Translations under genes and position numbers: made by a program
Assembly: GCA_903845295.1 (NCBI GenBank)
Contig: CAIMWV010000035.1
Span: forward strand, 924-64,923
Length of the DNA stretch: 64,000 bases
Direction of reading: 5' to 3'
From: Candidatus Staskawiczbacteria bacterium
GTDB lineage: Bacteria > Patescibacteriota > Minisyncoccia > Minisyncoccales > Staskawiczbacteraceae
The notes under the pieces: model-generated
Database searches by the model: none
The model's input: only the letters and a program-made list of their open reading frames with translations
Told to the model about the DNA's origin: nothing
Shown: positions 1 to 64,000 of the stretch, in pieces
Position numbering within the stretch: position 1 is the stretch's first letter
Layout of the letters: every line of letters begins with the position of its first letter

Positions 1-329
1 TCTTTTGAAAGAAAATCTGAAAGCTGGTTTTTAATCTGGTTAAATCCTTCTATCCACTTGTGGTCCTTCAATTCGGCTGGTACGTGCGATTCGGCCAAAT
101 AAATATTATCTAAAATCGGAATTATTTTTAAAATTAATTCTTCGTTGGCATATTTTGCAAGCTGGCCGAATTTTTCCATTTCATCTTTTTTGTAGTTCAA
201 AAAATCAGCTCGTTCCCTTTTCCAGCCGTTTAAATACTCCTCGCACTTTGCCTTCGCTTCCTGCAGCTGTTTTTGCAGTTCTTCAACTTCACCAATTCCC
301 TCTTTTTTATTTTTTGTATCTTCTTCCAT
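1..329 (-). CDS. grpE: GrpE nucleotide exchange factor (partial; start codon at 329, 3' end beyond window)
   Basis: Manual translation of minus strand 329->1 gives MEEDTKNKKEGIGEVEELQKQLQEAKAKCEEYLNGWKRERADFLNYKKDEMEKFGQ..., matching the GrpE N-terminal coiled-coil and RERADFxNYKKR signature. It is immediately downstream of hrcA, the classical hrcA-grpE order. Not in the ORF track because it is truncated by the window edge. Confidence 0.8.
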   Translation of the reverse strand, partial: MEEDTKNKKEGIGEVEELQKQLQEAKAKCEEYLNGWKRERADFLNYKKDEMEKFGQLAKYANEELILKIIPILDNIYLAESHVPAELKDHKWIEGFNQIKNQLSDFLSK

Positions 330-337
330 ATTAAAAA

Positions 338-811
338 TTAAAAATTCTCGAGCTCTCGCAAGAGTTTAGTTATGATATCCTCGTTATCCTCGCAGATTTC
401 ACGTGCCGGCCCTAAAATCGTCAAAGCCCTGAATATTGTGTCTTTTTCCGGCGTGTGGGAAATTTCAAGCATTTCGGATATTTCCATTAAGGATTTCATT
501 TCACGCTCTATTTGTTGGTGGGCCGTCCTAATTTGTCGCACAATAAAATCTGATAAATTTTGTTCCCCTTGTGAAACAAATTTATCGGCAAAATATCTGT
601 AAGCTTTTTTAGTTGGAATCCTGCCGGCTGATGTGTGCGGCTGTTCTATAAACCCTTCCTTGGTCAAAACTTGCAGATCGTTTCTTATTGTTGCCCCGCA
701 AACATCCAAATCCGTAACTTTTTTCAAAGCCTTAGAACTCACAGGTTCGTCTGTGCTTATATATTCCTTAATCAGAAAGTCTAATAGTTTCTCTTGTCTC
801 TGAGTAATCAT
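338..811 (-). CDS. hrcA: HrcA heat-inducible repressor, short form (157 aa; winged-helix N-terminal region only)
   Basis: The N-terminus MITQRQEKLLDFLIKEYISTDEPVSSKAL...GATIRNDLQVLTKEGFIEQPHTSAGRIPTKKAYRYF matches the HrcA wHTH domain. It ends 8 bp before the grpE start, so it is complete but about half the usual ~340 aa. Confidence 0.75.
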   Translation of the reverse strand: MITQRQEKLLDFLIKEYISTDEPVSSKALKKVTDLDVCGATIRNDLQVLTKEGFIEQPHTSAGRIPTKKAYRYFADKFVSQGEQNLSDFIVRQIRTAHQQIEREMKSLMEISEMLEISHTPEKDTIFRALTILGPAREICEDNEDIITKLLRELENF

Positions 812-853
812 TTATTGAATACGTTGGTATAAATTTTATTGAGCTTGCACCCT

Positions 854-922
854 TCATTGAAAAAATATATAGAAGGCCGTAATCAGAAAGTCTAATAATT
901 TTTCTTGACGTTCCGTAATCAT
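854..922 (-). repeat. Duplicated 5' end of hrcA (44 bp including the start codon), forming a 22-codon mini-ORF MITERQEKLLDFLITAFYIFFQ
   Basis: Positions 879-922 are near-identical to 768-811 (gtaatcagaaagtctaata...gtaatcat). Translation of the copy reproduces MIT(E/Q)RQEKLLDFLI. Confidence 0.6.
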
Positions 923-933
923 GTTTAGATAAT
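905..933 (+). promoter_or_regulatory. Sigma70-like promoter candidate TTGACG-N17-GATAAT reading toward the GC-rich island
   Basis: TTGACG at 905-910, a 17-nt spacer, GATAAT at 928-933 on the plus strand. It lies inside the hrcA 5' duplicate. Confidence 0.35.
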
Positions 934-948
934 AATTATATTTTACTC

Positions 949-975
949 TTGTCACTCTTGCCTGTCAAGTGCCAA
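949..975. promoter_or_regulatory. Weak CIRCE-like inverted repeat (TTGTCACTC-N9-AAGTGCCAA) upstream of hrcA
   Basis: Each half matches the CIRCE consensus TTAGCACTC-N9-GAGTGCTAA at 7 of 9 positions with the correct 9-nt spacer. About 140 bp upstream of the hrcA start. Confidence 0.3.
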
Positions 976-1662
976 AAATGAATTTGTACAAAAAAAGAGA
1001 GGCAACCCATTTCGTGCTGTGTAGCTCGATTTGAGTTGCCCCTTTACTGCATACCCGGACGTGTTTGACGCGCTTGCGCCGACAGAAATGGCCTAATGGC
1101 CAAGTTGGCTGCCAGAACATAAGCGGTCCGCTTTTCACGTCAATGGGATTTGTCTTTTCTTGACGGTGTTAAAGAACTTGTCAGTTGTGCGCGTGTTGGT
1201 CCGGCCCTAACCACAGATCTTAGCCGTGTGGGCTGGCGCGCACCCATGATGAGCGTTCACCTATCCCTCCTCCTTTCTGTTCCGGTGAAGTTCCGATGTG
1301 TTGTCGCGTGTGTGAGGGCAGCCGCTGTGCCTAAAGACCCACAATGAGCCCGACAACGGTTATGCCCAGATACTACACCAAAACGCCTAGAAGACAGCAC
1401 CCTTACGATCGTGAACCACGATCATTCCTCCTTGTCTAGCATCACCTTACCAGCCAATAGACCCGCTTCGGGTTACTGACAAGATGATGCGTGACAGTGG
1501 TCGCGCCGGCGCGTCATTCGGACAAAATGAACAAACTCGCGCAGACAGCCATAGGCGCTTTCCTCCCTTCTTTGCAGAATGTACAACAGTCTGCCAGCCT
1601 CTCCGGCTGCAAACCTCCAAGGCGTACCTTACGCCTTTATGTTACATATAGTATCACATAAT

Positions 1663-1696
1663 AAAAGCCCTGTCAAGCATGACGGGGCTTTTATTA
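1663..1696. terminator. Bidirectional rho-independent terminator (GCCCTGTCA-AGCA-TGACGGGGC flanked by A and T tracts)
   Basis: 9-bp stem with one G-U pair. TTTTATT follows on the plus strand and an A-run precedes it, giving a U-tract on the minus strand. Confidence 0.7.
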
Positions 1697-1711
1697 ATCT
1701 TATCAAATTTC

Positions 1712-2890
1712 TTAGCTTAATCGGCGAGACATTATAATAAATAATATTAAGCCAATCAAGGAAAGCGCTGCTGCATAAAATAGTGCAGCACTATCGCTTA
1801 TTGTCGTCCACAAAAGCCCGCCGATGATTCCGGCGCCTAACGAAGAAAAACCAATTGCCATGTTTAAGAATCCCTGGCCGGTTGCGAGTAGCTCTCCATG
1901 GAGCGATTTTGCAGCCAGCATTCTTTGCATGCCGTCAGTGGCGGCTGAATAAATTCCCAGAATAATAAAAAAAAGAGTAATTGCCAATAAATGAGACGTT
2001 AAAGCCAGCCCAATATAGGAAATAGCAGCCAATAAAAAACCGAGCGCAATAACAGCCCTCTCCCCTATTTTATCGGCTAATTTGCCTAAAGGAATTGCGA
2101 CGATAACAAAAGTCAAACTGTATACAAAATACATTAAGGGCACATCGGCGATAGAGCCGGCATCTTTGGCTTTCAGCAAAACCAATCCAATGGGCAGAGT
2201 CCCCAGCCCAAAGACAAAAAGCGCGCTGACAATAAAAATAAATTTTTTATGGGTTTTAAAAAGGCTCCAGTCAAGCTTAATTCTTTTTGCCTGCTTTTCC
2301 AATTTTTCAACTTTAACGTCTTTTACAAAAACAAAACTTCCTATTGCCAAAAGCCCCAGAAAAAATGCTATCAAAAACAGTGCTTTATATCCGTCTTTTA
2401 TCCAGAAGATAATCAAAAAACCCAATAACGGCCCGAAAGTAGCTCCCAATGTGTCCATGGCCCTGTGGAAGCCATAAGATAGGCCTAATTCCGTTTCTGG
2501 AGCTGATTCGGCAATTAGTGCATCTCTGGGACTATCCCGAAAGCCCTTGCCTATCCTGTCAATTACGCGAAGCGCAAAAACCTGCCAGAAATTATTAACA
2601 ATGACTAGAAATAATCTTGTTAAGGTTGAAAGTGAGTATCCTAAAACAGCCGGCCTTTTCCTTTCGCCTATTTTATCTGACATCCAGCCGGAAATTAACC
2701 GGAAAACGCTTGCCAGTGCATCTGCGGTGCCTTCAATCAGGCCCACAAAAAAAACCGGTGCTCCAAGCACGGTTGTTATGAACACGGGCATCACAGATTG
2801 CACCATTTCACCGGAAAAATCATTAAAAAAACTCACCAGCCCCAAAAAGAAAACATTGCGTTTTATCCCAAAAATTTTATCTTTTAACAT
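1712..2890 (-). CDS. MFS transporter
   Basis: 392 aa, about 12 predicted TM helices, MFS-type motifs (GxLSDKIGRR-like sequence GWMSDKIGERKRP). Confidence 0.8.
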   Translation of the reverse strand: MLKDKIFGIKRNVFFLGLVSFFNDFSGEMVQSVMPVFITTVLGAPVFFVGLIEGTADALASVFRLISGWMSDKIGERKRPAVLGYSLSTLTRLFLVIVNNFWQVFALRVIDRIGKGFRDSPRDALIAESAPETELGLSYGFHRAMDTLGATFGPLLGFLIIFWIKDGYKALFLIAFFLGLLAIGSFVFVKDVKVEKLEKQAKRIKLDWSLFKTHKKFIFIVSALFVFGLGTLPIGLVLLKAKDAGSIADVPLMYFVYSLTFVIVAIPLGKLADKIGERAVIALGFLLAAISYIGLALTSHLLAITLFFIILGIYSAATDGMQRMLAAKSLHGELLATGQGFLNMAIGFSSLGAGIIGGLLWTTISDSAALFYAAALSLIGLILFIIMSRRLS

Positions 2891-2976
2891 GTAAATTTTT
2901 TATTATATTCCATTATTTTATCATTTCTGGAGCCCATTTGTAAATAAAAAGCTGCCTCTCGGCAACTTTTTTATCT

Positions 2977-3225
2977 TTATTGTTTGTTTTCTTGATGCTC
3001 GTGGTCGTGATCACAGCAGTGTCCATGCATTTTTTCCTGGATTTTTCCTGTCCACCAATAGCCTGAGCATATCGGGCACCTTCCCTGGCGCATAAGCATC
3101 TTTATGCCGATTGCTAAAAAGATTATTGCCCAGAACAATCCCCAAAAATTTGTGCCGACAATAATGCCCATTGCGTTTAATAATAAAAACAACCCTAAAA
3201 TTATGAAAACGATTGCTAAAAACAT
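2977..3225 (-). CDS. Small membrane protein with a His/Cys-rich C-terminal tail (HGHCCDHDHEHQ)
   Basis: Two hydrophobic helices followed by a CxxC and a His-rich tail, suggesting a possible metal-binding protein. Confidence 0.45.
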   Translation of the reverse strand: MFLAIVFIILGLFLLLNAMGIIVGTNFWGLFWAIIFLAIGIKMLMRQGRCPICSGYWWTGKIQEKMHGHCCDHDHEHQENKQ

Positions 3226-3335
3226 GAATTTTCGAACGAACGAGGAAATTCATCCTGCGTCCTCAAGGGACGAAGGATATCCTTTGCGACGTTCGCTGTA
3301 AGTTAGCTAAATTGATTTATTATAACACCTGCAGC

Positions 3336-4838
3336 TTAAACTTCAACAAAAGCCTCTTCTCCTTTGTGCCCTTCGCGCATTTTTTCTTTAGAAACTTTTA
3401 TAAGCAAAGACAGCGCACTTCCGACAAGTAATAAAATAGAAGCCCAAATAAAAACTGGTTTGTATGCGTCTATTTGCGCTTTTAATATAATCAATTCCAC
3501 TGCCTGTTTATAAATTGCCGGGTTCGTAATTTTTATAACACTACGATAAGCGGTGTTCAAAACATTGCTGTTGGTTGTATTGGTTAAAATTGTGCCGAAA
3601 ACCGCAATTCCAAAAGCTCCGGCGATATTTCTGCCAAGAGCCAATATAGATGAGGCGATTCCCATTTCTTCGGTTGGAACGATAGCGGCGATTACCGACG
3701 TACGCTGGGCCATGCCAAAACCCATGCCAAAGGCCATTATTGAGAGAGGGATAATAACTGTTAAGGCACTTGATCTTGGGTCTAAATATGAAAATAAATA
3801 TATCCCTACGGCAGCCACAAGCGTACTGGCAAAAATTACATATCTTGGTTCTACTTTTCCAGTTAAACTTCCTCCTATTGGAGAAGCAATCATCATGAAA
3901 ATTGCCATTGGTATAAATAAATATCCCGTTTGTGTGGCATTATATCCCAAATAGGTTTGACAAAATACCGGAATCAAAAATACAGCCCCCATCATTGCCA
4001 TAAAAACAACAAAGTTATTTAAAAGAGTATTCACAAAAACGCTATTTTTGAAGAATTTAAGGTCAACAATCGGCTCTTGCGCTTTTGATTCTACAAATAA
4101 AAATATAATAGTAAATAAAATCGTAGAAATATAACAAATTATGCTCTGATATGCAAACCAGCCCCAGGCGTTGCCCTGGTCAAGAACTAAAACCAATGAT
4201 GAAAGAGCGACGCCAAGAGTAATTGCGCCCCACCAGTCAAAATGTATAGTTTTATGTTCTGACACAGATTCTCTTACAAAAATAAAAGCCATTATAAGCC
4301 CGGCAATTCCAACTGGGATATTCAACAAAAATATTGATCTCCAGCCAAAGGCGTCAATCATCGGCCCGCCTATCAACGGCCCAAAAACAACAGCCGCAGC
4401 AAAGGAAGCTGACCATAATCCCAGTGCCTGCGCCCTTTCTTTTCCTTGCTGAAAAGTTACAGCCAAAATTGCCATGGCTGTGGGATAGTCAGCAGAACCT
4501 GCGATTGCCTGGATAATTCTGAAAACAATCATTGAGCTTAAATTCCATGCAAATCCGGCCAAAGCTGACCCAAAAATAAAAATTGTAAAACCTAAAATAT
4601 AAACTTTTTTTCTGCCAACTGTGTCTCCTAGTTTTCCCCAGATAGGAACAAAAACCGCGTTAGCTAATATGTACGCGGTTGCAATCCAGCCGGCTGATAA
4701 AACCGTGATTTTAAAATCAATTATTATTTTTGGCAGGGCCAAGTTCACAATTGTCGAGTCCAATCTGCCCAAAAAAGTTCCGATAATTACTGTCAGCAAT
4801 ACAAGCCATTTAAAATTTTTGTGGTTTTCGTCAATCAT
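3336..4838 (-). CDS. DHA2-family MFS drug:H+ antiporter (EmrB/QacA-like, 14 TMS)
   Basis: 500 aa. N-terminus LDSTIVNLALPKI...GKLGDTVGRKKVYILG is typical of EmrB/QacA. Confidence 0.85.
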   Translation of the reverse strand: MIDENHKNFKWLVLLTVIIGTFLGRLDSTIVNLALPKIIIDFKITVLSAGWIATAYILANAVFVPIWGKLGDTVGRKKVYILGFTIFIFGSALAGFAWNLSSMIVFRIIQAIAGSADYPTAMAILAVTFQQGKERAQALGLWSASFAAAVVFGPLIGGPMIDAFGWRSIFLLNIPVGIAGLIMAFIFVRESVSEHKTIHFDWWGAITLGVALSSLVLVLDQGNAWGWFAYQSIICYISTILFTIIFLFVESKAQEPIVDLKFFKNSVFVNTLLNNFVVFMAMMGAVFLIPVFCQTYLGYNATQTGYLFIPMAIFMMIASPIGGSLTGKVEPRYVIFASTLVAAVGIYLFSYLDPRSSALTVIIPLSIMAFGMGFGMAQRTSVIAAIVPTEEMGIASSILALGRNIAGAFGIAVFGTILTNTTNSNVLNTAYRSVIKITNPAIYKQAVELIILKAQIDAYKPVFIWASILLLVGSALSLLIKVSKEKMREGHKGEEAFVEV

Positions 4839-5519
4839 TTATTTATATATCCACAGTTTGGCCGACATCCCATTTTTCAGTTCCGGATATTGCGCTATAT
4901 TGAATCTTACTTTAACATCAAAATCCATTTCTTGCCTTGTACCCGATATATTGAAAACAATATCTCCCGCGTTTGAGGTCGGGCTTATTTCATCTACAAT
5001 TCCGGAATATTCTTTTGAGCCGAAAGTATCAACAGTGAAAATAGCTTCTTGCCCGATTTTTATATCCTTTAACCCCTTATCTTCTTGGACTTGCCCGACA
5101 ACTCTTAAATCATTTGGATTTATCATTGTGGCTACTGCCTGGGCTGGCGCGAAAGAAGCTCCTATATTTGTGTTTATAGATAGAATTTGGCCGTCTGAGC
5201 TGGCTTTTATCAATTCGTTGCCGATTCTGGCGATAGGTGCTGACATTTTAACTAAATCTCCGACATTAACATATACTTCCTGCAGGGTTCCGCCGACTGT
5301 CGGAGCTAAATTAGTCACAGGAGCTGATACAGAAGCATTTTCTATATAAACCCTTGCAGAAACAATGTTCCAATATATAAGCCCTCCAATGCCGGCTAAA
5401 ATTATTAAGCCAAATGCAATTACTATGATTATTCTATTGCGGGTGCCTTTTATTATTTTTTCTTCCTTGGCTTCCAAAACTCCGACAACAGAAGATATTT
5501 TTTCTAAATTAGTTTCCAT
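4839..5519 (-). CDS. HlyD-family membrane fusion protein (EmrA-like, short)
   Basis: N-terminal TM helix followed by a beta-barrel/lipoyl-like region with GDLVKMSAPIARI motifs. Start abuts the stop of the MFS pump gene. Confidence 0.7.
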   Translation of the reverse strand: METNLEKISSVVGVLEAKEEKIIKGTRNRIIIVIAFGLIILAGIGGLIYWNIVSARVYIENASVSAPVTNLAPTVGGTLQEVYVNVGDLVKMSAPIARIGNELIKASSDGQILSINTNIGASFAPAQAVATMINPNDLRVVGQVQEDKGLKDIKIGQEAIFTVDTFGSKEYSGIVDEISPTSNAGDIVFNISGTRQEMDFDVKVRFNIAQYPELKNGMSAKLWIYK

Positions 5520-5550
5520 GCTATTTAAGTTTATTTAAATAAAAATTTTA

Positions 5551-6996
5551 TTAATAAGCAAAGACTTTTTCTCCTGATTTTAATCCGGAGGTTATCTCAA
5601 TATTTTTACCATCCCTTAATCCCACGGTAACCTCTTCGGGGTCTTTCTGGGAGTTTCCCTTATCCACTATCACAAAATATTTTCCGTTTTGCTGTATGAC
5701 AGCTGATATGGGAATCATCAGCACATTTGAATGCTTATCGGAAATTACAGTTATATTTGCTGTCATTCCGGGTTTTATCCTGTCATCTGAATTCTTGAAT
5801 TTTAGTTTCGCCCCATAGGCAGCTATCCCGTTTACAAACGAGGGGGCTGAATCTACTGAAATAATTGTTGCCGGAAAATTAACATTATTTCCATAAGCAT
5901 CCAATGATATATTGGCCTCATTTCCAACCTTTGCTTCAGACAAGTCAACTTCCGGAATATTGGTGTCTATTTCTAAATTATTGTTTGAGATTGTTATAAC
6001 CGGCACATTTGAAGACATTATTTGTCCTACAACAGCGTTATCTTTATCAACCTGGCCGTCAAACAATGCCCTTATTACTGTTTTTGAAATTTGCGTTTTA
6101 ATTGCATTGATGTTTGCCTGGGCACCTTCAATTTGGGCGTTTGTCGTTGTTATAGTGGCCGAATTGTTGACTTTCAATGATGTTATTGCCTGTATATTTG
6201 CTGATGTTGTTATGATTTCTGCATTAATGCTTGCGTTAGAAGCGCTTATGATATTTCTTTCTGCAGAAGATAATGTATCTATGATGGGAATAGCATTAAT
6301 TAAATCATTCATATCTTGTAGGGCGATTTTTGCAGCCGAAAGCGCCCCATCAGTATTGGTTTGAGTTGGATTTTGTATTGCGTTTTGTATTGATCCGAAG
6401 GCTCCTCCATTTAACGCGGCTAATTCCTCAGATGTATATAAAATAGCATTTGGTTGCCCCAATAAAGATAAAACTCCTTTGTCCTTTGCGTTAAAGAGAG
6501 GAATATTTTGGCTGTTTTCTGTTTTAAAATGATTATTCTGAAGATCAGTAATAGTTAGCAAAATGTCTTTTGCCGTTGATACAGATTTTTGCGCCGCGCT
6601 CAAACTGGTTGCGTAGACAGACTGCAATCCCGCATCTGTTTTGCTTTTTACCGTATCAATATTCAATGCGTCCAACTGGGCTTGCGCCTGTTTTAATTGC
6701 GCCTGCAACAGGGAGCTGTCAATCGCTAAAAGCGCCTGTCCGGCATAAATTTTATCGCCGACTTTAACATAATTTGCCACAATTTTACCCTGTGTTTCAA
6801 AAGCTAAATCAACGCCCTGAGACGCCTTTACCTGTCCCGCTAAATTTATCTCCTCTGTAATATCGCCATTCTTTGCCTCTACTGAAGGTAATTTTAGCGG
6901 CGTGCCCATACCAAATAAAAAATATAGCAATGCGGCAATTATAATTGCTAATATTACGATTGCAGTTATCAATAATTTTTTAGACATTTTATACAT
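5551..6996 (-). CDS. HlyD-family periplasmic adaptor with a long coiled coil
   Basis: N-terminal TM helix, lipoyl-like hairpin (VKVGDKIYAGQALLAID), long alpha-helical Q/A-rich segment, C-terminal beta domain. Confidence 0.75.
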   Translation of the reverse strand: MYKMSKKLLITAIVILAIIIAALLYFLFGMGTPLKLPSVEAKNGDITEEINLAGQVKASQGVDLAFETQGKIVANYVKVGDKIYAGQALLAIDSSLLQAQLKQAQAQLDALNIDTVKSKTDAGLQSVYATSLSAAQKSVSTAKDILLTITDLQNNHFKTENSQNIPLFNAKDKGVLSLLGQPNAILYTSEELAALNGGAFGSIQNAIQNPTQTNTDGALSAAKIALQDMNDLINAIPIIDTLSSAERNIISASNASINAEIITTSANIQAITSLKVNNSATITTTNAQIEGAQANINAIKTQISKTVIRALFDGQVDKDNAVVGQIMSSNVPVITISNNNLEIDTNIPEVDLSEAKVGNEANISLDAYGNNVNFPATIISVDSAPSFVNGIAAYGAKLKFKNSDDRIKPGMTANITVISDKHSNVLMIPISAVIQQNGKYFVIVDKGNSQKDPEEVTVGLRDGKNIEITSGLKSGEKVFAY

Positions 6997-7399
6997 GAAT
7001 TTTACTGAATATTTTTATTAATGTTTTTTTATCTTTATCGCTCAATTTGCTGAAAACTTTTCTGATAGTATTGCGTATTTTTTTATACTTTTTCTGCAAC
7101 GTTATGTGCCCCTCTTTAGTCAATGCTATGTATACCAACCTTCTGTCATCTTTGGTTTTGACCCTTTTTAGATTACCTTTTTTCACCAGGTTATCAATTA
7201 TAGGGGTAACTGACGGCGGCTTTATGTGCAAATGTCCGGCTATAGATTTCATTGTTGTAGTTTCCTTGTCCCGGACAAACTTCAAGGTTTCGAATTCCGA
7301 ATCTGTAAAATCCGTCAAACATTTGCTTGTATGTATTTCTTCCCTTATTAATCTGCCGACATTGAATATGACAGATAATAGCTTTTCATTGGTTTCCAT
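6989..7399 (-). CDS. MarR-family transcriptional regulator
   Basis: 136 aa. Winged HTH region TLKFVRDKETTTMKSIAGHLHIKPPSVTPIIDNLVKKGNLKRVKTKDDRRLVYIALTKEG. Confidence 0.85.
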   Translation of the reverse strand: METNEKLLSVIFNVGRLIREEIHTSKCLTDFTDSEFETLKFVRDKETTTMKSIAGHLHIKPPSVTPIIDNLVKKGNLKRVKTKDDRRLVYIALTKEGHITLQKKYKKIRNTIRKVFSKLSDKDKKTLIKIFSKIHV

Positions 7400-7405
7400 T
7401 TTTGT

Positions 7406-7418
7406 TATCTAACAGATA
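7406..7418. promoter_or_regulatory. Palindrome TATCT-AAC-AGATA 7 bp upstream of the MarR start; candidate MarR operator
   Basis: Perfect 5+3+5 palindrome overlapping the ribosome-binding region of the marR-like gene. Confidence 0.35.
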
Positions 7419-7535
7419 GTTTGATTACCTAACTATTAGATTTTAAGTATATTATAAATTTGGATCCATGTCAAGTCTTTACCGCAAATTTGCTAAAATT
7501 TTAGGTGAAGACGCAAGCCTCAAACGAAAAACCAG

Positions 7536-7564
7536 GCTACGGCCCGGTTTTTCGAAATTTATTG
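7536..7564 (-). terminator. Terminator hairpin (AACCAGGC-TAC-GGCCCGGTT) after the secreted-protein gene
   Basis: Stem with A/T tracts on both sides. Confidence 0.5.
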
Positions 7565-7604
7565 GTTAATCGCTGTTTTAGTCACGATACTTTTCAGTTT
7601 GCCT

Positions 7605-8045
7605 TTACTGAGGTGTTTGTGTAGGGGGAAAACCCGGAGATGTTGATGTTGGCCTGTTTTGTCCTGCGGGCATTATTTGGATTAATCGCGCAGTCTCGCT
7701 ACCGTCAGAATTATTTGTACCCGTCACGCCTACTAATGTTCCTGCTGACAAATCATTTGTTGTTCCTGAAACGGTTTTACTGATTTGAGTCGCATCAGAA
7801 TAAAAAATTATTTTTGAACCGCTACTAGGTAAACTAATAGTAATGCTTTGGCTATCCTTGGATAAAATAGTTCCCGAAGTAAACCCGCTTTGGGAGGCCC
7901 CTGGACCCGCGCTACGTAATGCTCGAGAAGCACGGGTAGCGTACGGAGATTGGCTTTTTCCATAACTCATTCCAATATAAAAAGCTCCTCCGCCCACGAC
8001 TAGCAATACAATTATTGCTATAACTATTAACGATATCTTTTTCAT
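7605..8045 (-). CDS. Hypothetical secreted or membrane-anchored low-complexity protein (S/T/G-rich)
   Basis: N-terminal TM or signal helix followed by S/T/G-rich sequence. Confidence 0.45.
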   Translation of the reverse strand: MKKISLIVIAIIVLLVVGGGAFYIGMSYGKSQSPYATRASRALRSAGPGASQSGFTSGTILSKDSQSITISLPSSGSKIIFYSDATQISKTVSGTTNDLSAGTLVGVTGTNNSDGSETARLIQIMPAGQNRPTSTSPGFPPTQTPQ

Positions 8046-8101
8046 ATTTTAAAAATGTTATTTTATATTATTTTTTTCAACTTTTAATTATTATTCGTAT
8101 A

Positions 8102-9334
8102 TTATTCGTATCTTAATGCCTCTATGGGGTTGAGTTTAGCGGCTCTTTTAGCCGGATAATAGCCGAAGATAATTCCGATACCGGCTGAAACAGCAACCGC
8201 TAAAAGTACTGAGAATAATGAAACTTTTGTCTGGTAGAAATTAAAATATTTGACGCCCCAGGAAATTATCCATCCCAAAAAAACTCCCACTATTCCGCCG
8301 GAAAATGTCAGGACGACCGCCTCTGTCAAAAATTGGAATGTGATATCTTTAGCTTTTGCTCCAATTGCTTTGCGCAGGCCTATTTCTCTTGTCCTTTCTG
8401 TAACTGTGGTAAGCATCATATTCATAATGCCGATTCCGCCCACAAGCAAGGAAATCCCGGCAATGGCTCCAAGCAAAATTGTAAGAGTCTGGCTTACGCT
8501 TGAGATGCTCGACAGTATGTCTGCCTGGTTTTGCACGGTAAAGTCTGCAATCGTCGGGTCTGAAATGTTGTGACGGCTTAATAATAAGCTTGTAACATCA
8601 TTCTGGGCGTTTGTCATCAGATTCGGGCTGCTTATCTGAAGATCAATTTCTGATAGATATTTATTGCCGGAAAAATATCTTTGCGAAACAGTATATGGAA
8701 TATAAATTCTGTCATCTTGGTTTTGAAACCCGCTTCCGCCTTTTGTGTTCGTAACTCCCACAACTTTAAATTCCATTTTATTAATTTTTATTGTCTGCCC
8801 GATTGCATCACTGGCTACAGCGTCAGCTCCAAACAAATCTGTTATGACAGTAGGGCCGAGCACCGCAACTTTTGAAACATTATTTACATCTTGGGAAGAA
8901 ATAAAGGATCCCTGATCAATGCTCAAATTCCTTACTGCAGTATAAGTGTCGCTGGTTCCCATTACTGATGTGTTTGTATTGTTCCCTTTGTAAACCACCT
9001 GGTAGCGTCCCGTAACTTCCGGAGTCATATATTGCACAGAAGAAACTTCGCTTGCAACCGCATCAGCATCATCAATAGTAAGCGACTGGGCTGTTCCTCC
9101 TGCAGAACGAACCGAATAACCAATATTCCTTGCGGCTCCGGGCATTATCATCAGAAGATTAGACCCGGTTGATTCGATGCTGGCTTGAATTGATAGCGTC
9201 GCTCCCTGACCTACAGATACCATAATAATCACAGAGCTTATTCCAATAACAATACCCAAAATAGTGAGACTTGTTCTGGCTTTGTTCGACGATAGCGCTA
9301 AAAATGTTTCTTCTAATGTGTCTGTGAGTTTCAC
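8102..9334 (-). CDS. ABC transporter permease, MacB/FtsX family (GTG start)
   Basis: 410 aa. N-terminal TM helix, large periplasmic domain, C-terminal FtsX-like 3-TM bundle. Confidence 0.85.
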   Translation of the reverse strand: MKLTDTLEETFLALSSNKARTSLTILGIVIGISSVIIMVSVGQGATLSIQASIESTGSNLLMIMPGAARNIGYSVRSAGGTAQSLTIDDADAVASEVSSVQYMTPEVTGRYQVVYKGNNTNTSVMGTSDTYTAVRNLSIDQGSFISSQDVNNVSKVAVLGPTVITDLFGADAVASDAIGQTIKINKMEFKVVGVTNTKGGSGFQNQDDRIYIPYTVSQRYFSGNKYLSEIDLQISSPNLMTNAQNDVTSLLLSRHNISDPTIADFTVQNQADILSSISSVSQTLTILLGAIAGISLLVGGIGIMNMMLTTVTERTREIGLRKAIGAKAKDITFQFLTEAVVLTFSGGIVGVFLGWIISWGVKYFNFYQTKVSLFSVLLAVAVSAGIGIIFGYYPAKRAAKLNPIEALRYE

Positions 9335-9460
9335 CCGTTAGAGGTCTGTCTTTATATGGCTAAATAGTCAATTTTAGACAAACTTTTATATTTAATAAAT
9401 CCCGCCGGTCAGCTAAAAAAATTTTATTAAAAATTTTTCCGCCAAAGACCCCTAACGGGT
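9333..9460. repeat. Inverted-repeat element E1: 15-bp arms ACCCGTTAGAGGTCT / AGACCCCTAACGGGT enclosing about 100 bp of AT-rich DNA. It fills the whole spacer between the ABC ATPase stop and the permease start.
   Basis: The arms are reverse complements with one mismatch. Core CCCGTTAGA / TCTAACGGG is shared with elements at 24912-25046 and 62847-62953. Confidence 0.55.
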
Positions 9461-9461
9461 T

Positions 9462-10184
9462 TCATCGTTTTTTGTGATCTTTGGTGTCGCTTACTATCAG
9501 GCCGTCTTTAAGAGATATAATTCTGTCTGCATGCAGAGCCACATCATGTTCGTGAGTGATGAGAATAATCGTTCTGCCATGTTCTTTGTTAAGTTTTTCA
9601 AAGGTTCCCAAAACGATTTCACCGGTTTTTGAGTCTAGGTTTCCCGTTGGTTCGTCGGCTAAAATTAAAGTCGGGTCATTGACTAATGCTCTGGCGATTG
9701 CAACCCTTTGAATTTGTCCGCCGGAAAGCTGATTAGACAGGTGGTTAAAATATTCTTCATCCAGTCCGGCTGCTTTCAAGGATTTTTTTGCTCTTTTTTC
9801 GCGTTCTTCTCTGGCAACGCCGGTATAAACCAAAGGCAAAGATACGTTTCTTATAGCAGTGGCTCTCGGCAAAAGATTAAACGCCTGAAAAACAAATCCG
9901 ATTTTATTTTTTCTTATATCAGCCAATTCGTCTTCGTTCAATGTTGAGACATCTTTGCCGTCTAAAAAATAAGTTCCGGATGTAGGCGTATCCAGCGCTC
10001 CCAAAATATGCATGAGCGTTGATTTGCCGGAGCCAGAAGGCCCCATAATCGCGACAAATTCTCCGTCTCTTATCGTAAAGCTCACTCCAGAAAGAGCTTT
10101 AAAGCCAACACTTCCTGTCTGATATATTTTTACTATATTTTTGACCTCAATCATGGTATTATGGCGGTCCGCCTGGCCCTCCAA
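9462..10184 (-). CDS. ABC transporter ATP-binding protein (MacB/LolD-type)
   Basis: Walker A GPSGSGKST, signature LSGGQIQRVAIARAL, Walker B ILADEPTGNLD. Confidence 0.9.
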   Translation of the reverse strand: MEGQADRHNTMIEVKNIVKIYQTGSVGFKALSGVSFTIRDGEFVAIMGPSGSGKSTLMHILGALDTPTSGTYFLDGKDVSTLNEDELADIRKNKIGFVFQAFNLLPRATAIRNVSLPLVYTGVAREEREKRAKKSLKAAGLDEEYFNHLSNQLSGGQIQRVAIARALVNDPTLILADEPTGNLDSKTGEIVLGTFEKLNKEHGRTIILITHEHDVALHADRIISLKDGLIVSDTKDHKKR

Positions 10185-11862
10185 TTAGAGTTTGAGTTGC
10201 CTGTCTTGTTGTTCTGCTTGTGCTAGAAGTAGTGCTGGTGGCGGATTTCACGCTGGAAATTGTCCTGGCAACAACCTGATCGCCTTCAGACAACCCGCTG
10301 GTTATTTCTGTATTTGTATTGTCGGCAACGCCTATTTGCACTGTCTTTTGGGTTGGCGCAACTTCAGAAATAAATCCTTGGCTGGCCGCCGGGCTGGTTA
10401 AATCTTGTTTCTGGCTAAGAACTAAAACGTAAGAACTATTATTTTTTGATTTAACTGCGCTGTTGGGCACCGTTAAAACATTTTGTCTTGTATCTGTAAT
10501 AACATTGGCGCTTCCGCTCATGCCCGGTTTTATCTGGCTGTCTATAATATCCAAAGCAATTTTTGCTCCGTAGCTTACTACGCCCTGGCTCACAGTTCCG
10601 ACCGTATCAACATCTATGACAGATCCTGTAGTAGTCAAGTCTGGCAGGGCGTCAAAAGTTATGGTTACTTTCTGGCCTAATTTTATTTTTACAATATCAA
10701 CTTCATTAAAAGAAGTTTCAATAATTTCCTGTTTGGTAACAATCGACCCTAAAACAGCTCCTGAAGAAACCGTGTCCCCAGCTTTAACCGTAGAATCTGA
10801 CGCAGAAATAATGCCATCTATGGGTGCGTATATATAATATTTTGCCAGATTATCTTTGGCATCAGCAAGCGCATTTTCATATTGCTGTATGCTAAGATTT
10901 TGTGATTGTGTATCTACACCAACCTTGGAAAAAGATTCTTCTTTTGTAGCTATATCCGACTTCGCGCTTGAAAGTGCGGCTGCGTCTTTGATAAGTAATG
11001 AAAGAGAATCGCTCAATTGAGTATCCTGTGTTGTGGTTGTTGCTGCCGTTATAGGTGTTGTTAAACTTTTTGAAACAATAATTTTTTGATACATTTGTAC
11101 AAGGTTAGAGGTTTGCCTGATTAAGTCCAGGAATGTTTCAGTAGAATCATAACTTCCACTAATTGCATTTTCAATTTGAGAAGGCTGAGAATTTTTGCTG
11201 AGCGGCCATGTTGTCTCTTCAAGCGCATCTAATTGTGTTTGTATATTTTTGTATTTTTGTTTAGCATCAGTCGTCCAAAAAGTCAGGTCGCTTGGATTAT
11301 TGTCATAAAAACGAACAAAATCGAGGTAATAATTAATATCGCTGTCGCCACCCCTATAACTGCTTTCCAAAAACATACTGTCTAAATTGGCTCTCATGGA
11401 TGTCAAATCATTAAAGGCGGTTGTTAAAGCGTCTAGTCCATTACTATATGACGTGTCAAGTGCATCTTTAGCGGTACCATTGATGTCCTGCGATGATAAT
11501 TGGGCGTTTGTTAAATCATTTTCTGCGCCTTGCACTGCTTTCTGAGCATCTCGCGAGTCAATTTGCGCCATAAGCGTTCCGGCCTTAACTTCCGTATCTT
11601 TTGGGATATTAATATATACAATTTTTCCCGAAACTTCCGGCGCGATGTCTACTTGGTCGGAAGCTGAAACTTGCCCGGTTCCGGAAACAGAGGAAATTAT
11701 TGTTCCTTTTGTGACAGCAGCCAAAACATAACGGGTCACTCCGCTGGTGTTGGTTGATGACCGGTGCCACCAGTATCCTCCGCCTAATAAACATAAAATT
11801 ACTATTACGCTTATTATTTTGTGCTTGAATATAATCTCCTTTATTTTGCCAAAAAAATTCAT
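10159..11862 (-). CDS. MacA/HlyD-like periplasmic adaptor with S/T-rich low-complexity insert and tail
   Basis: N-terminal TM helix, lipoyl-like motifs, C-terminal beta domain (VKPGMSGSANVITD), long S/T-rich tail. Confidence 0.65.
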   Translation of the reverse strand: MNFFGKIKEIIFKHKIISVIVILCLLGGGYWWHRSSTNTSGVTRYVLAAVTKGTIISSVSGTGQVSASDQVDIAPEVSGKIVYINIPKDTEVKAGTLMAQIDSRDAQKAVQGAENDLTNAQLSSQDINGTAKDALDTSYSNGLDALTTAFNDLTSMRANLDSMFLESSYRGGDSDINYYLDFVRFYDNNPSDLTFWTTDAKQKYKNIQTQLDALEETTWPLSKNSQPSQIENAISGSYDSTETFLDLIRQTSNLVQMYQKIIVSKSLTTPITAATTTTQDTQLSDSLSLLIKDAAALSSAKSDIATKEESFSKVGVDTQSQNLSIQQYENALADAKDNLAKYYIYAPIDGIISASDSTVKAGDTVSSGAVLGSIVTKQEIIETSFNEVDIVKIKLGQKVTITFDALPDLTTTGSVIDVDTVGTVSQGVVSYGAKIALDIIDSQIKPGMSGSANVITDTRQNVLTVPNSAVKSKNNSSYVLVLSQKQDLTSPAASQGFISEVAPTQKTVQIGVADNTNTEITSGLSEGDQVVARTISSVKSATSTTSSTSRTTRQATQTLIGGPGGPP

Positions 11863-11881
11863 TTTAAAAAAATCTATGATA

Positions 11882-12400
11882 TTAATTAGATTGAGTATTA
11901 AGTGTTCCTGCTGGCGGATTATTTGTTGGTGGGGTCTTGCTTGAAGGCGCCGGTGGCGCAGGTATAACTCTTATAAGTTCTGCCTGTATTTGGCCTGAAT
12001 TGTCCGGTTCGCCTATAACAACAACGTTGTCATCTATTTTAAGATCGGATAATTTTATATTTTTTCTCTGGTATATGATTGTTGTTTTGTCGCTTACTAA
12101 AATATTCTTTTCAACATTATCCCTGCCTTTTATGGTAAGAACCTGGCCGTTAATCGTAATTATCTGCCCATATATTCCGTTGCCGTTAGTAAATTCATTG
12201 CCCATGAAATCTCCAAAAAATCCGCCCTGGGGCCCGCCGAAATTTCGGTGATATTCGTCCGCCCACCTGAAGGAAAAGTCAGCTTTTTTTGTTCCGACAA
12301 AAACACCCAGACCAAAAACAAAAGCTAAAATAATTAACCCCGCTATGCTTAAAATAACTGTTTTGAATACCTTTGATTCGAAAATATTATTTTTTTCCAT
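11882..12400 (-). CDS. Hypothetical membrane-anchored protein with a Pro-rich C-terminus
   Basis: One TM helix. Directly downstream of the anti-sigma-like gene. Confidence 0.45.
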   Translation of the reverse strand: MEKNNIFESKVFKTVILSIAGLIILAFVFGLGVFVGTKKADFSFRWADEYHRNFGGPQGGFFGDFMGNEFTNGNGIYGQIITINGQVLTIKGRDNVEKNILVSDKTTIIYQRKNIKLSDLKIDDNVVVIGEPDNSGQIQAELIRVIPAPPAPSSKTPPTNNPPAGTLNTQSN

Positions 12401-12783
12401 TAGTTTATCGCTAAGCGACCATTATTTTTAATAATTTTTATATTTTTTATCAGAGACTTAGCCGATTGCAGAAATATCAGCAAAACAGCTAAAAACAATG
12501 CCGCGCTCGCAGCAGGCAAAGTTTCTAAAAGAATCATCGCAAAGCTTTGCCAGTATGTTGCCACTGAAGAAAAATCAGAGAAAATCAAATAAAAGAAATT
12601 AATGAATCCGGATTGGCCGAAATCAGCTAAAAGTATTTTGAGAACCGGCACAAACGCCAATAAAGATCCTGTCAGCATGACAGAAAAAATGATTATCCTT
12701 CTTAAAACCAAAAGACGCTCTTCTTTATGAATGCGCTTTAATATTTTTTCCAGTAATCCTTTTGGCGGGTTTATGGTGGTCAT
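12400..12783 (-). CDS. Membrane protein, putative anti-sigma factor partner of the ECF sigma
   Basis: 127 aa with several TM helices. Follows the ECF sigma gene in the same operon. Assigned by position only. Confidence 0.35.
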   Translation of the reverse strand: MTTINPPKGLLEKILKRIHKEERLLVLRRIIIFSVMLTGSLLAFVPVLKILLADFGQSGFINFFYLIFSDFSSVATYWQSFAMILLETLPAASAALFLAVLLIFLQSAKSLIKNIKIIKNNGRLAIN

Positions 12784-12839
12784 AATGCTAGTAAAATACT
12801 ATCCATAAATTAATACGCTGCACCGGTGAGTTTCGGTTC

Positions 12840-13397
12840 TTAATTTTCTTTTATATTCTTTCTTAAATTTATAAGGCTTCTTCGATACCTGCTTTTGACG
12901 GTATTGACCGATTCCTGGAACGTTTCGGCAATTTCCTTGAAACTCAAGCCGTCGGTGTGCCGCATATTTATAATCTTCTGTTCTTTTTCAGTCAGCCCTT
13001 CAAAGGCCACTAATAAGGTTTTTTTATCGCTAAGTTTTTCTATTAAGTTCAAAGGGGTCGCAACAATATTATCAACCAAAGGATTCTGCCCTTTTTCATT
13101 TTCGAACTTTGAGAATGGTATGCTCTTTTTCTTCCTCAGAAAATCAATTGATGTATTTTTGGCTATCTGGAAAATCCACGGCTTGAAGCTTTTCTCTTGT
13201 TTAAATTTTCTGATATTTTTCCACACTTTGACGAAAACCTCCTGGGTTATATCTTCGGCATCGGCTTCAGTCCCCACATTTTTGTAGACAAAACCATAAA
13301 TTGACTTTAAATACCTGGCAATCAAAATCTCTAGCGACTTTTCTTCGCCCTTCAGATATTGCCGTATTAATTCTTTATCTTCTGATTTTATAGGCAT
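12840..13397 (-). CDS. ECF-subfamily RNA polymerase sigma-70 factor (start taken at MPIKSEDKELIRQ; ORF track extends to 13457)
   Basis: Region 2 (DAEDITQEVFVKVWKNIRKF) and region 4 (LTEKEQKIINMRHTDGLSFKEIAETFQESVNTVKSRYRRS). Confidence 0.8.
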   Translation of the reverse strand: MPIKSEDKELIRQYLKGEEKSLEILIARYLKSIYGFVYKNVGTEADAEDITQEVFVKVWKNIRKFKQEKSFKPWIFQIAKNTSIDFLRKKKSIPFSKFENEKGQNPLVDNIVATPLNLIEKLSDKKTLLVAFEGLTEKEQKIINMRHTDGLSFKEIAETFQESVNTVKSRYRRSLINLRKNIKEN

Positions 13398-13445
13398 TCT
13401 TACATATGCTACCCTTATATACTGCCACAAAAACCGCTTTTTTAA

Positions 13446-13458
13446 AATGTCGCACAAT
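13446..13458. repeat. Copy a of the 13-bp palindromic motif (AATGTCGCACAAT; consensus ATTGT-CGC-ACAAT)
   Basis: Intergenic, between GDH and the ECF sigma gene. Confidence 0.7.
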
Positions 13459-13494
13459 AAATATTTCGCAACATTTTATTAAAATAATGTTTAA

Positions 13495-14625
13495 TTAATA
13501 CCTCGCCTGTTTCTTCGTAATTCTGTTTACAGCTATTTCCATTCCCACGTCCCGCGGGTTTTTGTTTTCACTGACGCTTTTCTTCAATATAATCCTGACA
13601 TTTTTCGTAATTTTTTTATCTATTGTATCCATCATTCTTTTAGGATTATAACCGCGGTATTCAGCATAAGAAGAAATCACTCCTCCGGCATTAGCAATGA
13701 AATCTGGAACGACCCAGACTCCCTTCTTGAAAAATTCTTTTTCTATTTCTTCTGACATCGGAATATTACCTGCTTCAACAATCATCTTAGTTTTAATTTT
13801 GTCCTTGTTGCTATTGTTAATGACGTTTGTGACAGACGCTGGGATTAAAATATCTGTTGGAACCTCCCAAAATTTTTCAGCTGAAATTTTTTGGCCGTAG
13901 GGATAATCTTTCAAAGTTTTTTTATCTTTTATGATTTTTTCCAGTACTTCGTGATCAAATCCGCTTTCCTGGAAAATTGTGGTTTCCGCGTCAGCTAATG
14001 CAATAACTTTAGCCCCCATTTGTGTTAAAAATTTATAGGCGAATGTCCCTACGTTTCCAAAGCCATGGATGGCTACTCTGGCTCCGTTCATGTTTATTCC
14101 AAGAATTTCTGCCGCAGTTTCTGCGGTTTTTGCAACTCCAAATCCGGTGCTTCCATATTCATGCGGAATTCCGCATTTTTCGCCCGTCTTGCCGAATGCC
14201 TTCATACAGTAATTAGCCGGCTTGCCGGTAGCCGACCTCCAATCCCCTGTTGCCTCTACAAACCATTGCATTTCCTGCTCGCCTGTCTGGACGTCGGGAG
14301 CTGCAATATATTTTTTAGGGGTTAGCAATTTAACAGCCTTTGCAAAGCTTTGGACAAACTTCTTTTTCAGTTCAGGAGTTCCGCCTTTCCATATTATCCC
14401 GGCCTTAGCTCCGCCGAAAGGCAGATCAGCCAAAGCATTTTTAAATGTCATTGTCCTGGCCAGCCTGAAAACCTCCTCGGCCGTCACATTGGGAGTCATT
14501 CTGATCCCCCCTTTCCCGGGTCCTAAAACAGTATTGTCTATAACTAAAAAACCCTCCATTTTTAATTCGGGGTCATAAATATTTATTACATATTCGGGAC
14601 CAAACTCGTCTTTTAGGATTTCCAT
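13495..14625 (-). CDS. Glu/Leu/Phe/Val dehydrogenase family (glutamate dehydrogenase-like)
   Basis: 376 aa. Motif KGGIRMTP...GGAKAGI and NAD(P) Rossmann GFGNVG. Confidence 0.85.
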   Translation of the reverse strand: MEILKDEFGPEYVINIYDPELKMEGFLVIDNTVLGPGKGGIRMTPNVTAEEVFRLARTMTFKNALADLPFGGAKAGIIWKGGTPELKKKFVQSFAKAVKLLTPKKYIAAPDVQTGEQEMQWFVEATGDWRSATGKPANYCMKAFGKTGEKCGIPHEYGSTGFGVAKTAETAAEILGINMNGARVAIHGFGNVGTFAYKFLTQMGAKVIALADAETTIFQESGFDHEVLEKIIKDKKTLKDYPYGQKISAEKFWEVPTDILIPASVTNVINNSNKDKIKTKMIVEAGNIPMSEEIEKEFFKKGVWVVPDFIANAGGVISSYAEYRGYNPKRMMDTIDKKITKNVRIILKKSVSENKNPRDVGMEIAVNRITKKQARY

Positions 14626-14700
14626 ATTTGTTTTATATTTCTCATTTTTTAATTATTCATCAAGTTAATTATATCAGTACGTATTTTTTCTGCAAAAGTG

Positions 14701-15093
14701 TCACTTTATTATGCTTCCGGGCGGAATTTCCTTGTCCGGATGTAATAAAACCGGGTTGCCGTTATCTGACGGGCATAAAATCATTCCTTGCGATTCCAGG
14801 CCCTTCAGCATACGCGGAGCCAAATTATAGGCAAAAGGGCACTCTTTACCAATTAACGCCTCTGGGGCGTAAAATTGCGCTATTCCAGCGATAATCTGGC
14901 GCTTTATGCGTCCTTCAGTCTTATCCTCTTTCACTTCTATCCACTCGCCTGCAGGCTCCGGAACAATAGGTGCGGCGCCAAAATCAACAACAAGTTTCAT
15001 TAATTTTTCCGAACCTTCAACTTTCTCGGCGCTTAAAATTTTTCCGATTCTTATATCTAATTTTTTGAAATCTTCGAATGAAATTATATCCAT
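14701..15093 (-). CDS. tRNA-binding domain protein (CsaA/Trbp111/EMAP-like)
   Basis: MDIISFEDFKKLDIRIGKILSAEKVEGSEKLMKLVVDFG matches the OB-fold tRNA-binding domain. ORF track start 15138 is probably an N-terminal over-extension. Confidence 0.7.
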   Translation of the reverse strand: MDIISFEDFKKLDIRIGKILSAEKVEGSEKLMKLVVDFGAAPIVPEPAGEWIEVKEDKTEGRIKRQIIAGIAQFYAPEALIGKECPFAYNLAPRMLKGLESQGMILCPSDNGNPVLLHPDKEIPPGSIIK

Positions 15094-15120
15094 GTTTTTA
15101 AAATTTAATTTTATTCTAAA

Positions 15121-15133
15121 ATTGTCGCACAAT
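15121..15133. repeat. Copy b of the 13-bp palindromic motif (ATTGTCGCACAAT, perfect)
   Basis: 7 bp downstream of the helicase-nuclease stop and 27 bp upstream of the tRNA-binding protein ATG. Confidence 0.7.
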
Positions 15134-15138
15134 AACAA

Positions 15139-18084
15139 TTACTTTTGCGCAAAATCGCAGATTTCCTTGAAGTCGCAGTATTGGCACTGCCAGCCGGGCG
15201 TGGCCGTAAATTCGCTGTTTTTTATTTTTTCTATTTCTTGAACTATTTTTGACTTTTGGTTATGCAAATCATTTTCTGAACCTAAAAATGAGGCAAATTT
15301 TCCGTCGTCTAAATAATAATACGCAAGATGCTCGGGTTTTAAATGCAAAACTTCCTGAGCCGCTATCTGATAAATCAAAAGCTGTTCTTTTGCTTCGAAG
15401 TCCAGCTTGTCTTTTGATTGCCCTGTTTTGTAATCAATAATTACAACTCCATTTTTCCCCTGGTCAATTCTGTCGATTACTCCAAACAATGTGTGTTCGC
15501 CTACTTTCAGGTTAAAAGGCATTTCCAGGGCCAAGGAATCGTTTATTTTCAGAATTTTCGGAGGATTTTTGGAAAACTGGCCATAAAACTCTTTTATTAT
15601 CTCTTTTCCCTTTTTATAATATTCTTCTTTTTGCTTTTTTGATTCATACCATTCGTCAATCCAATTCTTTTCATATAGTTTTGCTAATTCATTGAAAACA
15701 TCTTCTTTCTTCTTTGTTTTCTTCGCCGGTTTTTCTCCAAACAAGGTTTCTTGTGCAACTTTTTTTTCTTCGTTAACCGATTTCAAAAATTCATGCAAGG
15801 TATTGTGCATTGTTTTGCCGAAAGAAAAAAATGCTTTGCCCCGGGTCGGCACCTTTAAGATAAATGCAAACTTGTACTGTAACGGACATTTTTCAAATGC
15901 AGCAAGCTGAGAATACGAAAAATGCTCCGGCAAATATTGCGGTTGGACTTTATTTTTTAGCCTATCTATTGGTTTTGGTTTTTCAGCTAAAATTCCCCCT
16001 TTCTCCATTTCTTTCTTATTGTCACTGCCTGCTTTATAATTCATTTCCGATAAAAATCTTGATATTTTCTTTTTTCTTTGGCCGCCGTAATCGTCAGCTG
16101 ATGTAAAATACAATCCTTTTTTAGCCCTTGTCATTGCCACATAGCAAAGGCGCCTTTCTTCCTGTAAATGCACATCTCCTTTTGGTTTTATGTCTTTTAT
16201 CAGGGCGTCAGGAAGCTCAATCGGGTCTTTTCTTTGGTCTGTCGGGAATCTTCTATCCACCATATTTACCAAAAACACGTATTTGAATTCCAAACCCTTT
16301 GCCCCATGGATTGTCATAACTTTTATCATGTCCGGTCCCCTTTCCGGATCAAATTCCAGCTTGCCTTCTTCTCCGGATTCTAACTCCAAATTCATTTCTT
16401 CCATGAAGTTTTTCAAGTTTGGCTCAACCGTCGTTTCCTCAAAGGTTTTTATTTTTTTATAAAACTGATTCAACAAATCAATTTTTTCTTCTTCATTTTT
16501 GTTTATTAAATATTTTAGATAGCCGGAATCCTCTAAAAACGAAACCAAGACTTCAGAGACTCCTTTTTCCCGCGCTTGACTGCTGTGTTTTTTTATTAAG
16601 CTTAAAATAAAAACTACTTTTTCCTGCGTTTTTGCTGAAATTCCCGGTATCAACGGCAATTGGTTCAAGGCTTCAAAAAGAGACAATGTTTTCCTGCGGC
16701 AAAACTGTGTGATTGTTGCTATATCTGCTTCCGGAATTTCTAAAAACGGCAAATTTAAAATTCTATAGACAGCCGTTCCTTCATGATAGTTGTCCAGCAA
16801 TTTAAAATAAGATACCACGTCCAAAATTATCGGTTTTGAATATAATCCCCTGGATGCCAAAAACTGGTAAGGCAGGTTAGCTCTTTCCAAGGCTCTTATA
16901 AATGGAGCGGCAGAATCGTTTGCGCGCACCAAAATGGCAAAATCGTTATATGTCGCCTCCTTATCCTTTTTTAAAATTTCTAAAATCTTTTTTAAGGTTT
17001 CACCCACTTCCTGATCCAAATTTTTAGTATGTATGTTTTCTATAGTTCCCTTCTCCTTTGTATCAGCGATGAGTTTTTTGTTTATTTTAGTTTGGAACTC
17101 TAGTCTATCCGGATCATTTTGTTTTATGAAATTATATGACTGGTCCAGAATATTCTGGGTTGACCTGTAGTTCCTGATAAGCGAAATCTGCTTTGCCTTG
17201 GGAAAATCTTTGCTGAATTGTACAATATTTGAAAAAGAAGCTCCCCGCCAGCGGTAGATTGCCTGGTCGTCATCAGCGCATACGGTTAAATTATTTTTGG
17301 GAGCGGCTAAAAGTTTGATTAATTCGTACTGCGCCCAGTTTGTATCCTGGAATTCATCAACTAAAATATATTTAAATTTCTCCCTGTATTTTTTCAAAAT
17401 CAACGGGCGCTTTTTAAAAAGCTTCAGGCAATAATTTATCAGGTCGCCAAAATCCAGCGCGCTGTTTTGCAGCAAAATCTGCTGGTAGGTATGATAAGCT
17501 TCAGCAATCTCTTTGATTCTCTCTACCTCTTGCGATTCCGGACCCTCGTCTCTTGTTTTCAGGCTGTCGGCGTATTCTAAATAATTTTCGGGATAAAGTG
17601 CCTCGTCTTTGCAATGGGAAAAATGGGAAATCAATGCCTGTATGAATTTTGTAGGATTTCCCAACGCCCTGTAATAATTCAAGTCAAACTTGTCTAAATT
17701 ATGGCGCGCCAAAAGCCAGCCGGAAGTGCCATCCAAAATTTTAAAATCCGGGCTGAGCCCGATATCTAAGGCATTATCGCGCAAAACCCTCTCGCAAAAA
17801 GAATGAAAAGTTGAAATCCACAAATCAACATATCCGTATTCTAAAAGCCTGTCTACCCTTTCCTCCATTTCAAAAGCTGCTTTCTCTGTAAAAGTAACAG
17901 CCAGAATTTCTTCGGGCGGAGCTAGTTTTTTTTCAATCAAACTTACGATTCTCTGGGTTATTACGGTCGTTTTACCGGTTCCTGCCCCGGCCACAATCAA
18001 AAGCGGGCCTTTATTATGAAGCATCGCTTCTTTTTGCTCTTTATTAAGTTTTAACAAATCTGACGGCATAAAATTATAATTCAT
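15139..18084 (-). CDS. UvrD/PcrA-family helicase fused to a C-terminal PD-(D/E)XK (RecB/Cas4-like) nuclease with a Cys cluster
   Basis: Walker A GAGTGKTTV near the N-terminus and UvrD helicase motifs. C-terminus carries CPLQYKF...IIDYKTG...ELLIYQIA...CQYCDFKEIC. Confidence 0.85.
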   Translation of the reverse strand: MNYNFMPSDLLKLNKEQKEAMLHNKGPLLIVAGAGTGKTTVITQRIVSLIEKKLAPPEEILAVTFTEKAAFEMEERVDRLLEYGYVDLWISTFHSFCERVLRDNALDIGLSPDFKILDGTSGWLLARHNLDKFDLNYYRALGNPTKFIQALISHFSHCKDEALYPENYLEYADSLKTRDEGPESQEVERIKEIAEAYHTYQQILLQNSALDFGDLINYCLKLFKKRPLILKKYREKFKYILVDEFQDTNWAQYELIKLLAAPKNNLTVCADDDQAIYRWRGASFSNIVQFSKDFPKAKQISLIRNYRSTQNILDQSYNFIKQNDPDRLEFQTKINKKLIADTKEKGTIENIHTKNLDQEVGETLKKILEILKKDKEATYNDFAILVRANDSAAPFIRALERANLPYQFLASRGLYSKPIILDVVSYFKLLDNYHEGTAVYRILNLPFLEIPEADIATITQFCRRKTLSLFEALNQLPLIPGISAKTQEKVVFILSLIKKHSSQAREKGVSEVLVSFLEDSGYLKYLINKNEEEKIDLLNQFYKKIKTFEETTVEPNLKNFMEEMNLELESGEEGKLEFDPERGPDMIKVMTIHGAKGLEFKYVFLVNMVDRRFPTDQRKDPIELPDALIKDIKPKGDVHLQEERRLCYVAMTRAKKGLYFTSADDYGGQRKKKISRFLSEMNYKAGSDNKKEMEKGGILAEKPKPIDRLKNKVQPQYLPEHFSYSQLAAFEKCPLQYKFAFILKVPTRGKAFFSFGKTMHNTLHEFLKSVNEEKKVAQETLFGEKPAKKTKKKEDVFNELAKLYEKNWIDEWYESKKQKEEYYKKGKEIIKEFYGQFSKNPPKILKINDSLALEMPFNLKVGEHTLFGVIDRIDQGKNGVVIIDYKTGQSKDKLDFEAKEQLLIYQIAAQEVLHLKPEHLAYYYLDDGKFASFLGSENDLHNQKSKIVQEIEKIKNSEFTATPGWQCQYCDFKEICDFAQK

Positions 18085-18100
18085 TTTACACCGACCGCGG

Positions 18101-18129
18101 AAAATTTACAAAAAAAGCCCGCAATGTCT
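18101..18129 (-). terminator. Rho-independent terminator (GCCCGCA-loop-TGCGGGC with a T7 tract on the minus strand)
   Basis: 7-bp GC-rich stem preceded on the plus strand by A7. Confidence 0.7.
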
Positions 18130-18184
18130 CATGCGGGCCTGCAAAACTCGAATCACTCGAATACGGCCTAGGATTTCGGGCCGT

Positions 18185-18370
18185 TTACCAAAATGAACTT
18201 AGCCGCCTGACTGGGGCCTGTTGGGGTGTTTCAATGGCGGGTGTATCTTCTTCGCCCTTCATCCTCCTTCTCATCCAAGGCGAAATATCGGGTGCTTTAT
18301 TCGCGTAAATATCAACGTGCGGTCCGTGTCTTTTCTCTTTCTTTTTTGATCTCGATGCTTTTCTGCTCAT
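18185..18370 (-). CDS. Small, highly basic 61-aa protein (hypothetical)
   Basis: Good SD (GAAAGGAGACTACG-ATG), flanked by terminators on both sides, K/R-rich. No family recognised. Confidence 0.45.
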   Translation of the reverse strand: MSRKASRSKKKEKRHGPHVDIYANKAPDISPWMRRRMKGEEDTPAIETPQQAPVRRLSSFW

Positions 18371-18451
18371 CGTAGTCTCCTTTCGCCTAGGAAAAACCGC
18401 TTAAAACATATTTTTATATAACATAATAATTGATTTGCTGCAAATATCAAT

Positions 18452-18478
18452 CAAAAACCGCCTTTCGGCGGTTTTTGA
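18452..18478 (-). terminator. Terminator (AACCGCC-TTTC-GGCGGTT with T-tract) after the surface protein gene
   Basis: 7-bp stem, UUCG-like loop, flanking A/T tracts. Confidence 0.65.
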
Positions 18479-18489
18479 TCGTTTGGATT

Positions 18490-20043
18490 TTATATTTTTC
18501 CTTTCAGCCAATCTGCGAAGACATAGACTTCACCTGAAAAGTAAAACCATAAGCCTGCGGCAATAATTAATAATGGCAGAAAGAATGAGTCTGTAAAAAA
18601 GTCATTGGTTAGTCCGGTTGATACGGTCGAAGCGCCGTATACTAAGGTTTTATTCACAACAACTGTAGCACTGCTGGTTTGTGTGCCTGCTTCAGTGCTG
18701 GTTACAGTTGCATTACTGGCTATAGTAGTGGCTCCGTAGCTGAAATTTCCCGCGGACGCCACTTGTACCTGATATGCCACCACAGTTGCCTGGCCGGCAT
18801 AAACTGTGCCGATATTTACTCCGGAGGTTATATCGCCGCCGTAGTTGGAATTTGTATTTACCATCAGATTCCCTCTATAGATAAGATCTGCGGGTAAAAT
18901 ATCCCTGACCGTCACGTTATGCACATCCTGGCCGTTAGCCTGCAAGGTTATGGCAAAAGTCAAAATGTCAGACGGACTGGCGCTAACCGATGAAGACCAA
19001 TTTAAGTTTCTTGAAGTAAGATTTATCACCTGTTTAGTTATTGTAAGGGAACCATTGCCATAATAATAGCCGTTTCCGGATCCCAAGGTGGTAAAAGTCA
19101 TGTCCTGGCCATAAACAGTTCCATAATTGCCTTGCGCAACCGCCCTGAAGTGGTATGTGGTACCAGAATTCAAATTTTCAATGTTTTGCATAAATGTCCC
19201 TGAATAACCTATAAACTGTTGGGACGTTGTATTGTTATAGTTAGATGTTGTCCCCCATTGGAAATAGACATAATTTGTTGCGGATGAATTAGCGCTGGAT
19301 AATGAGCCATTCAAGGTTACCTGAAAATTAGAAACGTACGTTGCATAATTTGTCTGAACATAGCTATTATTGCCGTTATTGTTTGAATTCATATAAACTA
19401 TCATGCTGTCCGAATTTGAACTTCCATAATTGTTGGTAACAGTAAGCGTGCAGGTATAAGTTATTTGATTATTATAATTGCTTACATATGGAGCCGTATA
19501 AACCGGCTGGGCAATATTATAACTTAATAATGTGCCGCCATTGCATGACCAGGAATAATTCAACGCATATCCGTTCGGATCATACCCGGAACCTTGCAAG
19601 GTTACAGTTTGTCCGGAGGTCAAATATAAATCCGGCCCGGCATTTGCTGTCAAAATATTGCCGTTTGACTGCCCTGTGACAAAAGTCATGTCCTGGCCGT
19701 AAACTGTTCCGTAGTTGTTTTGGGATACAGCTATAAAATGATAGGTTGTGTTTGGGGCCAATCCGGATATTGTTTGGCTGGACAACCCTGTGTAACTCTG
19801 CGTTGTGCCGGAAGTTTGATAGCCGTACGAGGTGCTGGTCCCCCACTGGAAATAAACTGTTGTGCTGCCATAACTGCCAAGGTACGTCACTGAAGCGTTA
19901 AGAGTGGCTGAATTATTTTGAATGTTTGTCGCGGAATTTGTCTGTATCTGGGGTGCAAATTGGGCTGAAACTCCCTCACCAAAAGAAAAACAAAGAACGG
20001 CAGTTACTCCGACCAAAAATATTAGTTTTGCTGTTTTTTTCAT
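18490..20043 (-). CDS. Large surface protein: signal peptide, two FN3/PKD-like repeats, DUF11-like domain, C-terminal TM anchor (paralog of 42281-44410)
   Basis: Repeated TTYHF(I/R)AV(S/A)QxNYGTVYGQDMTF blocks. DUF11-like LTITKQV...PSDILTFAITLQANGQDVHNVTVRD. C-terminal GASTVSTGLTNDFFTDSFFLPLLIIAAGLW hydrophobic anchor. Confidence 0.6.
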   Translation of the reverse strand: MKKTAKLIFLVGVTAVLCFSFGEGVSAQFAPQIQTNSATNIQNNSATLNASVTYLGSYGSTTVYFQWGTSTSYGYQTSGTTQSYTGLSSQTISGLAPNTTYHFIAVSQNNYGTVYGQDMTFVTGQSNGNILTANAGPDLYLTSGQTVTLQGSGYDPNGYALNYSWSCNGGTLLSYNIAQPVYTAPYVSNYNNQITYTCTLTVTNNYGSSNSDSMIVYMNSNNNGNNSYVQTNYATYVSNFQVTLNGSLSSANSSATNYVYFQWGTTSNYNNTTSQQFIGYSGTFMQNIENLNSGTTYHFRAVAQGNYGTVYGQDMTFTTLGSGNGYYYGNGSLTITKQVINLTSRNLNWSSSVSASPSDILTFAITLQANGQDVHNVTVRDILPADLIYRGNLMVNTNSNYGGDITSGVNIGTVYAGQATVVAYQVQVASAGNFSYGATTIASNATVTSTEAGTQTSSATVVVNKTLVYGASTVSTGLTNDFFTDSFFLPLLIIAAGLWFYFSGEVYVFADWLKGKI

Positions 20044-20136
20044 AGATTTTCAGGACTATATATCATAGTATATAGCGCATAGTCCTCACCTCCACACTCT
20101 AATCTTATTTAAATTTTTGTCAACATTTTTTATTTT

Positions 20137-22143
20137 TTAGCGCTTGAGGTTTGCAAGGAAAAAATCGGGCAGATTTCCTCTTACTATAATATTCGATGCT
20201 TTGATTGTACTCGATTGCTCGTTATAAATATTTTGGCATTCAGCAATTGGTAAAGATTTAGGTGCACCCTTCGGGTCGGTCAGAGATTCGCAGAAACCAT
20301 GCGTAAAAATGCCATCATCGTCTGCCTGATATACCAAATTTTGGGTTAAAATGGCGTCTATTCCTCCGGAAACAAGCTTAAAGTGCGTTTCAACCGGAGT
20401 CTTTGTATTTAATAAATCCTGCCCCAATATGGTTTTTGGCGCAACAATTCCTAAAAGATTTGTTATTGTCGGATATATGTCCAAATGGCTGCCGGGAATA
20501 TCGCTTATCCCTTTTAACTTTGTTCCGGGAGCTAGAATAATCATCGGCACTTGGCTGTTTGCCAATGCCGGCAAAACATTGCTTTGCCCCAAAGCCTGCG
20601 ATATATTCGTAAAACTTCCGTGGTCGCCCCAGATAAGTATCAATGAATTATTATACAAGCCATCTTTTTTCAACTCGCCGATAAATTCCCCGATTGCCTT
20701 ATCTGTATAGTGTATGCTTTGTAAATACCCTTGCTGCATCCAGTCAAGCTTTGAGTCGGTTGGAATTTTTAGTGTTTGTAAATCGTCAGGTAAAATAAAC
20801 GGGGTATGAGAACTCATTGTAATCAGGGTTGCCATAAACGGCTGTCTCGCACCCTTTATTTGAGAATTAGATAAAAGGCTGTTGAAACTCTCCAATCTTG
20901 GCAGTGATTGAGAAAATAAATCTTCATCTCCCAGATCAGAAGGTCCTTTACCGACAGATCTGGTCACAACATAATCGTCTAAATCATAAGCTTTATGATA
21001 TCCTAATCCGGGATAAATATTTGACCTGTTCCAGAAAGTCGGCACGTCTCCGTGCAGAGAATAAGTTTTATATCCGTTGTTTACAAGGAGTTGGGGCAAT
21101 GCCGTGTATGTATTTTTGGCGTAATCTATAAAAACCACATCGTCGGGCAAGGGATACAATGAATCCATTGTAGAAAATTCCGCATCAGCAGTATTGCCAG
21201 GGCCGACTTGCGTATAATAATTATCAAAATACAAACCGTCTTTGGATAACTGATTTAAATTTGGAGTAATTTCCTGCCCGCCCATTGTTTGGTTGATGAC
21301 AGCGTTTTCCAGCGATTCCACCTGGATAATTATAAGATTTTTCCCTTTTTCAACGCCAAAATATTTTTTAGCGCCTATAGGCTGCACCCTGCTTTCTGCA
21401 AATGCCTTTAAAAAATTTTCATCACTGGCTGAAATTAAATTGCTTCTTAAAATAGTTTTAAAAGTGTCTTCGAGGAAAAAATTCATAATGCCCATTTTGC
21501 CCACCAGTGATTTTAAATCGTACACATCGGTATAAAGCCTGCTCGTGCTCCCCCACTCTTTTTTTTCTGTATATAAAAGATATTTATATCCGAAAAATAC
21601 TATAGCTATCATCGCCGAGGCAATGATTATTTTTTCCCATTTTGGCAAAACAAATTCTGTAGGTGGTTTTTGAGCATTTTTTTTAAAGGAAAAAAGAAAT
21701 ACAAACAAGACTATTGCAAAATTACTGAAAAACAGCAGCAATTCAGGAGTAAGTAAGATTCTTATGGTGCCCGAAACGCTATCTGCTTCACCTATATATT
21801 TTATTGCGGAGAATTGCAAAAAACTCTGCGAATACCTGTAATATAAAAATTGCGCAGTAAAAATCAAAGATACTAAAAAAGAAACTAAAAAAAGATATAT
21901 ATATTTATATCTTTTTTTGAAAAGCAAAGCCGGGCCGTAAAAAACAATCCCCAGAGCAAAAGCAACCCAAAAAAGCCGTGCAAAATACGCTTTTGAATAA
22001 ATGTTGAGCCATTCATTAAACGCGAAGTTTTGTATTGTAAATAAAACTGCTAGCAGCAGCGGTAAAGATAAAACCTTTGTATAACCAACTATTCTTCCTT
22101 TGTATTTTTCAAAAGATGATTTTATAAATTCTATATATTGCAT
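20137..22143 (-). CDS. LTA synthase family protein / sulfatase-like phosphoglycerol transferase
   Basis: N-terminal multi-TM region followed by an alkaline-phosphatase-superfamily domain (SHTPF, WGDHGS motifs). Confidence 0.8.
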   Translation of the reverse strand: MQYIEFIKSSFEKYKGRIVGYTKVLSLPLLLAVLFTIQNFAFNEWLNIYSKAYFARLFWVAFALGIVFYGPALLFKKRYKYIYLFLVSFLVSLIFTAQFLYYRYSQSFLQFSAIKYIGEADSVSGTIRILLTPELLLFFSNFAIVLFVFLFSFKKNAQKPPTEFVLPKWEKIIIASAMIAIVFFGYKYLLYTEKKEWGSTSRLYTDVYDLKSLVGKMGIMNFFLEDTFKTILRSNLISASDENFLKAFAESRVQPIGAKKYFGVEKGKNLIIIQVESLENAVINQTMGGQEITPNLNQLSKDGLYFDNYYTQVGPGNTADAEFSTMDSLYPLPDDVVFIDYAKNTYTALPQLLVNNGYKTYSLHGDVPTFWNRSNIYPGLGYHKAYDLDDYVVTRSVGKGPSDLGDEDLFSQSLPRLESFNSLLSNSQIKGARQPFMATLITMSSHTPFILPDDLQTLKIPTDSKLDWMQQGYLQSIHYTDKAIGEFIGELKKDGLYNNSLILIWGDHGSFTNISQALGQSNVLPALANSQVPMIILAPGTKLKGISDIPGSHLDIYPTITNLLGIVAPKTILGQDLLNTKTPVETHFKLVSGGIDAILTQNLVYQADDDGIFTHGFCESLTDPKGAPKSLPIAECQNIYNEQSSTIKASNIIVRGNLPDFFLANLKR

Positions 22144-22591
22144 TTTCGCCGTTTTTATAATAAGCCTGAAGAAATTCTTCTTTAATAATTTTAGCGTCCA
22201 TTTTTGCCAAATCTTCTTCGTGCTTTTTAAAAAGCTTCTGCGAAGCTTCTCTCAGGTGCATGCTTAATAATGCGGGTTTCCCTTGCTTTTTGGCTTTATT
22301 TTGCATTTTTTTTATGAGCTTCTGAGCCATTTTCCAACCTATGCCTTGCCTCTGGGCTTCCGGCATAACTGCTATATCCTCTAAATATACAGTGGAATCT
22401 TCCTTGTCAACAGCTATTAAATATGCAATACCGGGAATAATAATCGAATATTCTAAGCCGTTTCCTTTTTTAATGTCTTCCAAAAGAGCCTGTCCCTGCC
22501 GAAGTGCTTTAGGATAAATCCTTTTTTCCATTTCCAATATTTCAAGAAAATCCTTTTCCGATAAAGATTTTATTTCAAACTTTTCCGCCAT
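22109..22591 (-). CDS. GNAT-family N-acetyltransferase
   Basis: Motif A region YLEDIAVMPEAQRQGIGWKMAQKLI. Confidence 0.75.
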   Translation of the reverse strand: MAEKFEIKSLSEKDFLEILEMEKRIYPKALRQGQALLEDIKKGNGLEYSIIIPGIAYLIAVDKEDSTVYLEDIAVMPEAQRQGIGWKMAQKLIKKMQNKAKKQGKPALLSMHLREASQKLFKKHEEDLAKMDAKIIKEEFLQAYYKNGENAIYRIYKIIF

Positions 22592-22611
22592 AATTTTTTT
22601 ATCACAGATAA

Positions 22612-23304
22612 TTAAATTGAAATAGAAAGTTTGCGCGTTTCTCCGGGCTTAAGGCTTCCTATTTTAATATCGCCTATGCGTACACGCTTTAGAGAAGAAA
22701 TTGTGTAGTTAAGTTCATTAAGCATAATCCTGATCTGGTGGCGCTTTCCCTCGTTTAGGATTATCTGGATTTTTGAATTATTTATGATTCTTGCTTTTGC
22801 CGGGAGCAGTTTGCCGAGAGCCTGTGTTTCCATGCCTGCCTGAAAAATTTTCACAATTCCTGGACGCAAAGGTTCTTTTACCGTAACCAGATATTCTTTT
22901 TCATATTTTTTGCTGTCAGATAAAACTTCTCTCGCAAAACGGCCGTCATTTGTCAGCAACAGCAAACCTTCAGAACTTTTATCCAACCTTCCGATTGGAT
23001 AAAGCCCTTTCTCCTTCCATTCAGTAATTACGCTTTGTTTCCCGGGTAAATCCTGTGTAGGCAGGTTTCTCGGCTTATAGTAAGCTAAATATTGATATTC
23101 TTTTGTTTTTCCCTTTACCAAAACTTTATCCTTTTCATTTACCATTGCTCCATTGTCAATGCGTTTTCCGTTAACAAAAACAAGCCCGCTTTCAACGAGC
23201 TTATCGGCTTCCCTTCTTGAAGCCAAACCCTTATCTCTCAAATATTTGTTAATCCTTATAGGATAATCCATTTTAGTAATTCGGCGCCTTCTTAACCTGG
23301 TCAA
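22612..23304 (-). CDS. Pseudouridine synthase (RsuA/RluB family) with an S4 domain
   Basis: S4-like N-terminus (RINKYLRDKGLASRREADKLVESGLVFVNG) and catalytic GRLDKSSEGLLLLTNDG. Confidence 0.85.
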   Translation of the reverse strand: MTRLRRRRITKMDYPIRINKYLRDKGLASRREADKLVESGLVFVNGKRIDNGAMVNEKDKVLVKGKTKEYQYLAYYKPRNLPTQDLPGKQSVITEWKEKGLYPIGRLDKSSEGLLLLTNDGRFAREVLSDSKKYEKEYLVTVKEPLRPGIVKIFQAGMETQALGKLLPAKARIINNSKIQIILNEGKRHQIRIMLNELNYTISSLKRVRIGDIKIGSLKPGETRKLSISI

Positions 23305-24820
23305 GGCCGTGAGGATGGGATTCTTTCAAGCCGGCGAGGGTAATCCTGCGGAAATCAGCAGTTTTTTGCAAGTCGGCTATATTTTTTGCTCCGCAATATC
23401 CCATTCCACTCCTTAATCCTCCCAATAGTTGGTGAACAATGTTTGAAACGTCTCCTTTAAAATCTATTTCGCTTTCAATGCCTTCCGGAATCAGTTTGTC
23501 CTCAGGGCTTGAAGCTTGGCCGTAACGCTCCCTGGAGGCTTTATTATCCCTCATCGCTCCTAAGGATCCCATACCCCTGTAAACCTTTACCTGTTTTTTA
23601 TCCTGGCGGAAAATCACTTCTCCGGGAGATTCTGTAGTTCCGGCCAGAAGCTTGCCCAGCATAACTGTATTTGCGCCGGCTGCCAGAGCAATTGTGATGT
23701 CGCCGGAATATTCAATTCCGCCATCAGCGCAGACAGGCACGCCCGAACCCCTCAAGGCCTTAGAACAGTTGTAAACCGCTGTAACCTGCGGACAGCCTAC
23801 TCCGGCAATGATTCTCGTGGTACAGATAGAACCTGGTCCTTGGCCGACTTTTATGCCGTCTGCTCCGGCCTCTGTTAAGCGTTTGGCTGATTCTGGCTCT
23901 GAAATGTTTCCGGCTACAACATCTATATTAGGATGGTGTCTCTTGCAATGTTTAACCATATCTATAACCCCGGCTGAATCGCCGTGGGCCGTGTCAATTA
24001 CCACAACATCTGTTTTTGCATTTGCTAAAAGCTCCATTCTTTGCTTTGCTTGCTCTCCCACACCTATAGCTGCCCCAACCCGCAGCGTCCCGTCCGGCGC
24101 CAAATTATAATCGGGAGAAAGGCCCGCAACAATACGTTTAACATCGGCCAGTGTAAAGATGCCTGTCAGTTTTTTTTGCCGATTGAATACCGGCAGAATC
24201 TTTATCCGGTTGGTCATCATAGTTTTATATGCCGCTGATATGTCCGTTCCAATCGGGGCGCTGATCATTTTTTTTGCCATTATGTCAGATATTTTTTTGG
24301 TTCCATCCATACAGAATTTAAAATCGCTGCTTGAAACAATACCGACAACATTGTCTGAATTATCAAGAACGGGAAAGCTTAAAAATGTATATTTTTTCAT
24401 CTTCACAAACTCCAAAACTTCTTTTACTGTTTGGCTGGCATGTATGCAAATGGGATCGGGAATAAAAGCGTTTAACTTGTGCTTTACCTTCCGCACAGCT
24501 GAAGCTTGATTTTCGGGCGACAAATTTTTATGGATAATCCCCAATCCGCCAAGCTGGGCCATAGCAATGGCCATTTCGGCCTCTGTAACCGTGTCCATCG
24601 GGGCTGATATAATCGGCATATTTAAGCTGACGTTCCGGGAAAACTGTGCGGCAAGATCAGCATCTTTTGGAAGGATTGAGGAGTAATTGGTTTTCAGCCG
24701 GACATCGTTGTAACCTAAAGCCAATCCGGATTCCGCCATTTTATCAAAAAATCCGTAACAATTTCTTTGTGTGTCTTTAACCTTTCTTTTGGGGTTTTCT
24801 TTTTGTGGCAATTGTGGCAT
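23273..24820 (-). CDS. guaB: IMP dehydrogenase (true start probably internal, near MAESGL)
   Basis: IMPDH catalytic loop [14 protein letters not shown] pair, GGxGxxxD motifs. Confidence 0.9.
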
Positions 24821-24911
24821 ATAATTAATTACCTAAATATATCAAAAAAGGCCTTTTCAGGCAACATCTGGCTGTTTTTTATATAGATTGTTAAAAATTT
24901 GTTAAAGATGC

Positions 24912-25046
24912 ATAACCCCGTTAGAAGTTTGCCCCCGCAAAATTATTATTTTGTATTCCAGGATTTTAATAGCAATCTATGGCGACAAAAGTTTAGAAAA
25001 ACTTTTGTCGCGTCGGCATTTGATTATAAACTTCTAACGGGGTATA
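24912..25046. repeat. Inverted-repeat element E2: 16-bp perfect arms ACCCCGTTAGAAGTTT / AAACTTCTAACGGGGT enclosing about 100 bp, including a perfect 13-bp inner hairpin (GCGACAAAAGTTT / AAACTTTTGTCGC at 24961-24992). It sits in the divergent guaB / pgi intergenic region.
   Basis: Perfect terminal inverted repeats. Core CCCGTTAGA shared with E1 and E3. Confidence 0.55.
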
Positions 25047-25208
25047 ATATTAAAATACAATTGATAAGTAAATTAAATAAATTATAGAAATTACTTCTTA
25101 ATTTATATAATTAATCGTTCGGTCGGATAACAATATTTTAGCTCGCACGAATAAAATAAATTTTATTCGCGTCTCGCTCAATATTCTTCTCCTCCCTCCC
25201 TCATATTT

Positions 25209-26195
25209 ATGGAAATTGAAATGGAAAAAGCGATTAAAGGTTTTCCTGAACAGCTAAAATTCAAGCCAATAATTAAAAACAAAGAAAATCTGGCTAAGGC
25301 AGAAAGGTTTATAGTATCCGGAATGGGAGGCTCTCACCTTGCGGCTGATCTGATAAAAACCTGGAATCCGGCTTTTGATTTAATTGTCCACCATAATTAC
25401 GGATTGCCGGAAGTGCCCGATTTGGAGAATTATCTGATAATTTTCAGTTCTTATTCCGGCAACACAGAAGAAGTAATAGACGGTTTTAATATGGCAATTG
25501 AAAAGAAACTTCCTGTTGCCTGTATTTCTATCGGAGGGAAATTACTGGAATTGGCTGAAAAATATAAAAAGCCTTACATCCAAATGCCCGATACGGGCAT
25601 ACAACCCCGATCAGCTTTAGGATTTAATCTGGTTTCATTATTAAAATTGCTCGGAGAGGATAAAGCTCTTTCAGATATCGCAAAAGCCGCCGATTCAATT
25701 GACATGGAAAAATTAAGGCAGGATGGCGAGTCTTTAGCTAAAAGGCTTAATAATTTTATTCCTATAATTTATGCTTCCGGCATAAACGAGCCCGTTGTTT
25801 ACAATTGGAAAATAAGATTCAATGAAACCGGAAAAATTCCTGCTTTTTGCAACACTATTCCAGAACTTTGCCATAATGAAATGGTGGGATTTGACGGCGG
25901 AGATAAAACAAAGGATCTTTTAAAGCATTTCTATTTTATATTTTTGAAAGACAAGGCAGACCATCCGCGTAATTCTCTCAGAATGGACATCTTGAAAGAT
26001 ATTTTCAAGGAAAAAGGGTTCCCCGTAGAAATTCAAGAACTTGAGGGAAAAAATATATGGGAAAAAGTATTTTCATCATTATCGCTGGCTGACTGGGCAT
26101 CTTATTTTACTTCGCAACGATATGACTTAGAATCTGAGGCGGTAAAAATTGTAACCAAATTTAAAGAGTTAATAAAGGAAAGAGGCGGTAAATAA
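25209..26195 (+). CDS. Bifunctional phosphoglucose/phosphomannose isomerase (SIS-domain, archaeal-type PGI/PMI)
   Basis: SIS motif FIVSGMGGSHLAADL and a C-terminal PGI/PMI-like domain. Confidence 0.7.
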   Translation: MEIEMEKAIKGFPEQLKFKPIIKNKENLAKAERFIVSGMGGSHLAADLIKTWNPAFDLIVHHNYGLPEVPDLENYLIIFSSYSGNTEEVIDGFNMAIEKKLPVACISIGGKLLELAEKYKKPYIQMPDTGIQPRSALGFNLVSLLKLLGEDKALSDIAKAADSIDMEKLRQDGESLAKRLNNFIPIIYASGINEPVVYNWKIRFNETGKIPAFCNTIPELCHNEMVGFDGGDKTKDLLKHFYFIFLKDKADHPRNSLRMDILKDIFKEKGFPVEIQELEGKNIWEKVFSSLSLADWASYFTSQRYDLESEAVKIVTKFKELIKERGGK

Positions 26196-26206
26196 TATAA
26201 GCGACC

Positions 26207-26788
26207 ATGAAAAAAACAGCATTAGTAATTGTTGCCCACCCCGACGATGAAACAATATGGATGGGCGGAATGATCCTTAATTCCAAAGATATAGATTGGA
26301 CTATTTTTTGCCTTTGCAGAGGAAACGACCCTGTAAGGGGTCCTCGTTTTAAAAAAGCATGCGAATATTACGGCGTGCGCAGCCTGATGTCTGATTTGGA
26401 AGATGAGGGGATATTAAATATTGAAAAAAGCCTGCCGGAAATTAAAAAAAGGGTTATAGATAATTTCGCCAATAAAAAATTCACATATATTTTTACCCAT
26501 GGCTATAACGGAGAATACGGCCACGAACGCCATTTAGCAGTCCACCTCGCGGTAAAAGAATTGGTAAAAGAAAAAGTATTAATTTGCGAGAAACTTTACT
26601 TTTTCTCTTATCAGTTAGAACAAACAGACATTAGCAATTCCCTGCCCTCTGATATTGTCGTGGAATTAGATGAGCAGATATTGGCAAAAAAAAGGAACGT
26701 CCTTGAAAAAATATATGATTTGGGCGGAGATTACTTTGAAAAAAACAAGTTTTTACGCGAAGAGACATTTAATTTGTCGGACGTTTGA
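26207..26788 (+). CDS. PIG-L/LmbE-family N-acetylglucosaminyl deacetylase
   Basis: AHPDDE motif (VIVAHPDDETIWMGG) and HxxH region. Confidence 0.8.
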   Translation: MKKTALVIVAHPDDETIWMGGMILNSKDIDWTIFCLCRGNDPVRGPRFKKACEYYGVRSLMSDLEDEGILNIEKSLPEIKKRVIDNFANKKFTYIFTHGYNGEYGHERHLAVHLAVKELVKEKVLICEKLYFFSYQLEQTDISNSLPSDIVVELDEQILAKKRNVLEKIYDLGGDYFEKNKFLREETFNLSDV

Positions 26789-26860
26789 GTGTTCAGGCAT
26801 TTTTATAAAAGAATCCCAGCCTTTTGGCTGGGATTCTTTGTTTATACGGCCAACTGAATC

Positions 26861-28102
26861 CTAGTTTTCCGTCTTGGATTCTTGGTTTACACGGGCGGCT
26901 ATTTTTTCTAAAGATTTGAATAGGAGCCTGAACTGACGTTCAGTGGAAAATCTTACCCTGACCGTTTTCAACGCATTTTTAACGAATTTTTTCCTATTTT
27001 CCTCGTCATAGAGAAGATTCTCAATTTTTTGCATCAATAAACTGGAGTTATCCGGCTCGATCAAAAAACCGTCTTGGTTGTCTGTGATTATTTCGGGAAC
27101 GCCGCCTAAATTTGTGCCTATCACGGGCGTTCCGCAAGCCATAGCCTCGAGGTAAACCTGGCCAAAAGTCTCGCTTTCCGAAGCAAGGACAAATACGTCG
27201 GCTCCATTATAAACACAGGGCATTTCATCAAGACTAAATTCTTTGCAAATAACCCTTCCTGTTAAATTATTCAGCTGTATATAGCCGTTTAATTTATCCA
27301 TCGCCTGGCGGTATTCTTCCCTGAATGTTTTAGGCGCCTTAGCTATTGCGATAAGAAGCACCAAGTCTTCATTTTTGGGGGCCAACTGGGAAAAAGCCTC
27401 CAAAAGGGTAATTATCCCTTTCTCTTTTAAAATATCTTTTTTGCCGTCTGTGATACGGGAAGCGTGCAATATAACCTTTGAATTCTTGGAAAGCTTCAGC
27501 TTGTTTGCCAACTGGCAGTTGTTAGCATCCGGCCTGAATTCCTTTGTATTCACCCCTAAATAGTGTGTTTCAAGCTTATTTATATTAACCTTTTTGTCAA
27601 AAAAATCTCCTGCGACGCTTTTACTGACGCAAAAAATCCTTTCCCAGAATAAACCATTAACGATAGACTCCTGCATTTTCGTCACGGCAAAAGAATGCGC
27701 CCTTAAAACCAACGGTATATTTTTTGTAAAGCACACCATATTCAAAATCAAGCTATAATTAGTAGGCAAGTCTGCATAAAAATTCTCGGCAACAACAATA
27801 TCTATTTTTTGTTCATTTAATAAATTTTCAAGAAAAAGAAAGAATTTTTTTGATTTTTCTTTTAATTCGCTATCCGGTATTTGCTTTTTATCAGATATCC
27901 TCTTATAACTTAGCTCTAAAAAATTACTTTTGTAAATTGAGACATTGCCTATCGTATCCAAACTGTCTTCCTTATTTGTGGGCACCAAAAAAACCGCTTC
28001 AATATTTTTTTGGCAGCAATAATCAATTAAATTTTTCACATAACGTTCCACTCCGCCAAGGCTTAGTTCAGAATAATCTGGACTTATAATAAGAGTTTTC
28101 AT
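26861..28102 (-). CDS. Glycosyltransferase family 4 (GT-B fold)
   Basis: E-x7-E region ETFGQVYLEAMACGTPVIGTNLGGVPEII. Confidence 0.8.
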   Translation of the reverse strand: MKTLIISPDYSELSLGGVERYVKNLIDYCCQKNIEAVFLVPTNKEDSLDTIGNVSIYKSNFLELSYKRISDKKQIPDSELKEKSKKFFLFLENLLNEQKIDIVVAENFYADLPTNYSLILNMVCFTKNIPLVLRAHSFAVTKMQESIVNGLFWERIFCVSKSVAGDFFDKKVNINKLETHYLGVNTKEFRPDANNCQLANKLKLSKNSKVILHASRITDGKKDILKEKGIITLLEAFSQLAPKNEDLVLLIAIAKAPKTFREEYRQAMDKLNGYIQLNNLTGRVICKEFSLDEMPCVYNGADVFVLASESETFGQVYLEAMACGTPVIGTNLGGVPEIITDNQDGFLIEPDNSSLLMQKIENLLYDEENRKKFVKNALKTVRVRFSTERQFRLLFKSLEKIAARVNQESKTEN

Positions 28103-28273
28103 GGTGTTTTAAAACTACCTTAATACTCCCTAATACTGTACATAATAGCACGAAATTGCCCAAAAGAACAGTCAATAGCTGCTCTGTCAAACCGAGCACA
28201 TTTAACGCCATCTGCCGGCTTAATTTAAGCCCGTAAACAAAAGTCTAGATATTATTGCTATTTTTAACGGCGA

Positions 28274-29440
28274 TTGATAGTATTAAATAATAAAGTTTTA
28301 AAATTTATGGCAAATAATTCTGAAAACTGGATTCAAAAAATATTGGAGCCTGCCGGCATTAAAATAAATGGGAAAAATCCATGGGATATAAGAATAGCCA
28401 ATCCAGATTTTTACAACCGCGTAAAAGCACAGGGGTCTTTGGGCCTGGGAGAATCATATATGGATGGCTGGTGGGAATGCGACAAATTGGATGATTTTTT
28501 TTACAGAATTTTATCCAGCGATATCACCAGCCGGATCGGCCTATCTCTGCCTGTTTTGCTGGATTTTATACGGGCCAAATTTTTTAATCTTCAGGCAATC
28601 GGACGGGCATTTCAGATTGGAGAACGGCATTATGACATTGATAATAATCTTTTCAGGTCAATGCTTGGAAAAACTATGGCTTACAGCTGCGGCTATTGGA
28701 AAAACGCCAGGAATCTGGACGAAGCTCAGGAATCAAAGCTAGATTTAATCTGTAAAAAATTAAATCTGAAAAAAGGCGACCATGTTCTGGACATCGGGTG
28801 CGGCTGGGGAAGTTTTGCTTATCATGCGGCAAAAAATTATGGGGTTGAAGTGCTTGGAATCACCGTCTCAAGAGAACAAATTAAAATGGCAGAAAAAATA
28901 TGCAAAGGCCTGCCGGTAGAATTCAGGCTGCAGGATTACCGAGAATTAAATAAACCTTCAATACAAAGGAAATTCAGCCACATTGTTTCAATCGGGATGT
29001 TTGAGCATGTCGGACCGAAAAATTATAAAACATTTTTTGAAATAGCAAAAAATTGCCTGAAAAAAGACGGGCTTTTTTTGCTTCACACAATCGGAAGCCA
29101 AAAAACCAGCGCTGGTACAGACCCGTGGGTAAACAAATATATATTTCCAAACGGCAAGCTCCCCTCTTTAAAACAAATTGCCTCAGACGTTGAAAATTTG
29201 TTTATGATAGAAGATGTCCATAATTTTGGCGCCGACTACAATAAAACTTTAATGTCTTGGCATGAAAACTTTGAGAAAGCCTGGCCGAAATTAAAAAGTA
29301 AATATGACCAACGGTTTTACCGGATGTGGAATTATTATCTTTTGTCTTACGCCGGAGCTTTCCGGGCGAGAGATCTCCAGTTATGGCAGATTGTTTTATC
29401 TCCGCATGGATTTCCCGGAGGGTACAAATCAATAAGGTAA
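28274..29440 (+). CDS. cfa: Cyclopropane-fatty-acyl-phospholipid synthase family SAM-dependent methyltransferase
   Basis: SAM-binding motif VLDIGCGWGSFAYHAA and a CMAS-family C-terminus. Confidence 0.8.
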   Translation: MIVLNNKVLKFMANNSENWIQKILEPAGIKINGKNPWDIRIANPDFYNRVKAQGSLGLGESYMDGWWECDKLDDFFYRILSSDITSRIGLSLPVLLDFIRAKFFNLQAIGRAFQIGERHYDIDNNLFRSMLGKTMAYSCGYWKNARNLDEAQESKLDLICKKLNLKKGDHVLDIGCGWGSFAYHAAKNYGVEVLGITVSREQIKMAEKICKGLPVEFRLQDYRELNKPSIQRKFSHIVSIGMFEHVGPKNYKTFFEIAKNCLKKDGLFLLHTIGSQKTSAGTDPWVNKYIFPNGKLPSLKQIASDVENLFMIEDVHNFGADYNKTLMSWHENFEKAWPKLKSKYDQRFYRMWNYYLLSYAGAFRARDLQLWQIVLSPHGFPGGYKSIR

Positions 29441-29450
29441 ATTTTATACA

Positions 29451-29483
29451 AAAAACACCCTTAAAGGGGTGTTTCTCTTTATT
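29451..29483 (+). terminator. Terminator (ACACCC-TTAAAG-GGGTGT followed by a T-tract)
   Basis: Hairpin plus TTTCTCTTTATTT after the cfa stop. Confidence 0.6.
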
Positions 29484-29530
29484 TAAATATGCAAGGTCTA
29501 GCTAAGAGGCATTAATGCCTAGCTATGGCA

Positions 29531-30286
29531 CTATTTTTGCATAGTCTCAGTTTTTTCCCTTTTACTGCTTGATTCGGAATAGGATCTTGGCACCTTCCCC
29601 GGGATCTTTAAAAACTTACGTATGCTATCGCGTATACTAATTCTCATTTTATCAAAAATATTGGGTTCTTGAACCTTCTGTTCCTTCAATGGGATATATA
29701 GTGGTTCTCCCGGGCCCATTTTTGAAACATCCTCATTTAAATTGATTCCGCTTGCAATATCCCCCTCGGGGAGGTCTTCTGTGGTTTCGTTTTTCGGATT
29801 TTTTATTTCCGGCGCAGCATTTTGCGGAGTTTCTGTTACCCAGTCTACATTGGCAAGTTTTTCATAAAGTTCTTCAGTTTCCTTACGATGGGGTTTTAGT
29901 CTCATTTTACTGCTTGATTTAGATCCGGGTTTGATTCTTTTTGTTTCATTTTTTGCCTGCTGTCCGGACTGTTCTGGACTTTCTGCCACACCGGTTGGCT
30001 CGCCGGATTCGCCGGCTGTCCCACCTTCTTCTAATGTTGCTATCTCTCCCCCCGGCTCTGTATTAAATTTTCCTGATTCGATTGACATAAAATATATGAA
30101 ATTATTTTTTATGAGTTTTATTATACCACATATTTCAAAAATACAAAAGTTTTGTAAAGGTTTGATTAAAATTGCAAAAAAAAGAAGCAGAAAATCCTGC
30201 TCCATACTGCTGAACACGTCTCTGTTCCAGCTTTGAATTCTCGGAGAAACCGCTATTTCGGGCTGCCTGAAACGCAATCCGGGCAA
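29531..30286 (-). CDS. Hypothetical charged low-complexity protein (real start probably internal, MSIESGKF)
   Basis: E/K/P-rich sequence with no recognisable domain. Confidence 0.35.
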   Translation of the reverse strand: MPGLRFRQPEIAVSPRIQSWNRDVFSSMEQDFLLLFFAILIKPLQNFCIFEICGIIKLIKNNFIYFMSIESGKFNTEPGGEIATLEEGGTAGESGEPTGVAESPEQSGQQAKNETKRIKPGSKSSSKMRLKPHRKETEELYEKLANVDWVTETPQNAAPEIKNPKNETTEDLPEGDIASGINLNEDVSKMGPGEPLYIPLKEQKVQEPNIFDKMRISIRDSIRKFLKIPGKVPRSYSESSSKREKTETMQK

Positions 30287-30546
30287 ACCTCAATGTTTGG
30301 GGTCAACTGGATGAAACCGCTCCCGCAATTTCTGCAAGGAATGATTTTTTCGCGCCTTTCACGCCGGTGGCAGGTGGCGGCAATCAGATAAAGCACTGCA
30401 GCCATAAAGGCGATGCACCCAATGCCGGCGTACAAAAGGCCGACTGCTATTTCTTTCCTTACCAGCGCAAAAAGCGCCAGCACCAAAAAAAACAACAACA
30501 TGGCCACTCCTGCACAGAGACCTAAAAGCGGTTTATTCATCAGCAC
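30253..30546 (-). CDS. Small membrane protein with a C-terminal zinc-ribbon (CRNCG...CPDC)
   Basis: Two TM helices followed by CxxC-x15-CxxC. Confidence 0.45.
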   Translation of the reverse strand: MLMNKPLLGLCAGVAMLLFFLVLALFALVRKEIAVGLLYAGIGCIAFMAAVLYLIAATCHRRERREKIIPCRNCGSGFIQLTPNIEVCPDCVSGSPK

Positions 30547-30690
30547 CCTCCTTCAACGAACCATACTCTACGCACAATGCGCAAAGTTACTGGTTTTTGC
30601 CAGTCCCCAGTCCTTATATAATAATCTTATTTTTGACCATTGTCAATTGTGTATTACATAAATATCTTGACAATTATCCCTTTATCTATC

Positions 30691-30720
30691 AAAAAAGCCA
30701 CCTTAATCAAAGGTGGCTTT
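30691..30720 (-). terminator. Terminator (GCCACC-TTAATCAAA-GGTGGC with T6 on the minus strand)
   Basis: Stem preceded by A6 on the plus strand. Downstream of the tRNA-Gln copies on the minus strand. Confidence 0.65.
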
Positions 30721-30730
30721 GTCGCACAAT
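30718..30730. repeat. Copy c of the 13-bp palindromic motif (TTTGTCGCACAAT)
   Basis: Between the degenerate tRNA-Gln copy and the terminator hairpin. Confidence 0.7.
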
Positions 30731-30744
30731 GGAATTTGCTGCGG

Positions 30745-30820
30745 GACCTGCCTGCCGGCAGGCTTTGATTCTAACCAAGGTACTAGCCTTCAAAGGGCCA
30801 TGTCTACTTCACCCCGCCAA
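30745..30820 (-). pseudogene. Degenerate tandem copy of tRNA-Gln (retains the anticodon arm CCTTCAAAGGGCC and a T-arm-like segment; D-arm replaced; contains an inserted GCCTGCCGGCAGGC palindrome)
   Basis: About 45 nt are near-identical to the intact tRNA-Gln 80 bp away, but the acceptor and D-arm pairing is lost. Confidence 0.5.
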
Positions 30821-30845
30821 ATTTATCTTTACTTTTGAGCAAAGC

Positions 30846-30916
30846 TGCGGGACTTGGATTCGAACCAAGATACTAGCCTTCAAAGGGCCATGTCCTACCA
30901 TTAGACGATCCCGCAG
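30846..30916 (-). tRNA. tRNA-Gln (anticodon TTG)
   Basis: Manual fold: acceptor TGCGGGA/TCCCGCA, D-arm GTCT/GGAC, anticodon stem TGGCC/GGCTA with loop CTTTGAA, T-arm CTTGG-TTCGAAT-CCAAG, discriminator G. Confidence 0.9.
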
Positions 30917-31160
30917 CTTTGCTCAAAAACCTTTTTAATGTGGCACCGCCATGCCAACTTTTGATTTGCTTTTCTCTTTGCCTAGCTTTCCCGTAATCTT
31001 TATATTCTTGAAAATAAATTATGCTCCATAGAGTGCCAAGTTTAGTCGAATATACTTCCCCGCGATTGTGTTTCAACAAACGCTTTTTCGGGTCTAACTT
31101 TGTAATCCCTACATAATGTTTTCCTTTGTCATTTTCAAGAATATAAAGATTACAATTCAT
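30873..31160 (-). CDS. GIY-YIG nuclease superfamily protein (COG2827/YhbQ-like). Start taken at MNCNLYIL. The C-terminal ~15 codons overlap tRNA-Gln on the same strand.
   Basis: GIY-YIG core LYILENDKGKHYVGITKLDPKKRLLKHN...YSTKLGTLWSIIYFQEYKDYGKARQREKQIKSW. Confidence 0.65.
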   Translation of the reverse strand: MNCNLYILENDKGKHYVGITKLDPKKRLLKHNRGEVYSTKLGTLWSIIYFQEYKDYGKARQREKQIKSWHGGATLKRFLSKAAGSSNGRTWPFEG

Positions 31161-31174
31161 CAATTTAAATTTGG

Positions 31175-31201
31175 CGGGGCAAGTTAGACGATCCCGCAAT
31201 A
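31175..31201 (-). repeat. Duplicate of the first 15 nt of tRNA-Gln (TGCGGGATCGTCTAA) lying upstream of the GIY-YIG gene
   Basis: Exact 15-nt match to the tRNA-Gln 5' end followed by divergence. It falls inside the over-extended N-terminus of the ORF-track GIY-YIG ORF. Confidence 0.45.
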
Positions 31202-31236
31202 ATAGATTCACTACTGAAAGATTCTTTTTTATAATA

Positions 31237-33042
31237 TCATTTTTTTCCAGATTTTTCAATTGTTTGGCCGCCAGATTGCAGATAAAAATTTTCTTCTGAA
31301 AAATCTAGTTGCTTGGTTGTTTTATCAATTTTTACCGTCAACCCGAGCCCGTTACGTACATTTTCATTAAAGTATTGGTCAAAAATAAAGTTTCCAAGAG
31401 AATAATAAATTCTCTTGCCGTTATAAACCTCCGGGACACCCCCCGGGCCTTCTATCACATGCGGATGGGCGCCAACAACCAAATCTGATCCCGCGTCTAT
31501 AAATTGGCGGGCCAGCTCCTCTTGTCCATCTGTAGGCGTTAAAGAGTATTCTACTCCCCAGTGGCTGAACACAACCACAATATCTGACTCAGATTTTATT
31601 TTCTTTATCTCGTTGATCGTAGCTTTTTGTTCATCGCCAATATCGTTGCCTGAAAATTCGTTATAACTTACAAATGCAATTTTAATGCCTCCTATATCTT
31701 CAACCGCGCTCTTTTCCCCGCCTGGTTCGCCAAAATAATCAACGTTGGCGCCGCTCAAATATTTTTCCGTAGAATTCAAGCCTTCTTGGCCAAAATTTAA
31801 AATATGATTATTTCCCAGATCAACTAATCTGATATTTTCCATAAAAAGGGTTCCGGCTAGGCTAGGGTCAAAGGTAAAAAAATAATTGTCTATACTGCCC
31901 GGAATTGTTCCGGAGCTAATTGATTTATTATCTGTGATGGGGCCCTCAAGGTTTGCAACGACTAAATCATTATCTGAAAGCAATGGAGATATTTTATCAA
32001 AAATAAATTCATTGCCGCCGTTATTTTTTGCATAATATCTTATTCCGCGGTCAAACATCAAATCACCAACGAATAAAATTTGCGCATAATCTTTTTTTGC
32101 ATAATAGCCGGACACATAGCTTGTCACTGAATTTTCATCTTCGCCGGATACGTCAAAAGAATTTTTATTATCAACAATGGTAAAATTATCTTGGTTCCCC
32201 GTTAAAAATCCTCTCAATGTTGCAAGGCATTGTTTGCAATCATTCGTAACTTGATTGATGTCATCTGCGTTTAAATTATCCAATGCATCTGTGCTTTTTT
32301 TGTCATTTGCTTTTGCCTCCTCTACAGACGAATCATGGGAAAAATCACTGCTGACTATTAAAATAGAGCTGTTATGCGATATTTTTTTGATTTCCCTCCC
32401 TAAATCTAAAAAATCAGCATAGGGCAAATTATTCCTTAATACTAGCGGCACAATTTTTGCATTTGGAAAAAACTTTTTAACAAATGGTATCTCTACATAA
32501 ATCCCGTGTTCAAGGCCCAAAACAGAATCTTTTGTTTCGACTCCTCCGTTATCTAACAAAGATTTAACTGAATTGCAGTCTGTCTGTAGTTGGCCGAATG
32601 GCGTAGTCCAATCAAGATAACTTGTGTAAGCAATTGTTTCCGGCTTGAAATAATTATTGTAATGGTCAGGGGAAACTAAAAAAACAGTTAAAATTTTATC
32701 GCTGCCAATCCTATTATAAAAATCGGCGATTAATTGTTTTGCCAGAAAATGATGTGAAATTATTCCGGCATCGGCATTGGCCTCCTGCGCCGGATTTTTC
32801 AATTTCGAAAAGACATCTTTATATTCCTCGGGATTATTGAAAACACTGGCTAAAAAGGTCTGCTTCTTAATTTGAAACACACTCCTTGGGTTGCCTTGAT
32901 AATTCTTAACAAAAAAAACACCAGCCGTTGTTATTAAAATAACAACGGCCAGAGTTATTAATGCTGATATTAAGGTTATTTCACCAAATCTTTGTTCCAC
33001 CATGGCATTTGCAATTTTTGCGGCGCGCTGGAATATTCCCAC
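31237..33042 (-). CDS. Fusion protein: N-terminal MEMO1/AmmeMemoRadiSam-system-protein-B-like domain plus C-terminal CapA-family (PGA_cap) metallophosphatase
   Basis: The C-terminus has CapA motifs (FVGDLMFDR, DLVVANLEGPIT, GNNHILNFG, FSHWGVEYS, VVGAHPHVIEG, YSLGNFIFDQ). The N-terminal ~280 aa resembles the MEMO/LigB fold (SHHF...SPDHY), assigned with lower confidence. Confidence 0.6.
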   Translation of the reverse strand: MGIFQRAAKIANAMVEQRFGEITLISALITLAVVILITTAGVFFVKNYQGNPRSVFQIKKQTFLASVFNNPEEYKDVFSKLKNPAQEANADAGIISHHFLAKQLIADFYNRIGSDKILTVFLVSPDHYNNYFKPETIAYTSYLDWTTPFGQLQTDCNSVKSLLDNGGVETKDSVLGLEHGIYVEIPFVKKFFPNAKIVPLVLRNNLPYADFLDLGREIKKISHNSSILIVSSDFSHDSSVEEAKANDKKSTDALDNLNADDINQVTNDCKQCLATLRGFLTGNQDNFTIVDNKNSFDVSGEDENSVTSYVSGYYAKKDYAQILFVGDLMFDRGIRYYAKNNGGNEFIFDKISPLLSDNDLVVANLEGPITDNKSISSGTIPGSIDNYFFTFDPSLAGTLFMENIRLVDLGNNHILNFGQEGLNSTEKYLSGANVDYFGEPGGEKSAVEDIGGIKIAFVSYNEFSGNDIGDEQKATINEIKKIKSESDIVVVFSHWGVEYSLTPTDGQEELARQFIDAGSDLVVGAHPHVIEGPGGVPEVYNGKRIYYSLGNFIFDQYFNENVRNGLGLTVKIDKTTKQLDFSEENFYLQSGGQTIEKSGKK

Positions 33043-35717
33043 CCTTGCCAGGTCTGGTCCGTATATCTCTTTGCCAGAGGCCCCGTGAACTCATAATATG
33101 AATAAACAAGTCCTTTGGTCAAGCGCGTGCCGTTGGCATCTTTAACTGCAACATAGATATAATTTGGAATGCCGTCCGCCTCGTAAAGTATCTGGCCCTT
33201 TTTTGCATCAGTATGTACATCAGCAATTACAGCGGACCTGGCGTTACTTTCCAGTGAAACCTGCGAGTCCGGCGCCTGCAAAATTTGGTCTAATTGGCCT
33301 GCGCTTAATCTTAGTTTTTCAAAATCGTCATCGCTTATTTTTGTATTTTGCAATTCTGAAACTGCAATTGTCCTGTAAAACTTCAAAGAATCCAAAAATG
33401 TAGTATTGCGCGATTCAAAATTGCTCGGCAATATTCCAAATTGCTTTAAACCATCGTCCGTTAAATTTACCAGCGATATCAACCGATCAAAAAATACCAC
33501 ATTCGGTTCAACATATCCTTTTGGAACAGGATTTGGCGGCGGAGTTTGGCCAGGCCCTCCGGCGCCCAGCTCAGCATAACTTTGTTTTGCATAAAGCAGA
33601 GTATCGTGTTTTAGCTCAGTCCACGAGCCCAAAAATGTCTGCAAGGTTTTTTTGTCCCAATCTTCAGATTTTACAAACATCGGGTATCCTGTTTTAGTGA
33701 TGCTGTCCGTAAATAATGATTTTATCGTATAAAGCCATGACCAGTATATATTTTGAGTCCATTGCTGCTGGGTTGTTTTATTAAAATAATCCTGCAGAGT
33801 TGCCATTCTGTTTGCTAAAACCTTATCGGAATTCGGCGCGTTATCTTTTATCCAGGCGTCTAAGAGCGCAGCCGATTCTTTGCTGCCCATCAAGGTAGAA
33901 ACCATTAAAGCGGTAGGCATACTCGGCAATTTTTGGCCTGTCGCCGGGTCAGGAGTTTCATCACCTTGCGTCAAGGTCGAAAATATGAAAGCATCTGGCG
34001 TAAATCTCTGGCCCATAAATCTGAATCCCTTTGTTGTTTTTTGCAAATCCTCTTTTGTTGTGCTGGTCACACTGTTTGAAACGATTACAGAAGACATTAT
34101 CTGCGGATTCGGGTAGGTCAGCAATTCATCCTGCAATTTATTAACGGCAGAATCACTTTCATCAGAGATTGTAAATCCTGTTTTTGTTTCTGCCTGATTA
34201 TATTCGTAAACCGTCAGGTCATCTGATTTGCCGACAAAGAATGTTGTCGGCTGGTAAATTGATTCCCATTGTTTCAGTTCATCCGTAGAAAGAAGCTGGG
34301 TGATATTTGCCGCATCTCGGGTTAATTCCGGGCTCTTCAGTAAAAAATTCATCCTGCCATAAAACATCATTGCCCTGAAATAATCTCTGAGTATCACATT
34401 TTTTGTATAGTGGCTCCGCGGGCCAAATTGGGTATAATCTTCCGACATATCGGGCTGATATTTGCCCATTAAAGGCGACGGGGCCGGTTGATTTGCATCA
34501 AAAATTAATGTGATTTCCTGCTTTGCAATATTTTTGGCGTTGTCTGAAACATTATTTGATTTTGCCAAGGAATCTGTTAATGCCAAAACAGCGGCTTTTG
34601 TGTCTGATTTTGAATCATCCACAAAATTTGCCTGTTTAAATTTATTGTAATCAGCCGTTGCATTCTCTAAAATTGATGAAGTCACCAAAAAGTATGAAGA
34701 CAAGCGTTCATAACTGTCTTTTTGATTTTGATCCGTTGTGCCTGAATAAGCGCCGGCGGATTGTTTCAATAAATTTTTGCTTAATTCGTCGAGCGTCGGA
34801 TAAAAATTGTTTTCTTCAATATATGAAAATTCTTCATCGATTAATTTATGGTAGGTATGTGTTAAAAAGTCAGTGGTGACAAAAACAGAATTTTGCGGCT
34901 GTCGCTCATAATCGGCGTATCCCCCGCCTATCGCACCGTATAAAGTTGTCCAATCGTCATTTCTTCTGGCATTTTGGCTGCTTGTATCGCTTGAATAAAA
35001 TTTATCATTATTTCTTGTGATAAAAAAATTATCTGTTGTTAAGGAATTCGTTTCTGCCGTTGAAAAATTTCCGCTGGTCTTTTGGAAATTATTAAGGTTA
35101 GTTAATTCGCTTAAAGACAACTGGTAATTTGGAATTGCCGGGGTATACTTTGTGCTTTCTAGGCTATATTTAGCGAAAGCTGGCTCTACAAAATTATTGG
35201 CAGTTGCAGCGGGACTTGTATTCTCGTTACTCTTTGTTTGCGTCGGAATGATTTTATTAAGCAGATCTGTCTGGGTCACAACCAAATATCCCGCCCCGCA
35301 CAAGAAAACAACAACAATCAAAACCAATAAAAGTTTTAAAACTAAATGAGATTTTCTTGTCCCTGGAATATTAGCTTGCGGTGATTGCTGGATTTGCGGT
35401 TGCGGCTGAGGTTGTGGTTGAGCTTGTGTTTGTTGCTGTGGTTGCTGTGGTCGCGGTTGCACCTGTGGCTGAGATTGTGTCGGCTGAGGCTGAGGTTTGG
35501 GCTGATATTGGGGCTGTTGCTGCGCTTGGGGCTGGATTTGCGGTTGCGGCTGAGGTTGTGGTTGAGGTTGGGTTAAAGATGCAAGGGCATCATTGACCTC
35601 TGCTTCCGTCCATCCGTTTTTGTATAACAAAGTACGGGTCTGATCTTCGCTTTGACCGGCCTGCCTTGCTTTTTTTATATAATCTACTAATTGTTGTTCC
35701 AACATATTTTTTTGCAC
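32976..35717 (-). CDS. Large membrane-anchored protein: cytoplasmic N-terminal domain, PQ-repeat linker, one TM helix, ~700-aa extracytoplasmic domain of unknown function (GTG start)
   Basis: (PQ)n / QPQ repeat region, hydrophobic helix LLLVLIVVVFLCGAGYLVV. No catalytic motifs recognised. Confidence 0.5.
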   Translation of the reverse strand: MQKNMLEQQLVDYIKKARQAGQSEDQTRTLLYKNGWTEAEVNDALASLTQPQPQPQPQPQIQPQAQQQPQYQPKPQPQPTQSQPQVQPRPQQPQQQTQAQPQPQPQPQIQQSPQANIPGTRKSHLVLKLLLVLIVVVFLCGAGYLVVTQTDLLNKIIPTQTKSNENTSPAATANNFVEPAFAKYSLESTKYTPAIPNYQLSLSELTNLNNFQKTSGNFSTAETNSLTTDNFFITRNNDKFYSSDTSSQNARRNDDWTTLYGAIGGGYADYERQPQNSVFVTTDFLTHTYHKLIDEEFSYIEENNFYPTLDELSKNLLKQSAGAYSGTTDQNQKDSYERLSSYFLVTSSILENATADYNKFKQANFVDDSKSDTKAAVLALTDSLAKSNNVSDNAKNIAKQEITLIFDANQPAPSPLMGKYQPDMSEDYTQFGPRSHYTKNVILRDYFRAMMFYGRMNFLLKSPELTRDAANITQLLSTDELKQWESIYQPTTFFVGKSDDLTVYEYNQAETKTGFTISDESDSAVNKLQDELLTYPNPQIMSSVIVSNSVTSTTKEDLQKTTKGFRFMGQRFTPDAFIFSTLTQGDETPDPATGQKLPSMPTALMVSTLMGSKESAALLDAWIKDNAPNSDKVLANRMATLQDYFNKTTQQQWTQNIYWSWLYTIKSLFTDSITKTGYPMFVKSEDWDKKTLQTFLGSWTELKHDTLLYAKQSYAELGAGGPGQTPPPNPVPKGYVEPNVVFFDRLISLVNLTDDGLKQFGILPSNFESRNTTFLDSLKFYRTIAVSELQNTKISDDDFEKLRLSAGQLDQILQAPDSQVSLESNARSAVIADVHTDAKKGQILYEADGIPNYIYVAVKDANGTRLTKGLVYSYYEFTGPLAKRYTDQTWQGWEYSSAPQKLQMPWWNKDLVK
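35388..35566. repeat. 33-bp direct DNA repeat (GGATTTGCGGTTGCGGCTGAGGTTGTGGTTGAG) present twice 146 bp apart within the PQ-repeat-coding region
   Basis: Exact repeat at about 35388-35420 and 35534-35566. Degenerate GGTTGNGG(C/T)TG periodicity lies between the copies. Confidence 0.7.
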
Positions 35718-35834
35718 CCTTCATATAGAAAATATATAAGGGGCTGTTAAAAATAAATATTATTCTATCATTATACCACAATGTCAATAATGCAACCTGT
35801 GTATAAAAAAATCGTGATATGTATCACGAAAAGA

Positions 35835-35847
35835 ATTGTCGCACAAT
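35835..35847. repeat. Copy d of the 13-bp palindromic motif (ATTGTCGCACAAT, perfect)
   Basis: 36 bp downstream of the dnaX stop and about 120 bp upstream of the 913-aa gene. Confidence 0.7.
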
Positions 35848-35882
35848 GGATATTAAGCAACATTTTAAAATGTCGATTAATA

Positions 35883-36980
35883 TCAGGTAATATGAGTGAT
35901 GTTTATTACTGCCAATTCAAGCGGCAATTGAGGAACAGCCGAATATTTAATCTTATTTTCTGCATCAATGAAGAACTCCAGCATATTCTGCAGGTCTTTT
36001 TGGGCCAGACTGGATGTTTGCCCTTTCATTTTCTCAAGCTCCTGATGTGACAGTCCTGAACTCTGCAGATTCAGGAAATTTGGATTTATTTTCAAAAGCA
36101 GCTCCTGGCGGAGATAAAAAACCAATGTTTTGGTAAATTCCTGCAAATCAACGCCGTTATCCACTATTGAATTTAAAAACATAATCGCATCTTTCGTGTT
36201 TTTAGAAATGAGACAATCAACGAAGCGGGAAATTTCTCCAACCTCAACAATTCCCAGCAGCTCTTTTATGTCCTCGGTTTTTATCAAACCCCGCTCTCCA
36301 AAACTCAGGCACTCATCTAACAAAGATTCCGCATCCCTAAAAGATCCGCGCGAATTCAGGGCAATTAAGGACAATGCCGAGTCGTCAAATTTTACATTTT
36401 CTTTTTTAGATATAAATTCCAATTTTTTTATGATTTCCGGCACCTGCAGGCGCTTAAAATCAAACTTCTGGCATCTTGATAAAATAGTCGGCAAAACTTT
36501 ATGCAATTCCGTTGTAGCCAAAATAAAAATTGCATGGGCCGGCGGCTCTTCAAGGGTTTTTAAAAGCGCATTAAAGGCAGGCTTGCTTAACTGATGGCAT
36601 TCGTCAATTATGAATATTTTGTATTTTGATTTTATCGGCGTAAATTTTATTCCCTCAATCAATTCCCTGACGTCATCTACTCCGGTGTGCGAAGCTGCAT
36701 CAATTTCAATCAAATCCATTGATTTTCCGGCCATAATTTCCAAACAAGAAGAACATTTATTGCACGGCTCCGCGGAAGCCGGGCTTTCGCAATTTATAGT
36801 TTTAGCAAAAATTCTGGCAATTGTTGTCTTCCCGCTCCCCCTCGGGCCGGAAAACAAATAAGCATGGGAAATATTGTTTCCTTTTATAGAGTTAGTCAGT
36901 GTCTTGACCACATGCTCTTGCCCGATAACTTCGCCAAACGTCTGCGGCCGATATTTTCTGTATAATACTAGATTGTTCAT
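35883..36980 (-). CDS. dnaX: DNA polymerase III subunit gamma/tau (short form)
   Basis: YRPQTFGEVIGQEHVVKTL...YLFSGPRGSGKTTIARIFAK, zinc module CNKCSSC, DEAR-like DECHQLS. Confidence 0.9.
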   Translation of the reverse strand: MNNLVLYRKYRPQTFGEVIGQEHVVKTLTNSIKGNNISHAYLFSGPRGSGKTTIARIFAKTINCESPASAEPCNKCSSCLEIMAGKSMDLIEIDAASHTGVDDVRELIEGIKFTPIKSKYKIFIIDECHQLSKPAFNALLKTLEEPPAHAIFILATTELHKVLPTILSRCQKFDFKRLQVPEIIKKLEFISKKENVKFDDSALSLIALNSRGSFRDAESLLDECLSFGERGLIKTEDIKELLGIVEVGEISRFVDCLISKNTKDAIMFLNSIVDNGVDLQEFTKTLVFYLRQELLLKINPNFLNLQSSGLSHQELEKMKGQTSSLAQKDLQNMLEFFIDAENKIKYSAVPQLPLELAVINITHIT

Positions 36981-37089
36981 ATTATTTTTTAAATACTATA
37001 AATTTACAGCCTTCTATATTTTTTTATATGAAGGGTGCGAGCAGTTTATGATGTTTATAGTTATCATCCATTTTGTCTATTTGTTATTT

Positions 37090-37641
37090 CTATTTCTTGA
37101 AAACTATGAACTTATATCCTAAAAAATTCCATGTTCCGGCTCCTATGGCTGCGAGTATTATACTTAATTCTACCCAAAGTTTTGCCGGAATTCCAATTTT
37201 TATCTTGCCTAAAAAATAGAATAAAATGACATTTATAAATAAACCGACCATTGCAACCATAAAAAATTTCGCCATTTCTTTATGCATGTCCTCTCTTTCG
37301 TGCTTTTCAAATGTCCAGTGCTTGTCGGAAAAATATTTTACAAAAGTTGCGACTATAAATGAAACTGCTTTTAAAGGGAGCGGAAATGGAATAAATAAAA
37401 ATAAAAATTGAAAAACTTTTATATCAACAACATCAGCAAACGCTCCGGCTAAAACAAATTTTCCGACCTGATGCACAAATAAATATTTTCTTCCTATCAA
37501 ATCAACCAGCCACAAGCCGATTACCGAAAGCACCGGCAAAACAATAAAAAAAATCAACCAATATTTTTTAAAAAAATCTGCTGCTATCCATGAAACTGCC
37601 AATCCGCAAATAATAGCTAAAATTATATCTAATTTTTTCAT
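37090..37641 (-). CDS. GtrA-family membrane protein
   Basis: 183 aa, 4 TM helices, C-terminal GTWNFLGYKFIVFKK characteristic of the GtrA family. Confidence 0.65.
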   Translation of the reverse strand: MKKLDIILAIICGLAVSWIAADFFKKYWLIFFIVLPVLSVIGLWLVDLIGRKYLFVHQVGKFVLAGAFADVVDIKVFQFLFLFIPFPLPLKAVSFIVATFVKYFSDKHWTFEKHEREDMHKEMAKFFMVAMVGLFINVILFYFLGKIKIGIPAKLWVELSIILAAIGAGTWNFLGYKFIVFKK

Positions 37642-37701
37642 CTTTATTAAAATAAGTTTACCACAAATAAACCACTATTAACAAATATAGGAAAATTTGT
37701 T

Positions 37702-38358
37702 ATGATTTGCTATACTGAGCGTATGAAAAATTTATTAAATGATTTTAAAGATTTCCTGGAAAAAATCGACCATTATAGGGACGAGTTGCTTTTTCTTTTT
37801 ATAAAACCATGCTGGCCTAAAAAAATCTCTCCAAACCATTTAACATATGCAAGGGTTGTCATAGGCTTATCGTTGTTTATCTTGCTGTTCTTTTTTGGCA
37901 TAGAAAATAAGCTCCTAATAATTTCTTTATTTTGTGCGGGGGCCTTAACAGATCTTTTCGACGGTTCTGTTGCAAGGGGCCTGAATAAGATAACTGAGCT
38001 TGGCACCATGCTAGATCCGATAGCTGACAGGGTTTTAATTGTTCCTATAGCGGTTTACAGCTTGTATGGAGATCAAAAATGGCTGCTTTTACTCCTGCTT
38101 TTAGCAGAAGTGGCTGGCGCGCTTGTTTCTGTATTTTATAAATCAAAAGAGGCGCGTGTAAACATAAACATTTTTGGCAAGACTAAAATGGTTTTATTGT
38201 CGATCGTGTTCGTTGCGCTTTTAATAGTTTGGCCGAACACACCGTCTGTCTTTTTTATTGATATTTTATGGATTTCTCTGATTTTTTCTCTTTTGAGCAT
38301 TTTTACAAGAATATTAGAATTAAAAAATAAAGGATATGTCAAATTTAAAAATATATAA
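37702..38358 (+). CDS. CDP-alcohol phosphatidyltransferase family protein
   Basis: Motif DLFDGSVARGLNKITELGTMLDPIADR (D-G-x2-A-R-x8-G-x3-D-x3-D). Confidence 0.8.
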   Translation: MICYTERMKNLLNDFKDFLEKIDHYRDELLFLFIKPCWPKKISPNHLTYARVVIGLSLFILLFFFGIENKLLIISLFCAGALTDLFDGSVARGLNKITELGTMLDPIADRVLIVPIAVYSLYGDQKWLLLLLLLAEVAGALVSVFYKSKEARVNINIFGKTKMVLLSIVFVALLIVWPNTPSVFFIDILWISLIFSLLSIFTRILELKNKGYVKFKNI

Positions 38359-39739
38359 TACGCTTTCCGGCAAAAAAGACTTATTCAAACCCATCAAGGG
38401 CAAGAAAGTTAACCTTTTTGTCTGCGGACCCACCGTCTATGATTATTCCCATTTGGGACACGCCAGAAATTATATTATTTTTGATTCATTCGTAAAATAT
38501 CTGAGGCACATCGGCTTTAATGTTTTTTATTTGCAGAATATAACCGATTTAGATGACAAAATTATAGCCCGCGCAAGGGAAAAGGATGTTTCGCCTAAAG
38601 ATCTGGCAGTGGCCTTTGAAAAAGAGTATTTGAAGGATATGAAGCTTCTGGGAGTAGACAGCGTTTCAAAATATGCCGAGGCTACGAGCTATATAAAAGA
38701 AATAATCAGCCAGGTGCAAAGACTCCAGGATAAAGGTTATGCCTATAAAATTGAAGGCGACGGAATCTATTACAATATTGCTAAATTTAAAAACTACGGC
38801 AAACTCGCCGGCAGGACAGCCCTTGAAGCAGAGGATGCTGTTACCAGGATAGACTACAGTAAAGACAAAAAAAACAGAGGCGATTTTTGCCTGTGGAAAT
38901 TCACTGAAGAATCAGGACTGTCTTGGCCCGCTCCTTTCGGCAAAGGGAGACCAGGCTGGCACATAGAAGATACCGCAATTACAGAAAAGTTTTTTGGGCC
39001 GCAATATGACATACACGGAGCGGCCAGAGATTTGATATTCCCCCACCATGAGGCGGAAATAGCGCAAATGGAAGCTGTCTCAGGCAAATCGCCACTGGTA
39101 AAATACTGGATGCATGTAGGATTTTTAACTGTCAGCGGCCAAAAAATGTCCAAATCCCTGGGAAATTTTATTACGATAAGCGATTTATTGAAAAGATGCC
39201 CGGCCAACTATTTAAGGTTTTTTGTTGTTAAAAATTTATGGCGCGCGCCGATCGACTATTCTGAGTCCCTGATGATAGAAGTGAAATCGGCAGTTGAGAA
39301 AATTGAAGAATTTTTAAGAAAGATAAAATCCGTAAAATCAGCCAAACCGTCAAAAGAAGTAACTTCAGAAATTAAAAAGTTAAAGGAAAACTTCTATAAA
39401 GAATTAGACGATGATTTCAACACTCCAAGGGCATTCGCCGTAATGTTTGAATTTATCAACAAGACAAATGCACATTTAGACAAGGATCTGATCTCAAAAA
39501 AACAAGCCGGCGATATTTACAAATTTTTCCGGGAGATTGATAAAATTTTCGGAATTATTAATTTCGAAAAAGTAAATAAAGCCATCCCTGCTGAAATAAA
39601 AAAACTGGTCAAAGAAAGAGAACTTCACCGAAAAAACAAGGAATGGCAAAAAGCCGACCAAACACGATTACAGATTGAAAAGCAAGGATTTACCGTAGAA
39701 GACACAAAAGACGGCCCCGCCATTAAATCTATTGCATAA
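38336..39739 (+). CDS. cysS: Cysteine--tRNA ligase
   Basis: HIGH motif (HLGHARN), KMSKS, zinc-binding Cys, class I Rossmann fold order. Confidence 0.95.
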   Translation: MSNLKIYNTLSGKKDLFKPIKGKKVNLFVCGPTVYDYSHLGHARNYIIFDSFVKYLRHIGFNVFYLQNITDLDDKIIARAREKDVSPKDLAVAFEKEYLKDMKLLGVDSVSKYAEATSYIKEIISQVQRLQDKGYAYKIEGDGIYYNIAKFKNYGKLAGRTALEAEDAVTRIDYSKDKKNRGDFCLWKFTEESGLSWPAPFGKGRPGWHIEDTAITEKFFGPQYDIHGAARDLIFPHHEAEIAQMEAVSGKSPLVKYWMHVGFLTVSGQKMSKSLGNFITISDLLKRCPANYLRFFVVKNLWRAPIDYSESLMIEVKSAVEKIEEFLRKIKSVKSAKPSKEVTSEIKKLKENFYKELDDDFNTPRAFAVMFEFINKTNAHLDKDLISKKQAGDIYKFFREIDKIFGIINFEKVNKAIPAEIKKLVKERELHRKNKEWQKADQTRLQIEKQGFTVEDTKDGPAIKSIA

Positions 39740-39784
39740 TTTACTTGCTTTTGCTATGCAAGATGTATAAGATATAGTATTATC

Positions 39785-41146
39785 ATGGCTAAAGAATTAA
39801 CGGAAAAACTTCCTCCGCAGAATAATGAAGCAGAAGAATGCCTGCTGGGGTGCTTGATGTTGGACAAAGACGCAATTGTCAAAGTAATCGATTTTATAAA
39901 AGCCGAGGATTTTTATAAAGGCATCCACCAGGATATTTACCAGGCAATGGCTGACCTTTATGAAAGGTCAAACCCAATCGACATACTTTCGGTTTCAGCC
40001 AGATTGAAAGAAAGAAATAAATTAGAAAGCATCGGAGGGTCGGCATATTTAACCTCTTTAATAAATACAGTTCCAACCGCAACCCATGTTTCCAATTACG
40101 CAAAAATTGTAAGAGAAAAAAAGATTTTAAGGGACTTGATTTCAGCTTCACAGGAAATCGGCTTGTCTGCTTTTGATGAATCAGAAGAAGTTGATGTTTT
40201 ATTGGACAAGGCCGAAAAAACTGTTTTTGGAATCGGACAAAGATCATTAACCCAGACCTTTTTGCCGATAAAAGATATACTCTCGGACACTTTTGAAAGA
40301 TTAGACGATCTTTCTAAAAATCAGGGGAAAATGCGCGGAGTTGCCACCGGCTTTACTGACTTAGATAAAATTTTAGGAGGCCTCCAGAAATCTGATTTAG
40401 TAATTTTGGCAGCCAGGCCTTCAATGGGAAAAACTTCACTGGCTTTAGATATTGCCAGAAATGTGGCAGTTCTTAAAAACGAACCAGTCGGACTTTTCAG
40501 CCTTGAAATGTCTAAAGACCAGCTGGCTGACAGACTTTTGGCCTCTACGGCAAACATTAATTTATGGAATTTAAGAAACGGCCGGCTTACGTCAGACGAT
40601 TATTCAAGACTACAACACGCAATGGGAAGCTTATCTGAGGCGCCTTTGTATATTGACGACGCAGGATCCGTAAATATTCTGCAAATAAGAGCTATGGCAC
40701 GCAGATTGCAGGCGAATAAAGGTTTGTCATTGATTGTTATAGATTATCTGCAATTAATGGAGCCAATGAATAGATTTCAGTCAGCCGTGCAACAGGTAAC
40801 AGAAAACTCCAGGGCCTTAAAAATGCTGGCTAAAGAATTAAATGTGCCGGTTCTTGTGCTTAGCCAGCTATCCCGCGCAGTTGAGGCTCGTGTTCCGCAA
40901 ATCCCAAGATTAGCTGATTTGAGAGAATCAGGAGCTATTGAACAGGACGCTGACGTTGTACTAATGATTTACAGAGAAGACAAATATAACGAAAACTCAT
41001 TGAGTAAAAACATCGCGAAAGTGTTTATTGAAAAACACAGAAACGGACCGACTGGAGGCATAGAATTATATTTCGACGAACACAGAGTAAGTTTTAGAAA
41101 CTTAGATAAAAACGAATATTCGCCGGAAACCGGCGAAGTTGGATAA
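39785..41146 (+). CDS. dnaB: Replicative DNA helicase DnaB
   Basis: N-terminal helical domain (PPQNNEAEECLLGCLM) and RecA-like domain with Walker A ARPSMGKTSLAL. Confidence 0.95.
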   Translation: MAKELTEKLPPQNNEAEECLLGCLMLDKDAIVKVIDFIKAEDFYKGIHQDIYQAMADLYERSNPIDILSVSARLKERNKLESIGGSAYLTSLINTVPTATHVSNYAKIVREKKILRDLISASQEIGLSAFDESEEVDVLLDKAEKTVFGIGQRSLTQTFLPIKDILSDTFERLDDLSKNQGKMRGVATGFTDLDKILGGLQKSDLVILAARPSMGKTSLALDIARNVAVLKNEPVGLFSLEMSKDQLADRLLASTANINLWNLRNGRLTSDDYSRLQHAMGSLSEAPLYIDDAGSVNILQIRAMARRLQANKGLSLIVIDYLQLMEPMNRFQSAVQQVTENSRALKMLAKELNVPVLVLSQLSRAVEARVPQIPRLADLRESGAIEQDADVVLMIYREDKYNENSLSKNIAKVFIEKHRNGPTGGIELYFDEHRVSFRNLDKNEYSPETGEVG

Positions 41147-41171
41147 ATATTGCTAAGCGAACAGTCATAAA

Positions 41172-41795
41172 ATGGATTCAATTGATAAACTAATAAATAT
41201 TTTTAAAAAATTTCCGACGGTTGGCTCAAGGACAGCCGGCCGTTTTGTTTACTATCTGATGAAACTGCCCAAAGAAAGAATAGACGAACTTACCAGCGCG
41301 ATTATTGAATTAAAAAACAAAATAAAACTATGCCAACTTTGTTTTAATCCATTTGAGCCCTTCGACACGGCTCAGGGTAAAGGTAACGGCCTGCTATGCC
41401 CGATTTGCCAGAATCCATCAAGAAATAAAAATTTGCTTTGCATAGTTGAAAAAGAAACCGACTTGCTGTCAATTGAAAGCACTAAAAAATATAACGGGCT
41501 GTATTTTATTCTGGGCGGAACAGTGGCAACGATGAGAAAGGAAGATATGAGCCAATTAAGGATTGAAGAATTAAAAAAAAGAATCAGGGGTAATAATTTT
41601 TCAGAAATAATAGTTGCCCTAAACCCAACGCCGGAAGGAAGAACGACATCTGTTTTAGTCGAATCCACAATAAAAGAAGTAAACCCTTCGCCTGCCTTTA
41701 AGATAACTCATTTGGCAAAAGGAATTCCTGTCGGAGGTGAACTCGAATACGCTGACGAAGAGACTCTTGAATCCGCCCTCGAAGGAAGAAAATAA
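41172..41795 (+). CDS. recR: Recombination protein RecR
   Basis: HhH motif, C4 zinc finger CQLC...CPIC, Toprim domain. Confidence 0.9.
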   Translation: MDSIDKLINIFKKFPTVGSRTAGRFVYYLMKLPKERIDELTSAIIELKNKIKLCQLCFNPFEPFDTAQGKGNGLLCPICQNPSRNKNLLCIVEKETDLLSIESTKKYNGLYFILGGTVATMRKEDMSQLRIEELKKRIRGNNFSEIIVALNPTPEGRTTSVLVESTIKEVNPSPAFKITHLAKGIPVGGELEYADEETLESALEGRK

Positions 41796-41832
41796 AAAAT
41801 CACGTTTTTTACCGTATTTTTTTATTTCTTAA

Positions 41833-41845
41833 TTTGTCGCACAAT
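41833..41845. repeat. Copy e of the 13-bp palindromic motif (TTTGTCGCACAAT)
   Basis: Convergent intergenic region between recR (+) and the metallopeptidase gene (-), 11 bp after the latter's stop. Confidence 0.7.
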
Positions 41846-41850
41846 AGAAA

Positions 41851-42237
41851 TTACTTTCTTTTCTTCTTTTCTGCTTGGCGGACCCTATGCTCGTCCATGC
41901 CGAAGTGATGGGCTATTTCATGCCAGACCGTGTCTTTAACGGCTTTTTTTATATCATCTCTGCTGGAAAAAACTTTCTCAATCGGATTTTTAAAGATTGT
42001 TATTTTATCAGGCAAAACCTGGCCATACTGTTCCCTTTTTGTTTGCGGAACTCCTTCATATAATCCAAAAAGTAACGCTCCGCGGAGTTTCAATTTTTCT
42101 GTTTGGAAAGGAGTTGGATCATCTTCCACAACTATTTCCACGTTCTTTAGTTTCTCCAGGAATTTTTCATCAATAGCATCTATCCCCTCTTTTACTAATT
42201 GTTCGAATTCTTCGTGTATCATGAATTTACTATACAA
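41851..42237 (-). CDS. Zincin-like metallopeptidase family protein (HExxH; DUF1025-like)
   Basis: 128 aa with WHEIAHHFG motif near the C-terminus. Confidence 0.55.
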   Translation of the reverse strand: MYSKFMIHEEFEQLVKEGIDAIDEKFLEKLKNVEIVVEDDPTPFQTEKLKLRGALLFGLYEGVPQTKREQYGQVLPDKITIFKNPIEKVFSSRDDIKKAVKDTVWHEIAHHFGMDEHRVRQAEKKKRK

Positions 42238-42280
42238 GCAAAAAGGCGTTTTAACAACGCCCTTTTGCTTTTTATTTCAT

Positions 42281-44410
42281 CTAGTTTCCTAACTTTTGTA
42301 TTTGGGCTATTCTGGCCGAAAGCTCTTTCTCTGCTTTATAACCTCTGCGAATTTTTTTCTTATTGTCCAGCCATTTTTCAATTCCGTAAAACATTCCGGA
42401 TCTCCACATCCAAAGGCCGATTAAAGTTATCAGCAATGGCAAGAAGAATGAATCCACCCAGAAGTTATTGGTTAAACCGGTTGAAACTGTGCTGGCTCCG
42501 AGTACCGCTCCGAGTACCGTTGATCTTGTGACAAAAACTGTTGCGCTGGCTGTAGGAGTATATCCATATGTAGAACTTGTCACGGAAACATTATTATTTA
42601 CGGTAGTGGTTCCGTATGAAAAGTTTTGAGCTGAAGCTACCTGCGCCTGATATGTTATTGTCACTGTCTGGCCGGCATATATTGTATTCAAGCTTATGCC
42701 TGATGTGATGCTTCCTGAATAATTGTAATTATTGTTATTGCAATTGCTGTTATTGCCCGTGCAAGCGACAATCAGCTGATTATTGTAGATAAGGTCTGAC
42801 GGAAGCGTATCCCTGACGAACACATTTTGTACGTCCTGGTTTCCGGTTGCCCGCAAAGTTATCATAAACATCAGCATATCTGAAGGACTGGCGTAGGTTG
42901 AAGTTGAAAATCCTGAACCGGTAGTAAGATTTTTGACTGTTTTAGCCACAGTCAAAGGGTCTGTGATATTACTATTCTGGCACGCATTGTTGTAGCATCC
43001 GTTTGCACAGTATTGGATAAGATTCTGTTGGTTTCCGCATGAATCATACCAGTAGAGACTGTTGCCTGAACACCTCTGTTGGTAGTTTGAAGTACAGTTG
43101 TTGTTTATACAAGCGCCGTTTGAGCATCCGTTTGCACAGTACTGGATTAGATTACCTTGGTTTCCGCATGAGTCATACCAATAAAGGCTATTGCCTGAAC
43201 ATCTCTGTTGGGCATTCGGGGTGCAGTTGTTATTTAAACAAGCGCCGTTTGAACATCCGTTTGCACAGTATTGGATAAAGTTTCCCTGATTGCCGCATGA
43301 GTCATACCAATAAAGGTTGCTACCGAAGCATCTTTGCTGGTAGTTTGGAGTGCAATTATTTGTACAGCTGCCATTAGTACATACCTGATTTCCGGTACAG
43401 GTTGTTTGCAATTGAGATGTTGTTGAGTTTGAACAAAAACTAGATACTGTTCCGGGATAATGACAGGTATAATTAATATAATTCTGATAAACACTGTTTC
43501 CCTGGCAAAATAACCCGCCTACAAGTCCATTGGTTCCGCACTGAGAATCAGAGCTGCATATAATATTACCATTGTTTACGCAAGCGCCGTTTTGGCAAGT
43601 TTGGTTTCCGTTACAGGTTGTTTGCAATTGAGATGTCGTTGAATTTGAACAAAAGCTGGATACTGTTCCGGGATTATTACAGGTATAAGTGATATAATTT
43701 TGATAAACACTGTTTCCCTGGCAAAATAATCCGCCTACAACTCCGTTGGTTCCGCATTGAGAACTGGAACTGCATACAATATTGCCTCCTCCATTGACCG
43801 TAACTGATCTTGTGCCTGTTACGGCTTGTCCGGCAGATGATACTAAAACCGAGGCGGTATAGTTTCCTGCGCTCTGGTATGAAGTCTGGCAGGTTGAAGA
43901 ACCTGTATCAGGACAGCCTGACCAAGTGTAGGTGTAAAAACCTGAACCGCCGGTCGGAGAAGCACTGAATGTCACTGTCTGGCCGACATTAGCCGGGTTG
44001 GGAGAAACGCTTACAGTGACTCCTAAAGGGTTAGCTTGCTGTCCGTTGACTGTGACTAATCTTGTGCCTGTTACGGCTTGTCCGGCAGATGATACTAAAA
44101 CCGAAGCGGTATAGTTTCCTGCGCTCTGGTATGAAGTCTGGCAGGTTGAAGAACCTGTATCAGGACAGCCTGACCAAGTGTAGGTATATGAACCAGAACC
44201 TCCGCTTGGAGAGGCAGTGAATGTCACTGTCTGGCCGACATTGGCAGGGTTAGGAGAGACAGAAACTGTGACCCCTAGACTATCTGCTTTTACCGCTAAT
44301 GGCAAGGCTGCAGAGATTATTAAAACGCTTAAAATAAGGACAGTTGTAAAACCTCCTTTTAAAATTTTGTTTTTCATGATGCTTTTTGTCATATTATTTA
44401 AAACTAACAA
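42281..44410 (-). CDS. Large repetitive surface protein: signal peptide, 2 PKD-like repeats, 2+3 Cys-rich repeats, DUF11-like domain, C-terminal TM anchor with cytoplasmic basic tail (paralog of 18490-20043)
   Basis: Repeats GVTVSVSPNPANVGQTVTF(T/S)ASP(S/T)GGSG(S/F)YTYTWSGCPDTGSSTCQTSYQSAGNYTASVLVSSAGQAVTGTR x2 and NNCT(P/S)N(Y/A)QQRC(F/S)G(S/N)(N/S)LYWYDSCGNQ(G/Q)N(F/L)IQYCANGC x3. C-terminal GASTVSTGLTNNFWVDSFFLPLLITLIGLW. Confidence 0.6.
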   Translation of the reverse strand: MLVLNNMTKSIMKNKILKGGFTTVLILSVLIISAALPLAVKADSLGVTVSVSPNPANVGQTVTFTASPSGGSGSYTYTWSGCPDTGSSTCQTSYQSAGNYTASVLVSSAGQAVTGTRLVTVNGQQANPLGVTVSVSPNPANVGQTVTFSASPTGGSGFYTYTWSGCPDTGSSTCQTSYQSAGNYTASVLVSSAGQAVTGTRSVTVNGGGNIVCSSSSQCGTNGVVGGLFCQGNSVYQNYITYTCNNPGTVSSFCSNSTTSQLQTTCNGNQTCQNGACVNNGNIICSSDSQCGTNGLVGGLFCQGNSVYQNYINYTCHYPGTVSSFCSNSTTSQLQTTCTGNQVCTNGSCTNNCTPNYQQRCFGSNLYWYDSCGNQGNFIQYCANGCSNGACLNNNCTPNAQQRCSGNSLYWYDSCGNQGNLIQYCANGCSNGACINNNCTSNYQQRCSGNSLYWYDSCGNQQNLIQYCANGCYNNACQNSNITDPLTVAKTVKNLTTGSGFSTSTYASPSDMLMFMITLRATGNQDVQNVFVRDTLPSDLIYNNQLIVACTGNNSNCNNNNYNYSGSITSGISLNTIYAGQTVTITYQAQVASAQNFSYGTTTVNNNVSVTSSTYGYTPTASATVFVTRSTVLGAVLGASTVSTGLTNNFWVDSFFLPLLITLIGLWMWRSGMFYGIEKWLDNKKKIRRGYKAEKELSARIAQIQKLGN
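42900..43800. repeat. Tandem, near-identical coding repeats (about 240-bp PKD-like units and about 130-bp Cys-rich units) within the surface protein gene
   Basis: Visible reiteration of GCATCCGTTTGCACAGTA(C/T)TGGAT and TGTTTGCAATTGAGATGT blocks. Confidence 0.6.
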
Positions 44411-44570
44411 AATATTGCTAGTTATTTGTTAAATTTTAATGATATTCGATTATACCAAATTAAATTAAACTTGTCAATAGCTAGAGCCTTCATCCTGCTC
44501 CAGATACTATACCACGATAGATATCAAGCAATGTTTAAAAAAACGCCGCTTATTGTCAAGCAACGTAACT

Positions 44571-44594
44571 AAAAACCCGTTTTTACGGGCTTTT
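44571..44594 (-). terminator. Weak terminator (CCCGT-TTTT-ACGGG with flanking A/T tracts) after rplU
   Basis: Short 5-bp stem flanked by A5 and T4. Confidence 0.45.
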
Positions 44595-44596
44595 AA

Positions 44597-44905
44597 CTAT
44601 TTAATTCCTGTAATTTCTATTTCTGTATATGGCTGTCTATGGCCGATCTTCCTGCTTTCCCTTTTTTTAGGCTTATATTTGTAGATGATTATTTTATCTC
44701 CTTTTCCATGGCTCAAAACTTTCGCTTCAACTTTTGCATCCTTTACTAAGGGGTTTCCAATCTCAATTTTCCTATTTTTTTCAACCAACAAAACATCTGA
44801 AAAAGAAAATTCTTCCCCTTCTTTTTTATCTAATTTTTCCACCTTTATTTTGTCTCCCGGCTGGACAAGATATTGCTTGCCGCCTGTTTTTATTACTGCA
44901 ATCAT
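44597..44905 (-). CDS. rplU: 50S ribosomal protein L21
   Basis: MIAVIKTGGKQYLVQPGDKIKVEKL...KIIIYKYKPKKRESRKIGHRQPYTEIEI. Confidence 0.9.
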   Translation of the reverse strand: MIAVIKTGGKQYLVQPGDKIKVEKLDKKEGEEFSFSDVLLVEKNRKIEIGNPLVKDAKVEAKVLSHGKGDKIIIYKYKPKKRESRKIGHRQPYTEIEITGIK

Positions 44906-44949
44906 TTTAGTTTAAATTTTAATATAATAATATCCTATCAAAAAAATGC

Positions 44950-46008
44950 CTAATCGTCAAGCGTCGGACGGTTAACGTCGTCTATTTCTATGTTTGCTTC
45001 GCCCGATGTAAGCCTGGCCACGTCTTTATCAATTTTTTCAAATTCGCCGCCGGCACTATTATATGAACCAACTGTATTGCTGAGATGGACCCCCAATTTT
45101 TTCATGTAATCTGCATGGCTTAATACGTGGCGTTTTAGCATTGCAACCCTTTTTATGATCTCTTTTGTTGATTCTTCAATTTTAAGGGAATTCAATCCTT
45201 GGAGGATGGTTTGCAAATAAGCTAAAAAGGTTGTCGGCGAAACAATCACAACGTGTTTTTCTTTAAATGCATACTGGACTAAATCCTGCGTATTAACCTT
45301 TACGGCCCCAACCTCATTTATCAGCAAATCATAGTATATCGCCTCATGAGGGATAAACATTAAAGCAAAATCCATAGTTCCCATTGACGGTTTCACATAT
45401 TTTGCCGTTTCGTCAATTCTCATTTTTAAATCTGCCTTAAAAATTTTCTCTAATTTTTCTTTTTCGGCAGGATTTTTTTCCTCCACTATCCTATTGTAAT
45501 TTTCCAAGCTGAATTTTGAATCAACAGGAATAATCCTATCTTTTATAAAAACAGCCGCGTCAACGATCAAGTCTTTGCCTGTTTTGTCATCCACGCCAAG
45601 CGCATACTGCATTTTGTAAGTACCTGGCGGTAAAACATTCTTTAAAAGGGTTTCCAAATAATATTCTCCCAAAATTCCCCTTTGTTTCGGGTTCTTTAAA
45701 ATATCTTGTAAATTTTGGAGCTGGCCGGCAAACCCTACCACTTGCCGATTTGTTTCATCAAGTTTCGTAAGTCTCTCCATAACATCCCCTATAATCTTTG
45801 TAGATTGGCTGAACTGAAATTGCACACTCTTGCTCGATTCGGACAGCTTGGAGTCTAAAACCTGGGAAATTTGATTTAACTGCTGCTGCAACATGAGCAA
45901 AGATCCTTCTTCTTTCTTCTCTACCTCCGGCTTATTTTTAAGCAATAAAAAAATAGCGACCACCACCCCAGCTGTAATTATAAATAATAAAATAGTCGAT
46001 ATATCCAT
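44950..46008 (-). CDS. rmuC: DNA recombination protein RmuC
   Basis: N-terminal TM helix, coiled coils, conserved C-terminal RmuC region (DFALMFIPHEAIYYDL...VVIVSPTTFLAYL). Confidence 0.8.
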   Translation of the reverse strand: MDISTILLFIITAGVVVAIFLLLKNKPEVEKKEEGSLLMLQQQLNQISQVLDSKLSESSKSVQFQFSQSTKIIGDVMERLTKLDETNRQVVGFAGQLQNLQDILKNPKQRGILGEYYLETLLKNVLPPGTYKMQYALGVDDKTGKDLIVDAAVFIKDRIIPVDSKFSLENYNRIVEEKNPAEKEKLEKIFKADLKMRIDETAKYVKPSMGTMDFALMFIPHEAIYYDLLINEVGAVKVNTQDLVQYAFKEKHVVIVSPTTFLAYLQTILQGLNSLKIEESTKEIIKRVAMLKRHVLSHADYMKKLGVHLSNTVGSYNSAGGEFEKIDKDVARLTSGEANIEIDDVNRPTLDD

Positions 46009-46012
46009 GTTT

Positions 46013-48541
46013 CTAAGATACCACAGAATCGCTTGGTTTCCAATAATGGAAATAAATAAGCTTTGTAGTTTCGCTTAATACAGAATAAGCTATCAATAAT
46101 CCAAAAACTATCAATAAAGGTATAAATGGAGGTGTAACAAAGTGGAATATTCTCTGGCCAATAGTGAAAAATGGTAGAAGTGTTATAAAAACCCCATCTA
46201 TCACCGAAAGCATCACTAGAGCCGCACCTGGTTTTTTTGCTTTCCAAAATTTGCGCCTTGTTCTAATTATAAATATTAAAATTAGTTCAGACAAAATACT
46301 CTCGATGAACCATAAGGTCTGTATATTTGCTGGTGACTGTTTGTAAAAAATTGCAAAGAAAATAAAATCGAAAATAGTACTGATCAAAGCTAAAATCATT
46401 ATTAAGGGTAAAACAGAACTTAGCTGATACATTTTTGGTTTTTTCAACTCTTCTATGTCAACCGAATCTGTAGCAACGGATATTAACGGGAAATCTGATA
46501 GAAGATTTCCTAACAAAATCTGGACTGGTAGCATTGGCAGATAATTTATGAATAAAGATATTACTGCTACAGAATAAAAATTACCGAAATTACTGGCCAA
46601 CATACATTTTATATATTTATTAATATTGGAATAGATTTGTCTGCCAAATCTAATACCATCTATGATAACCTTTAAATCTTTTTTTAATAACACAACGTCT
46701 GAAACTTCTCTTGAAACATCAGAAGCAGATTGAACAACGATTGCCACATTAGCAATTTTTAATGCCGGTGCATCGTTAATCCCTTCACCCAAAAATCCGA
46801 CATCATATTTTTTCTGAAGAGATTTTACTATTTTATATTTTAATTGCGGAGATATTCTTGCAAAAACCTGTTTTTCGTTGCAGGTATCATCGAATTCTTC
46901 TGTTGTCATTTTTTGCAAGTCATCTGCTGATACAACATCCGTTGGTTTGCTGATTAACTTTATTTTGTGAGCAACGTAACCCGCCACCTCTTTTGAATCT
47001 CCAGTGATAACCTTTACCTTTACTCCCAATTGTTTGGCAAGTTTTATCGCTTCTTCGGTGCTCTTTTTCAGCGGATCCTCAAAAACAAAATACCCCAAGA
47101 AGCTCAGGCTCTTTTCATCTTCTGCAGTAACTTTATCTTTTGATATTTTTTTAAAAGCAACTGCTAAAACTCTTCTGCCCTCTTCACCCTCTCTTTGCGC
47201 GTCTTCTTTAATTTCTTTTTTTGATGATCTGTCGCTTAATTTTGTACACAAATCCAAAAGAATTTCCGGCGCGCCCTTTACTATCAAAAACCTGTTCCCT
47301 TTTTTATCTTTTATTACAAAACTAGATCTCATTCTATAAGAATCAAATGGAAGCTCGTAAAGCATTTCATATTTTTTATATTCATGCCAAAAATCCTCAG
47401 GAGATTTTTCAAAAAGCGCCAAGTCAAAAGGATTCAAAATTGACTCTTTGTGGTCATTTACATCGGAACTTAAAATCCCATACAATAAGCACTTCCTTCT
47501 ATCCGATGAAACAATTTTTTCTAAAGAAAGCTTATTTTCCGTTAAGGTCCCTGTTTTATCTGTGCACAACACCTCGATGTTTCCTAAATCTTCAACGGCA
47601 GTAAGCCGTCTTACAACAACATGTTGTTTCGCCATTTCCAGGCTTCCTTTTGATAAAGAAAGAGTAACAACTGCAGGCAGCGCCTCTGGCAGAATGCTTA
47701 TGATTAATGCGACCGAAAAAAGAAGCAGCTCAAAAAAATCGCTCAAACCTTTTATTAAAAGGTTTGCAGCAAATAAAAGTATTATGGTCACTAAAACTAT
47801 TTTTAGTACAAGCTTACAAAAATAAATTATATCTCTTTCATAAGCGGATTCTCTTGATCCAAAAGAAACCATTTGGGCAATTTGGCCAAATGCCGTACTT
47901 TGACCAATATCTATTACAACCGCATGAGCTTTGCCAGAAATAACGCACGTACCAGAAAAAAGTATATTTTTGGCTTTAAAAATTTCGTCCGTGCTTTGTT
48001 TTAATGCTTCAGAAATTTTAGCCACGGGGACAGACTCTCCTGTCAAAGATGATTCGTCTATTAAAAAGTTCTCTAAACTTATTACACGTAAATCAGCTGG
48101 CACCCTGTCGCCGGATTCCAATAAAACTACGTCCCCTGGTACGAGGTCTTTTTTATCTATTATTTGTTCCCTACCCTGTCTTAAAACCTTCACGTTTTGC
48201 GGTACAAATTTCCTTAAAAAATAAATGGCCCTTTCCGCTTTATACTCCTGAAAAAAACCAATCATGATATTTAAAATAACCACGATAACTATAACAAAAA
48301 AATCTGTTTTCTCACCTACAAAAAATGAGATTAAGGCGGCCCCAAAAAGCAGATAAGTAAAGGGTGATTTTAATTGCCGTACAAAAACTTCCCAAGTATT
48401 GATGTTTTTTGATTTTATCTCGTTTAAACCATATTTTTTCTGAGCCAAAACAACTTCTTTTTTTGAAAGCCCCTCTTCATGCGCCCCAAGCGATTCCATT
48501 GAATCCTCGATGCTTTTTGATGTATATTCAGAAAAAATCAT
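46013..48541 (-). CDS. Cation-transporting P-type ATPase (type II, Ca2+/Mg2+-like)
   Basis: DKTGTLT phosphorylation motif, TGES, GDGINDAPALK, 10 TM topology. Confidence 0.9.
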   Translation of the reverse strand: MIFSEYTSKSIEDSMESLGAHEEGLSKKEVVLAQKKYGLNEIKSKNINTWEVFVRQLKSPFTYLLFGAALISFFVGEKTDFFVIVIVVILNIMIGFFQEYKAERAIYFLRKFVPQNVKVLRQGREQIIDKKDLVPGDVVLLESGDRVPADLRVISLENFLIDESSLTGESVPVAKISEALKQSTDEIFKAKNILFSGTCVISGKAHAVVIDIGQSTAFGQIAQMVSFGSRESAYERDIIYFCKLVLKIVLVTIILLFAANLLIKGLSDFFELLLFSVALIISILPEALPAVVTLSLSKGSLEMAKQHVVVRRLTAVEDLGNIEVLCTDKTGTLTENKLSLEKIVSSDRRKCLLYGILSSDVNDHKESILNPFDLALFEKSPEDFWHEYKKYEMLYELPFDSYRMRSSFVIKDKKGNRFLIVKGAPEILLDLCTKLSDRSSKKEIKEDAQREGEEGRRVLAVAFKKISKDKVTAEDEKSLSFLGYFVFEDPLKKSTEEAIKLAKQLGVKVKVITGDSKEVAGYVAHKIKLISKPTDVVSADDLQKMTTEEFDDTCNEKQVFARISPQLKYKIVKSLQKKYDVGFLGEGINDAPALKIANVAIVVQSASDVSREVSDVVLLKKDLKVIIDGIRFGRQIYSNINKYIKCMLASNFGNFYSVAVISLFINYLPMLPVQILLGNLLSDFPLISVATDSVDIEELKKPKMYQLSSVLPLIMILALISTIFDFIFFAIFYKQSPANIQTLWFIESILSELILIFIIRTRRKFWKAKKPGAALVMLSVIDGVFITLLPFFTIGQRIFHFVTPPFIPLLIVFGLLIAYSVLSETTKLIYFHYWKPSDSVVS

Positions 48542-48551
48542 TGATAAATAT

Positions 48552-49514
48552 CTAAAATTTAATAAAAATCTCTGTTAATAAAAATACAATATACACAGAA
48601 AGCAGGGCTAATCCTTCTTTTTTAGTCAGTTTTTTTCCTGAAGCGATAAACAGGAGATAAAATATACAAGCTATTACCATAAAAATTCTGGCTATGAAAA
48701 ACGGAGAAAAATCTTTGATTTTAAATGGTGCTGCAAGAGCAACTATGCCCAAAACAAGAGTTCCGCAAACTATTACAGAGGCCATCATATCTCCGAGAAC
48801 TATCCAGTTTTCCTCTTTTCTGGCAGATATAACTGCAAAATATGTTTCGGGAAAACAGTTCCCTAAAGCAACAACCAAAAGACCTACCAGGCCCAAGGAA
48901 ACATTAAGGGCTTGGGCAAAATATTGGGCTGCATAAATTACTGCATAAGAGGCCGCTAAGAGTGTAATCAATATAATAATCAGCTTAAATAAAGCTAAAA
49001 CAAAAAGTGATTTTTTATCAATATTTTTTATTGATTTGTCATCATAAACTTTTTTAAATCTTGAGTCTTCAGAAAAAAGCCACCAAGCGTAAGCAAAAAA
49101 ACAAAAAATCAATATTACCCCGTCTATTCTATCTAACCCGCCTGTTCTTAATACTAGAATCCATGGCAAAACTGCTACAACGGATGTCATAACTGCGCTA
49201 CTCTGCACCATTTTGCTTTCAGTGGAAATAAATTTTTTAGACATCAGAACCGCTATTGCCATAGCAAGAGATAGGTCAACTAAATTACCACCCATAATAT
49301 CTCCGAAAGAAATCTGCTGCAATCCGCGCAAAGCGGCGTTCAAATCAACAAACAAATTGGGCAGAGAAGATGCAAAACCCAAAATGAAAAAAGCAATAAT
49401 AAATTCTCTCCATCGTAAATATTTAGCAATCTCTGTAAGAGTTTTTATCAGCTCAGCGCTAAGCCATGAAAGGATAAGGCATGCGGCAAAAAAAATGAGT
49501 ATTTCTATAATCAT
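48552..49514 (-). CDS. Ca2+:cation antiporter (CaCA/YrbG-like) membrane protein
   Basis: 320 aa, about 10 TM helices, duplicated alpha-repeat-like regions (GNLVDLSLAMAI / LGNCFPETYFAVI). Confidence 0.6.
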   Translation of the reverse strand: MIIEILIFFAACLILSWLSAELIKTLTEIAKYLRWREFIIAFFILGFASSLPNLFVDLNAALRGLQQISFGDIMGGNLVDLSLAMAIAVLMSKKFISTESKMVQSSAVMTSVVAVLPWILVLRTGGLDRIDGVILIFCFFAYAWWLFSEDSRFKKVYDDKSIKNIDKKSLFVLALFKLIIILITLLAASYAVIYAAQYFAQALNVSLGLVGLLVVALGNCFPETYFAVISARKEENWIVLGDMMASVIVCGTLVLGIVALAAPFKIKDFSPFFIARIFMVIACIFYLLFIASGKKLTKKEGLALLSVYIVFLLTEIFIKF

Positions 49515-49526
49515 AAAAAATTAAAA

Positions 49527-50660
49527 TTATTTAATGAAATATACTATCTCGTAAATTACTCCGAGTAAAAAAACCAGTGATAACGGATAAATTACAATAT
49601 TCTTGCCGCCAATTTTTTTATACATCAATAAAATTAAAATTCCGTCAATTCCAAGCAGGATGCCGCCTATGAAAGATACCAACGGCACAAAAGATCTTAA
49701 TCCGAGCAAGAAAAGTATTAATGGCGGGACACAAGTTATTACAAACGCCTGCCAATGCTTGATTTTTAAATCAAACATGAGGGTTTTTTTGAAAATAATT
49801 CCCTGCGTGATAAAGGCGGTAAAAGTTGCCAAAGCTCCGAGCAGAAGGGAAATTGAGATTAATACACCCGGCAAAAAACCTTTTAATCCGGTTAATGCCG
49901 TCTGGTCAGTCTGCTTTCCTGAAATTCCTAATACCAAAAGTATAAATAAAAGGTAAAAAACTGAAATTATTACAGTAGAAATTGTAATTATAGTTTTTAA
50001 CCTCTTTTTCGGGTGGCCTTTCGGGCCTATAAGCATTTCCTCCACTTCGGGTATCAACCCGATCCCCCAAAGCGCAAACAGCAGCGTACCATACGGCAGA
50101 AAAAAACTGCTGAGACCTGAATTGCCGGCAAAAAAAATATTGCTTAATTTTATTTGAGAAAACCCTTCTATAAATATAAAAAAAAGAGCGGTAAAAAGCA
50201 GGATTAGAACCCAAAACTCCACCCTTTCGATTACTTTTATGTCAAAATATATGATAATGCTGACTGCCAAAAAATAAATAAGTACATAAGTCAAAATATC
50301 TCCGGAAAATACCGGTGAAAGCGCAGTTGTCAGAAATTGCGCACCGACTATTAAATAAACCAGCAGTATTCCAAAAACTGCAAATATTGTAGAGACCATT
50401 GCATAAATCCCTCCCCATTTTCCTAAGTAATAACCCACAAATCCGGGAAATCTTTTGAAATCGGGCGTCTTTAAGCTTAGTTTGCAAAAAATCAAATTAA
50501 TCGCAACAATTAAGGCTGTTATAATCAAAAAATAGCACAGCATCAGCCAGATGCCGGTCTGAAGGGCTATATACGGCAAAGATAAGAAGCCGACCCCGAT
50601 CATTCCCCCGGAAAAAACAGCAATAGGATAAATATAGTTTTTAAATAAATCCTTAAACAT
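49527..50660 (-). CDS. Polytopic membrane permease (amino-acid transporter-like, Trp/Tyr permease or HAAAP-like)
   Basis: 377 aa, about 11 TM helices, N-terminus VFSGGMIGVGFLSLPY. Confidence 0.45.
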   Translation of the reverse strand: MFKDLFKNYIYPIAVFSGGMIGVGFLSLPYIALQTGIWLMLCYFLIITALIVAINLIFCKLSLKTPDFKRFPGFVGYYLGKWGGIYAMVSTIFAVFGILLVYLIVGAQFLTTALSPVFSGDILTYVLIYFLAVSIIIYFDIKVIERVEFWVLILLFTALFFIFIEGFSQIKLSNIFFAGNSGLSSFFLPYGTLLFALWGIGLIPEVEEMLIGPKGHPKKRLKTIITISTVIISVFYLLFILLVLGISGKQTDQTALTGLKGFLPGVLISISLLLGALATFTAFITQGIIFKKTLMFDLKIKHWQAFVITCVPPLILFLLGLRSFVPLVSFIGGILLGIDGILILLMYKKIGGKNIVIYPLSLVFLLGVIYEIVYFIK

Positions 50661-50760
50661 TATTACATTTTACTACAAAAATACCTCTGCCGGTATGGGG
50701 ATAACTATTTAAACAAAAATAGACAAAATAACGTTTTTGTTCTATAATAAAATAAATTTT

Positions 50761-50835
50761 GGCCCCATCGTCTAGCCTGGTCTAGGACATTTGCTTCTCA
50801 AGCAAGTAACACCAGTTCAAATCTGGTTGGGGCCA
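50761..50835 (+). tRNA. tRNA-Glu (anticodon CTC), CCA encoded at 50836-50838
   Basis: Acceptor GGCCCCA/TGGGGCC, anticodon stem TTTGC/GCAAG with loop TTCTCAA, T-arm ACCAG-TTCAAAT-CTGGT. Confidence 0.9.
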
Positions 50836-50862
50836 CCAATTATTTTATATTGAATACGGATT

Positions 50863-52707
50863 ATGGATTTTACATTTAAAAAAATCTTCCAGCCACCTGT
50901 CAGAGAATATACAACAGCAGTTTTTGTGCTGATTGGATTATTTTTAGATTACTTTTTTGGATTCAAAAATATCCTCTTGGTTATTGCCGTAATCGGATCA
51001 ATCGTTCCATTAATAAATGGCGTTTTACCATTGATAAGGGGTAAAATTACCATAGACACATTTAACGCGTTCGCATTGATAATCACGTTTATTACCAGAG
51101 AATTCCGTTCGTCGGCATTTATCATATTAATGTTATCATTTGCATATATCCTTGAATGGCACATGACAAACAGGAAAAACAGGGCAATAGACAGGCTTAT
51201 GAAATTAAAGCCGGTGAAAGCGTTTATAGAGAGGGGCGGGATGATTGAGGAAATTAAGACAGAAGATATTAAAAAGGGCGATATCCTTGTTGTGGAAGAA
51301 GGACTACAAATTCCAACAGACGGAGTGGTCGTTTTTGGCGAAGCATCAGTAAACGAAGCTATAATTACCGGAGAATCTATGCCAGTCAAAAAAAATGTAT
51401 CAGATAATGTTTTTGGCTCAACTGTTAATATAAACGGTACAATAAAAATAAAAGCAACCAGGGTTGGCAAAGATTCAACAATCGAACGCATCGCCGGACT
51501 TATCAACGAAGCATCAAAACATAAATCTCACTCTGAAAAAATAGCTGATCGTTTTGCTAAAGTATTCTTGCCGTTCGTACTTATCGTCGGAGCTATTACA
51601 TATCTGATAACTCATAACATTTTATATGTCGCTTCATTATTTTTAATAGCTTGCGCTGACGATATGGCTGTTGCAATACCACTGGCTATTACCGCTTCAA
51701 TCGGAAAAGCTGCAAAAAGAGGCATGATCATCAAGGGAGGAGAATGGTTGGATGTTCTTTCAAGAGTTAAAACAATTGTAATTGATAAAACCGGGACGCT
51801 TACTTACGGAGATTTGAATATAGCAAAAACCGTTATCAAGAATGGCATCTCGCCAAAAGATTTTTGGACTTTCGTCGGCATCGCAGAAAAATTATCCGCC
51901 CACCCGTCTGGGCGCGCAATTTATAAAGAGGCTATGAATTACACCAGTACTATTCCCGATCCCGAATCATTCGCTGTTATCAAAGGTACCGGCGCATCTG
52001 CAACATATAAATCTCACGAAATTATCATTGGGAATTCCGATGTCCTATCGGCTGCAAGAATTCCCAAAGATTCTATATTCTTTCAGGAAATAAAAGAGCT
52101 GACTGAAAAAGAGAATTTGCCGGTTGATGTGGTTGTTTTAGATTCAAAAGTCATCGGGTATATTTTAGTCCGCGACATACCTAGGGCTGAAGCGAAGGAA
52201 AGCATTAATAAATTAAGAAAAATCGGCATAGAAAAGATTACGATGTTTACCGGCGATGCAAAGAATATAGCTGATCAAATCGGAAAGGAACTGGGGATTT
52301 CCGATATAAAACCAGGAATGAAGCCGGAGGATAAGTTAGTTGAATTAGAGAAATTAATTGCCAAGGACGGTAAATTGGCTATGATTGGCGATGGAATCAA
52401 TGACACTCCTGCTTTAATGAGGGCTGATATAGGAATTGCAATGGGGGGAGCCGGAACTGAAGTGGTGATGGAAACAGCAGATGCGATAATTTTTACAGAC
52501 AAGCTTAATCTTTTGCCGGAGATGATTTTATTGGGACGCAAAACTATGTCGGTCATCCGGGGCGATATGTTAATATGGTTTTTAACAAACGTCATCGGTT
52601 TTGCCTTGGTCTTTCTGGGTTTTGTAAATCCGGCACTAGCGGCATTTTATAATTTCGCCACCGATTTCTTCCCCCTTATAAATTCAAGCCGGCTTTTCAG
52701 GGATTAA
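50863..52707 (+). CDS. P-type ATPase (HAD-like, no N-terminal metal-binding domain and no CPx motif; substrate unclear)
   Basis: DKTGTLTYGD, TGES-like TGESMPV, GDGINDTPAL, 6-8 TM helices. Confidence 0.8.
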   Translation: MDFTFKKIFQPPVREYTTAVFVLIGLFLDYFFGFKNILLVIAVIGSIVPLINGVLPLIRGKITIDTFNAFALIITFITREFRSSAFIILMLSFAYILEWHMTNRKNRAIDRLMKLKPVKAFIERGGMIEEIKTEDIKKGDILVVEEGLQIPTDGVVVFGEASVNEAIITGESMPVKKNVSDNVFGSTVNINGTIKIKATRVGKDSTIERIAGLINEASKHKSHSEKIADRFAKVFLPFVLIVGAITYLITHNILYVASLFLIACADDMAVAIPLAITASIGKAAKRGMIIKGGEWLDVLSRVKTIVIDKTGTLTYGDLNIAKTVIKNGISPKDFWTFVGIAEKLSAHPSGRAIYKEAMNYTSTIPDPESFAVIKGTGASATYKSHEIIIGNSDVLSAARIPKDSIFFQEIKELTEKENLPVDVVVLDSKVIGYILVRDIPRAEAKESINKLRKIGIEKITMFTGDAKNIADQIGKELGISDIKPGMKPEDKLVELEKLIAKDGKLAMIGDGINDTPALMRADIGIAMGGAGTEVVMETADAIIFTDKLNLLPEMILLGRKTMSVIRGDMLIWFLTNVIGFALVFLGFVNPALAAFYNFATDFFPLINSSRLFRD

Positions 52708-52767
52708 TTATACTGGCAAGTATAAAAGCTAAAAATTTTATTCGAAACGATTATCTGTAAGTATAAA

Positions 52768-52799
52768 TAAAAATCGATGCTTTCAGCGTCGATTTTTTA
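52768..52799. terminator. Bidirectional terminator (ATCGATGCT-TTC-AGCGTCGAT flanked by A5 / T6)
   Basis: 9-bp stem with one G-U pair. Convergent between the P-type ATPase (+) and ftsI (-). Confidence 0.7.
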
Positions 52800-52812
52800 T
52801 GAAAAATAATAT

Positions 52813-54534
52813 TTATTGCTTCGCATTCACATCATAATCCGGCGGAATCTGCCAATAGTTAATAATATACTGTGCTAATTGTTTAAAAATAGGAACTGCT
52901 GAAAGGGCTGACTTGGAAACTTTTGGATCATCTAATTTTACCAATATCAAAAACTGCGGATTGAAAGCCGGGCCATAGCCAACATAGCTCTGGATGGTTT
53001 TGTCCAAATCATATCCTTTTCCGTTTTTTAATGGAACCTGAGCCGTGCCTGTTTTACCGCCCAAATAATAACCTGGAATTTTTGCCACTCCATTAAAACC
53101 CTTATCAGCAACGTTAATTAACATTGAGTTCAGCTGGGAAATTGTCTGCTGAGAAACAATCGGCTGGGATATTTCCGGTTTTGTATCGGTCTCATCTCCC
53201 CCGTTAACAATTTTCTCAACTATATATGGCTTTACTAATTTTCCCCCATTAGCTATAGCACAAAAACCTCTGGCAATTTGTATAGGAGTCAGTCCAATTC
53301 CCTGTCCAAAAGAAGCCGTGGCAAAATTAAAATCTGGCCCATTTTTTAAATTATCATTTTTAGAATAAACCTCTCCCTGAAGGTCAATCCCTGTTTTTGA
53401 AGTAAACCCAAATTTATCGATATAACCAAAAAATGTTTTGTGCGGAATTTGTTGTTCTGCAAAAACCGCTCCGGTGTTGATTGAATTTTCCAAAACCTGA
53501 GTCATCGTCTGTTTGCCGTAAATTTCGTTAGCAAAGTTATGTATTGATTTTAACCCAAAAGTCAAAACGCCCATGTCTATATAAGTTGTGTCTGGAGTTA
53601 TTTTGCCCTCGTTTAGTGCGGCTGCCATTGTAAAAGGTTTCATTATGGATCCCGGCTCAAAAAGTTTTTGCACAGCGGAGTTTTGGAAAATACTCAAGTC
53701 TGTTTCTTTTGAGTATTGATTAGGATCAAAGTTGGGAAAATTCGCCAATGCCAAAATCTTTCCAGTATCAGGTTTCATGACTATTATCTGGCCAGAGTCT
53801 ATATCATCTTTTTTTTGTTCCTGCTTTAACAGGGCCTCCGCCTGAAATTGTATATTATAATCGATTGTTAAATATATATCTGAACCATCTAAAGATATCT
53901 GGTTGTCATTTGAAAAAATGGAATCCAATCCCGACCTTTCCTCTTGGACCCCGGATTTGCCTTTTAAAATATCTTCGTAGTAATCTTCGACGCCGTATTG
54001 GCCAGACCCAGAGCCCCCAAAAAAACCAATCGTCTCGGACGCCATCTCCCCTTGCGGGTAAAATCTTTGTGGCACATTTTGCCAGGACAAGCCATTGAGA
54101 TTTAATGCTTTGATTTTATCTAAATCTGCAGTTGATAAATTTTTTTTTAAGATAATATAAGAATCTTTGCTATTTAATTCTGAAAGTATCTGGTCTTGCG
54201 TCTCGCCAATGTTTTTACTTAGAGCCTCTGCAAAAGCTGCTTTATCTTTAATATCTTTCGGATTTGCAGAGATTGTCCAGCTGTCTTTATTTATAGCCAA
54301 GCTTTTTACTTCGCCTGATCCCCGGCTGCCTTTCGTTTCTTGGCTGTTTTCACAAAAAATCTGGCCGCGGGAACCTACAATATTGTTAAAAGCAACCTGC
54401 TGGCCAAGAGCTTGCGCCTCATAAAGTTTGCGGTCTAAAATCTGCAGAAAAAACAGGCGGCTAATAATAGCTGCCCCGAAAATAAAAATTAAGATTAAAA
54501 TTGTGTTTACGCGCCAATTGGTAAACTTTTTCAT
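52813..54534 (-). CDS. ftsI: Peptidoglycan D,D-transpeptidase FtsI / class B PBP
   Basis: N-terminal TM helix, dimerisation domain, transpeptidase motifs SIMKPF (SxxK), SxN, KTGTA. Confidence 0.9.
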   Translation of the reverse strand: MKKFTNWRVNTILILIFIFGAAIISRLFFLQILDRKLYEAQALGQQVAFNNIVGSRGQIFCENSQETKGSRGSGEVKSLAINKDSWTISANPKDIKDKAAFAEALSKNIGETQDQILSELNSKDSYIILKKNLSTADLDKIKALNLNGLSWQNVPQRFYPQGEMASETIGFFGGSGSGQYGVEDYYEDILKGKSGVQEERSGLDSIFSNDNQISLDGSDIYLTIDYNIQFQAEALLKQEQKKDDIDSGQIIVMKPDTGKILALANFPNFDPNQYSKETDLSIFQNSAVQKLFEPGSIMKPFTMAAALNEGKITPDTTYIDMGVLTFGLKSIHNFANEIYGKQTMTQVLENSINTGAVFAEQQIPHKTFFGYIDKFGFTSKTGIDLQGEVYSKNDNLKNGPDFNFATASFGQGIGLTPIQIARGFCAIANGGKLVKPYIVEKIVNGGDETDTKPEISQPIVSQQTISQLNSMLINVADKGFNGVAKIPGYYLGGKTGTAQVPLKNGKGYDLDKTIQSYVGYGPAFNPQFLILVKLDDPKVSKSALSAVPIFKQLAQYIINYWQIPPDYDVNAKQ

Positions 54535-54908
54535 CTAACGTTATTTTGTTGGACCGTAGCGACTGAACTGTCTGAAATCTGGATATATTTTACTGAAGTG
54601 GTTTTTTGAAAATTTAATGCTTGTATTTTTTCAAGAGCTTGGCCTAAAAAACTGCTCTCTGCAAAAGAAACCTCTAAGTTTTTATTTTCATCTGAAAGTT
54701 TGCTGATCTGCTTTTCATAACTGTTTATCTGATAAGATCCTCGCGTCAGGTCATTTATCTGCCAGACATAAAAAACCAATAAGGCTAAACTCATAAAAAA
54801 TCCTATAAAGCAAACTGCCTTCCAATTTATTTCCGGAAGACTTACAGAATTGATTTTAGCTTGTAAGTTTTTTTGTATTCTATGATAACTTATTGTTGCT
54901 GTTGTCAT
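54531..54908 (-). CDS. ftsL: Cell division protein FtsL-like (single TM + coiled coil)
   Basis: 125 aa. TM helix FIGFFMSLALLVFYVW followed by a heptad-like region. Position between rsmH and ftsI. Confidence 0.65.
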   Translation of the reverse strand: MTTATISYHRIQKNLQAKINSVSLPEINWKAVCFIGFFMSLALLVFYVWQINDLTRGSYQINSYEKQISKLSDENKNLEVSFAESSFLGQALEKIQALNFQKTTSVKYIQISDSSVATVQQNNVR

Positions 54909-55034
54909 AATTATGAAGGAGTGAGATATAAGAAATTCTGAGCGAGAGAAAATGAAAATTTATTTTTTATTTTCTCGAGTAAGTAGTTTGTTATATCGAC
55001 CGAGCGATTAATTATATAAATTGCGGAGCAATCT

Positions 55035-55922
55035 CTATAATTTAACCGCTACTCTCAGCTTCGCAGATCTCGCCCGAGGATTTTTTCCAAGCTCGTCTCT
55101 GCTTGCTGTTATTGGTTTTTTAGTTAATATTTTTATTATTCCTTTTTTTGATTCGTTTGCTAAAAAATTTTTAATGATCCTATCTTCTAAAGAATGGAAA
55201 GAGATTACTGCTAATCTTCCTTCCGGCGCTAAAATTGAAATAGCCTGAGGCAAGACTTTTTTAATGTTTTCTAATTCATCGTTGACCGCGATTCTTAATG
55301 CTTGAAAGGTTCTGGTCGCATAATGAATTTTCCCCCGCCAATATGCGCTTGGCGTTGCGTCTTTTATAATTTCTATTAACTGGAATGTACTTTTAATTCT
55401 TCCCAGTTTCCGATGCTCTACGATATTTTTTGCAATCTTTTTGGCGAACTTTTCTTCACCGTAATCCTTTAAAATTTCCTCAATTTTTTCTTCCGGCCAG
55501 TCATTCACAATTTTCTCTGCTGTTAGATAGCCTGTCTCGTCGTTATATCTCATGTCTAATCCCTGGTCTATTTGAAAAGAAAATCCCTTATGCGCGGCTG
55601 CCAGCTGCGCTGACGACATCCCTAAATCCAATAAAATTCCATTAACCGGGCCGAAATTCCTTCTTTCAATGATTTCCGTTAAATTTGTGTAAGAATCATT
55701 AACTAAAACTATCCTATCTTTAAAGATTGCCTCCAGCCATTGGCTTGCTGAAATTTGTTGCGGATCTAAATCAATCCCTAAAACTTTTCCTTCCGGTCCA
55801 TTTCTTTTGAGTATATCTTCTGTGTGTCCGCCCTCGCCTATCGTACAATCAACAAAATTTTCTTTCTGCTTAGGATCCAGATATTCTAAAACTTCTTTTT
55901 TAAGAACTGCTGTGTGTATCAT
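55035..55922 (-). CDS. rsmH: 16S rRNA (cytosine1402-N4)-methyltransferase RsmH
   Basis: HTAVLKKEVLEYL...DCTIGEGGHT...GILLDLGMSSAQL...RLAVISFHSLEDR. Confidence 0.95.
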   Translation of the reverse strand: MIHTAVLKKEVLEYLDPKQKENFVDCTIGEGGHTEDILKRNGPEGKVLGIDLDPQQISASQWLEAIFKDRIVLVNDSYTNLTEIIERRNFGPVNGILLDLGMSSAQLAAAHKGFSFQIDQGLDMRYNDETGYLTAEKIVNDWPEEKIEEILKDYGEEKFAKKIAKNIVEHRKLGRIKSTFQLIEIIKDATPSAYWRGKIHYATRTFQALRIAVNDELENIKKVLPQAISILAPEGRLAVISFHSLEDRIIKNFLANESKKGIIKILTKKPITASRDELGKNPRARSAKLRVAVKL

Positions 55923-56000
55923 AATTACAAATGAGGGAAAAATGAAAATTCATTTTCATTTTGACCGAATGCGGAATTATATAAATTACGGCTGCAATTT

Positions 56001-56432
56001 CTATATTCCTAAACCTCCTAATTTTGAAACAATTTCGTCAACTCCTTTTTCCGCTGCTTTTTTATAAGTTTCCCATTTTTCAGAGTCCCATATTTCTAAT
56101 CTGTTGGACAAGCCGCATATAACAACGTTTTTTTTCAGGCCGGCATAATCTTTCAGATAATCCGGTACAAGTATTCTTCCTAATTTATCTAAAGATACTT
56201 CCATGGCGCCGGCCAGAATCATTCTGGTAAAAGACCTTGCTTCCGCCTGGCTTATCGTCAGGCTTCCCAGCTTGTCTGACATTATTTTCCATTCAGCTTC
56301 CGTATAAACGGCAAGACAGCCCTCAATTCCCCTTGTGATTATTACTTTATCTCCTAGCTCGCCTCTGAATTTTGCAGGCAAAGCTAATCGCTTTTTATTA
56401 TCAATTGTATGTTCGTATTGGCCGATAAGCAT
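56001..56432 (-). CDS. mraZ: Transcriptional regulator MraZ
   Basis: Tandem MraZ/SpoVT-AbrB-like domains (MLIGQYEHTIDNKKRLALPAKFR... and RLEIWD). Confidence 0.9.
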   Translation of the reverse strand: MLIGQYEHTIDNKKRLALPAKFRGELGDKVIITRGIEGCLAVYTEAEWKIMSDKLGSLTISQAEARSFTRMILAGAMEVSLDKLGRILVPDYLKDYAGLKKNVVICGLSNRLEIWDSEKWETYKKAAEKGVDEIVSKLGGLGI

Positions 56433-56460
56433 ATATAAAGATATTCACTTGATTTGATAG

Positions 56461-56494
56461 TTCTCCCACATTTATCCACAGATTCCCACTTCAT
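56461..56494 (-). promoter_or_regulatory. Three direct repeats GTGGG-N5-GTGGA-N5-GTGGG (minus strand) with exact 10-bp spacing, just downstream of a TTGACT-N18-TATAAA promoter candidate (56499-56528); candidate MraZ operator
   Basis: CCCAC at 56465, TCCAC at 56475, CCCAC at 56485 on the plus strand. The arrangement resembles the GTGGN direct-repeat MraZ binding sites described in E. coli. Confidence 0.5.
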
Positions 56495-56605
56495 CTTATT
56501 TATAGTCCACTTTATGATACTTAGTCAACACCTTTGGCCAAAGACCTATTTTGTTCGTAAATAGGCCTATTTTTCCACCAGTTATCCACAGTTGAATTTT
56601 CGATA

Positions 56606-56618
56606 ATTGTCGCACAAT
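56606..56618. repeat. Copy f of the 13-bp palindromic motif (ATTGTCGCACAAT, perfect)
   Basis: Between two TTATCCACA boxes in the leuA / mraZ intergenic region. Confidence 0.7.
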
Positions 56619-56697
56619 GAGGGTTATCCACAAATTTGTAATAAAATAAGCTCCACCGAAGTGAAGCTTCAGCTGTTGAGGTTTTACACTCTAACAA

Positions 56698-58362
56698 CTA
56701 TGCTTTACTGCCCCTGTTAAGGGCACTTATAACCGCCTTGATCGAGGCCTGCTCGATGTTCGTATCTACTCCCGCTCCCCAACACATGCTTCCGTCAGGG
56801 AATTGAAGTTTGATATAAGAAATCGCGCTGGCCTCTTGGCCTGCTCCAAGCGCATGTTCAGCTTGATCAAGAACGCGTACATGGCAAATCTTTTCCAGTG
56901 AGCGGACGAATGCATCAATCGGCCCATTACCTTCTCCAGCCAACTGAAGATCCCTGTCTTCAAAAACAACGACTGACTGACAGTGGCATTTGCCAATTCC
57001 TGTGTCGGCCTCTGTATTGGACTGAAAGTGTTCGAGCCAGTAAGGAGCACCGCGCTCAACATATTCTGTCCAAAGCATTGCTTTCAATTCTGCGGATGTG
57101 ACTTCGCGGCCCAGAGCATCGATTTTCTTGCCCGCTATTGCACCGAATTCGCGCAGCATATCCTTAGGCAGATGGAGCCCGCACTCATTTTCCAGAAGCC
57201 ATGCTATGCCTCCCTTGCCAGATTGCCCGTTGACTCTTATCACTTCTTTATATTCCCGGCCGATGTCCCGAGGATCTATGGAAAGATAGGGCACATTCCA
57301 CGGAGCATTCCCGTCTTGGTCTCTTGCCCGCAATCCTTTGCGGATTGCGTCCTGGTGAGAACCGGAAAACGCAGTAAATACCAGCTCTCCGCTGTAAGGC
57401 TGGCGGGGAGGCACTTTCATCCCGGTACAGCGCTCATATATCTCGCGCAAAGAATCGATATCGGAAAAATCCAATTCCGGATCGATTCCCTGGCTGAACA
57501 AATTAAGCGCCACCGTCACAATGTCCAGATTTCCTGTCCGCTCCCCGTTTCCGAAAAGCGTGCCTTCCACGCGCTCTGCGCCTGCAAGCAGTCCAAGTTC
57601 TGTAGCAGCGACTCCTGTCCCGCGGTCATTGTGCGTATGAAGGCTTATGACTGCGCAATCGCGCCGGGACATGTTGCGGCAGAACCACTCGATCTGGTCT
57701 GCATGGACATTCGGAGTTGCCATCTGGACGGTATCGGGCAGATTGAGGATTATTTTATGTTGAGGCGTCGGCCCCCACACATCCATTACCGCCTCGCAAA
57801 CCTCGAGGGAGAAGTCTACCTCAGTCGCCGAAAAACTCTCTGGCGAATATTCAAAGGAAACTTCCGTTCCTTGAAGCCCTGCTGCATACTCCTTGACCCA
57901 CTTTGTCCCCTGCGCCGCCAGATCAACCACTTGCGGCTTCTCAAATCCAAAAACGATCTTGCGCTGAGCCGGCGAAGTAGAGTTGTATAAATGGATGGTC
58001 GCTTTATTTGCGCCAGCCAAAGACTCTGCTGTCCGCCTGATCAGGTCATCTCTAGCCTGCGTGAGAACCTGTATTGTCACGTCGCTCGGGATTAAGCGGC
58101 CTTCAATCAAGCGGCGGGTAAATCCGTATTCTGTGGGAGAAGCGGACGGAAATCCGATTTCAATTTCTTTGAATCCGCACTTGACCAGCATTAGAAACAT
58201 CTCTAGCTTCTGCTCGACGGTCATAGGTACCGCCAGTGCCTGGTTCCCATCGCGCAGATCAACGCTGCACCACCTTGGTGCTTTCGTGGTTGTCCGGCTC
58301 GGCCATTGGCGATCTTTGAGTTGAATGCCGTGAAACTGGATGTATTTGCCTGTCGGGTTCAT
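56698..58362 (-). CDS. leuA: 2-isopropylmalate synthase, long form with C-terminal LeuA allosteric/dimerisation domain
   Basis: HMGL-like TIM barrel (RDGNQAL...HTHNDRGTG) and C-terminal LeuA-dimer region. The gene is visibly more GC-rich than its neighbours and the GC-rich stretch contains many spurious overlapping ORFs on both strands in the ORF track. Confidence 0.9.
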   Translation of the reverse strand: MNPTGKYIQFHGIQLKDRQWPSRTTTKAPRWCSVDLRDGNQALAVPMTVEQKLEMFLMLVKCGFKEIEIGFPSASPTEYGFTRRLIEGRLIPSDVTIQVLTQARDDLIRRTAESLAGANKATIHLYNSTSPAQRKIVFGFEKPQVVDLAAQGTKWVKEYAAGLQGTEVSFEYSPESFSATEVDFSLEVCEAVMDVWGPTPQHKIILNLPDTVQMATPNVHADQIEWFCRNMSRRDCAVISLHTHNDRGTGVAATELGLLAGAERVEGTLFGNGERTGNLDIVTVALNLFSQGIDPELDFSDIDSLREIYERCTGMKVPPRQPYSGELVFTAFSGSHQDAIRKGLRARDQDGNAPWNVPYLSIDPRDIGREYKEVIRVNGQSGKGGIAWLLENECGLHLPKDMLREFGAIAGKKIDALGREVTSAELKAMLWTEYVERGAPYWLEHFQSNTEADTGIGKCHCQSVVVFEDRDLQLAGEGNGPIDAFVRSLEKICHVRVLDQAEHALGAGQEASAISYIKLQFPDGSMCWGAGVDTNIEQASIKAVISALNRGSKA

Positions 58363-58471
58363 GGCGAAATCCTTTCATTCGATCGGGTTGTTTGCCACAC
58401 TAAGATTGTAAAGGTGCTATCCCTTACACTCACGCCAAAATTTTCAAAAACTTTGGCGTGAGTGTAAAAAT

Positions 58472-58496
58472 CAAAAATCCTCCATCAGGAGGATTT
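58472..58496 (-). terminator. Attenuator terminator in the leuA leader (AATCCTCC-TGAT-GGAGGATT + UUUUUGAUUUUU on the minus strand)
   Basis: 8-bp stem followed by a U-tract on the leuA-sense strand. About 25 nt downstream of the leader peptide stop and 110 nt upstream of the leuA ATG. Confidence 0.5.
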
Positions 58497-58519
58497 TTGA
58501 TATAGAATTTATATTTGAT

Positions 58520-58621
58520 TTATATTCTTTTATCTTTATCAAAAACCTCCTGGCTTACCAAAAGCAGGCTTAACAACAAATTCAGCTGGAGGTTTAATTT
58601 TTTATCGCCTATATTTTGCAT
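58520..58621 (-). CDS. Leu-rich leader peptide (33 aa: MQNIGDKKLNLQLNLLLSLLLVSQEVFDKDKRI), probably leaderless or near-leaderless, upstream of leuA
   Basis: Manual translation of the minus strand. 9 Leu in a 14-residue stretch. The ATG lies about 7 nt after the -10 AATAAT of a TTGACA-N17-AATAAT promoter (58629-58657). Confidence 0.45.
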   Translation of the reverse strand: MQNIGDKKLNLQLNLLLSLLLVSQEVFDKDKRI

Positions 58622-58663
58622 ATGATGTATTATTGCAAAAACAAGTTATTCTGTCAACACCTT

Positions 58664-58676
58664 ATTGTCGCACAAT
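58664..58676. repeat. Copy g of the 13-bp palindromic motif (ATTGTCGCACAAT, perfect)
   Basis: 13 bp after the Clp-like gene stop and 7 bp upstream of the -35 box of the leuA-leader promoter. Confidence 0.7.
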
Positions 58677-58692
58677 AAAATAAAACACAATG

Positions 58693-61305
58693 CTAACCTT
58701 GCTTAGCCGGATTTACAATCAACTCAAAATTTTCCGGGTTGACTTCAATTTTATCCCCTTTTTTTATCTTATCGGATAAGAAAGCTTCTGCAACGGCATT
58801 TTCCACTTTATCCTGGATGACTCTTCTCATTTCTCTGGCGCCGAATTCCGGCTTGTAAGACAATTCAACGATCTTTTCTTTCAAAGGCTCGGTAATTTTT
58901 AAATCGATGTCTTTTTCTTTCAAATTTTTCTGGAGCGCCGATAAAGACAATTGAGCTATCTGCATTAAATTATCTTTTGTCAGGGGATGGAAAATTACAG
59001 TGGCATCAAAACGGTTTACAAATTCCGGCCTGAAAATATTTTTTTCGAAGATGGCATTCAATAATTTATCTTTTTCCAACGCCTGGTTGGATTCCACCTG
59101 TTTAAAAATCATGTCTGCGCCGGCATTTGATGTGCATATGATTATCGTGTTTGCAAAAACAACCTTCCTGCCCTGGCCGTCTGTTATGTGCCCCTCATCT
59201 AAAACTTGCAAAAAGAGATTTAAGATATTCGGATGGGCTTTTTCAATTTCATCCAGCAAAATGAGGGAAAACGGAGTTTCCCTGACAGGAGTCGTCAAAA
59301 GCCCTTGCATTTCTACGGGCGAAGTAGCTCCGATCAGCCTTGGGATATCTGAAATCGCCTGGAACTCTGACATATCGAGAGTTATCATTTTCTTTTCTGA
59401 ACCGAAATAAATTTGGGCCAGCGCTTTTGCGGTCTCGGTTTTTCCGACACCGGTAGGACCTAAAAATAAGAATGTCCCCATGGGCCTGGTTTTTGAGCTG
59501 ATTCCCATCCTTGCCCTCCTCATGGCGATTGATATTTCTTTTACTGCTTCTTCTTGGTTTACAATTCTGCTGTGAATCAGATTTTCTAAATTAAGCAAAA
59601 CTTCTTTTTCTTTAACTGCCATTTTACCGACTGGTATATTGGTTTTTTTAGAAACAATTTCAGCTATGTGGTGGGGCAAAACAACTTTTTCTTTTAACTT
59701 TTGCACATAAACAGCCGATTCGTCTAAAACATCCAGGGCTTTTTTAGGAAAAGGCAAAGAAGGCATATACCGCGCGGTCAAATTTACGATCTCGCGGATG
59801 GCCGGATACAACACCAAAATTTTGTGCGCATATTCTAATTCTAAAGCAGCTGATTGCAAAATATTTATTGTTTCCGCTTCGGTAACCTCCGAAACCTCAA
59901 CCTTTTCAAATAAATTTGCAAAGGAAGGATTCTCTTCTATATTTTTATGGAGTCCCTCATACGATGTTATGCCAATGAATTGGAAACTGGGTATCGGCAG
60001 GTACTTTGAAAGCATCCCGGATATGTCAAAAGCTCCTGCTTTTTGTACTTTTTGCCCGACAAAATTTTCAAGGTCATCAATGACTAAAATTACGTTCCCC
60101 GACGAAGCAACCTCCGCAAACATCTGGTCTAAAGCAGATTCCAATTTTTCAAAATCCGGTATTCGCGCGGCCAACAAAACAGCATCGAGCTCTACTACTC
60201 TTTTGTTATTTAATTGAGGCAAAGACATCCCTAAATAACATCTTTGGGCAAGAGCTTGGATTATACTTTTTCTGCCGGTTCCGGCATCTCCGACAATCAA
60301 AACATTGGCCAGACTGGATTTAGCCAAAATCACCTCGGTCTCCTCTATTTCTTTTTCATGGCCTATGATTTCCCTGAATTTCCATTTTGAAACAATTTTT
60401 TTCCAGTCAACAGAAAATTTGTCTAGAGTTATGGTATATCCGGATGAAAAATTTTTGCCCAAAGACCCTTTTCTCAATAAATTTTCGTATGTCCAAAATT
60501 TTCTGTTCTTTTCCATCAGATCTTCTGCGGAGTCTATCCATAAGGTTAAATCCTTGACATCTTCCGGCTTTAAATTAAAATCAACCAAAGTTTTTTTGAA
60601 AAAATCGTCTTCTGATGCTAGGGCAACTAAAATTTCCTTTTCCCCGATACTACAGTGCTGTCTGTCGGTTGAAACTTTAAGCGCAAGCTCTATTGTTTTT
60701 TGAAAGTCGTCTGAAAATGAATCCCCGGCAATATCCTGTTTTTGCATTTTTTCCAAATAATTTTTTATGTCAGCCTGCAACTTTTTAGGATTCAACCCCA
60801 ACCGTATGCAAATTAAGTTTATATCTTTGCTAAATTTTACAGCAGAATAAAAGAGCGAAGTTGAATTAATTGGAACTCTCTTCTTTTTACAAAAATCAAT
60901 TGAATCTAAAACAATTTTCGCTGCCTCAAAATTTAAAAATTCTGCCAGATTATAACTGGCTGGATGTGCGGCTGCATTCAAAATATCTATTTTATTTTCC
61001 GGCTTTTTAATTTTCAGTTCTGTAAACAAATCAATGTTCCAAAAAATAAGATAAAGAGACAGGAACAAAGCCAGCGTTTTTGCTGCAGAATATCCGGAAG
61101 TAAGATTTAAGAAAGAAAATCCTACAAGCAAAAATGCAATCAGAAACAGAATCAAAAAAACATTCTTTAAAATTTTGGCAAACTTAAATAAGGGAAAATT
61201 TTCCCTTCTTACTGCCTTAAAAATCTCTGTATTTTCTAAAGCAAAATTAAATGGCATACACTTAGTCCTATTGTTTAATAAAAAAATAAAATCCCGCTGT
61301 TGCAA
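58693..61305 (-). CDS. ClpA/ClpB/ClpC-family AAA+ ATPase with an N-terminal membrane anchor and a degenerate first Walker A
   Basis: Two N-terminal TM helices. Clp_N-like repeats. D1 GDAGTGRKS is non-canonical. D2 is canonical (GPTGVGKTETAKALA, sensor and Arg-finger regions, ClpB_D2-small). Confidence 0.7.
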   Translation of the reverse strand: MQQRDFIFLLNNRTKCMPFNFALENTEIFKAVRRENFPLFKFAKILKNVFLILFLIAFLLVGFSFLNLTSGYSAAKTLALFLSLYLIFWNIDLFTELKIKKPENKIDILNAAAHPASYNLAEFLNFEAAKIVLDSIDFCKKKRVPINSTSLFYSAVKFSKDINLICIRLGLNPKKLQADIKNYLEKMQKQDIAGDSFSDDFQKTIELALKVSTDRQHCSIGEKEILVALASEDDFFKKTLVDFNLKPEDVKDLTLWIDSAEDLMEKNRKFWTYENLLRKGSLGKNFSSGYTITLDKFSVDWKKIVSKWKFREIIGHEKEIEETEVILAKSSLANVLIVGDAGTGRKSIIQALAQRCYLGMSLPQLNNKRVVELDAVLLAARIPDFEKLESALDQMFAEVASSGNVILVIDDLENFVGQKVQKAGAFDISGMLSKYLPIPSFQFIGITSYEGLHKNIEENPSFANLFEKVEVSEVTEAETINILQSAALELEYAHKILVLYPAIREIVNLTARYMPSLPFPKKALDVLDESAVYVQKLKEKVVLPHHIAEIVSKKTNIPVGKMAVKEKEVLLNLENLIHSRIVNQEEAVKEISIAMRRARMGISSKTRPMGTFLFLGPTGVGKTETAKALAQIYFGSEKKMITLDMSEFQAISDIPRLIGATSPVEMQGLLTTPVRETPFSLILLDEIEKAHPNILNLFLQVLDEGHITDGQGRKVVFANTIIICTSNAGADMIFKQVESNQALEKDKLLNAIFEKNIFRPEFVNRFDATVIFHPLTKDNLMQIAQLSLSALQKNLKEKDIDLKITEPLKEKIVELSYKPEFGAREMRRVIQDKVENAVAEAFLSDKIKKGDKIEVNPENFELIVNPAKQG

Positions 61306-61678
61306 TAAATGGAATCAATATCCATAACAAAAAAAATATCAGCCCGGCAAAAATAACAAAAATTTGGAAAAAAATTCCGACTGCAATTAAGATAATCCTG
61401 ACTAAGGCTCCTAAAATTCTGGAAATTGCATTTGAAATAAGGGTGCTAAAAAATTCTCCAACATCAAATCCTTTAGGATAATTCCATTTATATTTGCGCC
61501 ACGGAGCAAAAAGCGATTTTAATAAGAGTGGAACTGAAAAATAATTTAGGGCAAATAAAATATAGTTTTTCCAAACTCCCAGTAAAAATTTCGGCATTTC
61601 ATAAAAATGCCAAAATAACCACACTACAAAAATATTTTTCTGCCCGCCGGCAGACATAGTTTTCTCTGCGATTTCCAT
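61268..61678 (-). CDS. Hypothetical polytopic small membrane protein
   Basis: 136 aa, 3-4 predicted TM helices, no motif recognised. Confidence 0.4.
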   Translation of the reverse strand: MEIAEKTMSAGGQKNIFVVWLFWHFYEMPKFLLGVWKNYILFALNYFSVPLLLKSLFAPWRKYKWNYPKGFDVGEFFSTLISNAISRILGALVRIILIAVGIFFQIFVIFAGLIFFLLWILIPFIATAGFYFFIKQ

Positions 61679-61679
61679 A

Positions 61680-62006
61680 TTATTTAATTAATTTTACACC
61701 AATTTCAGCAATCTTGCCACCGCCATAAATCAAAATCCATATTAAAAGCAGCCAAGTCACGAGGTTCAAAGTATTATCTATAAAATCAACTGGCAAAACT
61801 TTTATCAAAGCGTTTTGAATTTGCCCTTGGATATCAAGAGCGCTCACGTTTTGATTTACTTTTAGGGAAGTTGGCCTCACAAAAACCTGCGCTGGCATTG
61901 CCTTACCTGTAAAAATTCCATAAGTCTGCCATAACGGCAAAACTATTAACAAAACCCCGATAATTAACAAAATGTAACCTACAATTTTATTTGAACTCAT
62001 TGTCAT
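61680..62006 (-). CDS. Hypothetical small membrane protein (2 TM)
   Basis: 108 aa. Hydrophobic N- and C-terminal helices. Confidence 0.4.
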   Translation of the reverse strand: MTMSSNKIVGYILLIIGVLLIVLPLWQTYGIFTGKAMPAQVFVRPTSLKVNQNVSALDIQGQIQNALIKVLPVDFIDNTLNLVTWLLLIWILIYGGGKIAEIGVKLIK

Positions 62007-62385
62007 TTAATAACTCCTGGCGGATGTCTTCGGGGATTGGTATTTCCTCACCGGGTTTCGAAATCCCCGGATACCGCCAGGCGCTAATTATTTTTCGAAC
62101 CTGCCCTGAGCCGTGCCGAAGGGATTCTTTTACGTCTTTATACATTAACCAAATTTCTCCCGGGGCTTTTTTCGGCCTTTGCCAAGCCTTAGACAGGCTT
62201 ATTTGCTTTGTTTTGAAATAAACTTTGTTTGTTTTCATCGCGGCTAAGGTTCCAAGCACAATCCCCTTTTCTTTCCGTTCCGGCCTGTAAAGTATGCCCA
62301 GCAACTTTTGTTTCGAAAGCCCGTACTGTTTCATTTTTATTTTAGAATGTTCGGTCCAAAAAAGTTTTCTAAAATTACCGGCCAT
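61987..62385 (-). CDS. Hypothetical basic protein
   Basis: 132 aa, K/R-rich, no recognised domain. Confidence 0.35.
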   Translation of the reverse strand: MAGNFRKLFWTEHSKIKMKQYGLSKQKLLGILYRPERKEKGIVLGTLAAMKTNKVYFKTKQISLSKAWQRPKKAPGEIWLMYKDVKESLRHGSGQVRKIISAWRYPGISKPGEEIPIPEDIRQELLNDNEFK

Positions 62386-62735
62386 CAGTTCACTATTTTA
62401 ACTTTGTTTAAATCAAAGACCTCCTTTACTTCAATAACTACTGCATTTCTAACCTTATATTCTTTATTTTTCTGAACGCACATCTCAAAATATTTCCCCG
62501 AAGAAAAAATCTCAACATGACCTTTAATTCTAAAATACCCTCCAATAACGCAAATCCGGGGATTTTCTTTAAGGTTTTTAATCGCAGTCACCATTTGGCA
62601 ATCTGCAATCAATAATTTATCATGAAAAAAACCTAACGAAATTACAACATTCGCATTGGGATTTCCGCTCCGCGATGATGTGGCTAAAACTAATTCTTTG
62701 CCTTCTTTAAAATTATTTTTCCAGTTTATTGTCAT
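62385..62735 (-). CDS. Pyridoxamine 5'-phosphate oxidase-like FMN-binding split-barrel family protein
   Basis: 116 aa. Pattern VLATSSRSGNPNANVVISLGF...RICVIGGYFRIKGHVEI is typical of the PNPOx-like fold. Confidence 0.55.
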   Translation of the reverse strand: MTINWKNNFKEGKELVLATSSRSGNPNANVVISLGFFHDKLLIADCQMVTAIKNLKENPRICVIGGYFRIKGHVEIFSSGKYFEMCVQKNKEYKVRNAVVIEVKEVFDLNKVKIVN

Positions 62736-62846
62736 AAAAATTTGTGGGCGCGTGTGGACTCGAAAAGTTGCCCGAAGGCATCGCCTCCTCGCTTCGCTCG
62801 TCGCGATTCAGGGAGTCCCGCTTTGCGGGACGACCTCACCGACTTG

Positions 62847-62953
62847 CCCCGTTAGATATTTTTGTGGGCATTATAGGGGTCGAACCTATGGCCTTTCCGA
62901 TGTGAACGGAACGCTCTACCGCTGAGCTAAATGCCCATAGATATCTAACGGGG
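62847..62953. repeat. Inverted-repeat element E3: 13-bp perfect arms CCCCGTTAGATAT / ATATCTAACGGGG that enclose tRNA-Val
   Basis: Perfect inverted repeat. Same CCCGTTAGA core as E1 and E2. Confidence 0.55.
62865..62936 (-). tRNA. tRNA-Val (anticodon CAC)
   Basis: Acceptor GGGCATT/AATGCCC, D-arm GCTC-AGCGGTA-GAGC, anticodon stem TTCCG/CGGAA with loop TTCACAT, T-arm ATAGG-TTCGACC-CCTAT, discriminator A. Confidence 0.9.
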
Positions 62954-62961
62954 TGAATGAA

Positions 62962-62993
62962 CGGTGCGCTCTAACCAGCTGAGCTACGTGCCC
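62962..62993 (-). pseudogene. tRNA 5' half (acceptor + D-arm + 5' strand of anticodon stem: GGGCACGTAGCTCAGCTGGTTAGAGCGCACCG) with no contiguous 3' half
   Basis: Canonical acceptor and D-arm sequence. The complementary anticodon-stem strand CGGTG occurs only about 150 nt downstream, after the inverted-repeat-flanked tRNA-Val, at 62805-62809. Confidence 0.5.
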
Positions 62994-63069
62994 TTTATCC
63001 TATTAAAGAATTTTACCACTTTTGCAACAAAAAATCACGCTTTGCGCAGCGCGATTCTGGCTGTTTTCC

Positions 63070-63543
63070 CTATTCCTCGGGAAAACCAATAACTTGTATT
63101 TTCGGATATTTTTCTAATTCTTTCTGTTTTTCCGCAACGCGCTCAGAAAGAGTCAGGATGAAAATTTTGTCAAAACCAATGTAGGCAGTTAAGACAAAAA
63201 CATCTCCATTGATGTGGCAAAGCACTGATCCGATGTCTAGCACCGGAATAATTACCGTTGCCACAATTCCACGCGCCGCAAGTAAATCCTGAAGCAGCTC
63301 CTGATTCATTTCCAAGACATCTCTCGCCAATTGGCGCTCTTTAAGACTCTGAGTTTCTCTGCCGAGAGGACCGTGTTTTCCGGTCGGAAAACCTGCATTC
63401 TTGAATGCTTGGTTTATATTGACACCGCCGCCCACGAGAATGACAGTAAAATTGTGTGCAGCAACTTCTCTTAGCCACTCAATTACGTCTGCTCTGTCCA
63501 CCAAATCGCCTGAAATCTTCACCAGCGCTGTTGGTCTGGCCAT
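63070..63543 (-). CDS. Short amino-acid-kinase-fold protein (N-lobe-like; PyrH / isopentenyl-phosphate-kinase-like glycine-rich motifs)
   Basis: ALVKISGDLV...FTVILVGGGVNINQAFK resembles the KxSGE...GGG(N) amino-acid-kinase N-lobe. At 157 aa it is too short for a canonical kinase. Confidence 0.4.
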   Translation of the reverse strand: MARPTALVKISGDLVDRADVIEWLREVAAHNFTVILVGGGVNINQAFKNAGFPTGKHGPLGRETQSLKERQLARDVLEMNQELLQDLLAARGIVATVIIPVLDIGSVLCHINGDVFVLTAYIGFDKIFILTLSERVAEKQKELEKYPKIQVIGFPEE

Positions 63544-63612
63544 GTGCTGACCTCCGAAAGTTAGAAAAAAGGACTAAATATAAATTAACAAAAAATTATA
63601 AAAATGTCAACG

Positions 63613-63625
63613 ATTGTCGCACGAT
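63613..63625. repeat. Copy h of the 13-bp palindromic motif (ATTGTCGCACGAT)
   Basis: Directly after the rplL terminator and 3 bp before a TTGACA hexamer upstream of the amino-acid-kinase-like gene. Confidence 0.65.
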
Positions 63626-63655
63626 AAAACAGCCCCGCTAATGCGGGGCTGTTTT
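63626..63655 (-). terminator. Rho-independent terminator after rplL (CAGCCCCGC-TAAT-GCGGGGCTG with U-tract)
   Basis: 9-bp GC-rich stem flanked by AAAA / TTTT. Confidence 0.75.
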
Positions 63656-63664
63656 ATCGAATTG

Positions 63665-64000
63665 TTATTTAATCTCAACTTTTGCTCCTGCGGCTGCAAA
63701 TTTCTTTTGGATTTCAGCTGCTTCCTCTTTCTTAATTCCCTCTTTAACTATCTGGGCTGTGCCGGCTGCGGCTGCATCGACTAAATCTTTGGATTCCTTC
63801 AGTCCCTTTGCAGTCACATCCCTGACAACCTTAATAACCTCAATTTTTTGGGCTCCAACTTCTTTTAACTCAACATTAAAAGATGTCTTTTCCTCAACCG
63901 GAGCGGCTGCGGCTGCTGCCACTGCGACTGGAGCGGCTGCTGAAACGCCGAATTTATTCTCCAAAACTTTTACAAGTTCTGCCAGTTCTACAACTGGCAT
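63665..64000 (-). CDS. rplL: 50S ribosomal protein L7/L12 (N-terminus probably continues beyond the window edge)
   Basis: Ala-rich hinge [18 protein letters not shown] and C-terminal domain EFDVELKEVG-like ([35 protein letters not shown]). Confidence 0.9.

Follow-up and report, generated by a model that had tools for sequence, protein, structure and literature searches.

Can a tRNA gene that is broken off in its anticodon loop, and that resumes only beyond a second, complete tRNA gene, still yield a tRNA? This question is raised by a locus on the minus strand of a 64,000-nt stretch of Candidatus Staskawiczbacteria DNA (contig CAIMWV010000035.1; this whole stretch is referred to as the window, and positions are counted from its first letter). 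The answer favored here, to which we assign a probability of roughly 0.85, is that the insertion of a small mobile cassette, which carries a tRNA-Val of its own, inactivated a resident tRNA-Val(CAC) gene at the DNA level.

Architecture of the locus

All features described in this section lie on the minus strand. The 5′ part of the outer tRNA-Val(CAC) gene (GGGCACGTAGCTCAGCTGGTTAGAGCGCACCGTTCA; 62993-62958) contains the acceptor 5′ strand, the D-arm, the 5′ strand of the anticodon stem and the loop bases TTCA (positions 32-35). It is followed by a cassette that begins with the terminus TTCA (reverse complement TGAA; 62957-62954) and a left terminal inverted repeat (CCCCGTTAGATAT; 62953-62941), encloses a complete tRNA-Val(CAC) as cargo (62936-62865; detected by ARAGORN and as Rfam tRNA), and ends with the right terminal inverted repeat (ATATCTAACGGGG; 62859-62847) and the terminus CAAG (reverse complement CTTG; 62846-62843). 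The repeat is a perfect 13-bp match, and the cassette as a whole measures 115 nt, with a core of 107 nt, and contains no ORF. The outer gene then continues with T-CGGTG-AGGTC (62842-62832), which comprises the loop base T38, the anticodon-stem 3′ strand CGGTG and the variable loop AGGTC and is the same in two related contigs discussed below, L129 and L003. At this point a GC-rich hairpin block of 67 nt (62831-62765) stands in place of the T-stem 5′ strand TGTGG, and the gene closes with TTCGAGT-CCACA-CGCGCCC-A (62764-62745), that is, the T-loop, the T-stem 3′ strand, the acceptor 3′ strand and the discriminator A, with 19 of 20 nt identical in L129. The acceptor stem has one mismatch, A5/C68, which is also present in L129. 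An earlier, sequence-only reading of the locus had described the 5′ half, the 13-bp inverted repeat, the complete tRNA-Val and the string CAAGT-CGGTG, and each was recovered where that reading had placed it. The 260-nt stretch as a whole is far more stable when folded than its shuffles (-103 kcal/mol, z = -5.7).

The cargo scores as a tRNA gene (Rfam RF00005, 70 bits where the gathering score is 29; ARAGORN, Val(CAC)) and is presumed to be the functional copy. At the orthologous locus L092, the resident tRNA-Val of another lineage has the same sequence (100% identity), and the tRNA-Val genes of L087 and L089 are nearly identical to it. Within the window, the 5′ parts of the outer and inner tRNAs show a likeness of about 88% (repeat families D2 and D3). 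Upstream of the outer 5′ part lies a probable extended -10 box (TGGTAAAAT; 63010-63018), which probably drives both this part and the tRNA carried by the cassette. Boxes resembling TG-n-TAAAAT are found upstream of tRNA-Val in L005, L087, L089, L091, L092 and L129 at a similar distance, roughly 10-35 nt; a simple two-hexamer promoter scan of the window locus found no promoter. The tRNA transcription unit is bounded upstream by the terminator hairpin of the preceding 157-aa gene (63036-63048). On the other side, a PNPOx-like gene (62735-62385) lies directly downstream of the GC-rich block.

Identity of the interrupted gene

The sequence-only reading had joined TT to CAAGT and thereby obtained a 7-nt loop with anticodon CAA, as in tRNA-Leu(CAA). 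That assignment does not survive comparison with contig L003, which is 100% identical to the window over 810 nt and then runs into a cassette-free anticodon loop (...TTCA-CA-TCGGTGAGGTC). The empty site reads ...CACCG-TTCA-CA-T-CGGTG-AGGTC, exactly as the junction rule given below predicts, and its loop, TTCACAT, is that of tRNA-Val(CAC); this evidence consists of 13 nt at the contig end, where the anticodon arm is uninterrupted and the contig stops. The "TT+CAAGT" loop is a coincidence, because TTCA and CAAG are conserved cassette ends in 93 unique cassettes, whatever the host tRNA, and an outer tRNA-Leu(CAA) was rejected. The outer gene is the resident tRNA-Val(CAC), neither a tRNA-Leu(CAA) nor a spliceable intron-containing tRNA, and its loop lost C36-A37 at insertion. 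When the cassette was replaced in silico by CA and the block by TGTGG, ARAGORN called tRNA-Val(CAC); when the cassette alone was repaired, it called no tRNA, the T-stem 5′ strand being absent. An intact resident allele would be expected to read ...TTCACATCGGTGAGGTC-TGTGG-TTCGAGT.

The empty allele in L003 is matched by filled alleles in L001, L002, L244 and L245. The filled allele was also found in other samples of the series from which L003 comes, and the cassette junction is identical across independent assemblies and samples. An intact tRNA with the same 5′ half had been named in advance as a sign that the 5′ half in the window is a simple truncated duplicate. A copy with an identical 5′ half and an uninterrupted anticodon arm does exist, in L003, but it is a population variant of the same locus; the 5′ half is therefore the pre-insertion gene and not a truncated duplicate. 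In addition, one intact tRNA-Val(CAC) stands at the orthologous position in each of five loci (L005, L087/88, L089/90, L091 and L092), which were obtained via the protein database and contig look-ups; a genome-contig search with the single 157-aa neighbor protein gave no match. Together with the empty site, these loci bear out the suggestion that the anticodon loop was interrupted by an inverted-repeat-bounded insertion carrying another tRNA.

Shell and cargo in related genomes

The inverted repeat and the TTCA/CAAG ends of the window cassette are also present in the independent assemblies L129 and L174, a recurrence that chance does not explain. In L129, the outer tRNA is the same as in the window (36/36 nt over the 5′ part and a further 30/31 nt), although the flanking genes are only 76-80% identical; the outer 3′ half is intact and free of the block (AGGTC-TGTGG-TCCGAGT-CCACA). 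The outer shell is thus 98-100% identical between two genomes that differ by ~22% elsewhere. We read this conservation as the result of recent independent insertions into a conserved functional gene; selection on the shell may be an alternative. The cargo of L129 differs from that of the window, and L129 also holds the leftover 3′ half of an earlier cargo together with a second copy of the right repeat, an arrangement that, on the face of the sequence, indicates re-invasion of the cargo. L174 has a repeat and cargo identical to those of L129 inside a different host tRNA-Val, which suggests that the cassette moves between genomes.

The same comparisons bear on a reading with the roles reversed, in which the inner tRNA is native and the shell, consisting of the outer halves and the repeats, is the mobile part. 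Such a reading would account for the identity of the inner tRNA-Val with the resident gene of L092 and its near identity with those of L087 and L089, and for a shell and repeat common to the window and L129 around different cargoes. Against it, L003 has the outer-type tRNA, unbroken through the anticodon arm, on a background that otherwise equals that of the window. The spacing between the conserved -10 box and the start of the outer tRNA is the usual one, the repeat and cargo of L129 recur in a different host in L174, and re-invasion with later loss of the sequence between repeat copies explains the turnover of cargo. A mobile shell was rejected on the uninterrupted shell-type tRNA of L003, and we consider reversed roles very unlikely.

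Is the outer tRNA restored by splicing?

If the outer halves and the cassette formed one functional gene, an intron or split tRNA, the insertion would be removed at the RNA level; for example, the inner tRNA could be released by RNase P/Z and the halves ligated into a working outer tRNA. The fold of the locus lends this some appeal, since pairing of the inverted repeat would keep the two halves next to each other in the transcript. The outer halves are also strikingly conserved between the window and L129, and 59 of 93 host shells of the cassette family described below are capable of forming a cloverleaf after in-silico repair. The junctions, however, argue against a spliceable intron, because the cassette replaced CA instead of being added to the loop: the filled site reads TTCA-[TTCA...CAAG]-T and the empty site TTCA-CA-T, so that no one contiguous excision from X-TTCA...CAAG-Y gives a 7-nt loop, and the same failure is seen across the cassette family. 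Moreover, the outer tRNA of the window lacks the T-stem 5′ strand and contains the 67-nt block, the outer T-loop of L129 is mutated to TCCGAGT, and many host shells elsewhere are heavily decayed.

Searches for an intron agree with the junctions. As it stands, the outer gene forms no complete cloverleaf, and ARAGORN in intron mode, with introns of up to 400 nt and lowered thresholds, called only the inner tRNA. A brute-force trial of 25,920 double deletions did produce ARAGORN calls, which were weak and had mismatched T-stems, the test being too permissive. Rfam found no intron tRNA and no Intron_gpI match in 62600-63100 at E<=10. The bulge-helix-bulge motif (3-nt bulge, 4-bp helix, 3-nt bulge) is absent from the fold of the window locus, where the predicted junction shows a 3-nt bulge confined to the 5′ side, then 3 bp and a 2x2 internal loop. 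Group I and bulge-helix-bulge introns were both rejected for want of their defining features; removal at the RNA level is, by our estimate, very improbable.

Archaeal tRNA introns spread among tRNA genes, as in the intron transposition seen in Thermoproteales, and are removed at the RNA level by the splicing endonuclease, which leaves an intact tRNA. Like these introns and like split tRNAs, the cassettes are helix-flanked insertions in anticodon, D- and T-loops; unlike them, they have a bacterial host (as judged by bL12 and by Patescibacteria relatives), their excision does not restore the loop, and the outer gene decays. With bacterial group I introns, some of which encode GIY-YIG enzymes, the Val cassette shares the position in a tRNA anticodon loop, and some relatives encode a GIY-YIG nuclease, but it has no ribozyme core by Rfam, is too short at 115 nt and contains a tRNA instead.

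The GC-rich block

The sequence downstream of CGGTG had been described as a 3′ half that was highly unusual, further interrupted or not a tRNA half at all. The second of these descriptions is the one that holds: the block is read as a second interruption because L129 has TGTGG at this point and no block, and we regard it, by this alignment, as a secondary insertion that replaced the T-stem 5′ strand. The block contains the hairpins TCCCGC-AAA-GCGGGA, TCGC...GAGCGAAGCGAG...GCGA and TGCC-TTCG-GGCA, and similar hairpins occur in other dead tRNA shells.

It had also been proposed that this region acts in cis on the PNPOx-like gene, as a regulatory leader or riboswitch, a natural thought for a sequence that is rich in hairpins and adjoins the gene upstream. 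No riboswitch, leader or sRNA family in Rfam matches the block, even at E<=10, and in L092 the PNPOx orthologue directly follows an intact tRNA-Val with no block between them. L129 likewise has the same outer tRNA without the block. In the window the block is enclosed by what remains of a tRNA gene, and hairpins like those it contains are scattered through other dead shells. A leader function is accordingly extremely unlikely. Rfam searches of the block and of the third repeat element, at gathering thresholds and at E<=10, gave only chance-level matches.

A family of tRNA cassettes

Cassettes with the ends found in the window are not confined to this locus. One metagenome scan, which required the TTCA/CAAG ends and a T-loop anchor, returned at least 120 cassettes, where ~4 would be expected by our own estimate. 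Among 93 unique cassettes, 90 carry a cargo tRNA and are repeat-bounded; the 93 loci share 9-nt ends, and the median perfect inverted repeat is 13 bp. A control pattern without the T-loop anchor gave 30 viral-contig matches, all of them random, with no extended repeat and no tRNA. Judged from these sequences, the cassettes are common in Patescibacteria, and minimal versions that consist of a hairpin only, with cores of 17-20 nt, also exist (L010, L022 and L024).

After CA had been restored, 59 of the 93 hosts could be called as tRNAs, 42 of them with the same anticodon as the cargo, and none of the inspected hosts had an amino-acid identity other than that of its cargo; odd ARAGORN host labels (SeC, Ser, Tyr) arose because the repairs were 2 nt short. 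Of the hosts, 38 have the restored CA at positions 36-37 and another 5 have it at 34-35. Cargoes are as similar to other hosts (0.738) as to their own (0.745). Since cargo-own-host identity is about equal to background in this tRNA-only family, the cargo is foreign to the host gene, and the possibility that it is a copy of the host was rejected. In tRNA-Pro(TGG), whose sense strand carries the TG, the ends of the cassette are inverted, yet its cargo keeps the orientation of the host gene. All family members follow a single rule at their junctions, by which a target X-TG-Y becomes X-CTTG[repeat...cargo...repeat]TGAA-Y on whichever strand has TG. Under this rule, opposite-orientation cassettes would match CTTGCCCCG N{45,75} GGTTCRA N{15,45} CGGGGTGAA, and their predicted hosts are those with a sense-strand loop TG, for instance Pro(TGG), Gln and His. 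Insertion produced no target-site duplication, and two target bases (TG/CA) were lost. Duplication of TG or of TTCA was rejected since the junctions do not fit, and IS200/IS605-like insertion 3′ of TTCA was rejected on Val(TAC), Glu and Met targets that lack TTCA.

The recurrence of the junction weighs against a reading without any dedicated element, in which illegitimate recombination or an assembly error scrambled tRNA-Val genes that were duplicated or in tandem and the repeat is incidental. The likeness of about 88% between the outer and inner 5′ parts could promote recombination of this kind. It would hardly produce the same junction in independent assemblies and samples, 93 unique loci with the same 9-nt ends, the median 13-bp perfect repeat and the 2-nt replacement rule, or identical ends on elements that encode a GIY-YIG protein, and scrambling is extremely unlikely in our judgment.

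GIY-YIG-encoding members

A second family member, with the ends CTTG-CCCCG...CGGGG-TGAA, lies elsewhere in the window (30808-31183, minus strand). It contains the ORF of a GIY-YIG nuclease (31160-30873, minus strand; Pfam GIY-YIG, E=9.5e-13) and a complete tRNA-Gln(TTG) (30915-30844, minus strand), and is located in the D-loop of a resident tRNA-Gln, of which a 5′ fragment (31198-31184, minus strand) and a decayed 3′ fragment (30807-30739, minus strand; a sub-threshold tRNA match of 18.5 bits) remain. This architecture is found in about 20 genomes, with the identical D-loop site in about 20 tRNA-Gln genes, and the GIY-YIG/tRNA-Gln elements, which were retrieved via the protein, also have TTCA/CAAG-type ends. 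More distant GIY-YIG members occur in tRNA-Tyr, Ala, Glu and Ser genes, which they break in the D-loop, the anticodon loop or the T-loop. The partner ORF consists of a minimal GIY-YIG domain of roughly 90 aa (79-95 aa), and its catalytic-type residues are invariant across 30 homologues. It had no NCBIfam match and no PDB relative by sequence, and a PHROG match to "endonuclease" was weak. Shared termini and co-occurrence are what tie the protein to the ORF-less cassettes, and from these we infer the association.

Proposed mechanism

In the reading favored here, the 115-nt cassette replaced the dinucleotide C36-A37 in the TTCACAT loop of the resident tRNA-Val(CAC). The cargo, co-oriented with the broken gene, would be transcribed from the resident promoter and freed from the transcript by ordinary tRNA end-processing, so that the insertion would be harmless. 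The outer halves are a dead shell that is now decaying, the block having replaced its T-stem 5′ strand. The Val cassette is a non-autonomous member of a large Patescibacteria family, whose autonomous-looking members combine the same ends with the roughly 90-aa GIY-YIG nuclease; this nuclease would cut exposed tRNA-gene loops with a 2-nt stagger and mobilize cassettes in trans. An insertion would survive only if its cargo corresponds to the tRNA that it destroys and points in the same direction, and cargo turnover would proceed by re-invasion and subsequent deletion between repeat copies, an intermediate of which is preserved in L129. The cargo includes an intact copy of the target loop, and L129 keeps a re-invaded cargo; the element would therefore probably give no immunity against re-cutting, a trait unusual among homing elements. 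We know of no enzyme family that makes the observed 2-nt replacement.

More broadly, the cassettes could constitute an unrecognized class of bacterial selfish DNA: inverted-repeat-bounded "break-and-replace" elements that are mobilized by a minimal GIY-YIG nuclease with a TG/CA swap, destroy an essential single-copy tRNA gene, supply a foreign replacement and, as they invade repeatedly and old shells decay, drive horizontal tRNA turnover across Patescibacteria. We offer this wider proposal tentatively and place it a little short of even odds. No description of tRNA-in-tRNA or GIY-YIG/tRNA cassettes in Patescibacteria was found in the literature searched.

Comparison with known mobile elements

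Several known systems resemble the cassettes in part. Among them are MITEs and small palindromic elements, such as the Rickettsia palindromic elements and the GC clusters of yeast mitochondria. Like these, the cassettes are short, ORF-less and inverted-repeat-bounded, have larger coding kin with the same ends and exist in hairpin-only versions. Unlike these, they lose two target bases and make no target-site duplication, they carry an essential gene, complete and of the kind that they hit, and their partner protein is a GIY-YIG nuclease and no known transposase. Other elements, phages included, integrate into tRNA genes by means of an integrase and a short identical att segment and restore the 3′ end of the gene; they are flanked by direct repeats and measure tens of kilobases. 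They too strike a tRNA gene and make good the harm done, whereas the Val cassette has 115 nt, no integrase and inverted in place of direct repeats, and in the cassettes a complete foreign tRNA sits within an anticodon loop or D-loop.

GIY-YIG homing enzymes offer an enzymatic parallel. The free-standing homing endonuclease gene SegB of phage T4, in a tRNA gene cluster, is a small GIY-YIG gene physically tied to tRNA genes, inserted at a fixed site with presence/absence polymorphism, and enzymes of this kind make 2-nt 3′ overhangs (PMC2330249), a stagger that would fit the 2-nt loss at cassette sites. SegB does not lie inside a tRNA gene and has neither terminal inverted repeats nor a nested replacement copy, and unlike SegB most cassette copies, that of the window included, have no ORF at all. 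As with a homing element, the insertion point of the Val cassette is fixed, falls in a conserved gene and exists in filled and empty form; the cassette encodes no endonuclease. Homology-dependent homing by itself does not account for cassette ends that are shared across many tRNA species.

If confirmed, these elements would show how a mobile element can safely hit an essential and usually single-copy gene by carrying a spare part, a strategy distinct from that of introns, which splice out, and of integrases, which rebuild the gene end. They would also explain horizontal exchange of tRNA genes in the ultra-small Patescibacteria, and the small nuclease, of roughly 90 aa, may insert into the loops of tRNA genes by a highly precise chemistry. 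There are consequences for annotation as well: tRNA half-genes and GC-rich hairpin clutter pile up beside tRNAs in these genomes, and the C-terminal tails of many annotated "GIY-YIG proteins" are no more than translated tRNA sequence. The nuclease ORF runs into a same-strand tRNA in about 35 of 44 loci.

A resident tRNA-Val(CAC) gene interrupted at C36-A37

The interrupted tRNA lies on the minus strand and opens with a canonical 5' part that stops within the anticodon loop (62993-62958; GGGCACG-TA-GCTC-AGCTGGTTA-GAGC-G-CACCG-TTCA). It is followed by the cassette, which consists of TTCA (62957-62954), a 13-bp repeat arm (CCCCGTTAGATAT, 62953-62941), a complete tRNA-Val(CAC) called by ARAGORN and scoring 70 bits in Rfam (62936-62865), the complementary repeat arm (62859-62847) and CAAG (62846-62843). 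Beyond it lie T-CGGTG-AGGTC (62842-62832), a 67-nt GC-rich block (62831-62765) and TTCGAGT-CCACA-CGCGCCC-A (62764-62745), all minus strand. The inverted repeat has no mismatch, and the stretch folds better than shuffled sequences (z = -5.7). The sequence-only reading had described these pieces accurately, in their order and with a perfect repeat. Its proposal that TT+CAAGT forms the 7-nt loop of a tRNA-Leu(CAA) describes a coincidence, since TTCA and CAAG are the termini of the element. With introns allowed, ARAGORN still makes no call for an outer tRNA, and the region has no match to a group I intron, a riboswitch or an sRNA in Rfam up to E<=10; this includes the downstream block, for which that reading had suggested a possible leader or riboswitch-like element.

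The outer gene is instead a resident tRNA-Val(CAC) struck at C36-A37, as indicated by orthologous loci, a relative, an empty site and in silico repair. Five relatives (L005, L087/88, L089/90, L091, and L092) each carry one uninterrupted tRNA-Val(CAC) at the orthologous position, and in L092 the PNPOx gene lies directly 3' of it. The relative L129, also filled, is 78% identical to the window in rplL DNA and 76-80% in the downstream ORF, while its outer 5' part is identical (36/36) and its repeat and ends are the same. Its outer 3' half reads T-CGGTG-AGGTC-TGTGG-TCCGAGT-CCACA-CGCGCCC-A; the TGTGG identifies the block in the window as a second insertion that has replaced this 5' strand of the T-stem. 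Contig L003 is identical to the window over 810 nt and then continues ...CACCG-TTCA-CA-T-CGGTG-AGGTC, with the cassette absent and the sequence ending exactly at the block boundary. It is an empty site from the same population, and filled alleles are present in sister samples. When the cassette is replaced by CA and the block by TGTGG, ARAGORN calls a tRNA-Val(CAC); repair of the cassette alone yields no call. Leu(CAA) is ruled out by the empty site, the orthologous loci and this repair.

Gene order around the locus varies. Among the loci compared, the PNPOx gene occurs in the window (62735-62385) and L092 only. Between rplL and tRNA-Val, the window shares with most relatives a 157-aa amino-acid-kinase-like gene (63070-63543), whose own relatives place the organism among Patescibacteria of the Parcubacteria type. 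L129 lacks this gene, and there rplL directly precedes the tRNA locus.

A common junction rule

Every context examined follows one rule: on the strand bearing TG, a target X-TG-Y is converted to X-CTTG[repeat...repeat]TGAA-Y. This holds in the D-loop of tRNA-Gln (TAA-TG-GTAG), in the anticodon loops of outer tRNA-Gln shells, which hold hairpin-only mini-versions, and, on the antisense strand, in Val, Glu, Ala, and Met loops. In a tRNA-Pro(TGG) (L232) the TG is on the sense strand and the ends are flipped, and the cargo is nonetheless co-oriented with its host. Insertion takes place in DNA at a defined dinucleotide; two target bases are lost, nothing is duplicated, and no single excision is able to regenerate the loop. 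Together with the decay of the outer genes, this argues against the alternative that the cassette is spliced at the RNA level.

Mobility and turnover

Cassettes have spread between genomes: L129 and L174 carry an identical repeat and cargo in differing host tRNA-Val genes. Across 32 loci, the cargo is 0.745 identical to its own host against a background of 0.738 for other hosts, and is thus foreign to the gene around it. The window's cargo and the resident tRNA-Val of L092 have the same sequence (100% identity). L129 (contig Ga0268277_1000042, 1741-1990 of the reverse-complemented locus) preserves a "Russian doll" relic, in which, after the outer tRNA-Val, there come in turn a cassette whose cargo differs, the remaining 3' half of an older cargo tRNA-Val, another right-repeat copy and the outer 3' half. 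Such a residue would result if a cargo were re-invaded and a deletion then occurred between repeat copies. The same course of events explains why the cargoes of the window and L129 differ although shell and repeat are common to both. At three more loci (L137, L192, and L229), a second right-end copy lies no more than 130 nt downstream. The shells of the window and L129 are 98-100% identical while flanking genes differ by ~22%, probably because a conserved, functional gene was invaded independently and recently in each; that the event is recent is supported by the filled/empty polymorphism.

The ORF-less family

A single pattern, CTTGCCCCG N{15,45} TYGAACC N{45,75} CGGGGTGAA, matched at least 120 metagenome loci, where we estimate ~4 by chance; a control pattern without the T-loop anchor gave random matches only, in viral contigs. 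The matches listed comprise at least 93 unique loci, 90 of 93 with a tRNA, and a median perfect repeat of 13 bp; as cargo they carry Val(TAC, CAC or GAC), Ala, Glu, Met, Leu or Ile tRNAs. With CA restored, 59 of their hosts became callable, and cargo and host anticodons agree in 42 of these 59. In 38 hosts the restored CA occupies positions 36-37, and in five it occupies 34-35. Odd ARAGORN labels (SeC, Ser, Tyr) stem from repairs 2 nt short. No host inspected among the matches listed was of another amino acid than its cargo. Cargo is matched in identity to its host, as well as co-oriented with it. In both cross-isoacceptor cases, Val(TAC) in Val(CAC) and Ala(TGC) in Ala(CGC), the cargo has U34 and the host C34, the direction that wobble decoding should tolerate.

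Members encoding a GIY-YIG nuclease

A second nested locus on the minus strand (30739-31198) is a resident tRNA-Gln whose D-loop is interrupted by an element (30808-31183) with ends CTTG-CCCCG...CGGGG-TGAA, the reverse complement of the Val cassette's TTCA...CAAG. The element contains a GIY-YIG nuclease ORF (31160-30873; Pfam GIY-YIG, E=9.5e-13) and a complete inner tRNA-Gln(TTG) (30915-30844), additionally flanked by the 13-nt repeat TTTTGAGCAAAGC. Here too the shell decays: the outer 3' part scores 18.5 bits as a tRNA and contains the GC hairpin CCTGCCGGCAGGCAGG.

Homologues of the nuclease number more than 130. About 20 genome-contig loci read exactly ...GTCTAA|CTTG-CCCCGCCAAATTT...AAATTTGG-CGGGG-TGAA|GTAGGAC..., and remoter homologues lie within split tRNA-Tyr, Ala, Glu, and Ser genes, in the D-, anticodon or T-loop. 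In ~35 of the 44 best genome-contig loci the ORF runs into a same-strand tRNA, and annotated C-terminal tails (AAGSSNGRT...LGSNPSPAAL...FGGVK) are translated tRNA and repeat sequence, as are the N-terminal extensions RDRLTCPAKFK of database "GIY-YIG proteins" P0121-P0240 (110-118 aa). Read-through into the tRNA therefore makes these gene calls too long. In the GIY-YIG/tRNA-Gln family, inner and outer tRNAs at about half the loci have lineage-specific stems in common, in contrast to the ORF-less family; adjacent direct repeats may have undergone gene conversion. The coding sequence in the window also holds a 23-nt perfect inverted repeat (30993-31015 and 31131-31153), in which the NLYILEN codons are the reverse complement of the FQEYKDY codons; it is absent from 18 homologous loci and hence specific to this copy.

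Possible mechanism and relation to known systems

The cargo would be transcribed from the resident promoter and freed by normal tRNA end-processing. A TG-n-TAAAAT box lies upstream of tRNA-Val across orthologous loci at a similar, not identical, distance; a simple promoter scan found no promoter. The GIY-YIG nuclease of autonomous members may mobilize ORF-less cassettes in trans. Catalytic-type residues are conserved in its homologues, and GIY-YIG homing enzymes such as SegB are described as leaving 2-nt 3' overhangs (PMC2330249), both of which fit the 2-nt loss. Selection would then purge insertions whose cargo could not replace the destroyed tRNA.

The cassettes resemble free-standing GIY-YIG homing genes, MITEs, tRNA-targeting integrative elements and archaeal mobile tRNA introns, but each of these kinds has one or more defining features that the cassettes lack. 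No description was found in the full-text literature searched, outside which most subscription journals fall, and a prior description is possible. They belong to a general kind already known, selfish DNA aimed at tRNA genes that makes up for the damage it does; there is a substantial chance that the mobilization chemistry is new.

GC hairpins and other repeats

A third inverted-repeat element (24915-25043) is intergenic and has a related, 16-bp perfect arm (ACCCCGTTAGAAGTTT). It is flanked by ATAA/TATA, not CTTG/TGAA, and encloses a 97-nt hairpin-containing sequence without a tRNA or an Rfam match. The hairpin CCTGCC-GGCA-GGCAGG (30747-30762) and close variants (L139, L141, L192, L195, and L196) sit within decayed tRNA shells, often replacing the D-arm, and (T/C)CCCGC-nnnn-GCGGG(A/G)-type hairpins occupy anticodon loops and T-arms of other shells. 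Across 2.2 Mb of DNA, mostly from Patescibacteria, the 12-mer GAGCGAAGCGAG found in the block (62787-62798) has 12 occurrences where ~0.3 are expected; it is present at 11 other loci, including L015, L028, L067, L077, L089, L135, L203, and L207. It usually forms the loop or center of a longer hairpin and may be a small repeated hairpin element.
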